DNA of 41,464 nucleotides, taken from the NCBI GenBank assembly GCA_046757065.1, contig JBHHXL010000003.1, positions 1 to 41,464 of the forward strand, in the 5' to 3' direction. Below, in pieces: positions 1-41,464 of the stretch. Under the pieces are notes generated by a model. The model ran no database searches. It saw only the letters and a list, made by a program, of their open reading frames with translations, and was not told the origin of the DNA. This stretch comes from Anaerolineae bacterium (lineage in GTDB: Bacteria; Chloroflexota; Anaerolineae; 4572-78; JBHHXL01). Both the position numbers and the translations under genes were made by a program. The first letter of the stretch is position 1. Each line of letters starts with the position of its first letter.

Positions 1-60
1 GCCGGCATCCTGGTCTCAAGCGTGGCCTTCCTCTTTGTTGCGCCCTACCTCTTCCCCTGA
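1..60 (+). CDS. 3' end of a membrane protein gene (partial, runs in from the window edge)
   Basis: Frame 1 reads AGILVSSVAFLFVAPYLFP* with GC-rich third positions and ends at TGA 58-60. Confidence 0.6.
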   Translation, partial: AGILVSSVAFLFVAPYLFP

Positions 61-93
61 GCAGTTATTCAAAGAGACCACCCTCTCCGGTAA

Positions 94-248
94 TCCCCCG
101 CTTGGGTGTTGTCTCGTAGGGGGGTGAGTTGAACCACCAAGACGCGAAGTGCACCAAGAAAAACCAAAAATCAGGCGCAACTTAGCGTTCTTGGCGCCTT
201 GGCGGTGAATCTTGGCCTCGCCTGGAGACAGCAATACTTGACGGGGGA
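94..248. repeat. Nested inverted-repeat element: outer imperfect IR around a CCACCAAG/CTTGGCGG REP-like hairpin
   Basis: Outer arms TCCCCCG..GTTGTCTC (94-114) and GAGACAGC..CGGGGGA (225-248). Inner arms about 132-157 and 181-208, built from ~9-nt CACCAAGA-type units. Confidence 0.55.
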
Positions 249-274
249 CTATCCCTTTTCCGTAAGCACAGAAA

Positions 275-302
275 TTGACACCGATTTCCCTCCGCATAGA
301 AT
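275..302 (+). promoter_or_regulatory. Sigma70-type promoter for ychF
   Basis: TTGACA (275-280), 16-nt spacer, TAGAAT (297-302). Confidence 0.55.
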
Positions 303-334
303 ACGTACCGGGTAACATTCATCAGGAGTCTTCC

Positions 335-1408
335 GTGCGCCTTGGCATCACCGGCCTGCCGAACAGCGGCAAAACGACCGTCTTCAACGCCCTGACCGGG
401 GGCGATGCGCCGACCCCCGTCTACAGCAGCGGCGCATTCCAGGCCAACACCGCCGTGCTGCCCCTGCCCGACGAGCGGCTCGAGCGCCTGAGCGCAATGG
501 TCCGGCCTAAGAAAACGACCGCCGCCCGCGTCGAATGGGCCGATCTGGCCGGCTTCGGTGGCGAGCAAGGGGTGAGCCTCGGCGGGGAGCTGGTCAACGC
601 CCTGGGCAGCAACGACGCCCTGCTGCACGTGGTCCGCTGCTTCGAGGACGACAGGGTGCTCCATCCCCTGGAGAGCATCGATCCGGGGCGGGATATTGCC
701 TGGCTCGATTCAGAGCTGCTCCTGTCCGATCTGAGCAAGATCGAAAACCGGCTGGAACGCCTGGCGGAGTCGCTGAAACGGGGCAAGGTGTTGCCCACGT
801 ATGAAAGCGATCAACAGGAATTTGAGCTGCTGAGCCGCCTGCGCCCGGAAGTGGAAGGGGAAACCCCGCTGCGTGATCTGGCCCTGACCGGGGCCGAGGA
901 GAAACTACTGCGCGGCTTCCAATTCCTCAGCGCCAAACCAATGCTGATCTTGCTGAACCTGGGCGACGAAGGCGAAGCGCCGGCAATAAACTACCCTCAT
1001 CGCCAGAGCGCGGTCACCCACATCCGGGGCCGCCTGGAAGCGGATATTCGCCAGCTCGATGAGGCGGACGCTGCGCTGTTTATGGAGGAATACGGCCTGA
1101 GCGAGTTGAGCCTGACCCGCCTGGCCCAACACGGCTACGACATCTTGCATCGAATGATTTTCTTCACCGCCAACGAAAACGAGGTGCGCGCCTGGGAGGC
1201 GCGCCGGGGGGCCACCGCCCTGGAGTGCGCCGAGACCATCCACAGCGACCTGGCCCGAGGCTTCATCCGGGCCGAAGTAGTGCATTACGATGACCTGATC
1301 GCCGCCGGCTCGATGGCCGCGGCCAAAGCGGCCGGCAAAGTGAGGCTGGAGGGGAAAGACTCCGCCGTGCGGGACGGGGACGTGGTCCTGATCAGGTTCA
1401 ACGTCTGA
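335..1408 (+). CDS. ychF: Redox-regulated ATPase YchF (Obg family)
   Basis: GLPNSGKTT P-loop, DLAG, HVVRCFED, IHSDLARGFIRAEV and VRLEGKD..VRDGDV (TGS domain). GTG start at 335 follows AGGAG. Confidence 0.95.
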   Translation: MRLGITGLPNSGKTTVFNALTGGDAPTPVYSSGAFQANTAVLPLPDERLERLSAMVRPKKTTAARVEWADLAGFGGEQGVSLGGELVNALGSNDALLHVVRCFEDDRVLHPLESIDPGRDIAWLDSELLLSDLSKIENRLERLAESLKRGKVLPTYESDQQEFELLSRLRPEVEGETPLRDLALTGAEEKLLRGFQFLSAKPMLILLNLGDEGEAPAINYPHRQSAVTHIRGRLEADIRQLDEADAALFMEEYGLSELSLTRLAQHGYDILHRMIFFTANENEVRAWEARRGATALECAETIHSDLARGFIRAEVVHYDDLIAAGSMAAAKAAGKVRLEGKDSAVRDGDVVLIRFNV

Positions 1409-1409
1409 A

Positions 1410-1478
1410 CACCTGCTACCTGCTACCTGCTACGTGCCACTTCGCTGCAAACCGTCTGCCAAATCCAGAAGGTATTCG
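1410..1478. repeat. (CCTGCTA)x3 heptamer repeat plus the right half of the 31647-31808 miniature element
   Basis: CTGCTACGTGCCACTTCGCTGCAAACCGTCTGCCAAATCCAGA aligns by eye with GTGCTACCTGCCGCCTGGCTGCAAAGCGTCCGCCAAATTCAGA near 31757-31799. Confidence 0.7.
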
Positions 1479-1490
1479 AAAGCAAAGCCT

Positions 1491-3431
1491 ATGCCTCAAA
1501 ATCGCCTGAGCGCCTATCTGCCGGACCTGCTGCTGGTCGCCCTGGTCACAACCCTCGGCCTGCAATTGATGCGCGTCTTCTTCACGATGCTGGTCTGGGG
1601 GCCGGGCGAAACATTCGAGATTCCCCAGTTGGGCCTGATCGCCCTGGGCACTTTCGCCCTGGTTTTTTTGACCCCCCTGCTGCGCAAACTCGTGGGAGAC
1701 CGCTGGCTGGTCTACGGCGCGTTCGGCGGGCTGGCGGTTCTGCGCCTGCTTGAGCAAATCCTCAGAACCGGCCAGGATGATCTGGTCGTTGCCGCCGCCG
1801 GGACGGTTTTGTTCACGATGGCCTTGCCGGTGTACACGGCCTGGGCGCGGGCTCGAGACGTGGGGCCCGCCGGGTTGGCCTTCGGTCTGCCGCTGGGCTT
1901 CGCCCTGGACTCGGCGCTGCGGGGGTTGTTCTTCACCTACGATTTGAGCTGGCAGCGCGGCCTGGCCCCACTGGCGGCGGTAACCTTGTTGGGCGCTGGC
2001 CTCGTTTACCTTGTCTGGCGGCTCCAACCCGGTAGCTCTCTGCAAGACGCCCGTCTCGGCGCAAGCTGGCTGTGGCTGGTCCTGGGCCCCTATTTCTTCC
2101 TGCAATTGGCGTTGCTGCAATCCCCGGCCCTCCTGGCGTTTCTGGCCGGAGGTCGCTTTCCGCAGGGTTATGCCCTGGTGGGCCTGGCCAACGCGGGCGG
2201 CATTGGCTTCGGTTTCTGGCACGTCCGCCGAGTCCGGCCCCAAGGCGGTTGGCAATGGCCGCTACTCTCGAATGGCCTGACCCTGCTTAGCCTGATCTGG
2301 CTGGCATTCGGCCGGCCCAATGCCCTCCTCGGCAGCGTCCTGCCACTTCTTGCCCAGGCCGGGCTGACGTTCAACCTGATCACCGTTGCTCGCAGCCAAA
2401 GCCCCTTTCCCCGGAAGCCGGGTCTACTCTGGACGACCATCGGCTTCGGGCTGGGCTGGTTGTTCTTCGCGGTGATCGCCTTCTACTACTATTCGGAGTT
2501 CATTATTCCCATCTTATTGCCCATCGCCGGCGCGGTGATGGTCGCTGTCGTTCTGCTGGCTCGAAGGCCAGACCCGCTGCCTCCAACCGGGCGGCGCCAC
2601 TGGCCGGGGACCGCCTACGCTGCCGCGCTCGTGGCCCTGGCCCTGCTGCTGGGACCGATTTACCGGGGGTTGGCCTGGCGAACCCCGCAACCCCTTCAAG
2701 GCCCGGCAAAGACGACGCCCCTGCACGTGCAAACGTTTAATATCCACCAGGGCGTGGGCAGTAACCAGCAGCTTGATCTGGAGGCCATCGCTCAAGTCAT
2801 TGAAGCCTCCGGGGCGAACGTCATCGGCTTGCAAGAGGTGAACCGAGGCTGGCTGGCGTCGGGGGGCATCGACACCCTCACCTGGCTATCGCAGCGATTG
2901 GGGATGCCGTTCGTCTATTCAACCTTGGGGGATCCGTTGTGGGGCAACGCTATCCTGAGCCGCTTCCCGATGACCGACGCGGGCCAGGCCCGGTATCCGC
3001 CCCTGGAAGGCTCTCTCACCCGGGGCTACCAGTGGGTCACCATCCAGCATCCAACCCAAGAATTGCTATTGATCAACACCCACTTCACCGCCGAGCCGGA
3101 GTTCGGCGCAACGCGCACCCTGGAGGCGGAAACCCTCCTCCGTTTCTGGGCGGAGCAGCCTCACACCCTCATCACCGGCGATTTCAACGCCGAACCTGAT
3201 TGGCCGGAATTGGAGGCCATCTACAACGCCGGGCTGGGCGACGCCATTCAGGCTCTATCGGGAAACAACCCGCCGACCTTTCCGGCCCAGGCCCCGCACC
3301 AGCGGCTGGACTACATCTGGCTATCGCCGGACTGGCTGGCCGAGCCTTCACCTCTTAGCCAGGCCCGGGTCGTGCCAACGCTGGCCTCGGACCATTTGCC
3401 GGTCGAGGCCGTCATTAGTTTCCCACCTTAA
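1491..3431 (+). CDS. Multi-pass membrane protein with a C-terminal endonuclease/exonuclease/phosphatase (EEP) domain
   Basis: About 400 aa of hydrophobic helices, then EEP motifs [46 protein letters not shown] at 1491 chosen as start. Confidence 0.85.
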
Positions 3432-6327
3432 CCGGCAGCATCCGGCGCAGCCATTGGCCGGTGTAGCTCTCGTCCATCCCGGCCACTTGCTCCGGCGTGC
3501 CCTCGGCCACGATCCGGCCGCCGCCGTCGCCCCCCTCCGGGCCGAGGTCGATGATCCAGTCGGCGGTTTTGATCACGTCCAGGTTGTGCTCGATGACCAG
3601 GACCGTGTTGCCGGCGTCGGCTAATCGATTGAGGACCCCCAGTAGCTTCTCAACATCGGCGAAATGCAGGCCGGTCGTCGGTTCGTCCAAAATGAAGAAG
3701 GTCTTGCCCGTCGAGCGCCGCGACAGCTCCTTGCTGAGCTTGATGCGCTGAGCCTCGCCGCCCGACAGAGTCGTGGCCGGCTGCCCGATCTTGACATAGC
3801 CCAGGCCAACATCGAACAACGTCTCCAACCGGCGCCGCACGGCGGGGATGGAAGAAAAGAATTCCAACCCCTCCTCGACGGTCATATCCAGCACGTCGGC
3901 AATGGTCTTGCCCTTATACCTGATCTGCAACGTCTCCCGATTGTAGCGCAGGCCGTGGCAAACTTCGCAGGGCACGTACACGTTGGGCAGGAATTGCATT
4001 TCGATCTGGATGATGCCGTCGCCACGGCAGGCCTCGCAGCGCCCCCCCTTGACGTTAAAGCTGAACCGGCCGGGCTTGTAGCCACGCAGTTTGCTCTCCG
4101 GCAGGGTGGCAAACAGCTCGCGCAGGGGCGTGAACAGGCCGGTGTAGGTGGCCGGATTGGAGCGCGGCGTGCGCCCGATGGGACTTTGGTCGATGTTGAT
4201 CACCTTGTCAATGTGCTCAAGTCCCTCCAACTCATCGTGCTGGCCGGGTTTGTCCTTGGCTCGATACATCCACTGGGCCAGTTTTTTGTACAGGATTTCC
4301 ACAACCAGGCTACTTTTGCCGCTGCCGCTGACCCCCGTCACGCAAATGAACTTACCCAACGGGAAGTTGACCGTGATATTCTTGAGATTGTTCTCCCGCG
4401 CCCCACGCAGGACAATCGATTTACCGTTGCCGGGGCGCCGCTCCGCCGGAACTGCGATCTTCCGCTCGCCGCGCAGATATTGGGCCGTCAGGGAGTCCTG
4501 GCAATGCAGAAATTCGCCGCTGAGAGCGGAGCACACCACCTGGCCGCCGTGCTCGCCAGCGCCGGGGCCCAGGTCCACAATCCAGTCGGCGGCGCGTATG
4601 GTGTCCTCGTCGTGCTCTACGACCAGGACGGTATTGCCCAGGTCGCGCAGCCCTTGCAACGTTCGGAGCAGGCGGGCGTTGTCGCGCTGGTGCAGGCCAA
4701 TCGAAGGCTCATCGAGGATGTAAAGGCAGCCCATCAACTGCGAGCCGATTTGCGTAGCCAGGCGAATCCGCTGGGCTTCGCCGCCCGAAAGCGTGCTGGC
4801 CGTGCGGCTGAGGGTCAGATAATCCAGGCCGACATTGGCCATAAAATTCAAGCGGGCGTGAATCTCTTTCAGGACCTGGTGAGCAATGGTCTGCTGCCGC
4901 CGGGTCAGAGGAGGGGTACCCCCCGTTTCGTCGCCAGCGCCGGATTGCAAGCGGGTTACCCAGTCCAGGGCCTGGGTGACGCTCAAATCAACCACCTGGT
5001 CAATGGATTTATCGGCCACGGTCACAGCCAGGGCTTCGGGCCGCAGGCGCTTGCCCCCGCAGGCCGGGCAGGACCGGCTGGACATATAGTTCTCGATCTC
5101 GCTGCGCACGTAATCGCTGGTGCTATCCCGATAGCGGCGTTGCAGGTTCGGGATGACCCCCTCAAAGGTGGTTTCGTAGGTGCGCTCGTACCCCTCCGAA
5201 TTCTTGTAACGCAACGTTATCTTTTCCCCCACCCGACCGCCGTACAAAATGATGTCTTTCTGCTTTGGGCTCAACTCTTGGACGGGTACATCGGTGGGGA
5301 TACCATAGTGGCGGCTTACCGCCCGAATCAGGGAGCTGTAATAGCCATCGTTGCTTTTGGACCAGGGGCGGACCGCGCCTTCTTCCAGGCTTAACTCCGG
5401 CCGCCCAAATACCAGGTCGGGGTCTACCTCCAGGCGAAGGCCCAGGCCGGTACAGGTGGGGCAAGCGCCGTGCGGACTGTTGAAACTGAACGTGCGCGGC
5501 TCGATCTCCGGCAGATTCGTGCCGCAATGCACGCAGGCGTAGTGCTCGCTGAACATACGATCCCACGGTTTTTCGGGATCGGTCAAATCGGCGACGGTCA
5601 CCACGCCGTCCCCCAGCTTGAGGGCGGTCTCGACGCTATCGGCCAGCCGGGCCGGGTCGACGCCCGCCTCATCGCTGCCATTTTGGCTGTGGCGTATGAT
5701 CAGGCGATCCACCACGGCTTCAATCGTGTGCATGCGATAGCGATCGAGGGAGATGTCCTCGTCCACATCGCGCACCTCGCCGTTGACCCGCACCCGCACG
5801 AAGCCGGCCTTGCGGATGTCCTCAAACACCGCTTTGTGCTCGCCCTTGCGATCTTTGACCAGCGGAGCCAGGATCATAATCCGGCTGCCGTCGGGCTTCT
5901 CCAAGAGGGCATCGACGATCTGCTGGGTGGTTTGCTGGTTCACTTCGCGCCCGCAATTGTGGCAGTGAGGCGTGCCCACGCGGGCGTACAGCAGGCGCAG
6001 GTAATCGTAAATCTCCGTCACCGTGCCCACGGTCGAGCGAGGATTGCGGCTGGTCCCCTTTTGATCAATGGAGATGGCCGGGCTCAAGCCCTCGATCAAA
6101 TCCACGTTGGGCTTTTCCATCTGGCCCAGAAATTGGCGGGCATACGCAGACAGGGACTCAACGTAGCGTCGTTGCCCCTCGGCGTAAATCGTGTCAAAGG
6201 CCAGGCTACTTTTGCCCGAACCCGATAAGCCGGTGATGACTACCAATTTATCGCGCGGGATCTCCACATTGATGCTTTTGAGGTTGTGCTCCCGTGCGCC
6301 GCGAATGACAAGCTGGTTTTGCGCCAT
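3415..6327 (-). CDS. uvrA: Excinuclease ABC subunit A
   Basis: [10 protein letters not shown], two Walker A motifs ([18 protein letters not shown]), LSGGEAQRI x2 and zinc-finger Cys pairs. ATG at 6327. Confidence 0.98.
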
Positions 6328-6403
6328 TTCTCCCGTGATCCTTTTACCCACCAATTTTGGCCGAGGGTTTGCATGCAAACAATCAGATGCCTGCAAAAGC
6401 TAC

Positions 6404-6432
6404 ATTGTACCATTCGGTGCCGCTTTTTGCAA
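6404..6432 (-). promoter_or_regulatory. Sigma70-type promoter for uvrA
   Basis: Minus strand: TTGCAA, 17-nt spacer, TACAAT preceded by TGG (extended -10). Confidence 0.55.
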
Positions 6433-6460
6433 TGATGTTCGCTGAGCTTTCGCGGGACCA

Positions 6461-6489
6461 TTGACAATTTGCTGGAATCGTTGCATAAT
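6461..6489 (+). promoter_or_regulatory. Sigma70-type promoter, divergent from uvrA
   Basis: TTGACA, 17-nt spacer, CATAAT. Confidence 0.55.
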
Positions 6490-6605
6490 GAGATTATGGT
6501 TAGTTGTAGCTTGACCAGTTTTATACCCTGTTTCACAGTCACTCATTCACTTCAAAACATCTGGATACCCGTATGAAGATCTGTCAAGTCTTCAAACGTA
6601 ATTGC

Positions 6606-6687
6606 AAGTGATTGTCCAAAAATAATCTGCCATTCTTGCAGGATGTTTCTTGGGGAAAGTGGAAAAGCTATTCGCGGACAGTTACTA
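6606..6687 (-). mobile_element. 82-bp MITE, inverted copy of the elements at 23099-23180 and 23234-23315
   Basis: The reverse complement matches the two copies upstream of tkt along their length. Ends AGTGATTGTCCAAAAATAA / GCTATTCGCGGACAGTTACT. Confidence 0.85.
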
Positions 6688-6696
6688 AGTAAAGGA

Positions 6697-6803
6697 GGCT
6701 CTTTGAGCTTTTATGGGGTTTTGTAGCACAAGCTGTTAGCTTGTGCGGGACAAACTAACACGCTCCGCGTGTCCTACATTACCACATAATTCCTCACAGA
6801 GCC
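6697..6803. mobile_element. 107-bp MITE (GGCTCT ends) carrying a GTAG-type REP pair, with a 9-bp target duplication
   Basis: TIRs GGCTCTTTGAG / CTCACAGAGCC. AGTAAAGGA is repeated at 6688-6696 and 6804-6812. Inverted sister copy at 41286-41388. Confidence 0.9.
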
Positions 6804-6822
6804 AGTAAAGGAAGGCACAAAC

Positions 6823-8928
6823 GTGGACTTTAATCAAGATGACCTCCCCGATTGGTTGCGTAACGCCGAGGGTGGAGATGCTGACTCCGACGATAGTGAT
6901 CTTCCAGATTGGCTAAAAAACCTGGATGAAAGCGGCAGCCTTGAGGACGACTCCGGAGCCGCCGATCTACCGGATTGGCTGCAAGATGAGTCCGTGGATG
7001 CATCAGTGGATGAGCCTGTCGATGATGATCTGCCCCCGGCCCCCGCCGTCGAAGCCTCCGCTGAGGATGAGGAGGATGAAGACGGGCGAGCTTTGTGGGA
7101 GCAAATACTGGCCGAGGAGGGCCTGGACCTGACAGATGTGGCCGAAGAACGGCCTGAAGGCTCCGGGGATATGACCGCCTCCGAGTGGTTAATTGCAACC
7201 TCCAGCGAGTCTCCTGCGACGCCACGTTCAACGAAAGCCGGGCAACCTGAACCTGCGCCCCCGGCAGCGGTTCCCTCCGAGACCGAGCCCCCACCCGAAC
7301 CGGCCACCGTTGCCGAAGATGACGGCATCGTGGACATTGATGGCTTGCCGGAATGGCTGCGCGATGAGGCCGCCCTCGAAACCCAAGAAGCCACCGATAT
7401 ACCGGACTGGCTGAAAGACCTGGACGAGGAAGAACCTAGCGCCGCCCCCGCCGTGGAAGCTGCTCCAGAGGCTCCTGTCGCCTTATCCGAGGATGACGCC
7501 GCGCCCCCTCCAGACAAAACCGTTTCAGAAATGGCCGAGGCAGATGGCATACCCGATTGGCTGCGGGAAGTGGATGCCGAAGCGCCCGCATCGGTCGAAG
7601 CCGCGCCGGAGGCGGTCGCCGCTCAGGAAACGCCCGTCACCGAAGATGACGGCATCGTGGACGTTGATGGCTTACCGGAATGGCTGCGCGACGAGGCCAC
7701 CTTCGAAGCCGAGGCGGCCGCTGAAGCCCCCGATTGGCTGAAGGAGTTGGACGAAGAAGAAACCGCCCCGCCCCCGCCGGCAGCCCCCGCCCCGGCCCCG
7801 CCTCCGGCAGAGGTCGCGGCAGAGGCAGAAGACGTACCGGAATGGCTGAAAGAGGTTCAGACTGAAACGCTTGCCGACGAACAGGAAACCGCCCCGGTCG
7901 AAGAGGAAAGTCTACCTCATTGGCTGGCAACCGAAGAGCCTGATGCTACCGAAGCGGAGCACGCCCCAAGCTGGCTACGCGAAATACAGGGGGGCGAGAC
8001 CACGGTTGAAGATGTTGATGCAGCCGATTTAGCCGACATCCCTGATTGGCTGCAAGGCGCAGTCGAGGAAGAACTGGCCCCAGCGCAACCGGCTCAAGCC
8101 ACCAGCGAAGCCGAACCCCCCGAAAAACCGGCCTGGATGGACGGAGTTTTGGCCGAGGAGGAGCCCTTGCCGCAAGATATGCCCGCCGAAGACATGGCCG
8201 CCCTAAGCGAGACCGCCCCCGAAGTAGAGGGGCCCGATGACAGCGGCCTGCCCGACTGGTTGTTGCGCCTGCGCGAAGAACCCGAAGCCGAAGAAGCGCC
8301 AGCGCCACCAGCGCCGGAACCCGTCGCCGAAGCCGAGGTAGAGGAAGCTGAGGTGGTGGAGGAAGAACCTCCGGACTGGTTGCGCCGCTTAAGAGAAAGC
8401 GAAGGGCTGGAGCCGGAAGCCGAGGTGGCCGCACCCGAGCCAGCCCCCGAAGCAGAGGGGCCCGATTGGCTGGACGATCTGGTCCGCGAAGAGGAGGCCC
8501 TCACCCACTTGCCGGTTTCCGAAAAAGCGCCAGAACCAGCCCCGCCCCCGGCAATTGAACCTGCATCTAAACCCGTCTCCGTGGGTGAGGTAGTAGAGCA
8601 ACCCGCGGCCCAGGCGGCCCGAGAATTGTCGGCAGCAATCGATGCAACGGCCAAAAAAGATACGCCGGAAGCCCGCCTGGCCATAGCCCGCGCCGAATTC
8701 AAAGCAGACGACCTCAAAGAGGCGCTTGGGAAGTACAAATCTTTGATCAACTCCTCGGCGCTCCTGGATGAAGTTATCGCAGATTTACAGGCCGGGGTGG
8801 ATGCCCAGCCCGATAATTTCCTGATCCAGCAAACGCTGGGCGACGCCTTAATGAAAGATGGTCGCTTGCAAGAAGCTTTGGATGCCTACCGGGCGGCGCT
8901 GGCCAAGCTTTCCGCCTCGCCGGCCTGA
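6823..8928 (+). CDS. Acidic, Pro/Ala/Glu-rich low-complexity protein with 16 PxW[LM] motifs and a C-terminal TPR-like region
   Basis: 701-aa ORF with GTG start after AAGGAAGG. Repeated [LIV]P[DE]WL. C-terminus LGDALMKDGRLQEALDAYRAAL is TPR-like. Confidence 0.85.
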   Translation: MDFNQDDLPDWLRNAEGGDADSDDSDLPDWLKNLDESGSLEDDSGAADLPDWLQDESVDASVDEPVDDDLPPAPAVEASAEDEEDEDGRALWEQILAEEGLDLTDVAEERPEGSGDMTASEWLIATSSESPATPRSTKAGQPEPAPPAAVPSETEPPPEPATVAEDDGIVDIDGLPEWLRDEAALETQEATDIPDWLKDLDEEEPSAAPAVEAAPEAPVALSEDDAAPPPDKTVSEMAEADGIPDWLREVDAEAPASVEAAPEAVAAQETPVTEDDGIVDVDGLPEWLRDEATFEAEAAAEAPDWLKELDEEETAPPPPAAPAPAPPPAEVAAEAEDVPEWLKEVQTETLADEQETAPVEEESLPHWLATEEPDATEAEHAPSWLREIQGGETTVEDVDAADLADIPDWLQGAVEEELAPAQPAQATSEAEPPEKPAWMDGVLAEEEPLPQDMPAEDMAALSETAPEVEGPDDSGLPDWLLRLREEPEAEEAPAPPAPEPVAEAEVEEAEVVEEEPPDWLRRLRESEGLEPEAEVAAPEPAPEAEGPDWLDDLVREEEALTHLPVSEKAPEPAPPPAIEPASKPVSVGEVVEQPAAQAARELSAAIDATAKKDTPEARLAIARAEFKADDLKEALGKYKSLINSSALLDEVIADLQAGVDAQPDNFLIQQTLGDALMKDGRLQEALDAYRAALAKLSASPA

Positions 8929-8952
8929 AACCCAATCGCTCAGGAGAGGAAT

Positions 8953-9402
8953 GTGGAACGAACTCTGGTTCTCATCAAACCCGACGCGGTACAACGCCAG
9001 TTGATCGGCCCCATCATCGAACGCCTGGAACAGCGGGGGTTGAAGATTGCCGGCTTAAAACTTGTGCAGGTTTCCCAGGAACTCGCCAAAGAACACTACG
9101 CCGTTCACGAAGGAAAACCGTTCTTCGATGGCCTGATTGAATACATCACCTCGGGTCCAGTGGTAGCGATGGTCGTCGAGGGGCCCAGGGCCATCCAGGC
9201 CACGCGCAACACGATGGGCGCAACCAACCCGGTTGAGGCCTCGCCCGGCACCATCCGCGCCGATTACGCCCTCGAAATCGGGCGCAACCTGGTGCACGGC
9301 TCCGACGGCCCTGAAACGGCCGCTGCCGAAATCGCGCTCTGGTTCGACAAAGGGGAGTTAATCAGCTACGAGCGCACCGTTGACCCCTGGATATTGGAGT
9401 GA
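8953..9402 (+). CDS. ndk: Nucleoside diphosphate kinase
   Basis: [24 protein letters not shown] and NLVHGSD (catalytic His). Confidence 0.98.
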
Positions 9403-9427
9403 AGTTGTTGGTGGGTTAATTGGATGG

Positions 9428-9772
9428 CTAGAGCATCCTGACCACGACCGGCGCTTCGCGCCACAGGTCTTCAAGGTCGTAGTAACGTCGCACTTCCGGC
9501 GAAAAAACGTGAAGGATGACATCACTGTAATCTAACAGGACCCAGCCGGCGTCGGCAGAGCCCTCGGCGTGCAATGGATTAACCCGGCGCTCACGCAAGC
9601 TCTCCCGAACCCCCTCGACGATGGCCCTGATCTGGCGTGCGGTACTTCCCTCGCAAATGACAAAATAATCGGCCAGCAGCGTTACCGGGCGCACATCCAG
9701 CATCAAGATATTTGCCGCTTTCTTGTCGGCTGCTGCATCTACAATTTCGTGAGCCAGTGTATTTGATTCCAG
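9428..9772 (-). CDS. rsfS: Ribosome silencing factor RsfS (Iojap)
   Basis: DKKAANILMLDV, ADYFVIC, WVLLDYSDVILHVF, RRYYDLEDLW. The frame extends 22 codons above the ORF-track start to a CTG at 9772 preceded by GAGG. Confidence 0.93.
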   Translation of the reverse strand: MESNTLAHEIVDAAADKKAANILMLDVRPVTLLADYFVICEGSTARQIRAIVEGVRESLRERRVNPLHAEGSADAGWVLLDYSDVILHVFSPEVRRYYDLEDLWREAPVVVRML

Positions 9773-9878
9773 GGTTACTCGCCTCGCTTGTTCACGTACG
9801 TGCGTTCAACTTCTTGAAAATCCTCAACGCAGCAAATTGTAACACAGATAGTCCGAGACGCAAGCCCTCTTTAACCCT

Positions 9879-10040
9879 GGGTGCGTCCCAAAAATTAGGC
9901 GAGTTTCACATGTCATTCTGAACGCAGCGTAGCGGAGTGAAGAATCCCCAGAAACATTGCCTCCAAGCCATCTGCGTGGAGACTCTTCGCTCCCGTTGGT
10001 CGCTCAGAGTGACATGTTTCCTAAAATTTGGGACGCACCC
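9879..10040. mobile_element. 162-bp MITE (GGGTGCGTCCC ends) with an 8-bp target duplication and an internal GTCATTCTGA..TCAGAGTGAC hairpin
   Basis: 21-bp TIRs matching 19/21. TTAACCCT at 9871-9878 and 10041-10048. Inner IR about 9909-10016. Confidence 0.9.
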
Positions 10041-10514
10041 TTAACCCTTTCCCGGCAGGAGTTGGGCAAGCCGGGCCTGCATCCCGGCCCAATGCGTGCC
10101 CGGCCAGTAGATGCGACCGCAAGCGGCGCACTCCCGGAAGTGGGTTTGCGTTTTCAAAACATAGGGCGGCACACGTCCTTCCACTTCAGACGGCGCGGCC
10201 TGGATCAACGACCCGTTACAAACCGCGCAACGCCGCCGGTCCGGGTCTGGCCGGAGGCGACAGGCGGCGATGACCTGCCGGAGCTGCTCGTCCAGAACCT
10301 GGCTCTCGATGAGCAGGGTTTTCACCCCCCGGCGCGCCGCCAGCGGCCTATCGCGGGTGAGCAAAATCCGCCCTTCGGCGCGGGCCTGGCGAACCAGTTC
10401 GGCATCGGACGCCTGGGGGTTATAGAGGGTGTCATAGCCCAAGAGCCTCAGCCAGCGGGCCAATGATCCCAACATCGCGTCGGCAATGAACGTTAGCGCA
10501 ATCTGCCCGGTCAC
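10041..10514 (-). CDS. Mut7-C RNase domain protein (PIN-like fold plus zinc ribbon)
   Basis: FIADAMLGSLARWLRLLGYDT, RILLTRD, RCAVCNG, CAACGRIYWPGTH. Confidence 0.92.
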   Translation of the reverse strand: MTGQIALTFIADAMLGSLARWLRLLGYDTLYNPQASDAELVRQARAEGRILLTRDRPLAARRGVKTLLIESQVLDEQLRQVIAACRLRPDPDRRRCAVCNGSLIQAAPSEVEGRVPPYVLKTQTHFRECAACGRIYWPGTHWAGMQARLAQLLPGKG

Positions 10515-10530
10515 GCATCCCTGCCCGGTT

Positions 10531-10583
10531 TTGAATAATCAGGTTCCTGATGGTAAGATGAGACCTCAACCGATTTGAGGTCT
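10531..10583 (+). promoter_or_regulatory. Promoter and operator-like palindrome for the Amt-like gene
   Basis: TTGAAT, 17-nt spacer, TAAGAT (10554-10559), followed directly by AGACCTCAA-N5-TTGAGGTCT (10561-10583). Confidence 0.5.
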
Positions 10584-10603
10584 TAGCTTTGGGAGGCAAT
10601 GTA

Positions 10604-12142
10604 GTGCGACAGCGATGGATCGCCAGCCTGTTGTTGGCGATATGGTTTGTATCAATGAGCAGTCTACCGGCCCTGGCCCAGGGAGGAGACGGGGCCGGCG
10701 ATCACGTCTCGGTGATGGGCCCCGCCGGCGGCCTGGTGCTGTTGCTGCCGTTAGGGCTCCTCTTGCTGGGCAGCAGCGCCCTTCCGAAAGAGGAAACGGC
10801 AGAGGCGCTGGCAACGGCCCTGGTCGGCTGGGGATTGGCCGCGCTGGTCTACACGGCTGTTGGCTTTGCCTTTCAATTCGGCGGCGTGGCCGTTTACCCG
10901 CATCTACCGGACGGCTCCGGCCTGGCGAACCTGGGCCAGGGGTGGTCGCCCTACGACCAGACTGTGCCTTTCGAGGTTTCTCGATTGTGGCGCGTGATCG
11001 GCCTGACCGGCTACTTCCTCAACGATCCGGCCAACACGCCCGACGCGCTCTCCCTCTTCGCCAGCCATCTGGCCATTTTGGGGGTGATGGTCATCCCCTC
11101 CGCGCTGGTCTTGCACAACCGCGCCCGGCGCCCGGCCCTGGCGCTTTCAAGCCTGCTGCTGGGCGGCCTCGTCTATCCCCTGCTGGGCAACTGGATATGG
11201 GGCGGGGGCTGGCTGCAAAACCTGGGGGCCAGCCTGGGCTACGGGCACGGCGCAATCGACTTTGGCGGCGCGTTTGTCTTTGCCGGGGCGGGAGTCGCCG
11301 CCCTCTCGGCGCTGCTCGTCTTTCGACCGGCCCACGCGCCTCCGGCAACGGCGAGCGCCTCGCAGTCCGGCGAACAGATTATCCCTATGCCGCCCGCCCA
11401 TTTGCCGTTGCTGGGCCTGTTGGGCGCTGGCCTGAGCCTGGTAGGGATGACGACGCTGGTCGACGCTCCGCACTTATCCCAGGTCTGGAACATCGATGCC
11501 GGCCGCATCCTGGTCAACCTGTGGCTGGCGGGCTTGAGCGGCGGCCTGGCCGCCGCTGTCTATAGCTGGTTTGCCACATCCCGCTTCCATCCATTTATGA
11601 CGCCGCGCGGCATATTCAGCGGGCTGGCGGTGATCAGCGCCGGAGCGCCCTTCGTTCCGGTTTGGGTGGCCGTGGCAACCGGGTTCTTGGCCGGCCTGAC
11701 GCTGCCGCTACTCATATTTCTCTTCGAGCGGGTGTTTCGCCTGGATGACCGACCGGCGGCATTGTCCACGCTGGGCGTGTACGGCCTGCTCGCCCTGCTT
11801 TCCGCCGCCGTCTTTGCCGACGGCACAGCCGGCCTCGGTTGGAACGCGACCCTGGCCGAAACCCGCTTGGGCGTGGCCAACCAGGGTGTATCGGGCCTGC
11901 TGGTGGCGGAAGGGTTCGCCTCCGACTGGCCCTCCCAACTCATTGCCCAGGGAATCGGCGCGGCGGCAACTTTGATTTGGGTGTTTGGGATGACCTTCAT
12001 CCCCTATCGCGTTTTGGCCGGGATTTTTCGGACCTGGGAGCGAACGCGTCCCGACAGGCCGGCGACCGACTCATTGGAGCTACCGCTTGACTCCAGGGAG
12101 GGTCCTCTTCACGGGCAAACCATCGAGCAGGGCGAAACCTGA
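10604..12142 (+). CDS. Divergent ammonium transporter (Amt/Mep/Rh)-fold membrane protein
   Basis: Signal peptide, YTAVGFAFQFG, VYPLLGNWIWGGGWL, GAIDFGG, GLAVISAG, FRLDD and QLIAQGIG place it in the Amt family, but key residues are altered. GTG at 10604 follows GGAGG. Confidence 0.85.
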   Translation: MRQRWIASLLLAIWFVSMSSLPALAQGGDGAGDHVSVMGPAGGLVLLLPLGLLLLGSSALPKEETAEALATALVGWGLAALVYTAVGFAFQFGGVAVYPHLPDGSGLANLGQGWSPYDQTVPFEVSRLWRVIGLTGYFLNDPANTPDALSLFASHLAILGVMVIPSALVLHNRARRPALALSSLLLGGLVYPLLGNWIWGGGWLQNLGASLGYGHGAIDFGGAFVFAGAGVAALSALLVFRPAHAPPATASASQSGEQIIPMPPAHLPLLGLLGAGLSLVGMTTLVDAPHLSQVWNIDAGRILVNLWLAGLSGGLAAAVYSWFATSRFHPFMTPRGIFSGLAVISAGAPFVPVWVAVATGFLAGLTLPLLIFLFERVFRLDDRPAALSTLGVYGLLALLSAAVFADGTAGLGWNATLAETRLGVANQGVSGLLVAEGFASDWPSQLIAQGIGAAATLIWVFGMTFIPYRVLAGIFRTWERTRPDRPATDSLELPLDSREGPLHGQTIEQGET

Positions 12143-12146
12143 GCCA

Positions 12147-12743
12147 TCACCTCTCCGGGACCGCCACCAGCGGCGCTTGCGCCAATTGGGTATAGACGGG
12201 ACCCCCCGGCTGCAACTGGCTGCGCATCAAGCTGATAGACGAAACGCCAAACTGATCGACCTCGTCGATCTGTAGACGCCTTAAAAGCATACCGGCCCGT
12301 TTCACCTCACGCGAGGCGGCCCGTTTGTGGGCATAGGCCAGCGTGAGATGGGGGGTATATGGGCGCGCCTCGGGGGGAAAGCCCAGCGACAGCAAGACCG
12401 GTCCCAGGGTTTTATGCAGTTTCGTTAAGATACCGAGGCTATCGTTGAAGCCCGTCCATAAAACGCGAGGCCATTTTAGATTGGGAAAGCCGCCAATGCC
12501 CTGGACGCCTAACGTAAACGGGCTGTACTCGTAGGCAACAGCGTGAAGCGCCTCCGCCAGCTCAGGGATTTGCTCCGCCGGCACCTCCCCCAAAAAGACG
12601 AGGGTCAGGTGGAAATTCTCTGGCCGAACCCAACGGAATACCGTTTCGCCGACCTCTCGCCTCAAGTTGTGTTGCAGGGAAATGAGCGCGGTGCGCGTGT
12701 GTTGAGGAAGTTCAATCGCGATAAACGTTCGATACGTGGACAT
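12147..12743 (-). CDS. thpR: RNA 2',3'-cyclic phosphodiesterase (2H family, LigT-like)
   Basis: RTFIAIELP, two HLTL motifs (ENFHLTLVFLG, YTPHLTLA), PRVLW, GPVYT. Confidence 0.93.
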   Translation of the reverse strand: MSTYRTFIAIELPQHTRTALISLQHNLRREVGETVFRWVRPENFHLTLVFLGEVPAEQIPELAEALHAVAYEYSPFTLGVQGIGGFPNLKWPRVLWTGFNDSLGILTKLHKTLGPVLLSLGFPPEARPYTPHLTLAYAHKRAASREVKRAGMLLRRLQIDEVDQFGVSSISLMRSQLQPGGPVYTQLAQAPLVAVPER

Positions 12744-12754
12744 GAGCCATCCCT

Positions 12755-12991
12755 TTAGATCATGAACCGCAGGCGAGCCATAAAATCCCCCACCTCCTTG
12801 AGCTTTCGAGCGCTGGCTTGATCATCCCTGGCGCGATATTCCTCAACGGTCTTGTCCAGTTCGGCGAAGAAAAGGCCATCACAACGGCTGATGTTGTTGC
12901 CGATAATCTTCTTCAATTCATTCTGGTCCTGGGCCTGGCAAATCTGTTTGATCAGCTCGTGGGCCTGTTGATAGGTCATCGAAGGAGACAT
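12755..12991 (-). CDS. Small helical hypothetical protein (78 aa)
   Basis: ATG at 12991 after AGGAG; ends 11 nt before thpR, so probably co-transcribed. The longer ORF-track N-terminus is repeat-derived. Confidence 0.75.
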   Translation of the reverse strand: MSPSMTYQQAHELIKQICQAQDQNELKKIIGNNISRCDGLFFAELDKTVEEYRARDDQASARKLKEVGDFMARLRFMI

Positions 12992-13007
12992 TTGCGCTCT
13001 CCTGACT

Positions 13008-13067
13008 GGGTGCGTCCAAAATATTTGGAAAGCACAGGGGGGACTTGGGGGAACACCCCCCACACCC
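13008..13067. mobile_element. 60-bp GGGTG..CACCC miniature element with an 8-bp target duplication
   Basis: Left end GGGTGCGTCCAAAA resembles that at 9879. TCCTGACT at 13000-13007 and 13068-13075. Confidence 0.8.
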
Positions 13068-13179
13068 TCCTGACTACAGTATTGCGATCTTAACCGTGGA
13101 CAGGATGATAACATGGCCGGGAAGGGAAGTCAACCCATTTTCATTTTCCATTGCCGAACGGTTGTGCTAAAATAAGCGT

Positions 13180-14544
13180 ATGTTGAAAACCCTGCTCGAT
13201 CAAGGCCCTAACCAGACCGTCGCTTTCCTGCCCGATACGGACGTGGCCGTATTGGCGGAGACATTGGTCGCCTTTGCCAACCGCGAAGGCGGCACGATTC
13301 TGGTCGGCGTCGATTCGAAGGGGCGCTTCACCCGCAACGTGATCGCCGAGGATGTGGAAGGCGGGTTGACCGAAGCGCTGATCTTGTGCCGTCCACCGGT
13401 AGCCACCGAATGGCAACAACACGAGGTGCCGGGCGGCGTGGTAGTCGTTTTGCGGGTGGCGCGCAGTCCGGAGTTACACGCCCTGGCCGATGGCCGGGTG
13501 TTGATTCGGACCGGGGCGGAAAACCGCCCGCTCGGGGGCGAGGCCATCCGCCACCTGGCCGCCACCAAATCGAGCGGCGATTTCGAGCGCGAGCCGGTCC
13601 CCGGCACTACCTTGCTGGATTTGGACAAAGACATCCTGGACGAGTACCTTAGCAAGCGCGCCGAGCGAGGCCAACGCTCCCTCAGCGGCCGCCTGGAAGA
13701 CCACCTGGTTGAGATAGGGGCGATGTCGGAGGAGGGCGTGCCGACAACGTCCGGTATGCTCCTGTTTGGGAAACGGCCCCAAACCTTCCTGAGCCAGAGC
13801 GGCGTGATTTTCGTCAAGTTCCTGGGAACCGAGCCCAGGGGCCGCGACGGGTTGGCCGGCTATGGCCGCCGGGTGGAAATCGAGGGGCCTCTGGCCCGCG
13901 TGATCGAGCGAGCCTGGAATTTAATTTGGGAGGAGATGCGGGTCGAGGCCGTCGTCACCGGCCTCAAGCGGGAGGAAGTGCCCGAATACCCCCATTTTGC
14001 CGTACGCGAGGCCGTGATCAACGCCTTGTGCCATCGCGATTATCGACTGGCCGGGCGGCGGGTGGAAATCCGCATGTTCGAAGACCGGCTGGAGGTGATC
14101 AGCCCCGGCGGTTTGCCGGGCTACATCACCATCGATAATATCGTGGAAGAGCATTTCAGCCGGAATCCGCGCCTGGTGGCCGGCCTTTTCCAATGGGGCT
14201 ACATTGAAGAGCTGGGGCTGGGCATCGACCGTATGATCGAGGAGATGCTGCAACAGGGCCATCCCCCCCCGGAGTTCAAAGCCACGCCCTACTCCTTCAC
14301 CGTCCGGCTGTACAACATCCTGGAACGCGCCCCGGCCGTCCGCTGGGACACCAACCTGGGCGAGCGGCAGATGCGAGCGATGGCCTTTATCAAGCAGCAC
14401 GGCCGCATCACCAGCCGCGACTATCGCGCCCTCTGCCCCGACGTCAGCCCCGAAACCCTCCGTCTGGATATGGTTGATCTTGTGGACAAGGGCCTGCTCC
14501 TCAAGATTGGAGACAAAAAGGGAACCTATTACATCCTGAAGTAA
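13180..14544 (+). CDS. AlbA_2 (Schlafen-like) + RecG-C/HATPase_c_4-like + winged HTH protein
   Basis: VAFANREGGTILVGV, AVREAVINALCHRDY, RLEVISPGGLP, SRNPRL, IEELGLG, and C-terminal HGRITSRDY..LVDKGLL. Confidence 0.88.
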   Translation: MLKTLLDQGPNQTVAFLPDTDVAVLAETLVAFANREGGTILVGVDSKGRFTRNVIAEDVEGGLTEALILCRPPVATEWQQHEVPGGVVVVLRVARSPELHALADGRVLIRTGAENRPLGGEAIRHLAATKSSGDFEREPVPGTTLLDLDKDILDEYLSKRAERGQRSLSGRLEDHLVEIGAMSEEGVPTTSGMLLFGKRPQTFLSQSGVIFVKFLGTEPRGRDGLAGYGRRVEIEGPLARVIERAWNLIWEEMRVEAVVTGLKREEVPEYPHFAVREAVINALCHRDYRLAGRRVEIRMFEDRLEVISPGGLPGYITIDNIVEEHFSRNPRLVAGLFQWGYIEELGLGIDRMIEEMLQQGHPPPEFKATPYSFTVRLYNILERAPAVRWDTNLGERQMRAMAFIKQHGRITSRDYRALCPDVSPETLRLDMVDLVDKGLLLKIGDKKGTYYILK

Positions 14545-14807
14545 TTGCCGGTTCTGTGCCGTCCGCCTTGCCGGCCTGCCTTCGCCAGATTCTTCCTACC
14601 TCGTCGATACCGGCGGCGCGCCTCCGGCGGCGTTTTTGTTGCTGCCGTGAGACGGTGATATAATTGCCAGTTGGGTTACTTATTAACCATAGATAAACCA
14701 TTGCTCCCATCGTATACTTTAAGGTGGTTCTGGGCAAGAACAAGGTTTCAATCCGGCCTCGTTGGGGCTATTTGCTTGTTTGAGAAGGTGTTGGGTAGAA
14801 GTTACCA

Positions 14808-16568
14808 ATGGAAAATCGCCCCGTTTCCTCGTCTGCGGTTGACTGGCTGATCTCCCATTTGCGATGGGCCTGGCTAATCGTAGCCCTCTTGCTCCGCCTG
14901 GGGAGCGATGTCATTGGCCTTTCGCCTTTGCCCAACCCCTTTGAGTTTTACATCCTCCTGGGGGGCGGTATCGTTTACAACCTGATCCTCGTTGGAATTT
15001 TAACCGCCAACGGGTATCGAAACTGGATCGCCACCGTCGCGGCTATTCTCGACACGTTATTGGCCATCGGGTTCTTGCTGGTTTCGGGCGGAATCAGCGG
15101 CCCGATGCTACCCGTAATGATTTTCCCGGTGGTGACCATAACCTTGCGCCTCAATATTGAGGGCGGGCTGCTGACCGCGGCGGTTCTGTCCCTGGCCTAT
15201 GCTATCTCCGTCTTTCTGCCGGGCCAGACCCTGGTTTTGGAAACCCTCCTGCAACTTGGCCTAAACAGCCTGGTTCTGTTCGGCGTGAGCGCCCTGAGCG
15301 GGTTTATCTTCTACAGGTACGTGGAAGCTCGCCAATCGGCGGATCAGGCCGAACTGAAACGGTTGCGGGTGGCCAATGCCCGGGCCAAAGCAGTTTACGA
15401 AATGGCCAGCACCTTGAGCGCCACCCTCAATTACCGGCGGGTGCTGAATTCGATGATCGATTTAGCCTCTATGGCCCTCAACGAAGCCGGCACACCCCGC
15501 GATGATACAACTGTGGGCATCGTCTTTCTGGTCGACGAGGACGGCCCGACAGACTCGCTACACGTTCACGCCAGCCGCAACCTGCCCCGCCCAGACGAGA
15601 GAACCCGCGTTGTTCCAGAGGACGGCATTTTGCGACGGGTCATTTACACCGCTGAAACGGTTATCAGCAACGACTTGCAAAACGACCCGGTAGCTCGATC
15701 CTTCATTGCCTTGCAGAATTGCCAGTCCGCGGTGTGCGCGCCGCTGCGGGCCGGGTTCGATATTTATGGTGCTGTCCTGTTCGCCAGCGCCCAACCCAAT
15801 ACGTATACTCAGGAACACGCCAACCTGCTAACAACCTTTTGTAGCCAGGCCATCATCGCCTTGCAGAACGCTCAACTATACGCCGATCTAGAGCAGGAGC
15901 AGCAGAAACTGCTTGAAAAGGACGCCGAAGCCCGCCACAAGCTGGCTCGCGACCTGCACGATGGTCCAACCCAGGCGGTCTCGGCCATCGTGATGCGGCT
16001 TGACTTTGTGCGGATGTTGTTGCGCCAAGAAGGTGATGTAGACAAGGCAATCGACGAAATCCAAAAGGTTGAGGACATCGCCCGGCGCACCACCAAAGAG
16101 CTGCGAACAATGCTCTTTACTCTGCGTCCGGTCGTCCTCGAAACGCAGGGCCTGGCCGCCGCCCTGGAGCAATTTGCCGAGCGCCTGCGTGAAAATGACG
16201 AACTGAATGTGCGGATTGATACGGGCGGCTACGACGGCCAGCTCCCGACACAAACGGAGGGGGTCATCTTCGCCGTGGTTGAGGAAGCGATTGGCAACGC
16301 CAAAAAGCACGCTCAGGCCGACCAGATCAACATCCGCATCCAATTGATGAACGGCAGCGTCATCACCGAGGTTATCGATAACGGGCGGGGCTTTGACGTC
16401 AACTCCGTCAGGGCCTCATACGATCAACGGGGCAGTTTGGGCCTCCTGAATATGGATGAGCGGGCCAAAATGGTGGGCGGGCGCTGCCATATTACTTCGG
16501 CCCCGGGCAAGGGGACGACAGTTCGCATTGAAGTGCCAACAACAAATAGCGCGGGCGAGTTTGCCTGA
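14808..16568 (+). CDS. Membrane GAF sensor histidine kinase (HisKA_3/NarX-like class)
   Basis: N-terminal TM helices, GAF domain (CAPLRAG..YG; AIIALQNAQLY), H-box LARDLHDG, N-box EAIGNAKKHA, DNGRGF, GLLNMDERA, GKGT. Confidence 0.92.
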   Translation: MENRPVSSSAVDWLISHLRWAWLIVALLLRLGSDVIGLSPLPNPFEFYILLGGGIVYNLILVGILTANGYRNWIATVAAILDTLLAIGFLLVSGGISGPMLPVMIFPVVTITLRLNIEGGLLTAAVLSLAYAISVFLPGQTLVLETLLQLGLNSLVLFGVSALSGFIFYRYVEARQSADQAELKRLRVANARAKAVYEMASTLSATLNYRRVLNSMIDLASMALNEAGTPRDDTTVGIVFLVDEDGPTDSLHVHASRNLPRPDERTRVVPEDGILRRVIYTAETVISNDLQNDPVARSFIALQNCQSAVCAPLRAGFDIYGAVLFASAQPNTYTQEHANLLTTFCSQAIIALQNAQLYADLEQEQQKLLEKDAEARHKLARDLHDGPTQAVSAIVMRLDFVRMLLRQEGDVDKAIDEIQKVEDIARRTTKELRTMLFTLRPVVLETQGLAAALEQFAERLRENDELNVRIDTGGYDGQLPTQTEGVIFAVVEEAIGNAKKHAQADQINIRIQLMNGSVITEVIDNGRGFDVNSVRASYDQRGSLGLLNMDERAKMVGGRCHITSAPGKGTTVRIEVPTTNSAGEFA

Positions 16569-17350
16569 TGCATCAACTTACGCTGGCCGCGGCCCTGGGG
16601 GCTATGTCCGTCGTCGTTGTTGTCGAAGCGACCTGGCTGGCCCGGAGCCTTTCCGCCGAACCACGATTCCGCCGCTTGAGCGATTCCTGGCTGCCAACAC
16701 TGTGTCGCATCTTGTTCTTGCTGGGCCTGCCGTACATCGCTTTGATCAGCGGGCTGTTGCCTGCCAGGTTTTTCGGTCTGACCGGCCTGGCCGATCTGGT
16801 GTCCGTAAACCTGAACCAGCCCGGACCCCGCTTGCTGGTAGAGCTCCAGTTGCTCCTGGGGGCCATCTTGTTGGCCTGGTTGCCGATCCTTGGCCGGGCG
16901 CTATTGGTTGGCCTGGGAGCTTTGCTGGCCGTCGGGCTGGCCCTGATCGTTTATCATCGCAGCTTCCTCAGACCCGGCCGGCCCTCCCCGGCCGATTTAC
17001 CAGGGCCGGTATACGCTTCGTCTGTGGACCTGCTCCTGGATGCGGTCCATTGGTCCTTCTATCGCGCCCTGGTCTGGCTTCTGGCCGGCAACCTCTACGT
17101 GGGGGTGTGGGGCGGTGTCATCCTCATTGGCCTCGAGCTGACGACGGCAGCCTACGTCGGTAAGATCTCCCCGGAACAGCACCAACAATACCTCTGGCGC
17201 TTTATGTTAGCAGTTCTGACCTCGTTGTGTTTCTTCTTCGCCCCCGATTTTTGGTTGATCCTGGTTCTGCACTTTGGGCTGGTCTGGCTCGTTCAGGCAG
17301 GCTTGAGGGCCATCGCCCACAGTCAGGCCGGCCTGAAAGCAACCTCTTGA
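16568..17350 (+). CDS. Hypothetical multi-pass membrane protein
   Basis: TGATG stop/start overlap with the kinase gene; several hydrophobic segments. Confidence 0.8.
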   Translation: MHQLTLAAALGAMSVVVVVEATWLARSLSAEPRFRRLSDSWLPTLCRILFLLGLPYIALISGLLPARFFGLTGLADLVSVNLNQPGPRLLVELQLLLGAILLAWLPILGRALLVGLGALLAVGLALIVYHRSFLRPGRPSPADLPGPVYASSVDLLLDAVHWSFYRALVWLLAGNLYVGVWGGVILIGLELTTAAYVGKISPEQHQQYLWRFMLAVLTSLCFFFAPDFWLILVLHFGLVWLVQAGLRAIAHSQAGLKATS

Positions 17351-17464
17351 GACAAGGGCAGGGCTGCCCTGAACCGGAGCCGCCCCGTTCAAGGCCAAAA
17401 CGCGGCCTGCGGTTTCACGCGTTGAAATGCACTTCCGCTGCGCGTCCCACCCGGTTCGCCGGCC

Positions 17465-17493
17465 TTGCCATCCCACCCGATTCCTGCTATACT
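17465..17493 (+). promoter_or_regulatory. Sigma70-type promoter
   Basis: TTGCCA, 17-nt spacer, TATACT with an upstream TG. Confidence 0.55.
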
Positions 17494-17559
17494 TTTTATG
17501 AAAAGTTGTTATGGTAAATTGCTAACCTTTCTTTCTTGTCCCGGGAAGGAGTTTCGTTC

Positions 17560-18132
17560 ATGACAACGCTCTTAGAACAGGGAATCGAGGCGGCCAGGGC
17601 CGGGCGAAAGGCCGAGGCGCTCCAGATGTTTCGGCGCGTCCTGGAGGAAGATGAACGCAACGAGCAGGCCTGGCTCTGGATGAGCAGCGTGGTCGAAAGC
17701 GACCAGGAGCGCGTTCGGTGTTTGCAGTCGGTCCTGGCCATCAACCCCGGCAACGAATTTGCTCGACTGGGACTGGAAAAGCTGGCGAGCGGGGCTTCAA
17801 CCTCGAAACCTGCCACGGCCACAGCCGGGCGCCGTCCATTTCGACTCGCGCCGTCTCTGACCGCAGCCTCGCCGGCGGTGGCGGGGCAGGAGCAAGCGGC
17901 GCATCACGCCCACACGCTGGCTATGCCCGCTGTCCCGGATGGGCTTGACGCCTTGCGCCAATCGGCCGGCCGGGGGCAAGGCGCGGCCACATACGGTATG
18001 CAACCAAACAGCGCGGCGGGCTTCAGGCAACCGGCGCGCCCTCCCCTTATCCCCGTCTTGATCTTCGGCACTCTGACCGTGACGGCCCTGGGCGGCTTAG
18101 GCTTGATCCTGATCCTGGCTCTGCTGACCTGA
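17560..18132 (+). CDS. TPR-domain protein with a C-terminal membrane anchor
   Basis: LEQGIEAARAG..NEQAWLWMS..CLQSVLAINPGN (TPR), low-complexity linker, hydrophobic tail. ATG at 17560 after AAGGAG. Confidence 0.85.
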   Translation: MTTLLEQGIEAARAGRKAEALQMFRRVLEEDERNEQAWLWMSSVVESDQERVRCLQSVLAINPGNEFARLGLEKLASGASTSKPATATAGRRPFRLAPSLTAASPAVAGQEQAAHHAHTLAMPAVPDGLDALRQSAGRGQGAATYGMQPNSAAGFRQPARPPLIPVLIFGTLTVTALGGLGLILILALLT

Positions 18133-18238
18133 TCCACTGCTTTTGAGAAGATACATATCCAATTCGAGCTGAATTTGCGAAATAAGGCGCTTGGTGTATA
18201 ATGACGGCACTCCCGGCAAGGAAGCGTGCCGGGGGCAT

Positions 18239-18312
18239 CGGGATGTGGCGCAGTCTGGTAGCGTGCACGGTTCGGGTCCGTGAGGCCGGGAGTTCAAATC
18301 TCCCCATCCCGA
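18239..18312 (+). tRNA. tRNA-Pro (CGG)
   Basis: CGGGATG/CATCCCG acceptor stem, CACGG-TTCGGGT-CCGTG anticodon arm, GTTCAAATC T-loop. No encoded CCA. Confidence 0.97.
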
Positions 18313-18331
18313 CTGGCTGAACCCCAACCAT

Positions 18332-18405
18332 CGGGGCGTGGCGCAGTTTGGTAGCGTGCTTGAATGGGGTTCAAGAGGTCCCCGGTTCAAATCCGGGCGC
18401 CCCGA
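18332..18405 (+). tRNA. tRNA-Pro (GGG)
   Basis: CGGGGCG/CGCCCCG acceptor stem, CTTGA-ATGGGGT-TCAAG anticodon arm, GTTCAAATC T-loop. Confidence 0.97.
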
Positions 18406-18409
18406 CCTT

Positions 18410-18528
18410 TGTCAGACAGCAGAATACAGACAGCAGAATACAGATGACAGAAAAGTGGCCTGTAATCTGAAGTCTGAGGTCTGTAATCTGTATTCTGTAC
18501 TCTGTATTCTGCACTCTGACATCTGATT
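18410..18528. repeat. Inverted array of 7-nt tandem repeats (CAGAATA-type / TATTCTG-type)
   Basis: About 6 CAGA-NNN units followed by about 10 complementary TCTG-NNN units; can fold back. Confidence 0.85.
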
Positions 18529-18531
18529 CTC

Positions 18532-18604
18532 GCCCTCGTAGCTCAGTCGGTAGAGCACGTTCTTGGTAAGAACGGGGTCACCGGTTCAAGTCCGGTCGAG
18601 GGCT
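18532..18604 (+). tRNA. tRNA-Thr (GGT)
   Basis: GCCCTCG/CGAGGGC acceptor stem, CGTTC-TTGGTAA-GAACG anticodon arm, GGTTCAAGTCC T arm. Confidence 0.97.
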
Positions 18605-18799
18605 CTTCCCCGCACATTCCAATAGCAAAACTGCTTGCTATCCGCCGTCAAAGATCTTTTCACCCAAATCCTTGAGCCAACGGGGGCCTCACCGGCTCTC
18701 CCTTCCGGTTTCCACGATTTCGATCAGACAGTTTGTTCTATATTTCCCAGAAGGTGAACAGTTACAAAAGCTGAAAACTTTGCGGCAAGGAAACGGAAA

Positions 18800-19237
18800 A
18801 TGTCACACCAACATCTGGATTATGCTGCCCTGATGCGGCAGCGCGGCTTCCGGGTGACCCCCCAACGCCAGCTTATCCTGGATGCAATTTGCGAGGGGCG
18901 GGGCCACACCACGCCCGAAGAAATCTTCGAGCGCGCGCGGGCCAGGTCGTCCGCCGTCAACCGGGCCACCGTCTACCGCACACTCGATTTCCTGTGCAAC
19001 CTGGGGTTAGTCGTTGGGGCAGACATCGGCACGGGGACGATGGTCTACGAAATCGCCGGCGAGCAGCCGCACCACCACCTCGTTTGCCAGGGGTGCGGCC
19101 GGGTGGAGGACATCGAGCACGAGCTGGTGCAGCCCCTGTTCGATAAGATTGAAGGCGAACGGCAATTCACAATTACAACAAACCATCTGGCGCTGTTTGG
19201 GCTGTGCTCGAGGTGCCGCCCGCAGGGCAAGCGCTGA
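18800..19237 (+). CDS. Fur-family metalloregulator (Zur/Mur-like by context)
   Basis: RVTPQRQLIL, ATVYRTL, HHHLVCQGCG, GLCSRC. Lies directly upstream of a metal ABC transporter. Confidence 0.93.
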   Translation: MSHQHLDYAALMRQRGFRVTPQRQLILDAICEGRGHTTPEEIFERARARSSAVNRATVYRTLDFLCNLGLVVGADIGTGTMVYEIAGEQPHHHLVCQGCGRVEDIEHELVQPLFDKIEGERQFTITTNHLALFGLCSRCRPQGKR

Positions 19238-19289
19238 GTCCCCACCGGGCGCGGCCATCTTTGCCAAACCATCCCCAATGGATTAAAAT

Positions 19290-19323
19290 CCTTCGCTATT
19301 GCAAACATTTGCAATAGCGAAGG
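19290..19323. promoter_or_regulatory. Perfect 16-bp inverted repeat, candidate Fur-family operator overlapping the RBS
   Basis: CCTTCGCTATTGCAAA-CA-TTTGCAATAGCGAAGG; the right arm overlaps AAGGAG. Confidence 0.65.
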
Positions 19324-19332
19324 AGATATTTC

Positions 19333-20334
19333 ATGAAACATCCGGGCCTGATCTGGCTGATCTTGTTTCTCAGCGGGCTGGCGGCGGCCTGCGGCAGCGA
19401 GGCCACCCCGGCCGGTAGCGACAAACTGAACGTCGTCACCACCGTGTCGCCCATCACCAACATCGTCTACAATATTGGCGGCGAGCGCATCCACCTGTCG
19501 GGCATTGTGCCGGAGGGGGTGAACTCGCACACCTTTGAGCCGGCCCCGTCGGATGCCCAAAAACTGGCCCGGGCCGACCTGATTTTCATCAACGGCCTGG
19601 ACCTGGAAACGCCAACCCTGCGCCTGGCCGAGGCTACCAAGAAAGACGGGGCCGAGATCATTTTGCTGGGCGAGCAGACCATCACCCCGGACGTGTACGT
19701 GTACGACTTTTCGTTTCCTAAAGAAGCGGGCAGCCCCAACCCTCATCTCTGGACCAATCCGCCCTATGCCCTGCGCTACGCCGAAATCGCCCGCGACGCC
19801 CTGGCCCGGCGCGACCCGGCCAACGCCGGCTATTACCGGGCCAATTACCAGGCCTTCAAGGTCCGCATCGAAGCCCTGGACGCCGCGATCCTGGCAACCA
19901 TCGCCTCCATCCCCGAAGCCAACCGCAAACTGCTGACCTATCACGATTCGTGGGCCTATTTTGCGCCCCGCTACGGGCTGACCATCATCGGGGCCATCCA
20001 GCCCGCCGATTTTGCCGAGCCTTCGGCCCAGGAGGTGGCCAGCCTGATCGACCAACTCAAGCAAGAGAAAGTTCCGGCCATTTTCGGCTCGGAGGTCTTT
20101 CCCTCGCCGGTGCTGGACCAGATTGCCCGGGAAGCGGGGGTGCAGTACGTCGATACGCTGCGCGACGACGATTTGCCCGGCCAACCGGGCGACCCCCACC
20201 ACTCTTATCTGGGTCTGATGGTTGAAGACGTCCGGATTATGGCGGCGGCCCTGGGGGGAGATGCAAAGCTGATCACCGGTTTTGACCCCAGCAACGTGCC
20301 CGGCGGCGATGGCGCTGTTGACCAGGCGCAATAG
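19333..20334 (+). CDS. Zn/Mn ABC transporter substrate-binding lipoprotein (cluster A-I, ZnuA/TroA-like)
   Basis: Lipobox LAAAC, NSHTFEP, INGLDLE, NPHLW, TYHDSWAYF. Confidence 0.93.
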   Translation: MKHPGLIWLILFLSGLAAACGSEATPAGSDKLNVVTTVSPITNIVYNIGGERIHLSGIVPEGVNSHTFEPAPSDAQKLARADLIFINGLDLETPTLRLAEATKKDGAEIILLGEQTITPDVYVYDFSFPKEAGSPNPHLWTNPPYALRYAEIARDALARRDPANAGYYRANYQAFKVRIEALDAAILATIASIPEANRKLLTYHDSWAYFAPRYGLTIIGAIQPADFAEPSAQEVASLIDQLKQEKVPAIFGSEVFPSPVLDQIAREAGVQYVDTLRDDDLPGQPGDPHHSYLGLMVEDVRIMAAALGGDAKLITGFDPSNVPGGDGAVDQAQ

Positions 20335-20345
20335 GAGAAGCGAGA

Positions 20346-21182
20346 TTGCAACCGCTCATTGAACTCAAACAGGTAACATTTGGCTACGGCGCTGAGCCGG
20401 TGCTGGAAGCGATCAACCTGCACCTGCATCCGGGCCAATTCGCGGCGCTGGTTGGACCGAGCGGGGCGGGCAAGACCAGCCTGCTCAAGTTAATCCTGGG
20501 CGTTCTGGAACCCGGCCGGGGCGAAATCAGCCTGCACACGCTTCGGATCAGCTACGTGCCGCAACTGGAGACGGTCGATTGGAGCTTTCCGGTGACCGTC
20601 GAGCAGGTAGTCCTGATGGGTCGCGCGGGGCGCGGCTGGTCGCAGTTCTGGCCCTGGCCGGGCGCTGAGGACAAACGCCATTTGCGAACGGTGCTGGCGC
20701 AACTCGAAATCGATCACCTGGCCCGGCGGCATATTCGCGACCTCTCCGGGGGGCAGCAGCAGCGCGTTTTTCTGGCCCGGGCCCTCATTGCTGAACCGGA
20801 CTTGCTGGTGCTGGACGAACCGACGACGGGCGTCGATACGCGGACGGCGGAGAATATGTTGCATCTGCTGGCCGGTCTCAACCGGCAGGGGATGACGATC
20901 CTGTTGACCACGCACGATCTGAACCTGGCGGCGGCCCACGTGCCGTGGGTGATCTGCCTGAACCGCCGGGTCATCGCCCAGGGCAGCCCGGAAAAGGTAT
21001 TTAAGGTTGAAATCTTGAACGAAACCTATCGCGGCGATATGCTCGTCATCCGTCAGGAGGGGATGCTGTTTGTGCAGCAGAAGCCCCACGGCCATACCTA
21101 TCACGATGTGGTGCCGGACTCCGTGCCGGGCCACGCCCCGGAAGGAGATGATGGACATCTTCCTCGAACCGTTTCAGTTTGA
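20346..21182 (+). CDS. Metal ABC transporter ATP-binding protein
   Basis: GPSGAGKT, YVPQ, LSGGQQQRVFLARAL, LDEPTTG, THDL. TTG start after AGGAG. Confidence 0.94.
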   Translation: MQPLIELKQVTFGYGAEPVLEAINLHLHPGQFAALVGPSGAGKTSLLKLILGVLEPGRGEISLHTLRISYVPQLETVDWSFPVTVEQVVLMGRAGRGWSQFWPWPGAEDKRHLRTVLAQLEIDHLARRHIRDLSGGQQQRVFLARALIAEPDLLVLDEPTTGVDTRTAENMLHLLAGLNRQGMTILLTTHDLNLAAAHVPWVICLNRRVIAQGSPEKVFKVEILNETYRGDMLVIRQEGMLFVQQKPHGHTYHDVVPDSVPGHAPEGDDGHLPRTVSV

Positions 21183-21996
21183 GTTTTTTCGGAACGGAAC
21201 CGCCGCGGCCGTGCTGGCCGGCGGGCTGTGCGGCCTGATCGGGGTTTACATCGTCTTGCGCGGTATGAGCTACATCGGGCACGGCCTGTCACACGCCATC
21301 TTCGGCGGGGCGGTGGTTGCCTTTGTAATGACCTGGAACTTCTACCTGGGGGCCGGGTTATGGGGGTTCATCGCCGCCGTCTTGATCAACCAGACCGTCC
21401 GGCGCACCAAGATCAACGCCGACGCGGCCATCGGAGTGGTGACCACGGCCAGTTTTGCCGTCGGCGTGGCCCTGATCAGCCGTTACCGGCGCTTTACCCG
21501 CTCGTTCGACGCCGCCCTCTTTGGCAACATCCTGGGCGTAACCCAGCAAGATGTGTGGGTCGTGGCCGGGGTGGCGCTGATGGTCGTGGCCGTTGTCTTT
21601 TTCCTGTACAAGCCGCTGCTGTTCACCACTTTCGACGCAGAGGTAGCCCGCGTGTATGGCGTCCGGACGGAGTGGATGGACACCGTATTTGCCCTGGTGC
21701 TGGCCGCAACCCTCATCGCCTCGATGCAAATCCTGGGCGTGACCCTGATCGCGGCGGCGCTGGTCATCCCGGCCATCACGGCTCGCTTGCTGACCGACAG
21801 CTTCAACCGGATGATATTGCTGTCCACGGTCTGCGGCGCTTTGACCGGCTTTCTGGGGATGTATCTCAGCTTCTACATTGATGTCGCTTCCGGAGCCACC
21901 ATTGTCTTGTTGCAGGCCGCCCTTTTCGGCCTGGTCCTGACCCTCACCTCGTTGCAAAAACGAACCGCCCGTCGATTACCGCACGCCCATCTTTGA
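21151..21996 (+). CDS. Metal ABC transporter permease (ZnuB/MntB-like)
   Basis: GVYIVLRGMSYIGHGLSHAIFGG, LFGNILG, TTFD, LVIPAITAR, DVASGATIVL. Confidence 0.94.
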   Translation: MDIFLEPFQFEFFRNGTAAAVLAGGLCGLIGVYIVLRGMSYIGHGLSHAIFGGAVVAFVMTWNFYLGAGLWGFIAAVLINQTVRRTKINADAAIGVVTTASFAVGVALISRYRRFTRSFDAALFGNILGVTQQDVWVVAGVALMVVAVVFFLYKPLLFTTFDAEVARVYGVRTEWMDTVFALVLAATLIASMQILGVTLIAAALVIPAITARLLTDSFNRMILLSTVCGALTGFLGMYLSFYIDVASGATIVLLQAALFGLVLTLTSLQKRTARRLPHAHL

Positions 21997-22024
21997 TCTG
22001 CTAACACTCAACCCGGCCGCCGGC

Positions 22025-22732
22025 CTATTCAAAACCCAGGCCCCGTTCCCGGAGGCTGGTGAAACTCCCCCGGCCGATGATAATGTGATCGAGTACCTCG
22101 ATCCCCAACAGCGCGCCCGCCTCAACAATCTGGCGCGTGACTGTTACGTCCTCTGGAGAGGGGGTCGGATCGCCGGAGGGATGGTTATGGGCCAGGATCA
22201 TAGCCACGGTGTTTTCGCGCACCGCCCGCCGAAAGATTTCGCCCACGCGGATGATCGAGGTGTTGACCGAACCGACGTAGAGGGTGGGGCTGGCCAGCAG
22301 GTAATTCTTGGTATCGAGCAGTAGCAACCGAAAATGCTCCTGTTCCAAATCGCCCATTTCAAGCATCAGCAGGTTGGCGGCATCGAGGGGGGTGGTAATC
22401 TGCAGGCGCTGATCGGGCGCGGCCATCATCAGCCGGCGTCCCAATTCCAGCGCCGCTTTCAGTTGGGCCGTTTTGGCCGGGCCGATCCCTTTGACCTCGG
22501 CCAGGTCGTTGAAGCCGGCCCGAGCCAGGCCGGCCAGTCCGCCAAACTCAACCAGCAGGCGGGTGCTAAGGGTCAACACGTTTTCGCCCGGCGAACCTAT
22601 CCGTAACAGAATTGCCAGCAACTCGCTGGTGGATAGCGCCGCCGGACCGTAGTGGCGCAACCGTTCCCGGGGGCGCTCGTCGCTCGGCATATCGCGAATG
22701 GTGAGGTGGTATTGCACGGTTTGCCTGGTCAC
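22025..22732 (-). CDS. radC: RadC family JAB-domain protein
   Basis: [25 protein letters not shown] (HhH), [28 protein letters not shown] at 22732 after GGAG; start is uncertain. Confidence 0.95.
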
Positions 22733-22857
22733 GATCAACTCCGTCCTCGGAATGACAAGGTCTAGGGTAACAAGCCGTAAGACTCTGAACGGTTCAGGTG
22801 TCAAAACGGTGCATCTATCCGAACGCGGCGCGCTGCGGCGCGGCCTGATCCAACATT

Positions 22858-22995
22858 AGAGTTGTTCCCGAATAAACGGCGTTGAAGTGACCGGCACTTT
22901 TGGGGACATTTCCAGCCTCATTATGAAGAAAAAGAGCCTCTTTAACGAATATCCAAGTGCCGGTCACTTGCTATTGCTTAAAAGGGAACAACTCT
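22858..22995. mobile_element. 138-bp miniature element: 12-bp TIR shell around an AAGTGACCGGCACTT inverted pair
   Basis: AGAGTTGTTCCC (22858-22869) / GGGAACAACTCT (22984-22995). Inner perfect 15-bp IR at 22885-22899 / 22955-22969. Confidence 0.8.
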
Positions 22996-23098
22996 TTTTT
23001 CTACAGATGAGCCGCCCTGAACATGGCCATAGACCCGGAGGAAGTCGCGGTTTGCATTTTAACATAGTCTGAGTTGACGGGCAATCCCCCGGCGGGTT

Positions 23099-23180
23099 AA
23101 GTAATTGTCCGTAAATAACTTTTCACTCATTCCCAAGAAACACCCTGCAAAAATGCCAAGTTACTTCTGAACAACCACTA
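23099..23180 (+). mobile_element. 82-bp MITE, copy A
   Basis: AGTAATTGTCCGTAAATAACTT..AAGTTACTTCTGAACAACCACT imperfect TIRs; highly similar to copy B. Confidence 0.85.
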
Positions 23181-23233
23181 ACTTGCCTTCGATGCCCTTT
23201 CATGCTTTCATGGGGGCGCACCCCGGCAGATAC

Positions 23234-23315
23234 TAGTAACTGTCCGTAAATAACTTTTCACTTTTTCCCAAGAAACACCCTGCAAAAATGCCAAGTTATT
23301 TCTGGACAATCGCTA
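23234..23315 (+). mobile_element. 82-bp MITE, copy B
   Basis: TAGTAACTGTCCGTAAATAACTT..AAGTTATTTCTGGACAATCGCTA; ends 19 nt before the tkt ATG. Confidence 0.85.
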
Positions 23316-23334
23316 ACCAACTTGCGAAGGGAGT

Positions 23335-25368
23335 ATGATGATGACCGCAGTCCCCAGTTCGTTAGACGATCTATGCGTCAACACGATCCGCACCCTGGCA
23401 ATGGACGGCGTCCAGAAAGCCAATTCAGGACATCCCGGTATGCCGATGGGGATGGCCGACGCCGCTTATGTGCTCTGGACCCAATTCCTGCGCTTCAATC
23501 CGGCGAATCCGGACTGGCCGGATCGCGACCGGTTTGTGCTGTCTGCCGGGCACGGCTCGATGCTGCTTTATAGCCTGCTGCATCTGACCGGCTACGATCT
23601 TTCCCTGGAAGAATTGAAGAACTTTCGCCAGTGGGGCAGCCGCACCCCCGGCCACCCCGAACACGGCTTGACGCCGGGGGTCGAGGCCACGACCGGCCCT
23701 CTGGGACAGGGTTTCGCCAATGGGGTCGGAATGGCCCTGGCCGCCCGTTTCCTGGCCGAGCATTTCAACCGGCCCGATTTCCCTATCGTCGATCACCTTG
23801 TCTACGGGATTGTCAGCGACGGCGATCTGATGGAGGGCATCTCCCACGAAGTGGCCTCCCTGGCCGGCCATCTCAAGTTGGGCAATGTCGTCTATCTGTA
23901 CGATGACAACCACATATCCATCGAAGGGGATACCGCCCTGGCATTCACCGAAGATCGGATGGCCCGCTTTGAAGCCTACGGCTGGCACACGCAAATCGTT
24001 GACGGCCACGACCGGACGGCAGTCACCGAGGCAATTCACGCTGCCCGCCTGGTCAACGATAAACCCTCCATTATCGCCTGCCGCACGCACATTGGCTACG
24101 GCAGCCCCAACCGGCAGGACACCGCCAAAGCGCACGGCGAACCGCTGGGCCAGGAAGAGGTGCGCCTGACCAAAGAAGCGCTGGGCTGGGACCCCGAGGC
24201 CCACTTTTACATCCCGGACGAGGCTTTGCAAAGATTCCGCGAAGTTGGCTCCCAGGGTGCTCAATTAGAGGCGGACTGGCAGGCCATGTTCGACCGCTAC
24301 GCCGCCAGCCACCCCGACCTGGCCGAGACCTGGCGGCAGGCGATGGCCGGCCAACTGCCGCAGGGCTGGGAAGAAACGCTGCCCGATTTTCTGCCGGAAG
24401 CCGGTCCGCTGGCCACCCGCGCTGCCTCCGGGCAGACGCTGGCTCAAGTTGCGCCCGTCGTTCCCACCCTGATCGGCGGCTCGGCCGATCTGGCCCCCAG
24501 CAACAACACCTATTTGAAGGCATACGAGTCGATCAGCGGCGACGACTTTTCGGGCCGCAACCTGCACTTTGGCGTCCGCGAGCACGGGATGGGCGGGATC
24601 CTCAACGGCATGGCGCTGCACGGCGGCGTGGTCCCCTACGGCGGCACCTTCCTGGTCTTCAGCGACTATATGCGCCCCGCCATCCGCATAGCGGCGATGA
24701 CCGAATTACCGGTCACTTATGTTTTCACCCACGACAGCATCGGCCTCGGCGAGGACGGCCCCACCCACCAGCCCATCGAGCATTTGATGGCTTTGCGGGC
24801 CATCCCCAACCTGATCGTCATTCGCCCCGCCGACGCCAATGAAACGGTCCAGGCCTGGCGCGTGGCCCTGGAATATCGAGAAGGGCCGGTGGCGCTCGTC
24901 CTGACCCGCCAGAAACTGCCCATTCTGGATCGTTCGCGCCTGGGCGATGCGCGCGGCGTAGCCAACGGCGCTTATATCCTGGCCGACACCGATGGCCTGC
25001 CCGACGTGATCCTGATCGGAACCGGGTCCGAGGTCCACATCGCCATGGAAGCCCGCCGCCAATTGCGCGATCAGGGGATGCAGGCGCGGGTGGTCAGTAT
25101 GCCCAGTTGGAAACTGTTCGAAGCCCAGACGCCGGACTACCAGAAGGCGGTGTTGCCCCCCAACACGCCCCGGGTGGCCATCGAGGCCGGGGCCAGCCTG
25201 GGCTGGGAACGATGGGTCGGGGAAAGCGGCGAAACCATTGCCCTGGACCGTTGGGGCGCGTCGGCCCCCTACCAAACCATCCAGGAGCAACTGGGCTTCA
25301 CCGCCGACAACCTGACCCTGCGCGCCCTGGCCGCCATCGACCGGGCCAACCGGCAAAAACAGGCCTGA
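23335..25368 (+). CDS. tkt: Transketolase
   Basis: [43 protein letters not shown] (TPP motif), [16 protein letters not shown]. Confidence 0.98.
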
Positions 25369-25379
25369 AGGAAGCCGCC

Positions 25380-26066
25380 TTGAATCTGAAACAACAGGCC
25401 GCCGCCGAAGCTGTAGCCTCCATCCGGAGCGGGATGGTGCTTGGTCTGGGCAGCGGCTCGACCGCCGCTTACGCCGTGGAGACGATCGGCCACAAGCTGC
25501 GCCGGGGGGAATTGAGCGGCATCCTCGGCATTCCAACCTCCGAGGAGACGGCCCGCCAGGCGCAAGCTATGGGCATCCCCCTGACCACGCTGGCCGAACA
25601 CCCCGTCATCGACCTGGCCATCGACGGGGCCGACGAGGTTGATCCCAACCTGGACCTGATCAAGGGCCTGGGCGGGGCTCTGCTCCGCGAAAAAATCGTC
25701 GAGGTCCACGCCCGGCGCTTCATCGTCATTGTCGATGCCTCAAAGCGAGTGGCGAAACTCGGCACGCGCGCGCCTCTGCCCGTGGAGGTGGCCCAATTCG
25801 CCTGGGAAGCGCAGGCGCATTGGCTCCAATCCCGGCTGGAATGTAGCCCCCAGTTGCGGGGGCGGGGAGGCCAGCCCTTTGTGACCGATAACCACAACTT
25901 CATTTTGGATTGCGTCTTTCCGAATGGCATCGACGAGCCTCCGGCCGTGGCCGAAATCCTGGAACGCCGCCCCGGCGTTGTGGGGCACGGCCTGTTTCTG
26001 GGGATGGCTACAGAGGTCATCGTCGCCGCCGACGACGGCGTTCGCCACTTAACCCGGCCGGCCTGA
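25380..26066 (+). CDS. rpiA: Ribose-5-phosphate isomerase A
   Basis: LGLGSGST, DGADEVD, IKGLGGALLREKI, PVEV, VTDN. TTG start at 25380. Confidence 0.96.
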   Translation: MNLKQQAAAEAVASIRSGMVLGLGSGSTAAYAVETIGHKLRRGELSGILGIPTSEETARQAQAMGIPLTTLAEHPVIDLAIDGADEVDPNLDLIKGLGGALLREKIVEVHARRFIVIVDASKRVAKLGTRAPLPVEVAQFAWEAQAHWLQSRLECSPQLRGRGGQPFVTDNHNFILDCVFPNGIDEPPAVAEILERRPGVVGHGLFLGMATEVIVAADDGVRHLTRPA

Positions 26067-26132
26067 CCCGTTTTCCCCAACCCCCGGCCAATCCTTCTAC
26101 TTACGAGTCTCCCACATCCGCCCCCAACCCCC

Positions 26133-26231
26133 TGTGACATTTGTCACTATGCAAGAATCCAACCTGGTAATAGTATTGCTATGGGTAATTATACCCATTC
26201 AATCGCCGCTTTCTCACCCATTATTTGGGTA
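26133..26231. promoter_or_regulatory. Cluster of operator-like sites (CRP/FNR-like box and TACCCAT heptamer palindromes)
   Basis: TGTGA-CATTTG-TCACT (26133-26148); ATGGGTA-ATTA-TACCCAT (26181-26198); CACCCATTATTTGGGTA (26215-26231). Confidence 0.5.
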
Positions 26232-26260
26232 AAATAGCCTATGATCTTCTTTGCAGGACT

Positions 26261-26755
26261 TCATTACCCGACAAAGGGGGCTAACCGAATGAAAGCCACA
26301 ATGGCAAGAATAAAAGAATAATGGAGGTCAAAAAGCGACCGGGCGCCCTACGCCCCAGGGTGGGGCGAAAATCAACACAACGGATAGCTTATTTTGCCGG
26401 TTGAAAGCCCGGTGGCGGCAATTTGAAGTCCCATCGGAAGACCATTTTGAGTTCGTGAAGGCGGTTTAGGGCTAAAAGTCGGTACAACCACCGCCAACCG
26501 AGCTGAAACAAGCTCAAATCACGCCGGTCGGCCCGGTCCACCTGGTCCGCTTGTCCGATTACAATGTTTTCTCGGTGATAGATACCTTGGAGAAAGTCTC
26601 GGGTCCAGAGGTACATTGCCTGATTCGGTATGACTTGATTGGGCATAATTGTTGGTACGCCTACCACCTTGTCGGTTGCTGAATAGCCAGTTATTATGCC
26701 CAATATATCCGATTATGACAATTTAACCAAGGTTAAAAATCATGTCGGGTAGTGA
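26261..26755 (-). mobile_element. Internally deleted IS (IS4-like), ~495 bp, with both TIRs and a fused N-/C-terminal transposase remnant
   Basis: TCATTACCCGACA (26261-26273) / TGTCGGGTAGTGA (26743-26755), 12/13 match. Lower GC than the flanks. A minus-strand ORF ends DRADRRDLSLFQLGWRWL, resembling IS4-type DDE transposase C-termini. No target duplication. Confidence 0.8.
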
Positions 26756-27147
26756 AAGATGAGGATTACTTCCTGCAGATGCTCAGCGCCGGCGCGTCCG
26801 GTTACATCCCCAAGCGGGCCGCCCCCGAAGATTTGCTGCGGGCCATCCACGCGGTCCACCGGGGAGAGGCTTTTTTGCACTCCACCGTGGCCAGCGCGCT
26901 GGTTAAGGATTTTTTGGAACGGGGCGGCGCTCCGCCAGACACGGCCCCCTCCGATTTAACCGAACGCGAGCAAGAGGTGCTGCTCCTCATCGCTGAAGGG
27001 CTGACCAACAAACAGATTGGGGAGGAGTTGGGCATCAGCCCCAAGACGGTCGCCCGTCATCGTGACAACATCACCAAAAAGCTCAACCTGTCCAGCCGGG
27101 CCCAACTAACCCGCTACGCCATTCAGCAGGGCTTGATCAACCCCTGA
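26756..27147 (+). pseudogene. 5'-truncated NarL/LuxR-family response regulator
   Basis: Begins mid-receiver (DEDYFLQMLSAGASGYIPK) directly at the IS end. Intact HTH: LTEREQEVLLLIAEGLTNKQIGEELGISPKTV. The acidic pocket and phospho-Asp are absent. Confidence 0.85.
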
Positions 27148-27191
27148 GCCCCGAGCCGGGCGCTGACCAAAAACGAAGACCGGAGGACAAA

Positions 27192-28673
27192 TCAGGTGAC
27201 GCCGATGACCACCAGGGTCATATCGTCGTGGGCTGCCGCCGGGTGGGTATGAGCCTGGACCGTCTCCAGGATGAGCTGGCTCAGCGCCTTTGGGTCCCGG
27301 TCGCCATTTGCTCGCAGCGTTGCTTCCAGGCGGGCAAAGCCAAACATTTCGCGGTCGGCGTTCATTGCCTCAACCACGCCATCGCTGACGATCAGCAACC
27401 GGTCCCCCGCTTGCAAAGAGAGGACCGTTTCTCTATAATCGGCCTCGGCCATGACCCCCAGGGGGAACCCCGCGTTATCAATGTAACGGGCCTGCCCGGC
27501 CCGCCATAACAGGGGAAAAACCAGCCCGGCGTTGGCAATGCGCGCCTCCCGGCGCATCCCATCGAGCAGAATGGCCAGGAGGGCCGTATTGGCTTTGTTG
27601 CTGGACAAACGCGGGGCCAGCACCTCATCGAGCGCCCGCAGCAAACGGCCCTGGTCGTGATGGGCCGGGGCCAGCGTCTCAAAGGCGTTGATGGAAAGCG
27701 CCATAAGCAAAGCGGCGGGCACGCCCTTGCCGCTGACGTCGCCAACGGCAATGCTCAACCGTTGGTAGGGCAGAGGCCGGTAGCTGAAGAAATCGCCCCC
27801 AACCTCTTCGGCGGGCAGGGAACAGCCAAACACCTGAAATCCCGGCAGGTGGGGGGTGATGTCGGGCAGAAAGCCGGTCTGGATTTCACGGGCCACTTTC
27901 AGCTCGCTGCGGATGCGCTCCTGATCGGCCAGGCTGCGCCGCAGCTCGGCGGTGCGCCGGGCAACCTGCTCTTCGAGCCGGCGGTTGAGCTCCAGCAGGG
28001 GGTTGAAGAGCTGCTGCTTGACCACGGCGTAGGTCATCAACAGCGCGCCCAAAACGCTACCGATGGTCAGGATGGGGATTAAGGTGACGCCGGCCACGGC
28101 CGCAACCCCGCTGACCAGGATGATCAGCGTTCCGACAAAGAGGTGCCAGTACTCAGACCAGTTGGGGCGGGTGATGAGAACGCCCAGAGCCAGCAGTTCG
28201 TAGATGAAGATCAGGCCGGACAGCAGATACCCCACCGGCAAGGTGACGAAACCCACCTGGCCGTCGGGCATAGCCTGGGGGTGGGCGATCAGCTGCCCGT
28301 TAAACAGAAGGACCATCGCCCCCAGGTGAATTGCTACCCCGATAGCGGCCAGCACCCACAACAAGCGGCGCTTGATCCGGTAGAAATTAAGGACGAATAA
28401 GAACAAGGTGATGCCTTTCCAGCCGAAACCGGCGGTGCCGATCTCCAGCCAGGGTTGCGGATCAACCCCCAGGGCGGGCATAAATACCAGCAGCCGCAGC
28501 AGATTGCTGGCTCCGTTCCAGACGATCAGCGCCAGCAGAAAGAGGGCAAAGCTCAGGTTTACCCGGCGGCGGGGGCCGAGCCAGATCACAATCAGGAAGG
28601 CCGCCGAGGCGACCGTTACCGTTACGGTGTTTGCGCCGAGTCCAAACCAAAAGTAGAAAGGCATGTTATCCAT
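27192..28673 (-). CDS. Membrane-bound PP2C/SpoIIE (RsbU-like) phosphatase with a ~7-TM sensor
   Basis: Hydrophobic N-terminal half, coiled coil, AREIQ, VGGDFF, GDVSGKG, NAG, SDGVVEA, HDDMT. Start is uncertain. Confidence 0.92.
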   Translation of the reverse strand: MDNMPFYFWFGLGANTVTVTVASAAFLIVIWLGPRRRVNLSFALFLLALIVWNGASNLLRLLVFMPALGVDPQPWLEIGTAGFGWKGITLFLFVLNFYRIKRRLLWVLAAIGVAIHLGAMVLLFNGQLIAHPQAMPDGQVGFVTLPVGYLLSGLIFIYELLALGVLITRPNWSEYWHLFVGTLIILVSGVAAVAGVTLIPILTIGSVLGALLMTYAVVKQQLFNPLLELNRRLEEQVARRTAELRRSLADQERIRSELKVAREIQTGFLPDITPHLPGFQVFGCSLPAEEVGGDFFSYRPLPYQRLSIAVGDVSGKGVPAALLMALSINAFETLAPAHHDQGRLLRALDEVLAPRLSSNKANTALLAILLDGMRREARIANAGLVFPLLWRAGQARYIDNAGFPLGVMAEADYRETVLSLQAGDRLLIVSDGVVEAMNADREMFGFARLEATLRANGDRDPKALSQLILETVQAHTHPAAAHDDMTLVVIGVT

Positions 28674-28793
28674 CCCTGTTGCTTCGTCTTGAATGTTCCG
28701 GCGCGCAGCGCGCAAGTTCATTGCAGCAACAGCCACCAATTATATATCAAGCGCACCGATTTGTTAATCGAATCACACCCGAAGGAGGTCCAG

Positions 28794-29642
28794 ATGACAG
28801 CCCAAGTGCTCAAGATCGACCACGTTACCATTGCCGGCCCGGCCCTGGAGCCGTTGCGCGCTGCCTTCAGCAACGTCGGCCTGGCAACCGAATACGGAGG
28901 CCCGCACTCCAACGGCGTGACCCATATGGCCCTGCTCGGCTTCGATGACGGTTCCTACATCGAGCTGATTTCCACCCTGAAGGCCGGGCAAACTGCGCCC
29001 TGGTGGAACCGGCACATCCAGTACGATGGCGGGCCATGCGCCTGGGCCGTGCGCGTGGCCGACATCGCGCAAGAAGGGCGCAGGATCGCCGGCCTGGGCG
29101 TCCCGATCCAGGGGCCCAAATATTTCCACCGCGAAAGGCCGGACGGCATCCGGGTCGAATGGGACCTGGTGTACCTGGGAGACCAGCAGGCCGGGGCAAA
29201 GCTGCCCTTTTTGATCGCCGACCGGACGCCCCGCGACTATCGCGTGCGGCCCACGCCGGCCGTCGCCGGCAGCGAGTTGACCGGCATCGCCAGGGTGGTG
29301 TTGGGGGTGCAGGCGCTGGAGCCGGCCCTCGACTTGTTCCGACGGCTTTACGATTGGCCGCCGCCCGAAATCGAGGCGCAGGGCGAATTTGGGGCGCGGC
29401 TGGCAAACTTCGAGGGCCAGCCGGTCATCCTAGCCGAGCCTCTCCGGGCCGGCAACTGGCTGGATGACCGCCTGGCCCGCTTCGACGAGTGCCCCTGCGC
29501 CTTTTTGATCGGCAGCCGAAATCTTGATGAGTCCGGGCAACGGCCCGGATTGGAGCGCCGGGAAACGTGGTTTGAGCGCCGGGTGGCCTGGTTCAACGAG
29601 GAAAAACTCCGCAGCATCCGGCTGGGGATCATTGGCAGCTAA
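28794..29642 (+). CDS. VOC/glyoxalase-like family protein
   Basis: IDHVTIAG, GGPHSNGVTH..F.DGSYIEL, RERPDG..W, LPFLI.D.TPR. ATG after AAGGAGG. Confidence 0.88.
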   Translation: MTAQVLKIDHVTIAGPALEPLRAAFSNVGLATEYGGPHSNGVTHMALLGFDDGSYIELISTLKAGQTAPWWNRHIQYDGGPCAWAVRVADIAQEGRRIAGLGVPIQGPKYFHRERPDGIRVEWDLVYLGDQQAGAKLPFLIADRTPRDYRVRPTPAVAGSELTGIARVVLGVQALEPALDLFRRLYDWPPPEIEAQGEFGARLANFEGQPVILAEPLRAGNWLDDRLARFDECPCAFLIGSRNLDESGQRPGLERRETWFERRVAWFNEEKLRSIRLGIIGS

Positions 29643-29666
29643 ATGGACGGCAAAAGTGAGGGAGCT

Positions 29667-30725
29667 ATGCCACGTTTAACCCCCGAAGCCCTGACGGGCT
29701 TCGTACGCAGAATCTTCAAGGCGGCGGGCGCGAGCGATGACATCGCCCGTCTGGTGTCCCGGTCCCTGGTCGCCAGCAATCTGGCCGGTCACGACTCGCA
29801 CGGCGTCGTCCGGGTGGGCCAGTATCTGGATAGCATCGCTGCCGGGGAGTTGGATCCACGGGCAACGCCGGCGGTCGTCCGCGAGACGGAGGTGATGGCT
29901 CTGCTCGATGCCCGGCGCGGATTCGGCCAGGTGGCGGCCCGGCGGGCGATGCTGATCGCCGTTGATAAAGCGAAAGCGCAGGGCCTGGCCGCAACGACGC
30001 TCTTCAACTGCGGCCACATCGGGCGGGTGGGAGAGTGGGTGCAAATGGCCGCCGACCAAAATCTGATCGGGCTGGGCTTTTGCAATGGAGGCCACGCGGG
30101 AGGGTATGTTGCGCCCTATGGCGGCGCGGCCCGCCGGCTGGGAACCAACCCGCTGGCAGCGGCGATACCCCTCCAGGGGCGGGAGCCGGTGGTCCTCGAC
30201 TTTGCCACCAGCGTCAGGGCCGAGGGCAAGGTCCGCATTGCCCGCAACCAGGGCCGGCCCGTTCCCGGCGGCTGGATCGTGAACGCCGAGGGCCGGCCAA
30301 CCACCAACCCCAACGATCTATACGCCGGGGGGATGCTGCTGCCGGCGGGCGAGTATAAGGGCTATGGCCTGTCCCTGCTGGTGGAGTTCCTGGGCGGCGT
30401 GTTGACGGGCGATGGCTGTCCGGCCCTGCCCGGCTACCGCAAAGGCAACGGGGTCTTGTTCCTGGCCCTGGCGATCGATGCCTTCCGTCCCCTGGACGAC
30501 TTCCTGGCCGAGGGCGCGGCGCTGGCCGAAGCGGTCAAGGCCACGCCGCCAGCCCCCGGCTTCGACGAGGTTCTATTGCCGGGGGAGCCGGAAACGCGGG
30601 CCGCCCGGCAGCGGCGCGCGACCGGCATCGAGATCGACGGAGCCACCTGGGGGCAATTGACCGGGGCGGCGACGGCCCTGGGCGTGGCTATCCCAGCTCC
30701 GATCGGGGGAACAGGTAGCAGGTAG
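29667..30725 (+). CDS. Ldh_2 family (type 2 malate/L-lactate/sulfolactate) oxidoreductase
   Basis: GHDSHGVVR, GFGQ, GHIGR, LGTNP, LDFATS, YKGYGL, LPGE. Confidence 0.93.
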   Translation: MPRLTPEALTGFVRRIFKAAGASDDIARLVSRSLVASNLAGHDSHGVVRVGQYLDSIAAGELDPRATPAVVRETEVMALLDARRGFGQVAARRAMLIAVDKAKAQGLAATTLFNCGHIGRVGEWVQMAADQNLIGLGFCNGGHAGGYVAPYGGAARRLGTNPLAAAIPLQGREPVVLDFATSVRAEGKVRIARNQGRPVPGGWIVNAEGRPTTNPNDLYAGGMLLPAGEYKGYGLSLLVEFLGGVLTGDGCPALPGYRKGNGVLFLALAIDAFRPLDDFLAEGAALAEAVKATPPAPGFDEVLLPGEPETRAARQRRATGIEIDGATWGQLTGAATALGVAIPAPIGGTGSR

Positions 30726-30740
30726 CAGGTTTTTTGAGAA

Positions 30741-30869
30741 GGGCCTGACCGAGATTTTAGGTGCGACGCACTTATCGTTTAAAAAACTGCCTCGATTACG
30801 GATTTCATTCCTTGAAATGCCAACTAAAAGTGCGTCGCACCTGGCTCACCTAGAATCCTGGACACACCC
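30741..30869. mobile_element. GGG..CCC TIR shell around an AGGTGCGACGCACTT inverted pair
   Basis: Shell GGGCCTGACCGAGATTTTAGG / CCTAGAATCCTGGACACACCC (15/21; the right end matches the 10020-10040 TIR at 16/21). Inner perfect 15-bp IR at 30759-30773 / 30828-30842. Confidence 0.75.
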
Positions 30870-30885
30870 CAACTGAAATACACCC

Positions 30886-30914
30886 TTGACAAGCACATTA
30901 GAAGTGTGTATAAT
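30886..30914 (+). promoter_or_regulatory. Consensus sigma70 promoter of the TA operon
   Basis: TTGACA, 17-nt spacer, TATAAT. Confidence 0.8.
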
Positions 30915-30954
30915 ATATGTGTATTCTAGTGTTGTATGTGGAGGGAGGCTTGCA

Positions 30955-31245
30955 ATGAAACGCACACAGGTAATCCTAGAAGATTGGCAACATCAATGGC
31001 TGGCCGAAGAAGCCGGGCGCCAATCGACGAGCCTTTCGGCCCTGCTGCGGCAACTGCTAACCGAGGCCATTGAGCGCCGCCAGGTCGAAGGCTGGGAAGA
31101 TGACCCGCTGTGGGGAATTATCGGGTTGGCCGAGGGCCCCGACGACGGCATCACCAGCGAAAACCTCGATGAAATCGTGTACCGCACCGACTGGCGCGAT
31201 CGCCCCCAGCTCCGGATAGCCGAAGATGGCCCCGATAATCGTTGA
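30955..31245 (+). CDS. Ribbon-helix-helix (CopG-like) antitoxin
   Basis: MKRTQVIL..SLSALLRQLL (RHH), acidic tail DPLWGIIG..ENLDEIVY. Overlaps the PIN gene. Confidence 0.85.
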   Translation: MKRTQVILEDWQHQWLAEEAGRQSTSLSALLRQLLTEAIERRQVEGWEDDPLWGIIGLAEGPDDGITSENLDEIVYRTDWRDRPQLRIAEDGPDNR

Positions 31246-31630
31246 CACCAGCGGCCTGTACGCTCTGGTGGACCGCAAAGACCCTCACCACGTTCAGGCG
31301 GCGACATTTCTCAAGAGTCAGGCCAGAGCCGGCAAGCTGCTGATCTCCAACCATATCTTCGATGAAACGATGACCACGGTCAAGGCGCGGTTGGGGATGC
31401 AGGCGGCCTTGCAGTTGGGTCTACGCCTGCGTAACAGCCGCTTCATCGAAATGGTGATCTTTTCGCCCGCCGAGGAGCAGGAAACCTGGCGGATCTTCAG
31501 CCGCTACACCGACAAGGCCTGGAGCTACACCGACTGCGCCTGCCTGGTCCTGGCCCAAAGTCGAGAGCTGCGGCAGGCGTTCACCTTTGACCACCACTTC
31601 GCCCAAATGGGGCTGGTGATGAGGCCGTAA
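31226..31630 (+). CDS. vapC: PIN-domain (VapC-type) toxin
   Basis: IVDTSGLYAL..D.HH, IFDET, SYTDC, FTFDHHF. Confidence 0.9.
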   Translation: MAPIIVDTSGLYALVDRKDPHHVQAATFLKSQARAGKLLISNHIFDETMTTVKARLGMQAALQLGLRLRNSRFIEMVIFSPAEEQETWRIFSRYTDKAWSYTDCACLVLAQSRELRQAFTFDHHFAQMGLVMRP

Positions 31631-31646
31631 TCTGCAAAATTGCTAA

Positions 31647-31808
31647 CGGACACCGCTCGAATTTGGCGGCGGGTTCCGCTAATCGGGGAAATCCTGAGCC
31701 GGAGCGTAGCAGGTAGCAGGTGGCAAATTGCGGCCGCAAAACCTGCTACTTGGGACGTGCTACCTGCCGCCTGGCTGCAAAGCGTCCGCCAAATTCAGAG
31801 GACGTCCG
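31647..31808. mobile_element. 162-bp miniature element with a TIR shell around a (TAGCAGG)/(CCTGCTA) heptamer hairpin
   Basis: 23-bp TIRs matching 17/23 (GAATTTGGCGG core). Flanks ATTGCTAA / ATTGCAAA (7/8) look like a decayed target duplication. Confidence 0.75.
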
Positions 31809-31843
31809 ATTGCAAAATCTGCCAACAAATACTGGAGTGAGCC

Positions 31844-32173
31844 GTGTCACATTTTTGCGACCTGGAAAGCCGAGAGGCAAAGGAATTTTTCCCCGGCGCG
31901 CGCATCCGCACCTTTTGGGGCGACCAGATGCTGTTGTCCATCGTCGATCTGGACGCCAACGCCGAAGTGCCCGCGCACAACCACCCCCACGAGCAGGCCG
32001 GAACGGTCATATCCGGCGAGCTTGAGCTGACCATCGCCGGGGAGACGCGCCGGCTCAAGCCGGGGGATACCTACATTATCCCCGGCGGCGTCGAGCACAG
32101 CGCCAGAGCCGGCGCTGCCCCGGTCAGAGCCCTGGATGTGTTCAGCCCGGTCCGGGAGGATTACCAGTACTGA
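31844..32173 (+). CDS. Cupin domain protein
   Basis: PAHNHPHEQAG..SG, PGD..IPGGVEH, DVFSPVREDY. Confidence 0.92.
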   Translation: MSHFCDLESREAKEFFPGARIRTFWGDQMLLSIVDLDANAEVPAHNHPHEQAGTVISGELELTIAGETRRLKPGDTYIIPGGVEHSARAGAAPVRALDVFSPVREDYQY

Positions 32174-32206
32174 TTCCGGCCGCGGCTGCCATCCCCTATC
32201 GCCTGA

Positions 32207-32336
32207 TTGGCTGACAGATTTAACAATTCACCGCAGAGACGCAAAGAACGCAGAGAAAATTTATAAAAATCTCTGCGCGCTTCGCGTCGGCGTCTCGGCG
32301 GTGATTTCGACCCGAAATGTTAAATTTGTCAGTCAA
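32207..32336. mobile_element. 130-bp element: 19-bp TIR shell around a CACCGCAGAG REP-like hairpin
   Basis: TTGGCTGACAGATTTAACA / TGTTAAATTTGTCAGTCAA (17/19). Inner arms about 32228-32255 and 32271-32304. Confidence 0.8.
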
Positions 32337-32342
32337 GCAGCC

Positions 32343-33140
32343 CTATCGCAATCGATTCACCTTCTTCATAAAAGCCGTCACCCGCTCAGAATCGACCTCC
32401 CGCGCCCAGTGGCCGCCCTGCTTGAAGTACGAGCCAACGATCAGGGCGTCGGCCACGGCCAGATAGGTCCCCACATTCTCCAGGGTGACGCCCGATCCGA
32501 CCAGCACCGGCACATCGACTGCGGCTTTCACCCGTTGTAGCTCTTCGAGGCTGGCTTCAAGGCCGGTCGCCGCCCCGGTGACGATCAGGCCGTCGCTCAG
32601 GAAGAACTCGGCGGCGTGGGCCGTTTCGACAATGTCCACGTCGGCGGTAATGGCGTGGGAGGAATGTTTCTTCTTGATATCGGTCAGGATCAGGATGCGC
32701 TCCGCGCCGATCTGCCGCCGGTAGCGGAGCAGGTCGCCGGCCCCGGCCTCGATCAACCCTTCGTCGGCCACGTGGGCGAAGACGAACCCCTCGGCCCGGA
32801 TGAAATCCAGGCCCGCCGCCTGGGCCACAGCCAGCGCCTCGCGGTTGGCCCCGGCCAGGATTTGCACCCCGCAGGGCAGACCGCTGGCCTGTTTGACCTC
32901 GTAGCCAACGACCGCCATCGCCGCCACGATCTCCGGCCCGACGGCCCGGTTCAGGTAGGGCATGTCGTGCATGTTTTCGATGGCCAGGGCATCGATGCCG
33001 GCATTCTTGTAGACCTGCGCCTCCGCTCTGGCCTTGTCGATGATCTGCGGCAGGCCGCTCTTGAACTTCGGCGTGCCGGGCAGCGGCTCGACGTGAATCA
33101 TACCGATGATTGACTTTGAGTTTTTCAGGAAATTGTTCAT
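32343..33140 (-). CDS. BtpA/SgcQ family TIM-barrel protein
   Basis: IIGMIHVEPLPGTP, IENMHDMPY, FIRAE, DIKKKHS, DGLIVTG..TG, VLVGSGV, IVGSYFK. Confidence 0.93.
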   Translation of the reverse strand: MNNFLKNSKSIIGMIHVEPLPGTPKFKSGLPQIIDKARAEAQVYKNAGIDALAIENMHDMPYLNRAVGPEIVAAMAVVGYEVKQASGLPCGVQILAGANREALAVAQAAGLDFIRAEGFVFAHVADEGLIEAGAGDLLRYRRQIGAERILILTDIKKKHSSHAITADVDIVETAHAAEFFLSDGLIVTGAATGLEASLEELQRVKAAVDVPVLVGSGVTLENVGTYLAVADALIVGSYFKQGGHWAREVDSERVTAFMKKVNRLR

Positions 33141-33152
33141 TGATTCATCCAG

Positions 33153-33201
33153 ATTTGGGAGATTGGAGATTAGGGATTGGGGGATTTGCCATCCAATCTC
33201 C
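33153..33201. repeat. Short GATTGG-type tandem repeat with a fold-back
   Basis: GATTTGGGA GATTGGA GATTAGG GATTGG..CCAATCTCC. Confidence 0.55.
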
Positions 33202-33207
33202 TGAGGC

Positions 33208-36200
33208 TCAAGAAGAGTTCGCCGCGCCGGAGGGCAGATTGGCGCAGGTGCGCTCGTAGGGGATGTCGGGGCCGATGAATTCGTTCCATTCGTCCTGGGT
33301 CAGATTGCGCCACACCTGCTCGCAGACCCAATCGGCCAGGGTTTCCGTCCGCGCCCTCCAAATGAACGTTTTTCTATCTTCCCCCCCGGAGGCCAGCATT
33401 TGACCATCCGGGCTGAAGGCCAGGGCTTTGGCCGTACCGTTATGACCGGACAGCGAGGCGATGGGGGCCTCAGGCCGGTGCAAGTCCCACAGGCGCACGG
33501 TCCCATCGGCGCTGGCCGCGGCCAGGGTTTGGCCGTCCGGACTGAAGGCCACAGCCATCGCCCAATCCTCGTGGCCGGGCAAAATCCGGGAGCCGGCGTC
33601 GGGCTGGCCCAGGTCCCACAGGCGCACGGTCTCGTCGGCGCCGCCCGAGGCCAGCGTCCGGCCGTCCGGGCTGAAAGCGACGGACATCACCCATTGCTCG
33701 TGACCGCGCAAAACGGCCAGCGGCGGCGATTCGGGCCGGCCCAGGTCCCATAGGCGGATCGTCCTGTCGGCGCTCCCCGAGGCCAGCGTTTGACCGTCCG
33801 GACTGATAGCTACCGACCAGACCCGGCCCTCGTGACCCCGGAGAATGGCCGGCCCGGCCTCCGGCCGGCCTCGATCCCAGACGGCCACGGTCCGGTCCCA
33901 ACTGCCGGTAGCCAGAGTCCGGCCATCGGGGCTGAAGGCCAGGGCATAAACCCGGTCTTCGTGGCCAGGCAGCAACACGGGGGCGGCCTCCGGCCGGCCT
34001 GGCTGCCACAAATAGACCTCCCCCTTCAGCCCGCCCAGGGCCAGCGTTTCTCCATCCGGGCTGAAGGCAACGGACAGGGCCGGCTCCCCTGCCGGCAACG
34101 GAACCGGCAGCGCCTGGAAATCATCGAGAGGCCACAACTGCGCGCCCCCAAAACCGCTGGCAGAAGCCAGGGTGCGGCCATCGGGGCTGAAGGCGACCGA
34201 GATGACCCGTTCATTCTCGTTTAAGACGATGGGAACGGCACGAGGTTGGCCCAGGTCCCACAACCGCACCGTGTTATCCAGGCTGCCCGAGGCCAGCGTC
34301 CGGCCATCGGGGCTGAAAGCCACGGCCCGCACGGCGGTCCCGTGGCCGCGCAAAACGGCCGGCGCAGCGCCGGGTTGGTCGAGCCGCCACAGCCGCGCCG
34401 TGCGGTCGTCACTGGCCGAGGCCAGAGTCCGGCCGTCCGGGCTGAAGGTCACCTGCCGGACCTCGCCGTCGTGGCCGTCGAGGATGGCCGGGGCAGGGTC
34501 GGGCTGGCCCAGGTCCCACAGGCGTATGCTCCGGTCAATACTGCCGGAGGCCAGGGTTTGACCGTCCGGGCTGAAGGCCACGGACCTGATTCCCTGCTCG
34601 TGGCCGGGCAGGAGGGCCGGTTCCGCTTCAGGTTGGCCCAGGTCCCACAGCCACAACGTGCCATCGCCGCTGGCGGCGGCCAACGTTTGACCATCCGGGC
34701 TGAAGGCCACGGACAAAATATCCAGGTCCCCTTGACGGCCTCTCAGACTGAGCGGCGGCGCGCCGGGCTGTGTTAAATCCCACAACCGGATCAGGCCATC
34801 AGCGCTGCCGGAGGCCAGGGTCGCTCCATCAGGGCTGAAGGCCACGGAAAAGACGGTCAGCTCGCGCTCACGGAGGATCATCGGAGCGGCCTCAAGCCGG
34901 TTCAGGTCCCAGAGGCGGACCGCGCCATCGACGCCGCCGGAGGCCAGGGTCCGGCCATCGGGGCTGAAGGCCAGGGCCAGGACTTCGCCTTCGTGGCCGG
35001 CTAAGGCCAGCGGCGCAGCGCCGGGCTGGCTCAGGTCCCACAACAACACGCTTCCGTCGACGCCGGCCGAGGCCAGGGTCTGGCCATCGGGGCTGAAGGC
35101 GACGGCATTGACCACGCTTTGATGACCCTGCAGGACGACGCTGAAGTAAGGAACGCTCAGCACGGCCCGCAGCGCACCGTCGATCTCGCTCAGGCCCCGG
35201 TCCGGTTGCCTTTGGCTAAAGAAGTAAGCCTGGCGCGCCAGGAGCGCCCCGCGCTCGTCCTGCTTGCCCCGTTCCTGCTGGCGCGGCGCCTGGGCTGCCA
35301 GCGCCTGCGTGATGGAAACCAGACGCAATCGCTCGGAGCGGCGAAACTGAAGCTGGGCCACGACGGCCGCCGCCACCGCCAGCAAAAAGACGACCGCCAG
35401 CCCCAATGCCAATCGACGCAAGCGCCGGGCAGCCCTGGCCTGCTCCTCGGCCCGCCGTTGCTGCTCGGCGGCCAGGGCCCGCGCCTGGGCCAGCTCCCGC
35501 TGCCGGGCCGCCTCTTTCTCCCGCGCCGTAGCCTCGACCGCGGCCCGGCTGGCTTCCACCAAATCGGACAGGGCCTGGTCGTAACCCAGATCGGCCGCGT
35601 CGGGGCTGGCCAGCCAGCGCCCGGCTTCGCGCAGCTCCACCTCATCCAGCAAACCGCCGGTTTCCCGCCCCAGGCGGATCCACTCGGCGGTCTTGGCCTC
35701 CAGCCGCCGCCGGACCTGCTCCGCCTCGCGCCGTTCAACCAACCAGACTTGCAGGGTCGGCCAACCGGCGATCAGGGCTTCGTGGGCGATGTCTACCTGC
35801 CTATCCGCGCCCTCCTCCGCCCCGCTGAGGGTCAGCAGACGGCTCTCGGTCAAATGGCGCAGCGTTCGATCGAACAGATCGGCATCATCGCCGGCAGAGC
35901 GCAGGGCGGCGACCGGCTGCTGGCGGCGGGTGTCGGCCCGCCCTTCGCCAAACTGGATCAGACGCAAAAAGATGCGGCGAGCCATCGCCTGTTGGACCGG
36001 CGACAGGTCGGCCAAAGCAGCATCGGCCCGCCGCGTCATAGCGACCTGCAAGCCGGTTCGCTTCTCGTCGCCCAGAGCCAGGTAGGCGGTGAACGACATA
36101 ACCAGGGCTTCGTAGGCGCTGAGGGGCAGGAACCGGCGCAGCAGTCGCTCCCACAGGAGCACCAGGGTCTCCTGAACGAGGGGCAGAACGCCCGGCTCGC

Positions 36201-37242
36201 CAGCGGCATCCGCCACCAGACGTTCGACCAGGGCTGCCTCCACATACACCTCGACGTCCTCAGCCGGGCGCAGGATCGCCTGGCGCAATCCATCCTCTTC
36301 GAGAGGCACCACTTCCAGCCGGTGGCCCTGAATCTCAGCCCAAAGGGGCGTCGCCATCAAATCGGAATAGAAATCGGCCCGGACGGTCAGGACCACGTAG
36401 CAATCGGGGGCCTGGGCCAGATGCAGCAAAGCCTGCTGGAAGGGCACGGTGTCCCCTCGACTAAGGGTAAAGACCTCCTCAAACTGGTCCACGACCAGCA
36501 ACAGGCGTTGATCCCGCGGGCGTTGCCCAGGCAGAGCCGCCGTCAGAGCCGCCATTGGCCGCTCGCCGGGCCGCAGCGCGCGGACCAGCCACCCGCCGGA
36601 GCCGAACAGCCCGCTTCGGCGCAGCGCCGGAACCAGCCCGGCGAAGACCAGCGAGGACTTGCCGCTGCCCGATGGGCCGATCACGGCCAGAAACGGGTGC
36701 AGGCGCAACCGCTCCAAAAGCTCCTGCACCTCCCGATCGCGCCCGTAGAATCGAGCGCTGTCTGCTTCGTCAAACGGGACCATACCGGGGTAGGGGCAGG
36801 CCGGCTTCGGGGCCGGGCCGGGCAGCGGAACCTGCAAGGCCACAGACAGCCGTTCCACGACCTGGGGCCAATCAGCCGGGTCAATCGCGTTGAGGGAGGT
36901 GAGCATCGCCAACCGGGGCGGCAGCCGGACCGGTTTGAGGACCAGGGGGATGACGGGCCAGATGGCCGATTCCAGACCGTACGTCTGGGCCAGCAAATCC
37001 GTGAACTGGTTGGAACCATCGGCCAGGTAGGCCGGGGAGAGGACAAGCAAGATGTGCCGGCTCTCGCGCACGGCTCGCTCGAACTCCAGCAGGCGGGGCA
37101 CGCCCAGGGCAAAGGCCGCCTCCGAATGGCAGCGCAGGCCGGCCCCGGCCAGCGCATCGAGCAGGTAGCCCTCGACCCAGGCCCGGTCGGCCTCGGCGTA
37201 AGAAACAAAAAGATCGTAGGTAAAATCGGGCGTGTCGATCAT
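33208..37242 (-). CDS. TIR - STAND NTPase (nSTAND1-like) - TM - 14x WD40 protein
   Basis: YDLFVSY..ILLVLSPAY..IPL (TIR), [45 protein letters not shown], one hydrophobic helix, 14 GH..FSPDG..W repeats. ATG at 37242 after AGAGG. Confidence 0.93.
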   Translation of the reverse strand: MIDTPDFTYDLFVSYAEADRAWVEGYLLDALAGAGLRCHSEAAFALGVPRLLEFERAVRESRHILLVLSPAYLADGSNQFTDLLAQTYGLESAIWPVIPLVLKPVRLPPRLAMLTSLNAIDPADWPQVVERLSVALQVPLPGPAPKPACPYPGMVPFDEADSARFYGRDREVQELLERLRLHPFLAVIGPSGSGKSSLVFAGLVPALRRSGLFGSGGWLVRALRPGERPMAALTAALPGQRPRDQRLLLVVDQFEEVFTLSRGDTVPFQQALLHLAQAPDCYVVLTVRADFYSDLMATPLWAEIQGHRLEVVPLEEDGLRQAILRPAEDVEVYVEAALVERLVADAAGEPGVLPLVQETLVLLWERLLRRFLPLSAYEALVMSFTAYLALGDEKRTGLQVAMTRRADAALADLSPVQQAMARRIFLRLIQFGEGRADTRRQQPVAALRSAGDDADLFDRTLRHLTESRLLTLSGAEEGADRQVDIAHEALIAGWPTLQVWLVERREAEQVRRRLEAKTAEWIRLGRETGGLLDEVELREAGRWLASPDAADLGYDQALSDLVEASRAAVEATAREKEAARQRELAQARALAAEQQRRAEEQARAARRLRRLALGLAVVFLLAVAAAVVAQLQFRRSERLRLVSITQALAAQAPRQQERGKQDERGALLARQAYFFSQRQPDRGLSEIDGALRAVLSVPYFSVVLQGHQSVVNAVAFSPDGQTLASAGVDGSVLLWDLSQPGAAPLALAGHEGEVLALAFSPDGRTLASGGVDGAVRLWDLNRLEAAPMILRERELTVFSVAFSPDGATLASGSADGLIRLWDLTQPGAPPLSLRGRQGDLDILSVAFSPDGQTLAAASGDGTLWLWDLGQPEAEPALLPGHEQGIRSVAFSPDGQTLASGSIDRSIRLWDLGQPDPAPAILDGHDGEVRQVTFSPDGRTLASASDDRTARLWRLDQPGAAPAVLRGHGTAVRAVAFSPDGRTLASGSLDNTVRLWDLGQPRAVPIVLNENERVISVAFSPDGRTLASASGFGGAQLWPLDDFQALPVPLPAGEPALSVAFSPDGETLALGGLKGEVYLWQPGRPEAAPVLLPGHEDRVYALAFSPDGRTLATGSWDRTVAVWDRGRPEAGPAILRGHEGRVWSVAISPDGQTLASGSADRTIRLWDLGRPESPPLAVLRGHEQWVMSVAFSPDGRTLASGGADETVRLWDLGQPDAGSRILPGHEDWAMAVAFSPDGQTLAAASADGTVRLWDLHRPEAPIASLSGHNGTAKALAFSPDGQMLASGGEDRKTFIWRARTETLADWVCEQVWRNLTQDEWNEFIGPDIPYERTCANLPSGAANSS

Positions 37243-37249
37243 GGACCTC

Positions 37250-38650
37250 TTACGGGTTGACGGTCGGCGACGGGAAGACATCAGGCGTCGGCTCCTCCGT
37301 CGGCGTGGGCGTAAACGTCGCCGACGGGGTGATAACCACTGTCGGTGACGGGAAGGGCTCCGGCGTCGGTTCATCGGTGGGCGTCGAGGTCGGCGTATCA
37401 ATCGAAGTCGGCGCACTGGTCGGCGACGGGAAGATCTCCGGCGTCGGCTCCTCCGTCGGCGTGGGGGTGTCGGTCGGTGTCGGGGTGTTGGTCGCCGTGG
37501 ACGTGTTGGTAGGCGTCGAGGTCGGCGTATCGATCGAGGTCGGCGCACTGGTCGGCGTGTCGGTCGGGTTGGGGGTCGGCGTTCCGGTTTCGGTGGGGGT
37601 GTCTGTCACGGTCGGGGTGCTGGTTACCGTGGGCGAATCGGTCGGCGGGCCGCTTGGAGTGTCGGTCGGCGTGGGCACCGAGATAAATGTCGGCGTGGGG
37701 GTGATCGTTGGCAATGGGGTGAACGTCAGCGTAGCTGTTGGAGGCACGAACGTTGCATCTGGCGTGGAAGTAGCGGCGGGGGGCGGCAGCGGGGTCACCG
37801 GCGTCAATGACGCCGTAGCCGTCGGCGAGGCGGGGGGCGGCGGGAGGAGGGGCGCCCGGGCCAGAGTCGGGGTTGGCCTCGGCCCCGAGAAAAAGGCGGA
37901 CAGGGCCAGGTAGCCCCCGCCACAGACCAACAGCAGCAAGACCAGCAGGGCCGGGATACCCACCCACAGCCAGCGGCTCGACCAGGGCGAGGAGGGTTGC
38001 CGGGCCGGAGTCGTCTTCTGCCAGGCCAGGGCCGTTTCGGCGCTGGCGATCATCGTCGCCACGTCCTTATAATCGCCTGCCGCGTCTCGCAGGCGGTGGA
38101 AATATTCCAGGGCCACCCGCCAGCGCCCGGCGTCGAAATGCCGGCGGCCCCGGGCATACAGCCCCGCCCAGTCCTGCTGTTGCCTGGCCCGGTTCAGGCC
38201 GGCGGCGGCTCCAGCGTGGGCCGGGTCCAACTCCAGAACGGCCTGTAACTTCTGGATGGCCGCCGCCCAATCCTCGCCGGCCAGGGCCGCCTGCGCCTGG
38301 TCAAATAACCGTCCGGCCTGGTCGCGGTCCTGCTCCCCGGCCAACCTTCTTTCGAGGGCGACAACGATGCTGTCCACCCCCTTGTAATTGCCATCCAGGG
38401 CTTGCAGGCGGCGAAAGCAGGCCAGGGCTTTGGACAGACGACCGGCTTCAACCTGGGCCTGCCCTTCGGCGTACAGGTCTGCCAGAACCTGCCGATGTCT
38501 GGCCTGGCTCAAACGAGCCGTCGCCTGGGGATGCCCCGGCTTCAGCTTGAGCGCAGCTTGCAGATTCTCGATGGCCGTGGCCCAATCCCCCCTGGCCCAG
38601 GCCGCCTGCGCTTCTTGGACGAGCGAATGGAAATCCGAATCTTCGGCCAT
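37250..38650 (-). CDS. TPR-repeat protein with a single TM helix and a Pro/Thr-rich tail
   Basis: Two ~100-aa helical repeats, TM segment [24 protein letters not shown], then ~210 aa of PT repeats to the stop. Ends 7 nt before the TIR gene. Confidence 0.88.
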
Positions 38651-38673
38651 AACTGCCTGGCGACAATCTGAAT

Positions 38674-38774
38674 CTCAGTAGACCCAATTTGTAGCGCAAA
38701 CTGTTACGCTTCGCGTGCGCGGGTCAAACTAACAGTTTGACCTGCATAGCAAGCCCAGAATTGGATCGGCTGAG
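38674..38774. repeat. GTAG-type REP pair within an imperfect IR shell
   Basis: GTAGCGCAAACTGTTA..GGGTCAAACTAACAGTTTGACCTGC is homologous to the core at 6722-6778 and 41311-41361. Shell CTCAGTAGACCCAATT / AATTGGATCGGCTGAG (13/16). Confidence 0.75.
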
Positions 38775-38814
38775 TCTTACAAGTGGCGATGGTGGAAACG
38801 CCCAACTTTACGAC

Positions 38815-38843
38815 ATTGTATCAAATCCGGGACCAGTTATCAA
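38815..38843 (-). promoter_or_regulatory. Sigma70-type promoter for the TPR/TIR-STAND unit
   Basis: Minus strand: TTGATA, 17-nt spacer, TACAAT with an upstream TG. Confidence 0.55.
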
Positions 38844-38894
38844 GGGGGAAAACAAATTTGGGGTAATCCGCTGTAAAGTGTTGGTGAAAGGTTG

Positions 38895-41153
38895 TTACGG
38901 CACGACGAACGATTTTGTCCAGGCCGGCTGGTCGGGCCGGCTTTGCAGGGCCTGCCATGATTCATCGGTCAGGCGGTCGGCCAGAGGCCAGGGGAATTCG
39001 TAATACGAAAAGACGCCGCCCTGGGCCAGCGTCGGCTGGCCGTCGATCGGGGCCACCACCCAAATCACGAAGGCATCGCCTACCGCCTCTTGCAGAACCT
39101 GCCGGCTGTTGGGATCGGTGTGGACGTCGGCCACGATGGCCAGGCGCTCGTCGGCTTCGGAGGCCAGCTCTTCCCCGGTTTTGCGGCTGAAGGTGGTGAT
39201 GCGCTCCAACAAATCCCCGACGTTCCGCACCTGATCCTGCTCCTGCCGGGTCAGGCCCTGGCCGGCCAATTCCTTTTCGGCCATCACAGCCAGAGCCCGC
39301 AAGAAATCCTCCAGTTGCCCAAACTTGCGGCTGAACTCGTCGCTCAACAGGCCACGTCCGGCCAGCCCCCGGCGGGTCTGGTTGGCCAGGGCGGCCAGCC
39401 GGGCGTAGACCTCCGGGCGCGGTTCCACGTAGCCGTTTACCCGGGCCGGTTCCGGCTGGATACTGGTCACCCTCAAGGTGGTGCTTTGCTTGGCGTAGAG
39501 GATCGTGTCGTGCTTCAGCTCGGTCCAGGAGCCAAGGTAGGTCTGGAGGTCCTTATCGATCCAGGCCGGGCTTTGCATAAAGACCGGATACCCGGCCCCC
39601 GGCGGATCCAGCAGCGGTTGCAGGCTGTAAAGCCAGCCCCAATACAGGTTCTCGGACCATTGCTCCGGCGGCAAGACGGCGAAATCGGCCCGGAGGGTTT
39701 CCATTTGGCGGGTGTAGTTTTCAAATCGACCCTGGTCGTAGACATTGAGCAACAAATCGAGGGCGCGCTCGGAGCCCAGCACGGCGGCCACATCCAGAGC
39801 CAGCGGCATCTGGCGTGGCTCGGCCTGCGTGCCCACTTCGGCGTAGACCAGTTGCTGGAAGATGTAGGCATCGGGCACGAAGCGCTGGCCCATAAAACGG
39901 AAGCTTTGGGTCACCGCCGCCGGATCCTCCCGGTCGGTCACCAGACCAGCGACGATGCGAGGCGGGCGAAGGGCGGTCGCCCGCCGGATGAAATCATCCA
40001 GGCGGGGCACGTCATTCAGGTCTTGCACGGCCAGCGTTTCGCCATACACGGTCCGGATCAGTTGCAGGTAATCGTAGACGGTCAGATCATCGGCCCGGCC
40101 AACAAAGAACACGGTCGGCTGGTAGATGCGGTCCCAGACGGCCAGAGCTGGCTCGCCGTTGACCCTCGCGGCCCCTAAGGCGGCACTGATCAGGATTGCC
40201 TGGCGGGTCTCCATCCGGCCCGCCGCGATGGCCCCGGCCTGACTGCCGGGGCGCAGCCGGAAACCGATGCGGCCGTACCACATCATGGCCCGAAAATATC
40301 GCTCGAAGGTTTCGTTCCGGGTGTAATGCCCGCGCGGTACGTACTGGCTATAATCCTCTCTGAAGCCGAAGATCGGCGAGGGGGCAAAGCCGCCGTGCGC
40401 CTCGATCAGGGCCAGTTCCGCCGCCACCAGATCGGCGACTTCGGACGGCGGGCTGAAGTTCGGGTCCAGCAACGAGGCGGCCACGCTGAAATAGGCCACG
40501 TTGCGCAGCGCCGCCTGGTGCGCCTCGCCCGCGGTTCCGGCGGCCTGAGCCTGGCTTTGAGCCAGCATCTCGGCCGTCAGCGCCTGCAAATCGCCCACAA
40601 AGTAGTTGATCTCGGCCTCCCGCAGGGCGAAGTCGTAGAGAACGTGATAGGTGTGCAATAGAGCATCCGTGGTGACAAAGACCGGCTGGCCCTGCTCCCT
40701 GGCCTGCTGGTAAATCTGGTAGATTTGGGGGAAGGTGGCAGGCGTGACCACGAAGCCGTTCTGCTCCAGGGCCTGCCGTTGCGCCGGGGACAGGCCCTGG
40801 GCGGCATCGGGGTTGGCCAGCCCGGCCACAGACGTCGAATAGAGGGGCACGGCCGGCGCGCTTGAAACCGGGATCGGGCGGTATCGGGCAAATTCTGAGC
40901 TGCCAGCCCCGGCCGGAATGGCGTACGAAAGGCCCGGCTCGCCCGGTTCGGCGGGCGAGGCCAAAGGCGTCGGGGAGGCAGACGGTTCCGGCGTGGACCC
41001 CGGTGGCGTGGCGTCGACAGGCATAATTTCCTCCTCGCTTTGGGCTTGCGGCAATGGAGACGGCTGGCCAGGCTGGCAGGCAGCGACGAGGATCGCCAGC
41101 AGGCCGGCGACGGCTATCAATCTGCGGGGACGGCTTAAAACTCTGTTGAACAT
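38895..41153 (-). CDS. DUF3160-like lipoprotein
   Basis: Lipobox LVAAC, LEQNGFVV, PVFVTTDALLH, EDYSQYVPRGHYT, FRFMGQRF, SWTELKHDTILYAKQ, GYVEP, VADVHT, GGVFSYYEF, RLTDE.W. Confidence 0.85.
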   Translation of the reverse strand: MFNRVLSRPRRLIAVAGLLAILVAACQPGQPSPLPQAQSEEEIMPVDATPPGSTPEPSASPTPLASPAEPGEPGLSYAIPAGAGSSEFARYRPIPVSSAPAVPLYSTSVAGLANPDAAQGLSPAQRQALEQNGFVVTPATFPQIYQIYQQAREQGQPVFVTTDALLHTYHVLYDFALREAEINYFVGDLQALTAEMLAQSQAQAAGTAGEAHQAALRNVAYFSVAASLLDPNFSPPSEVADLVAAELALIEAHGGFAPSPIFGFREDYSQYVPRGHYTRNETFERYFRAMMWYGRIGFRLRPGSQAGAIAAGRMETRQAILISAALGAARVNGEPALAVWDRIYQPTVFFVGRADDLTVYDYLQLIRTVYGETLAVQDLNDVPRLDDFIRRATALRPPRIVAGLVTDREDPAAVTQSFRFMGQRFVPDAYIFQQLVYAEVGTQAEPRQMPLALDVAAVLGSERALDLLLNVYDQGRFENYTRQMETLRADFAVLPPEQWSENLYWGWLYSLQPLLDPPGAGYPVFMQSPAWIDKDLQTYLGSWTELKHDTILYAKQSTTLRVTSIQPEPARVNGYVEPRPEVYARLAALANQTRRGLAGRGLLSDEFSRKFGQLEDFLRALAVMAEKELAGQGLTRQEQDQVRNVGDLLERITTFSRKTGEELASEADERLAIVADVHTDPNSRQVLQEAVGDAFVIWVVAPIDGQPTLAQGGVFSYYEFPWPLADRLTDESWQALQSRPDQPAWTKSFVVP

Positions 41154-41176
41154 CAATCTCCAACCGCCGAAAGAAA

Positions 41177-41255
41177 TGGCTCACGGATTTTCACAGATAC
41201 ACACGGAAAAAATAATTCCAGAAACCTGTGTTCATCTGCGTTCATCCGTGAGCCA
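41177..41255. repeat. CACGGAT-type REP-like hairpin
   Basis: TGGCTCACGGAT / ATCCGTGAGCCA perfect 12-bp outer IR with ~10-nt internal repeats; lies just upstream of the lipoprotein RBS. Confidence 0.8.
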
Positions 41256-41285
41256 AATTCTTGCCTTATTTGTCAAAGAATTACC

Positions 41286-41388
41286 GGCTCTATGAGGAAT
41301 TGTGTGGTAATGTAGGACAAACTGTTAGTTTGTCCCGCACAAGCTAACAGCTTGTGCTACAAAACCCCATAAAAAAGCTCAAAGAGCC
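41286..41388. mobile_element. 103-bp MITE (GGCTCT ends), inverted sister of 6697-6803, with an 8-bp target duplication
   Basis: GGCTCTATGAG / CTCAAAGAGCC. GAATTACC at 41278-41285 and 41389-41396. Confidence 0.9.
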
Positions 41389-41464
41389 GAATTACCTTTA
41401 TGAAGATATCTAAGCCAAATAGTACGTCATCCGCTGCAAATTGAGGACGGGATCGATGTGCTGC

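What the first reader, a model, noticed from the sequence alone, without database searches (positions are those of the whole stretch)
6761..6769. Recurrent 9-for-3 substitution that installs an ultra-stable GCGNAGC mini-hairpin in repeat arms
Seen: at three sites where the original state can be read from a sister copy or the partner arm, CGCTNCGCG replaces exactly 3 nt. Site 6761-6769: CAAACTAACA[CGCTCCGCG]TGTCCTACA, versus [GTT] in the 41286-41388 copy. Site 38707-38715: GCGCAAACTGTTA[CGCTTCGCG]TGCGC, where the palindrome predicts [GTT]. Site 32278-32286: CTCTGCG[CGCTTCGCG]TCGGCG, where the partner arm predicts [TTC]. The sites lie in two unrelated repeat families and at different positions within the arms. 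Further intergenic copies without a reference occur at 17436-17444 and, reversed, at 28702-28710. Established: the complement CGC-GNA-GCG contains d(GCGNAGC), an exceptionally stable, nuclease-resistant DNA mini-hairpin, and N varies here as that motif tolerates. Inference: a dedicated cut-and-write or template-switch process acting on extruded ssDNA hairpins (for example HUH/RAYT or GIY-YIG mediated), i.e. a 9-bp mobile unit. I do not recognise a described system with this 9-for-3 signature.
Basis: partly seen in the sequence, partly recalled or inferred. Interest (0 to 1): 0.85.

Follow-up and report, generated by a model that had tools for sequence, protein, structure and literature searches.

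The report
Mini-hairpin cassettes written into genome repeats
A 9-letter, self-folding DNA "mini-hairpin" repeatedly takes the place of three native letters in many unrelated repeat families of this bacterium, a regular pattern for which I found no described mechanism.

Summary
The three sites (6761, 32278, 38707) exist as described. Whole-genome comparison of repeat copies shows a sharp rule. A 3-bp-stem hairpin of the GCGNAGC / GCGNNAGC "mini-hairpin DNA" class replaces exactly as many native letters as its loop holds: 9-for-3 or 10-for-4, net +6. This occurs in about 23 different sequence contexts. CGCTTCGCG occurs 156 times in non-coding DNA against 12.5 expected. The same 9-for-3 swap occurs in a different repeat family of a same-order relative.

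- Site 6761 is not a fresh event. It is the consensus state of a roughly 50-copy REP/REPIN subfamily whose RAYT gene lies elsewhere in the genome.
- Sites 6761 and 38707 are mirror-equivalent positions in one REP superfamily.
- N is not free: T far exceeds C, and G and A are not enriched.
- Sites 17436 and 28702 look like chance.

No test ties the process to RAYT/HUH. My best reading (about 0.4) is short templated patch transfer between repeats on single-stranded DNA, followed by hitch-hiking on ssDNA-mobilised elements. That model does not predict the loop-length rule, which stays unexplained. The host is an Anaerolineae (Chloroflexota) MAG.

The parts
6761..6769 (+). Mini-hairpin CGCTCCGCG (CGC stem, TCC loop; GCGGAGC on the other strand). 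It sits in the second hairpin of a REP doublet, in place of the GTT seen in the sister copy.
   Evidence: With identical 8-nt flanks, 50 genome copies carry the hairpin (32 C-loop, 18 T-loop) and 15 carry 3 nt (14 GTT, 1 GCT). The DNA fold gives a 6-bp stem with a triloop.
6696..6800 (+). One copy of a ~105-bp REPIN-like element: two inverted GTAG-plus-palindrome REP units with longer inverted flanks. This is the hairpin-bearing state.
   Evidence: BLAST and MAFFT of 44 full-length copies taken from 87 BLAST rows. REP census: 186 empty units, 49 filled in the GTAG-proximal arm, 4 filled in the GTAG-distal arm.
41289..41388 (-). Sister copy of the same element in the empty state. The native triplet is at 41320-41322 (AAC on the plus strand, GTT on the element's strand), and both REP hairpins are perfect 9-bp palindromes.
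   Evidence: MFE -18.2 kcal/mol, two 9-bp stems.
38707..38715 (+). Mini-hairpin CGCTTCGCG in the first hairpin (GTAG-distal arm) of another REP doublet (about 38690-38748). This is the mirror-equivalent position to 6761.
   Evidence: With its exact 8-nt flanks, 1 copy is filled and 10 are empty (9 GTT, 1 TT). A sister context has 2 filled and 10 empty. Only 4 such units exist genome-wide. Logan contigs of three runs end and begin at 38713|38714.
32278..32286 (+). Mini-hairpin CGCTTCGCG inside the 3' arm of a long hairpin in an unrelated MITE-like element. In the fold it forms a side branch.
   Evidence: The closest paralog, C121:3114-3246, has AGC instead, while two diverged paralogs (C650, C372) also carry the 9-mer. 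An independent contig (run X3, record 21) spans 32209-33963 without gaps.
32202..32340 (+). The MITE-like element that hosts 32278: outer inverted repeats around an inner long hairpin.
   Evidence: BLAST of 32151-32420 against the genome. The paralog match covers query positions 52-190. Fold.

Best explanation
WHAT IT IS. The 9-mer is an instance of 'mini-hairpin DNA': GCGNAGC, the extraordinarily stable GNA-triloop hairpin, plus one extra closing pair.

In this Anaerolineae genome, 9-nt (triloop) and 10-nt (tetraloop, GCGNNAGC) versions occupy slots in about 23 unrelated intergenic repeat contexts. These include REP hairpin arms, hairpin tips, tandem heptamer or decamer word arrays, and MITE interiors. 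Sister copies have just 3 or 4 native letters in the same slot. The gain is therefore always the two 3-nt stem arms (+6).

HOW I THINK IT WORKS.
1. Acquisition is rare. I infer it happens by copying a short patch from an existing copy while the repeat is single-stranded, through template switching or short-patch conversion.
2. The hairpin-bearing variant then spreads because its host element is copied. This is shown for the REPIN at 6761, which has about 50 copies.
3. I infer the variant is favoured because a self-nucleating hairpin that resists SSB and nucleases helps elements handled as ssDNA. Possible benefits are hairpin recognition by the RAYT next to GTAG, or priming of the complementary strand, as at phage and plasmid ssi sites.

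No dedicated 9-bp transposition enzyme is needed in this reading.
For: Motif class:
- 36 of 39 loop-length hairpin events have CGC or GGC stems, which contain GCGNAGC or GCGNNAGC. The definition comes from passages of PMC13037366.

Enrichment:
- 156 observed against 12.5 expected in non-coding DNA.
- It is the top loop among all 64 CGC-NNN-GCG variants in non-coding DNA.

The +6 rule:
- (9,3) = 46 events against (9,2) = 14 and (9,4) = 4. (10,4) = 36 against (10,3) = 8 and (10,5) = 17.
- Stem-3/loop-3 hairpins pair with a 3-nt short form in 28 of 37 cases. Stem-3/loop-4 hairpins pair with a 4-nt short form in 11 of 14.
- With exact 8+8 flanks, the alternative state is 3 nt in 42 of 127 cases (next highest 16) and 4 nt in 14 of 49 (next highest 6). 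This gives 23 context clusters.
- In an unbiased census this 9-mer is the top inserted block, with 9 contexts. Among strings outside the hairpin class the best has 3; a 10-nt tetraloop relative has 5.

Hitch-hiking:
- 35 near-identical filled REPIN copies.
- A RAYT (NF047646, 87.9 bits against a cut-off of 80) flanked by REP doublets on contig C72.
- The filled REP still folds as a hairpin next to GTAG.

Copying from existing copies:
- Flanks are enriched for CA...T (107, 90 and 101 of 159).
- Some events carry these flanks and have other net lengths.
- The G027 family holds mixed states (AGC+TTCGCG and CGC alone), as heteroduplex repair between filled and empty copies would give.
- There are four-gamete violations among REPIN copies.

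DNA-level rather than RNA-level:
- No bias relative to transcription, 44 sense against 42 antisense.
- No Rfam family matched.

Not an assembly artefact:
- Contigs from three separately assembled runs agree.
Against: - Simple template switching or patch conversion does not predict that the replaced stretch equals the loop length (3 for triloops, 4 for tetraloops). This rule is unexplained.
- Most events have exact 9- or 10-nt boundaries without donor flanks, which looks more like a defined unit.
- Transfers between unrelated families lack flanking homology.
- The motif-rich state is confined to a few genomes of one order: own 67 copies of the 12-mer, G027 35, G019 10, G029 10, G012 6. The remaining 26 of 31 order genomes have 3 or fewer, and the 117 genomes of the class sample outside the order have 5 or fewer. 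That hints at a lineage-specific factor.
- The proposed benefit to ssDNA-mobilised elements is untested.
- In some families the filled copies are not the majority.
- In the 32278 family the nearest paralog is empty while more distant ones are filled. Loss, or repeated change, must therefore also occur.
Confidence: 0.4

Rival explanations
1. A dedicated write process. An enzyme acting on extruded ssDNA (HUH/RAYT, another nuclease-ligase, or a templated polymerase) replaces a 3-4-nt stretch with a closed mini-hairpin. This would make a 9-10-nt unit the smallest mobile or 'written' element known.
For: - Boundaries are exact and the loop-length rule is strict.
- There are about 23 unrelated contexts, many with a single filled copy beside many empties: 1 against 14, 1 against 12, 1 against 16.
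- The same swap occurs in a different repeat family in G027.
- The distribution across lineages is patchy.
- All 5 motif-rich genomes have Y1_Tnp.
Against: - No candidate gene was found.
- Y1_Tnp is also present in 15 of 26 motif-poor genomes.
- There is no target-site duplication, no conserved target beyond a weak A...T preference, and no strand bias.
- Stems and loops vary (CGC, GGC, CCC; GAA, GGA, AGA, GCAA, GATA), which one template would not give.
- No polymorphic site was seen in contigs.
Confidence: 0.2
2. A host-function site under selection. The mini-hairpin would be a signal, such as a priming or ssi site, a hairpin promoter of the N4 type, or a binding site for a nucleoid or repair protein. 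It would be kept wherever it arises, and repeats are simply where it is tolerated.
For: - The published natural roles of the motif are exactly such signals: G4/ST-1/alpha3 primase sites, RSF1010 ssiA, and N4 vRNAP promoters with GGA or GAA loops (PMC13037366, passages).
- GAA and GGA are the two dominant loops here.
- At one slot of the word-array family, several different GNA hairpins alternate: a 9-nt GGC-stem form and an 11-nt GGCC-stem form.
- In G019 the stems at the palindrome tip show compensatory changes.
Against: - Selection does not explain how an identical 9-mer arises with +6 in about 23 places.
- There is no positional relation to genes and no orientation bias.
- Most copies sit inside mobile repeats rather than at fixed genomic landmarks.
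Confidence: 0.15
3. A few old events plus modular polymorphism. The hairpin and empty states would be ancient alternative modules of a few mosaic repeat superfamilies, reshuffled by recombination between copies. The count of independent events would then be inflated, and nothing would be active now.
For: - 6761 and 38707 share one superfamily, and a further family shares a similar palindrome core.
- Intergenic regions are mosaics of nested modules.
- In tandem heptamer arrays, +6 cannot be told apart from +13 minus one unit.
- Diverged paralogs (77-82% identical) share the 9-mer at 32278's position.
Against: - The contexts have unrelated flanks.
- Many filled sites are single copies within otherwise near-identical families.
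- The same rule holds in another genome's unrelated MITE.
- The +6 ridge is absent from hairpin-free blocks apart from a small bump: 116 at +5, 208 at +6, 178 at +7.
Confidence: 0.15
4. A sequencing or assembly artefact at hairpins.
For: - Mini-hairpins are known to disturb Sanger reads (PMC13037366).
- Contigs break inside the motif at 38713|38714.
- 83 of 211 non-coding sites lie near contig ends.
Against: - Contigs from three runs, assembled separately by another pipeline, give the same letters across 32278 and 28702.
- The states are consistent across about 50 copies at roughly 35x depth.
- The same motif occurs in other assemblies.
Confidence: 0.02

Closest known systems
Mini-hairpin DNA, d(GCGNAGC) / d(GCGNNAGC) (Hirao and co-workers; review PMC13037366, passages read)
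   Same: The sequence class is identical for both the triloop and the tetraloop forms. GAA and GGA loops dominate here, and those are the loops named in the review for N4 promoters. A CCGAAGG-type form also occurs here.
   Different: The review describes single functional sites in phage and plasmid origins and promoters, and says the motif is rarer than chance in natural DNA. Here there are hundreds of copies, about 12-fold over expectation in non-coding DNA, sitting in repeats with a replace-the-loop-length rule.
Small dispersed repeats (SDR) of heterocyst-forming cyanobacteria (Elhai et al. 2008, Genome Res 18:1484). This is recalled: the paper is not held, and I saw only its citation in PMC3116915.
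   Same: They are very small elements found in many contexts. As I recall, they are often embedded in tandem heptamer arrays and mini-transposons, are hairpin-forming and are lineage-restricted.
   Different: SDRs are 21-27 nt (recalled); these are 9-10 nt. The host here is Chloroflexota, not cyanobacteria. I do not recall a loop-length replacement rule being described for SDRs.
REP / REPIN elements with RAYT (Bertels & Rainey 2011, PMC3116915, passages only; the GTAG rule is recalled)
   Same: The host element of 6761 and 38707 is a REP doublet with GTAG heads, and a RAYT gene flanked by REP doublets is present.
   Different: REPIN biology explains how the hairpin-bearing variant was copied. 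It does not explain how a 9-mer replaced 3 nt, nor why the same swap occurs in non-REP repeats.
Quasipalindrome template-switch mutagenesis (Ripley-type) and short-patch ectopic conversion (recalled)
   Same: It produces templated multi-base replacements in hairpin-prone DNA with exact boundaries. It could also convert a filled arm back to the perfect palindrome (9 to 3).
   Different: It copies from the partner arm. It therefore makes palindromes more perfect, rather than installing the same foreign 9-mer in unrelated contexts.
Mobile GC-rich palindromic clusters and double-hairpin elements of fungal mitochondrial genomes (recalled)
   Same: They are short GC-rich hairpins that invade spacers and other repeats.
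   Different: They are several times longer, live in organelle genomes, and (as recalled) insert rather than replace a loop-length stretch.

Membership tests
Mini-hairpin DNA motif (GCGNAGC / GCGNNAGC) | Sequence pattern GCG-N-AGC or GCG-NN-AGC | tested here: met
   All three window sites contain it on the complementary strand. 477 non-coding sites of the class with one extra closing pair. The definition comes from PMC13037366.
Mini-hairpin DNA motif (GCGNAGC / GCGNNAGC) | Any N tolerated in the loop | tested here: inconclusive
   On the G-rich strand, GAA (156) and GGA (47) are enriched in non-coding DNA. Other loops are near expectation. Usage is therefore biased, which neither supports nor contradicts structural tolerance.
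Mini-hairpin DNA motif (GCGNAGC / GCGNNAGC) | Extraordinary thermal stability and nuclease resistance; sheared G-A pair | not testable with these tools
   Nearest-neighbour folding predicts the hairpins. The review says standard parameters do not capture the extra stability.
REP / REPIN with RAYT | GTAG head followed by an (imperfect) palindrome, in many extragenic copies (rule recalled) | tested here: met
   239 GTAG-oriented units matched my patterns: 186 empty, 49 + 4 filled.
REP / REPIN with RAYT | Units paired in inverted orientation (REPIN) | tested here: met
   fold.
REP / REPIN with RAYT | A RAYT gene flanked by REPs | tested here: met
   A 226-aa ORF on C72 matches NF047646 at 87.9 bits (cut-off 80). 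REP doublets lie on both sides.
REP / REPIN with RAYT | RAYT-dependent mobility | not testable with these tools
   Only inferred, from 35 near-identical copies.
Small dispersed repeats (SDR, cyanobacteria) | Unit of 21-27 nt (recalled) | tested here: not met
   The units here are 9-10 nt.
Small dispersed repeats (SDR, cyanobacteria) | Many contexts, including heptamer arrays and mini-transposons (recalled) | tested here: met
Small dispersed repeats (SDR, cyanobacteria) | Confined to one cyanobacterial subgroup (recalled) | tested here: not met
   The best relatives of the window's transketolase are Anaerolineae MAGs at 67% identity.
Cut-and-paste or ssDNA transposon (MITE / IS200-IS605-type PATE) | Target-site duplication, or insertion next to a fixed target without loss of host letters | tested here: not met
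   Host letters are replaced, not duplicated. The flanks show only a weak A...T preference.
   5 of 5 motif-rich and 15 of 26 motif-poor same-order genomes have PF01797. Related genomes are not independent samples.
   No search was run.

The most novel reading that the evidence does not exclude
A lineage-specific, structure-directed DNA-writing process. Wherever a repeat exposes a 3-4-nt stretch as single-stranded DNA, the stretch is rebuilt as a closed GNA/GNNA mini-hairpin by adding a 3-bp GC stem. The result would be the smallest mobile or 'written' genetic unit known (9-10 nt), driven by a factor present only in a few genomes of this Anaerolineae order.
Probability: 0.2. Interest if true: 0.9.

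Novelty: new variant of a known kind. Interest (0 to 1): 0.68.

Why it matters
- If the swaps are real events, as the evidence says, DNA units of only 9-10 nt can spread between unrelated repeats. That is well below the size of any element with a described mobility mechanism.
- The strict rule, in which the stem is gained and a loop-length stretch is replaced, is a concrete signature a mechanism must explain.
- It links a well-studied biophysical oddity, the ultra-stable mini-hairpin, to genome evolution. The motif is said to be rarer than chance in natural DNA.
- It suggests that REPIN/MITE-type elements can be 'upgraded' by acquiring self-nucleating hairpins.
- It offers a testable system: compare filled and empty REPs with their RAYT, and test priming on ssDNA.
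- It also warns annotators that such 9-mers in repeats are neither noise nor assembly error.

Tried and rejected
- Window-only enrichment: not significant. The case rests on the whole genome.
- RNA-level reading (terminator or UTR element): there is no orientation bias relative to flanking genes, 44 against 42. No Rfam family matched on 20 loci from relatives; only sub-threshold miRNA look-alikes appeared.
- Replication-strand bias: no link to local GC skew. This is a weak test on short contigs.
- Polymorphism in the population: only Logan contigs were available for the three holder runs. The single '6 left out at 32281' contig in X1 is best explained by the paralog on C121. Contigs drop rare variants, so this says nothing about activity.
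- CRISPR-repeat origin of the motif: my crude array finder found no array in the assembly.
- Loss by simple deletion: removing any 6 contiguous letters of the 9-mer cannot give the observed native triplets, by inspection.
- Excision-footprint and P-nucleotide models: these would keep or mirror the flanks, which is not what is seen.
- Relation between the replaced triplet and the loop: identical (TTC) in two contexts, otherwise unrelated.
- The Elhai 2008 paper is not held.
- Literature searches found no description of mini-hairpins replacing loop-length stretches in repeats. This is three searches of the held library, not proof that none is in print. No supplementary files were requested.
- The G029 family (5 of 5 rows filled) and the G019 family (13 of 13 rows with a hairpin tip) gave no empty state, so they neither test nor contradict the rule.

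Full report
**1. What is at the coordinates**

The window is contig C3 of a 5.27-Mb, 708-contig MAG with 61.7% G+C. The best relatives of its transketolase are Anaerolineae MAGs at 67% identity. Three DNA runs from one study, labelled hydrothermal vent metagenome, hold the stretch.

- **6761-6769.** CGCTCCGCG lies in the second hairpin of a doublet of GTAG-headed palindromes. The sister copy at 41289-41388 (minus strand) has GTT there and is otherwise almost identical.
- **38707-38715.** CGCTTCGCG lies in the first hairpin of another such doublet.
- **32278-32286.** CGCTTCGCG lies in the 3' arm of a long hairpin inside an unrelated MITE-like element.

**2. The host repeat of 6761 and 38707 is a REP/REPIN family**

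- In GTAG orientation I counted 186 perfect-palindrome units. A further 49 carry the hairpin in the GTAG-proximal arm, and 4 carry it in the distal arm.
- A 226-aa ORF on contig C72 matches the NCBIfam equivalog 'REP-associated tyrosine transposase' at 87.9 bits against a cut-off of 80. It is flanked by REP doublets, both in the empty state.
- A separate IS200/IS605 transposase lies beside cas1 on C527.
- Of 44 full-length copies of the ~105-bp element, 35 are filled and near-identical. By my count of the rows, 22 have the C loop and 13 the T loop. Five near-identical copies are empty and 4 diverged copies are empty.
- One acquisition followed by a burst of copying therefore explains 6761. It is not a fresh event.
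- The T/C loop state breaks the four-gamete rule with two other variable sites. This points to recurrent change or conversion among copies.

**3. Enrichment**

| Scope | 9-mer | Observed | Expected |
|---|---|---|---|
| Window, both strands | CGCTNCGCG | 8 | 4.87 (not significant) |
| Genome | CGCTTCGCG | 283 | 93 |
| Genome | CGCTCCGCG | 102 | 63 |
| Genome | CGCTGCGCG | 176 | 191 |
| Genome | CGCTACGCG | 53 | 46 |
| Non-coding | CGCTTCGCG | 156 | 12.5 |
| Non-coding | CGCTCCGCG | 47 | 6.4 |

- The non-coding fraction comes from a home-made codon-bias gene caller that labels 83% of the genome as coding. The non-coding expectations use an order-4 model trained on non-coding DNA.
- Among all 64 CGC-NNN-GCG words, the TTC/GAA loop is the commonest in non-coding DNA.
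- The flanks favour CA before the motif and T after it.

**4. The replacement rule**

I compared all non-coding segments with each other (2,735 segments, 0.93 Mb). I then cut each alignment into blocks bounded by at least 6 identical letters.

- This 9-mer is the most frequent 'long form' by number of contexts, with 9 contexts and 147 pairs. Among strings outside the hairpin class the best has 3; a 10-nt tetraloop relative has 5.
- The table of long against short lengths has a ridge at net +6. (9,3) = 46 against (9,2) = 14 and (9,4) = 4. (10,4) = 36 against (10,3) = 8 and (10,5) = 17.
- Hairpins with a 3-bp stem and 3-nt loop pair with a 3-nt short form in 28 of 37 cases. Those with a 4-nt loop pair with a 4-nt short form in 11 of 14. 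None with a 4- or 5-bp stem follows the rule.
- The stems are CGC (28), GGC (8), CCC (2) and one other. Thirty-six of these 39 events therefore contain GCGNAGC or GCGNNAGC.
- For all blocks in which only one form holds such a hairpin, the net length peaks at +6: 145 of 421 for triloops and 34 of 91 for tetraloops. Secondary peaks are +5 (76), -2 (64) and 0 (45).
  - The +5 blocks come from C-run contexts and from diverged copies.
  - The -2 blocks are an alternative 11-nt GNA hairpin at the same slot.
  - The 0 blocks I take, from their equal length, to be point variants; one search did not list them.
- Hairpin-free blocks decline smoothly, with a small bump: 116 at +5, 208 at +6, 178 at +7.
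- With exact 8+8-nt flanks taken by program, the alternative state is 3 nt in 42 of 127 cases for triloops and 4 nt in 14 of 49 for tetraloops. This gives 23 context clusters. A few 1-against-1 pairs in GC-rich DNA may be chance.
- The contexts include REP arms, hairpin tips, tandem heptamer- and decamer-like word arrays, and MITE interiors.
- Many filled sites are single copies beside many empties.

**5. Relatives**

- The 12-mer CACGCTTCGCGT occurs 67 times in this genome, against 0 for its reversed control. It occurs 35 times in G027, 10 in G019, 10 in G029 and 6 in G012. The other 26 of 31 same-order genomes have 3 or fewer.
- The 117 genomes of the class sample outside this order have 5 or fewer.
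- In G027, a MITE family unrelated to any here was aligned in 33 rows:
  - 15 exact and 4 variant filled copies;
  - 9 copies with AGC and 1 with CGC in the same slot, which is again 9-for-3;
  - 1 complex copy;
  - 3 rows that are the element's other arm.
  - One of the variant filled copies reads AGC followed by the last six letters of the 9-mer.
- In G019 the hairpin forms the tip of a long perfect palindrome in 13 of 13 rows, with several GNA-type loops and compensatory stem changes. In G029, 5 of 5 rows are filled.

**6. Tests of mechanism**

- Orientation relative to flanking genes is even (44 against 42) and unrelated to GC skew.
- Y1 transposase genes occur in 20 of 31 same-order genomes. 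They are in all 5 motif-rich genomes but also in 15 of 26 motif-poor ones.
- In the DNA fold, the filled REP exchanges its 9-bp palindrome for a 6-bp GC-rich triloop hairpin next to GTAG. At 32278 the hairpin is a side branch.
- Contigs from three runs, assembled separately, reproduce 32278 and 28702 without gaps. They break inside the motif at 38713|38714, as expected at a repeat branch.
- No raw reads were available, so rare alleles cannot be judged.

**7. Reading**

Shown:
- a structure-defined cassette (mini-hairpin DNA, as defined in PMC13037366; passages read);
- a strict stem-gained, loop-length-replaced rule;
- many unrelated contexts;
- amplification by hitch-hiking on a REPIN;
- presence of the same swap in another genome.

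Inferred: the way the cassette gets in.

I favour short templated patches copied from existing copies on single-stranded DNA, followed by preferential spread of hairpin-bearing elements. Flank preferences, some events with variable boundaries, mixed states in G027 and homoplasy among copies all fit copying and conversion. This model does not predict the loop-length rule or the lineage restriction. Those keep the dedicated-writer idea alive at about 0.2. A functional-signal reading and an old-modules reading are each at about 0.15.

**8. Comparison and novelty**

- The motif itself is known.
- The REP/RAYT host element is a normal member of its kind.
- The nearest described phenomenon is the 21-27-nt SDR elements of cyanobacteria. 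This is recalled; the paper is not held.
- In three searches of the held library I found no description of 9-10-nt mini-hairpins replacing loop-length stretches across repeat families.
- I class it as a new variant of a known kind, with a real chance of being something new in kind.

Noticed in passing
window 23098-23175 and 23236-23316: Two tandem-spaced copies of another high-copy repeat of about 80 nt. Summed contig depth there is about 770-940 against about 30-45 elsewhere, with many loose ends at its borders. Several of the genome's most over-represented 9-mers belong to it.
   Followed up: partly
window about 41165-41260: An inverted-repeat element built from roughly 10-nt 'words'. In the genome-wide census this word family is one of those that carries the 10-nt tetraloop hairpin (GATA loop) in place of 4 nt.
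   Followed up: partly
genome contigs listed (33 sites): A conserved module of about 50 nt ends in the 9-mer. It is followed by a 7-nt inverted-repeat boundary that brackets varied nested inserts, including the REPIN. The intergenic DNA looks like a mosaic of nested mini-elements sharing the same short termini.
   Followed up: partly
REPIN copies genome-wide: The loop letter of the hairpin is C in 22 and T in 13 otherwise near-identical copies. It breaks the four-gamete rule with two other sites. A loop C exposed in ssDNA may be a deamination hot spot, or the copies may convert each other.
   Followed up: no
L001 (G000:C527:1-2411): An IS200/IS605 transposase (NF033573, 92.5 bits) sits between a cas-like ORF fragment and a Cas1-like ORF. 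No CRISPR array was found in the assembly by a crude scan. The Cas1 naming is by eye, not by a search.
   Followed up: partly
word-array family, genome-wide: At one slot of this family four states alternate: 3 nt, a 9-nt GGC-stem GNA hairpin, an 11-nt GGCC-stem hairpin with a TTC/GAA loop (the ssiA-type core), and another form of 11-12 nt.
   Followed up: partly
window 33208-37548 (minus strand): A 1,446-aa STAND NTPase (nSTAND1) with about 12 WD40 repeats. Contigs of all four runs show many internal joints and variant letters here, as expected for a repeat-rich gene or for related copies in the community.
   Followed up: no
G019 loci L154-L183: A palindromic family whose tip is always a CGC-NNN-GCG hairpin. 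The loop appears in both orientations, and there are compensatory changes in the pairs below it.
   Followed up: partly
genome-wide tandem arrays: Heptamer word arrays recall the STRR heptamers of cyanobacteria (recalled), although the host is Chloroflexota. A paper on shared heptamer repeats in Beggiatoaceae appeared in a search listing only (PMC4679880).
   Followed up: no

Follow-up and report, generated by a model that had tools for sequence, protein, structure and literature searches.

An Amt-fold membrane protein of Chloroflexota belongs to a conserved clade that lacks both pore histidines

The window analyzed here is a 41,464-nt stretch of DNA from an Anaerolineae bacterium (contig JBHHXL010000003.1, positions 1 to 41,464). 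It includes an open reading frame encoding an Amt-like protein, flanked by a divergent upstream gene and a convergent downstream gene (Table 1). Residues are numbered here from the TTG codon at 10589; GTG 10604 is the likelier start codon, because a GGGAGG hexamer is found 7 nt upstream of it and because the ESM Atlas record begins at residue 6, and the product would then comprise 512 aa. A signal peptide had been proposed in the original prediction and remains a putative assignment, based on a reading of the sequence (MRQRW start, hydrophobic core, likely cleavage between ALA and QG) and on a model helix covering residues 3–24. A promoter and operator belonging to the gene itself had also been proposed and are less well supported; a scan of positions 10300–12400 for sigma-70 promoters identified 0 sites, and the divergent intergenic region presented just a unique hairpin with an 11-bp stem (MFE −29.6 kcal/mol, z = −2.96). 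This palindrome was rejected as a repeated operator, as it has a single exact copy genome-wide and its count with two mismatches was 4, versus 4 in a reversed-pattern control. No Rfam match was found in the 5′ region (10400–10700) at E up to 1. One terminator-like match in the 10300–12400 scan, which is below shuffle expectation, is located inside the part of the gene encoding the signal peptide.

Table 1. Features of the locus encoding the Amt-like protein, with equivalent E. coli AmtB residues after the equals sign.
Feature	Position	Strand	Remarks
Mut7-C RNase domain gene, divergent upstream neighbor	10041..10514	-	in conserved Mut7-C / Amt-like / LigT slot
Hairpin/palindrome, 11-bp stem, 5-nt loop	10559..10585	+	divergent intergenic region upstream of start
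ORF, His-less Amt-like protein	10589..12142	+	517 aa from TTG 10589
GGGAGG, ribosome-binding-site-like hexamer	10591..10596	+	putative, read from the sequence
Putative signal peptide, MRQRWIASLLLAIWFVSMSSLPALA then QGG	10604..10678	+	sequence reading and model helix
TM3 vestibule/gate: S159 (=F103), H160 (=Q104), I163 (=F107)	11063..11077	+	alignment
Periplasmic W204-GGGWL...GHG..D224 segment, conserved	11198..11260	+	equivalents of W148, H156, and D160 kept
F231-A232, pore His168 site, now non-polar	11279..11284	+	HMMER/MAFFT alignments, tree rows
M287 (=W212), L290 (=F215), V291 (=N216), P294 (=S219), H295	11447..11473	+	alignment
R340, at E. coli S263	11606..11608	+	Arg in 29/29 His-less and 26/26 sister rows; Asn in 34/35 canonical rows
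L395, pore His318 site	11771..11773	+	alignments; DDPCDVFGVHG replaced by DDRPAALSTLG
Cytoplasmic C-terminal tail	12047..12139	+	without ExxGLD motif; low model confidence, poor conservation
LigT/2H phosphoesterase, convergent downstream neighbor	12147..12743	-	within three genes in 20/48 clade loci

The Amt-like protein matched PF00909 (Pfam) over residues 47–476 with 101.4 bits (cut-off 23.2); PF00909 was the only match in the Pfam scan, which showed no fused transducer domain. Its scores against TIGR00836 (NCBIfam amt; 104.6, curated cut-off 343.3) and NF007947 (AmtB; 14.1, cut-off 657) did not reach the respective cut-offs. The AF2 model presented a pLDDT of 89.9, a pTM of 0.87, and 11 transmembrane (TM) helices, and its top PDB matches in Foldseek were 6eu6 (E = 4.8e-14), 2b2f, and 8qj3, with 1u77 also found; the TM-score on target was ~0.8 for the best Amt structures, and Rh structures ranked far below Amt structures (E ~1e-6 or weaker vs ~1e-12 or stronger). 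A two-copy complex prediction for residues 43–490 had a score of 0.01 against a mark of 0.42; carried out without controls, this score bears neither way.

Residues were mapped through HMMER alignments to PDB chains and through MAFFT alignment with E. coli AmtB (sequence from L004). The original prediction described an Amt fold that lacks the twin histidines and much of the gate, and every motif change that it listed is present in these alignments. AmtB H168 (in DFAGGTVVH) corresponds to A232 if aligned without gaps or to F231 in some MAFFT runs (in DFGGAFVFA), neither of which is His; alignments and clade alike place His at neither pore position. GWFGFNAGS of AmtB has become GMTTLVDAP, including the replacement of the inner Phe-gate residue F215 by L290, and the outer Phe-gate residue F107 has become I163. 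Among the S1-site residues, W148 (W204) and D160 (D224) are retained, in agreement with the original description of this region, while S219 and F103 are replaced by P294 and S159. The C-terminal R...ExxGLD...Y positions, which belong to the docking region for GlnK and are at least 97% conserved in 35 canonical rows, are lost, as had been stated for the GLD motif. The replacements, as aligned, are shown to be aliphatic or aromatic (I163, L290, M287, A232/F231, and L395), and no acidic or polar residue was gained at the lumen positions examined. Judged from these residues, the whole canonical electrogenic route (S1 NH4+ binding, Phe gate, twin-His proton relay, and C-terminal/GlnK control) appears to be gone, with only W148, H156, and D160 surviving among its elements. 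The GHG preceding D224 was considered as a clade-specific motif and ruled out, as His is found there in 27/35 canonical rows, including E. coli (H156).

A tree of 68 rows was built, and 35 canonical, 29 His-less, and 26 twin-His sister rows were compared. The phylogeny that had been suggested as a check on a conserved His-less clade did recover one; the Amt-like protein belongs to a clade of 29 rows (SH-aLRT 100), all 29 of which lack both histidines. This clade is represented in three or more families of a single order and is nested in a Chloroflexota-only Amt-like clade of 58 rows (support 100, stem ~1.0), in which the other rows mostly keep the histidines; same-order orthologs lack both in 26/26 cases. 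In a survey of 213 homologs, neither His was present in 135, both were present in 44, and one was present in 34, while D160 was present in all 213. Because the same motif losses recur throughout the clade, they do not represent chance. Residue pairs at the former His positions across the clade include AF, FY, VL, LL, AL, and AG, with side-chain volumes that vary widely. The outer gate (F107) column is Leu in 26/29 His-less rows and the F215 column is Thr, Leu, Ile, or Ala; there is thus no aromatic occlusion in the His-less clade. The H295 column, which adjoins the S1 Ser position, is His in 27/29 His-less rows, Pro in 26/26 sister rows, and Thr, Ser, or Ala in canonical Amts. The protein described here and two relatives (P0001 and P0002) share a long stem (0.68) and the loss of W212, which is kept by the rest of the His-less clade. 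The DNA of P0001 and P0002, the closest relatives, was not among the loci obtained from metagenome and genome scans, in which identity did not exceed 46% even for the best loci. Together with the substitution rates given below, the tree shows a single loss of both pore histidines in a Chloroflexota lineage that purifying selection has maintained ever since. Our literature searches, within the text that they covered, found no published description of a naturally occurring Amt clade in prokaryotes that lacks the twin histidines.

The slot between the Mut7-C and LigT genes is also filled by clade members that carry the twin histidines, indicating positional orthology. The absence of an adjacent glnK, on which the original prediction had remarked, was confirmed (both neighbors are on the minus strand and encode the Mut7-C and LigT proteins), and no PF00543 match was found across the genome, which is 94% complete. 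This absence is uninformative, because PII genes with clear scores (85 bits or more) were found in just 5/41 genomes searched, each of them adjoining a canonical Amt gene. The genome of the window does contain a canonical Amt gene that retains every motif; it is divided between two contig ends and is unlinked to the His-less gene. Among 26 same-order genomes with a His-less ortholog, a canonical Amt (PF00909) was not found in 14, and in these 14 genomes the His-less gene is the sole Amt-family gene found; seven of the 14 have a completeness of 90% or more (G002, G005, G008, G011, G014, G026, and G032). In one genus, the Amt-like gene is translationally coupled to a gene encoding a radical SAM/SPASM protein, and the two are fused on one contig; this radical SAM partner presented only weak sub-threshold matches against NCBIfam.

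Conservation was compared among groups that differ in phylogenetic depth, and the values between groups are therefore merely indicative. In the His-less rows, conservation was 0.65 for periplasmic loops, 0.60 for TM helices, and 0.39 for cytoplasmic parts, as compared to 0.52, 0.64, and 0.54, respectively, in the canonical rows. The short cytoplasmic loops c2, c4, and c5 presented values of 0.41–0.53 in the His-less, 0.72–0.77 in the twin-His sister, and 0.75–0.82 in the canonical group. Two helices were also less conserved in the His-less than in the canonical rows (TM5, 0.52 vs 0.70; TM10, 0.60 vs 0.78). In a comparison of three sequences, 124/188 loop positions were identical, as compared to 142/260 TM positions. 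As read from these alignments, constraint is moved to the periplasmic face, including the newly fixed H295.

Decay of the gene into a pseudogene, or an artefact of annotation, to which the long stem shared with P0001 and P0002 and the joint loss of W212 could point, is extremely improbable. The original prediction considered the reading frame long and intact and not that of a decaying pseudogene, and this holds; the frame is unbroken over 517 codons, all 9 invariant clade columns are present, and the structural model is confident. Two relatives with 65–68% identity derive from other sources. NG86 dN/dS values, which had been proposed as a further check, were 0.14–0.26 in six His-less pairs and hence not near 1, as compared to 0.08–0.15 in four canonical pairs. 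A near-identical strain from an independent study presented 4 nonsynonymous and 6 synonymous differences over ~1030 covered coding bases (pN/pS ~0.24), some of which may be errors, as the contigs have a depth of 3–4. Sequence comparisons thus show the gene product to be an Amt-fold membrane protein with 11 predicted TM helices and a putative signal peptide, functional and vertically inherited. Assembly into heterotrimers as a regulatory or silent subunit, with a canonical Amt from another locus of the genome as partner, would be consistent with the canonical gene in the genome of the window, and the RhAG2-RhCE complex provides a precedent (bioRxiv 10.1101/2022.02.10.479914, in the text available). 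This role, which had been put forward in the original prediction, is nonetheless very unlikely; the two genes are unlinked in this genome, and the 14/26 carriers in which no canonical Amt was found, half of them at least 90% complete, argue against an obligate heterotrimer role. The sensor that had been put forward alongside it also loses ground, as the protein and 11 relatives are without a transducer domain, Gly replaces a signature Asn, and conservation is lowest at the cytoplasmic face.

The main rival explanation, which our analysis leaves as possible but doubtful, is a non-conducting pseudo-transporter with a pore plugged by hydrophobic side chains; such a module would face the periplasm and serve there in binding, as a receptor, or as a scaffold, much like human RhCE/RhD or the OFF-locked Sd-Amt1 H169F/H323F variant. 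It would fit the loss of constraint in the inner half of the pathway and in the cytoplasmic loops, with periplasmic loops best conserved, and the coupling and fusion with radical SAM/SPASM may hint at a physical partnership. Published replacements point in the same direction, as engineered F and A substitutions abolish conduction (PMC3647058; PMC11152129, in the portions available). All but H168E of 14 AmtB twin-His variants fail methylamine transport and double-His variants give no growth support on ammonium (PMC3647058, available text), while Sd-Amt1 H169F/H323F is described as non-electrogenic and as behaving like a permanently OFF receptor (PMC11152129, available text); such failures of hydrophobic or Ala replacements argue for a dead pore. 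In RhCE, a natural His-less relative, the pore is reported to be blocked by a hydrophobic constriction (bioRxiv 10.1101/2022.02.10.479914). Against a pseudo-transporter, there is no clade-wide conserved output surface or partner (cytoplasmic face, 0.39), no fused signaling domain in this protein and 11 long divergent relatives, and the radical SAM coupling is restricted to one genus. Moreover, the outer gate column is a conserved, not a drifting, Leu, which would not be expected if the pore were unused. A channel that would pass hydrated cations (NH4+/K+) or another solute, unselective after removal of the histidines by analogy with Ala or acidic replacements engineered at the twin-His of AmtB and Mep2, appears improbable, even though the gate residues are aliphatic and A232 and L395 are together smaller than two His residues, with the side chains of Ala plus Leu occupying less volume than those of His plus His. 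Twin-His variants of AmtB and Mep2 are described as channel-like and pass K+ (PMC9040831; PMC10433425, in the parts available); however, the loss of selectivity in variants is tied there to greater pore hydration (PMC9040831), while the natural replacements are hydrophobic and neither polar nor acidic, many clade members carry Phe plus Tyr or Leu plus Leu, and none of the lumen positions examined has gained an acidic or polar residue.

With hydrophobic residues now at both pore His positions, ammonium transport in the usual way has probably been lost. Our best reading of the sequence, held at somewhat less than an even chance, is that the protein may represent a hydrophobic pore through which a neutral species, e.g., NH3, would pass passively. 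The vestibule, which is conserved and would now be rich in His (W204, H160, H220, D224, and the newly fixed H295), would still capture a small ligand from the periplasm, most likely NH4+/NH3. As no path for protons appears to remain, the neutral species alone would pass, down a purely hydrophobic pore, and the protein would act as a non-electrogenic, PII-independent, passive facilitator of the NH3 or gas type, and not as an ammonium transporter. The weak cytoplasmic conservation favors such a pore, since a receptor would need a conserved cytoplasmic output surface and a pore would not. On the other hand, Phe plus Tyr in some members would fill the lumen beyond His plus His, and this, along with the lower TM5 and TM10 conservation as compared to canonical Amts, counts against an open pore. 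A joint reading, which we regard as a rather doubtful possibility, has two versions: His-free conduction, in which NH4+ would be deprotonated in the periplasmic vestibule and NH3 would then pass through a fully aliphatic pore, or a scaffold that has turned into a receptor for, or carrier of, an entirely different ligand in the periplasm, e.g., a metal that would be bound by the His/Asp/Trp vestibule.

The twin histidines are treated as a hallmark of the whole Amt/Mep/Rh superfamily in recent reviews (e.g., PMC10433425, available text), and their role in selectivity, proton relay, or both has been argued from conflicting point mutants (PMC10433425, PMC9040831, PMC3647058, in the parts available). 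The clade described here represents a natural experiment, with neither histidine, under purifying selection, and often as the only Amt-family protein of the cell; the His-keeping sister lineage in the same gene slot and the canonical Amt in the same genome provide built-in controls. If confirmed, passage of NH3 through an aliphatic pore would be a third, His-free conduction mode of the superfamily, and either version of the joint reading would make this clade the first case in which nature has tested, in prokaryotes, whether the twin histidines are necessary. A sizeable, selectively maintained bacterial Amt-fold family would then have abandoned the twin histidines and the Phe gate while fixing H295. 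The label currently given to clade proteins in one source, ‘Amt family ammonium transporter’, probably overstates their function, and such labels could inflate estimates of ammonium-uptake capacity for Chloroflexota MAGs.

As compared to canonical Amts (E. coli AmtB and A. fulgidus Amt-1), the protein shares the fold, 11 TM helices, a putative signal peptide, and the W148-GGGWL...H156-G-x-x-D160-x-x-G segment, together with Q351/Q355 of TM11 and many of the glycines involved in helix packing; unlike them, it has no twin histidines, Phe gate, S219, or N216, and is also missing the H196 and G183-P-R-x-G motifs of the cytoplasmic loops and the C-terminal ExxGLD region. The twin-His Chloroflexota sisters (e.g., L017, L021, and L046) belong to the same Chloroflexota-only clade and occupy the same Mut7-C / LigT slot; they have likewise lost F103, S219, and the C-terminal motif, and share an invariant R340 and long periplasmic TM2-3 and TM10-11 loops. 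However, these sisters keep H168 (23/26) and H318 (26/26), carry Trp at each gate position (22/26), Asn at S219, and Pro at the H295 site, and, in contrast to the His-less clade, retain conserved short cytoplasmic loops.

The best PDB matches of the protein, by both sequence and structure, are the sensor Amts Ks-Amt5 (6eu6) and Sd-Amt1 (8qj3/8qj4), which are Amt modules with a function other than uptake. According to the text available for them, these sensors keep S1, the Phe gate, and the twin histidines, bind NH4+ at the lateral N1/N2 sites, and are fused to a kinase or cyclase, whereas the protein described here lacks these features, apart from the S1-site residue W204 and the nearby D224 that it keeps. 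The N1/N2 sensor signature, given as QX6EX15NX2D[F/T]X54-60TX2[S/T] (PMC11152129, available text), did not match this protein or any of 98 rows searched, a set without a positive control; the residue three before D224 is G221 and not the Asn of the signature, and 11 long divergent relatives carry PF00909 only. Human RhCE and RhD present a similar natural loss of the twin histidines, with a lumen interrupted by hydrophobic residues (bioRxiv 10.1101/2022.02.10.479914, in the text available); they represent the Rh branch, unlike the present protein, which matches Amt far better than Rh. RhCE is also described as part of an RhAG2-RhCE heterotrimer that anchors ankyrin, while 14/26 carriers here show no conducting paralog. 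Engineered variants (AmtB H168/H318 to A, F, E, or D; Mep2; Sd-Amt1 H169F/H323F) have the same two positions replaced, Ala and Phe included. These are point mutants in a canonical background, whereas in the His-less clade the gate, S1 site, and cytoplasmic face have evolved together and a His new to the vestibule has been fixed.

The product of the Amt-like ORF is an Amt-fold protein. It matched Pfam PF00909 (Ammonium_transp) over residues 47–476 (numbered here from TTG 10589) with 101.4 bits (cut-off 23.2), scored just 104.6 bits against NCBIfam TIGR00836 (amt; cut-off 343.3), and scored 14.1 bits against the NCBIfam AmtB equivalog (cut-off 657). An AlphaFold2 model, for which the input alignment comprised 105 relatives, was confident (pLDDT 89.9, pTM 0.87) and presented an N-terminal helix, corresponding to the signal peptide, followed by 11 long helices; a Foldseek search of the PDB with this model matched exclusively Amt/Mep/Rh structures, with Ks-Amt5 (6eu6), Af-Amt1 (2b2f), and Sd-Amt1 (8qj3) as the best matches (target-normalised TM-score of about 0.8).

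E. coli AmtB (L004, K-12 record) and the canonical Amt of the same genome, taken from two contig ends, served as internal references, and residue equivalences from HMMER alignments to PDB chains and from several MAFFT alignments were concordant. The position of the first pore histidine of AmtB, H168, is occupied by A232 in ungapped alignment and by F231 in some MAFFT runs, neither being His, and that of the second, H318, by L395. At the Phe gate, F107 and F215 are replaced by I163 and L290, and further replacements affect W212 (M287), N216 (V291), S219 (P294), and F103 (S159); W148 (W204), H156 (H220), and D160 (D224) are retained. The C-terminal R...ExxGLD...Y motif, whose positions are at least 97% conserved in 35 canonical rows, is lost. 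The original prediction had listed the twin-His, gate, and other motif changes, the presence of W148 and D160, and the missing GLD motif, and the alignments bear out all of these.

Loss of both histidines is the property of a clade, not an accident. A word-indexed search returned 141 relatives, two of them (P0001 and P0002) 65–68% identical to the query and the remainder at most 48%, with alignments spanning most of the protein; the named organisms among them were Anaerolineae, Caldilineaceae, or Ca. Amarolinea. An exhaustive representative search yielded 1179 matches at E ≤ 1e-3 and 87 at E ≤ 1e-30. A first tree of 76 rows, drawn from 80 genome loci, contained a 37-row clade of Chloroflexota only (SH-aLRT 100, stem 1.09) and placed the query in a subclade of eight rows (support 98) that has His at neither position. 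A strong orthologue was found in 26 of 40 searched genomes of the same order, and all 26 lack both histidines (A, F, V, I, or L at H168; F, Y, L, or G at H318). A second tree, of 68 rows with both trait columns taken out and duplicates dropped, recovered a clade of 29 rows, none of which has either histidine (support 100, stem 0.42), confirming the conserved His-less clade that the original prediction proposed to test for; within it, P0001 and P0002 group with the query as a trio (support 100). This clade sits inside a larger Chloroflexota clade of 58 rows (support 100, stem 1.04), the rest of which is mostly His-His (the "twin-His sister"), the exceptions being four single changes and, in L022 and L036, a second double loss. 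Among 213 homologues 400 aa or longer, all of which have D160, 135 presented neither histidine, 44 both, and 34 one; these fractions are not population frequencies, since the set was ordered by resemblance to a query that is itself His-less. Long-branched Amt-like groups with altered gates (e.g., H168Q in L068; T, I, or A at F215) were also observed outside this clade, in Acidobacteriaceae (L068) and Methylacidiphilales (L069, L076, L078).

Across the whole Chloroflexota clade, F103, S219, N216, H196, the cytoplasmic G183-P-R-x-G, and the C-terminal motif are lost, and the S263 position (R340) is Arg in all 29 His-less and all 26 sister rows, whereas 34 of the 35 canonical rows have Asn there. 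Sister rows have Asn at S219 and Trp at the two gate positions (22/26 for each), a "Trp-gate" variant (e.g., L021, L046, L029) that also has a small residue at W212 and no C-terminal motif and is uncharacterised in the literature as far as we have seen. His-less rows present Leu at F107 (26/29), Thr, Leu, Ile, or Ala at F215, and Trp at W212 (25/29; absent from the query trio). One position past S219, a new histidine, H295, is nearly fixed (27/29), a column with Pro in all 26 sister rows and Thr, Ser, or Ala in canonical rows; the Q104 position (H160 in the query) is His in 17 His-less rows and Gln in 12. Mean column conservation in His-less, twin-His sister, and canonical rows, respectively, was 0.65, 0.69, and 0.52 for periplasmic loops, 0.60, 0.66, and 0.64 for TM helices, 0.39, 0.43, and 0.54 for cytoplasmic parts, and 0.41–0.53, 0.72–0.77, and 0.75–0.82 for the short cytoplasmic loops c2, c4, and c5; because the groups differ in depth, only the ranking within each group is safe. 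Within the query trio, identity is likewise higher in loops (124/188) than in TM helices (142/260). By these sequence measures, the periplasmic face is the most constrained part of the His-less clade, and the inner vestibule, TM5, TM10, and tail the least.

Nei-Gojobori dN/dS was 0.14–0.26 in six His-less pairs, 0.13–0.48 in five twin-His Chloroflexota pairs, and 0.08–0.15 in four canonical pairs (a fifth was saturated), values slightly inflated because earliest-start ORFs include some translated N-terminal non-coding sequence. For the query gene itself, a near-identical strain on contigs of a run from another study (about 1030 coding bases covered), presented 10 differences 3′ of GTG 10604, six synonymous and four nonsynonymous (pN/pS of about 0.24, from small counts at contig depth 3–4); the latter are A12V (signal peptide), S258P (long cytoplasmic loop), V324A, and D494G (tail). 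The query keeps every one of the nine columns that are invariant across the 105 aligned sequences. A pseudogene is very unlikely, as originally argued, and dN/dS in the His-less pairs is not near 1.

GTG 10604, preceded by GGGAGG, is a likelier start than TTG 10589, and the ESM Atlas entry for the protein begins at residue 6. The gene had been credited with its own promoter/operator, the weakest of the original claims: a promoter scan found no sigma-70-type site upstream and an Rfam search of the 5′ region gave no match, leaving a unique hairpin. In a contig of sequencing run X1, which may be the source sample, the hairpin loop is reverse-complemented (four differences at 10567–10574 that form the exact inverted loop), reflecting either assembly ambiguity at a palindrome or genuine loop inversion.

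Features in and around the His-less Amt-like gene
Feature	Position	Strand	Remarks
ORF	6823-8928	+	701 aa; no Pfam or NCBIfam match
Ndk / RsfS	8953-9706		part of repeated synteny
Mut7-C RNase-domain gene	10041-10514	-	upstream flank
Hairpin	10559-10585		unique; 11-bp stem, 5-nt loop, asymmetric
His-less Amt-like ORF	10589..12142	+	single open frame, 517 codons from TTG
GGGAGG	10591-10596		precedes GTG 10604
LigT phosphoesterase gene	12147-12743	-	flank
ORF	12755-13114	-	119 aa; no Pfam or NCBIfam match
Schlafen AlbA_2 + HATPase_c_4 ORF	13180-14544	+	454 aa; putative transcriptional-regulator / RecG-C-like type
ORF	33208-37548	-	1446 aa; GC-richest stretch of window (~0.68-0.70)

Of 48 clade loci, 20 have LigT no more than three genes away from the Amt-like gene (the window included; His-less and twin-His members), and Mut7-C is directly upstream in 12 twin-His loci, as in the window; this shared gene slot shows that the histidines were lost in place from a vertically inherited gene. 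The housekeeping order Ndk / RsfS / Mut7-C / Amt-like / LigT is repeated in distant Chloroflexota loci and serves as an orthology anchor. In one genus, a co-directional radical SAM/SPASM gene, for which NCBIfam gave no specific name, starts either inside the His-less gene or no more than about 20 bases from it; such a gene is downstream in L006, L008, L010, L014, L015, L033, and L093–L096, followed in some of these loci by a DUF302 gene. In L033 the two form a single 899-aa open frame, and this coupling may reflect joint function of the two products or loss of a stop codon.

No glnK adjoins the gene, as originally noted, and PF00543 (PII) had no match in the whole genome (94% complete), yet this says little because unambiguous PII genes (85 bits or more) occur in only five of 41 order genomes (the window's and 40 relatives), always adjoining one canonical Amt type. 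The canonical Amt of the window's genome is split between two contigs whose ends overlap in sequence (C678, 759–1694, and C382, 2–535, both on the minus strand); it has DFAGSTIVH, GWFGFNPGS, DDPVGAVAVHG, and EELEGLD, with an HxlR-like ORF upstream and no PII gene beside it on either contig.

Canonical Amt proteins recruit the substrate at S1, deprotonate it, relay H+ via water wires bridged by the twin histidines, and pass NH3 through a hydrophobic lumen (PMC10433425 and a second review); with the relay residues gone, this mechanism cannot work in the His-less protein. We tentatively rank first a passive, non-electrogenic pore that would pass a neutral species, each step being read from residue patterns: the gate is remodelled to conserved aliphatics, the new vestibule histidine is fixed, no output surface is conserved, and the His-less protein is often the sole Amt-family protein in the cell. 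NH3 would be the most likely species given retention of W148, H156, and D160 and gain of H295. These same features speak against a non-conducting, dead-end, RhCE-like module, which we place second, as the somewhat less probable of the two readings left. Laboratory precedents lean toward such a dead pore: 13 of 14 AmtB twin-His variants lacked methylamine transport and double variants failed to sustain growth on ammonium (PMC3647058), Sd-Amt1 H169F/H323F was not electrogenic (PMC11152129), and the RhCE lumen is broken by a hydrophobic cluster (bioRxiv 10.1101/2022.02.10.479914); against this, Ala or acidic twin-His variants turn channel-like (PMC9040831, PMC10433425).

A cation channel seems, from the residues present, a distinctly poor candidate, and the regulatory subunit of heterotrimers originally suggested is more improbable still: 14 of 26 carrier genomes, seven of them at least 90% complete, show no PF00909 canonical Amt, although absence from incomplete MAGs is not proof. 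The suggested sensor role found no direct support, since neither the query nor 11 long divergent relatives carry a fused transducer domain, the published N1/N2 signature is unmatched in the query (the residue three before D224 is Gly, not Asn), and the cytoplasmic surface is not conserved.

The portions of the literature available through full-text searches, including two recent reviews, describe no prokaryotic Amt lineage that naturally lacks the twin histidines; an analysis of 18,924 sequences (PMC11152129) may include such proteins without comment. The natural exceptions described in these sources are the fungal H-to-E change at the first position (PMC3647058) and human RhCE and RhD (bioRxiv 10.1101/2022.02.10.479914).
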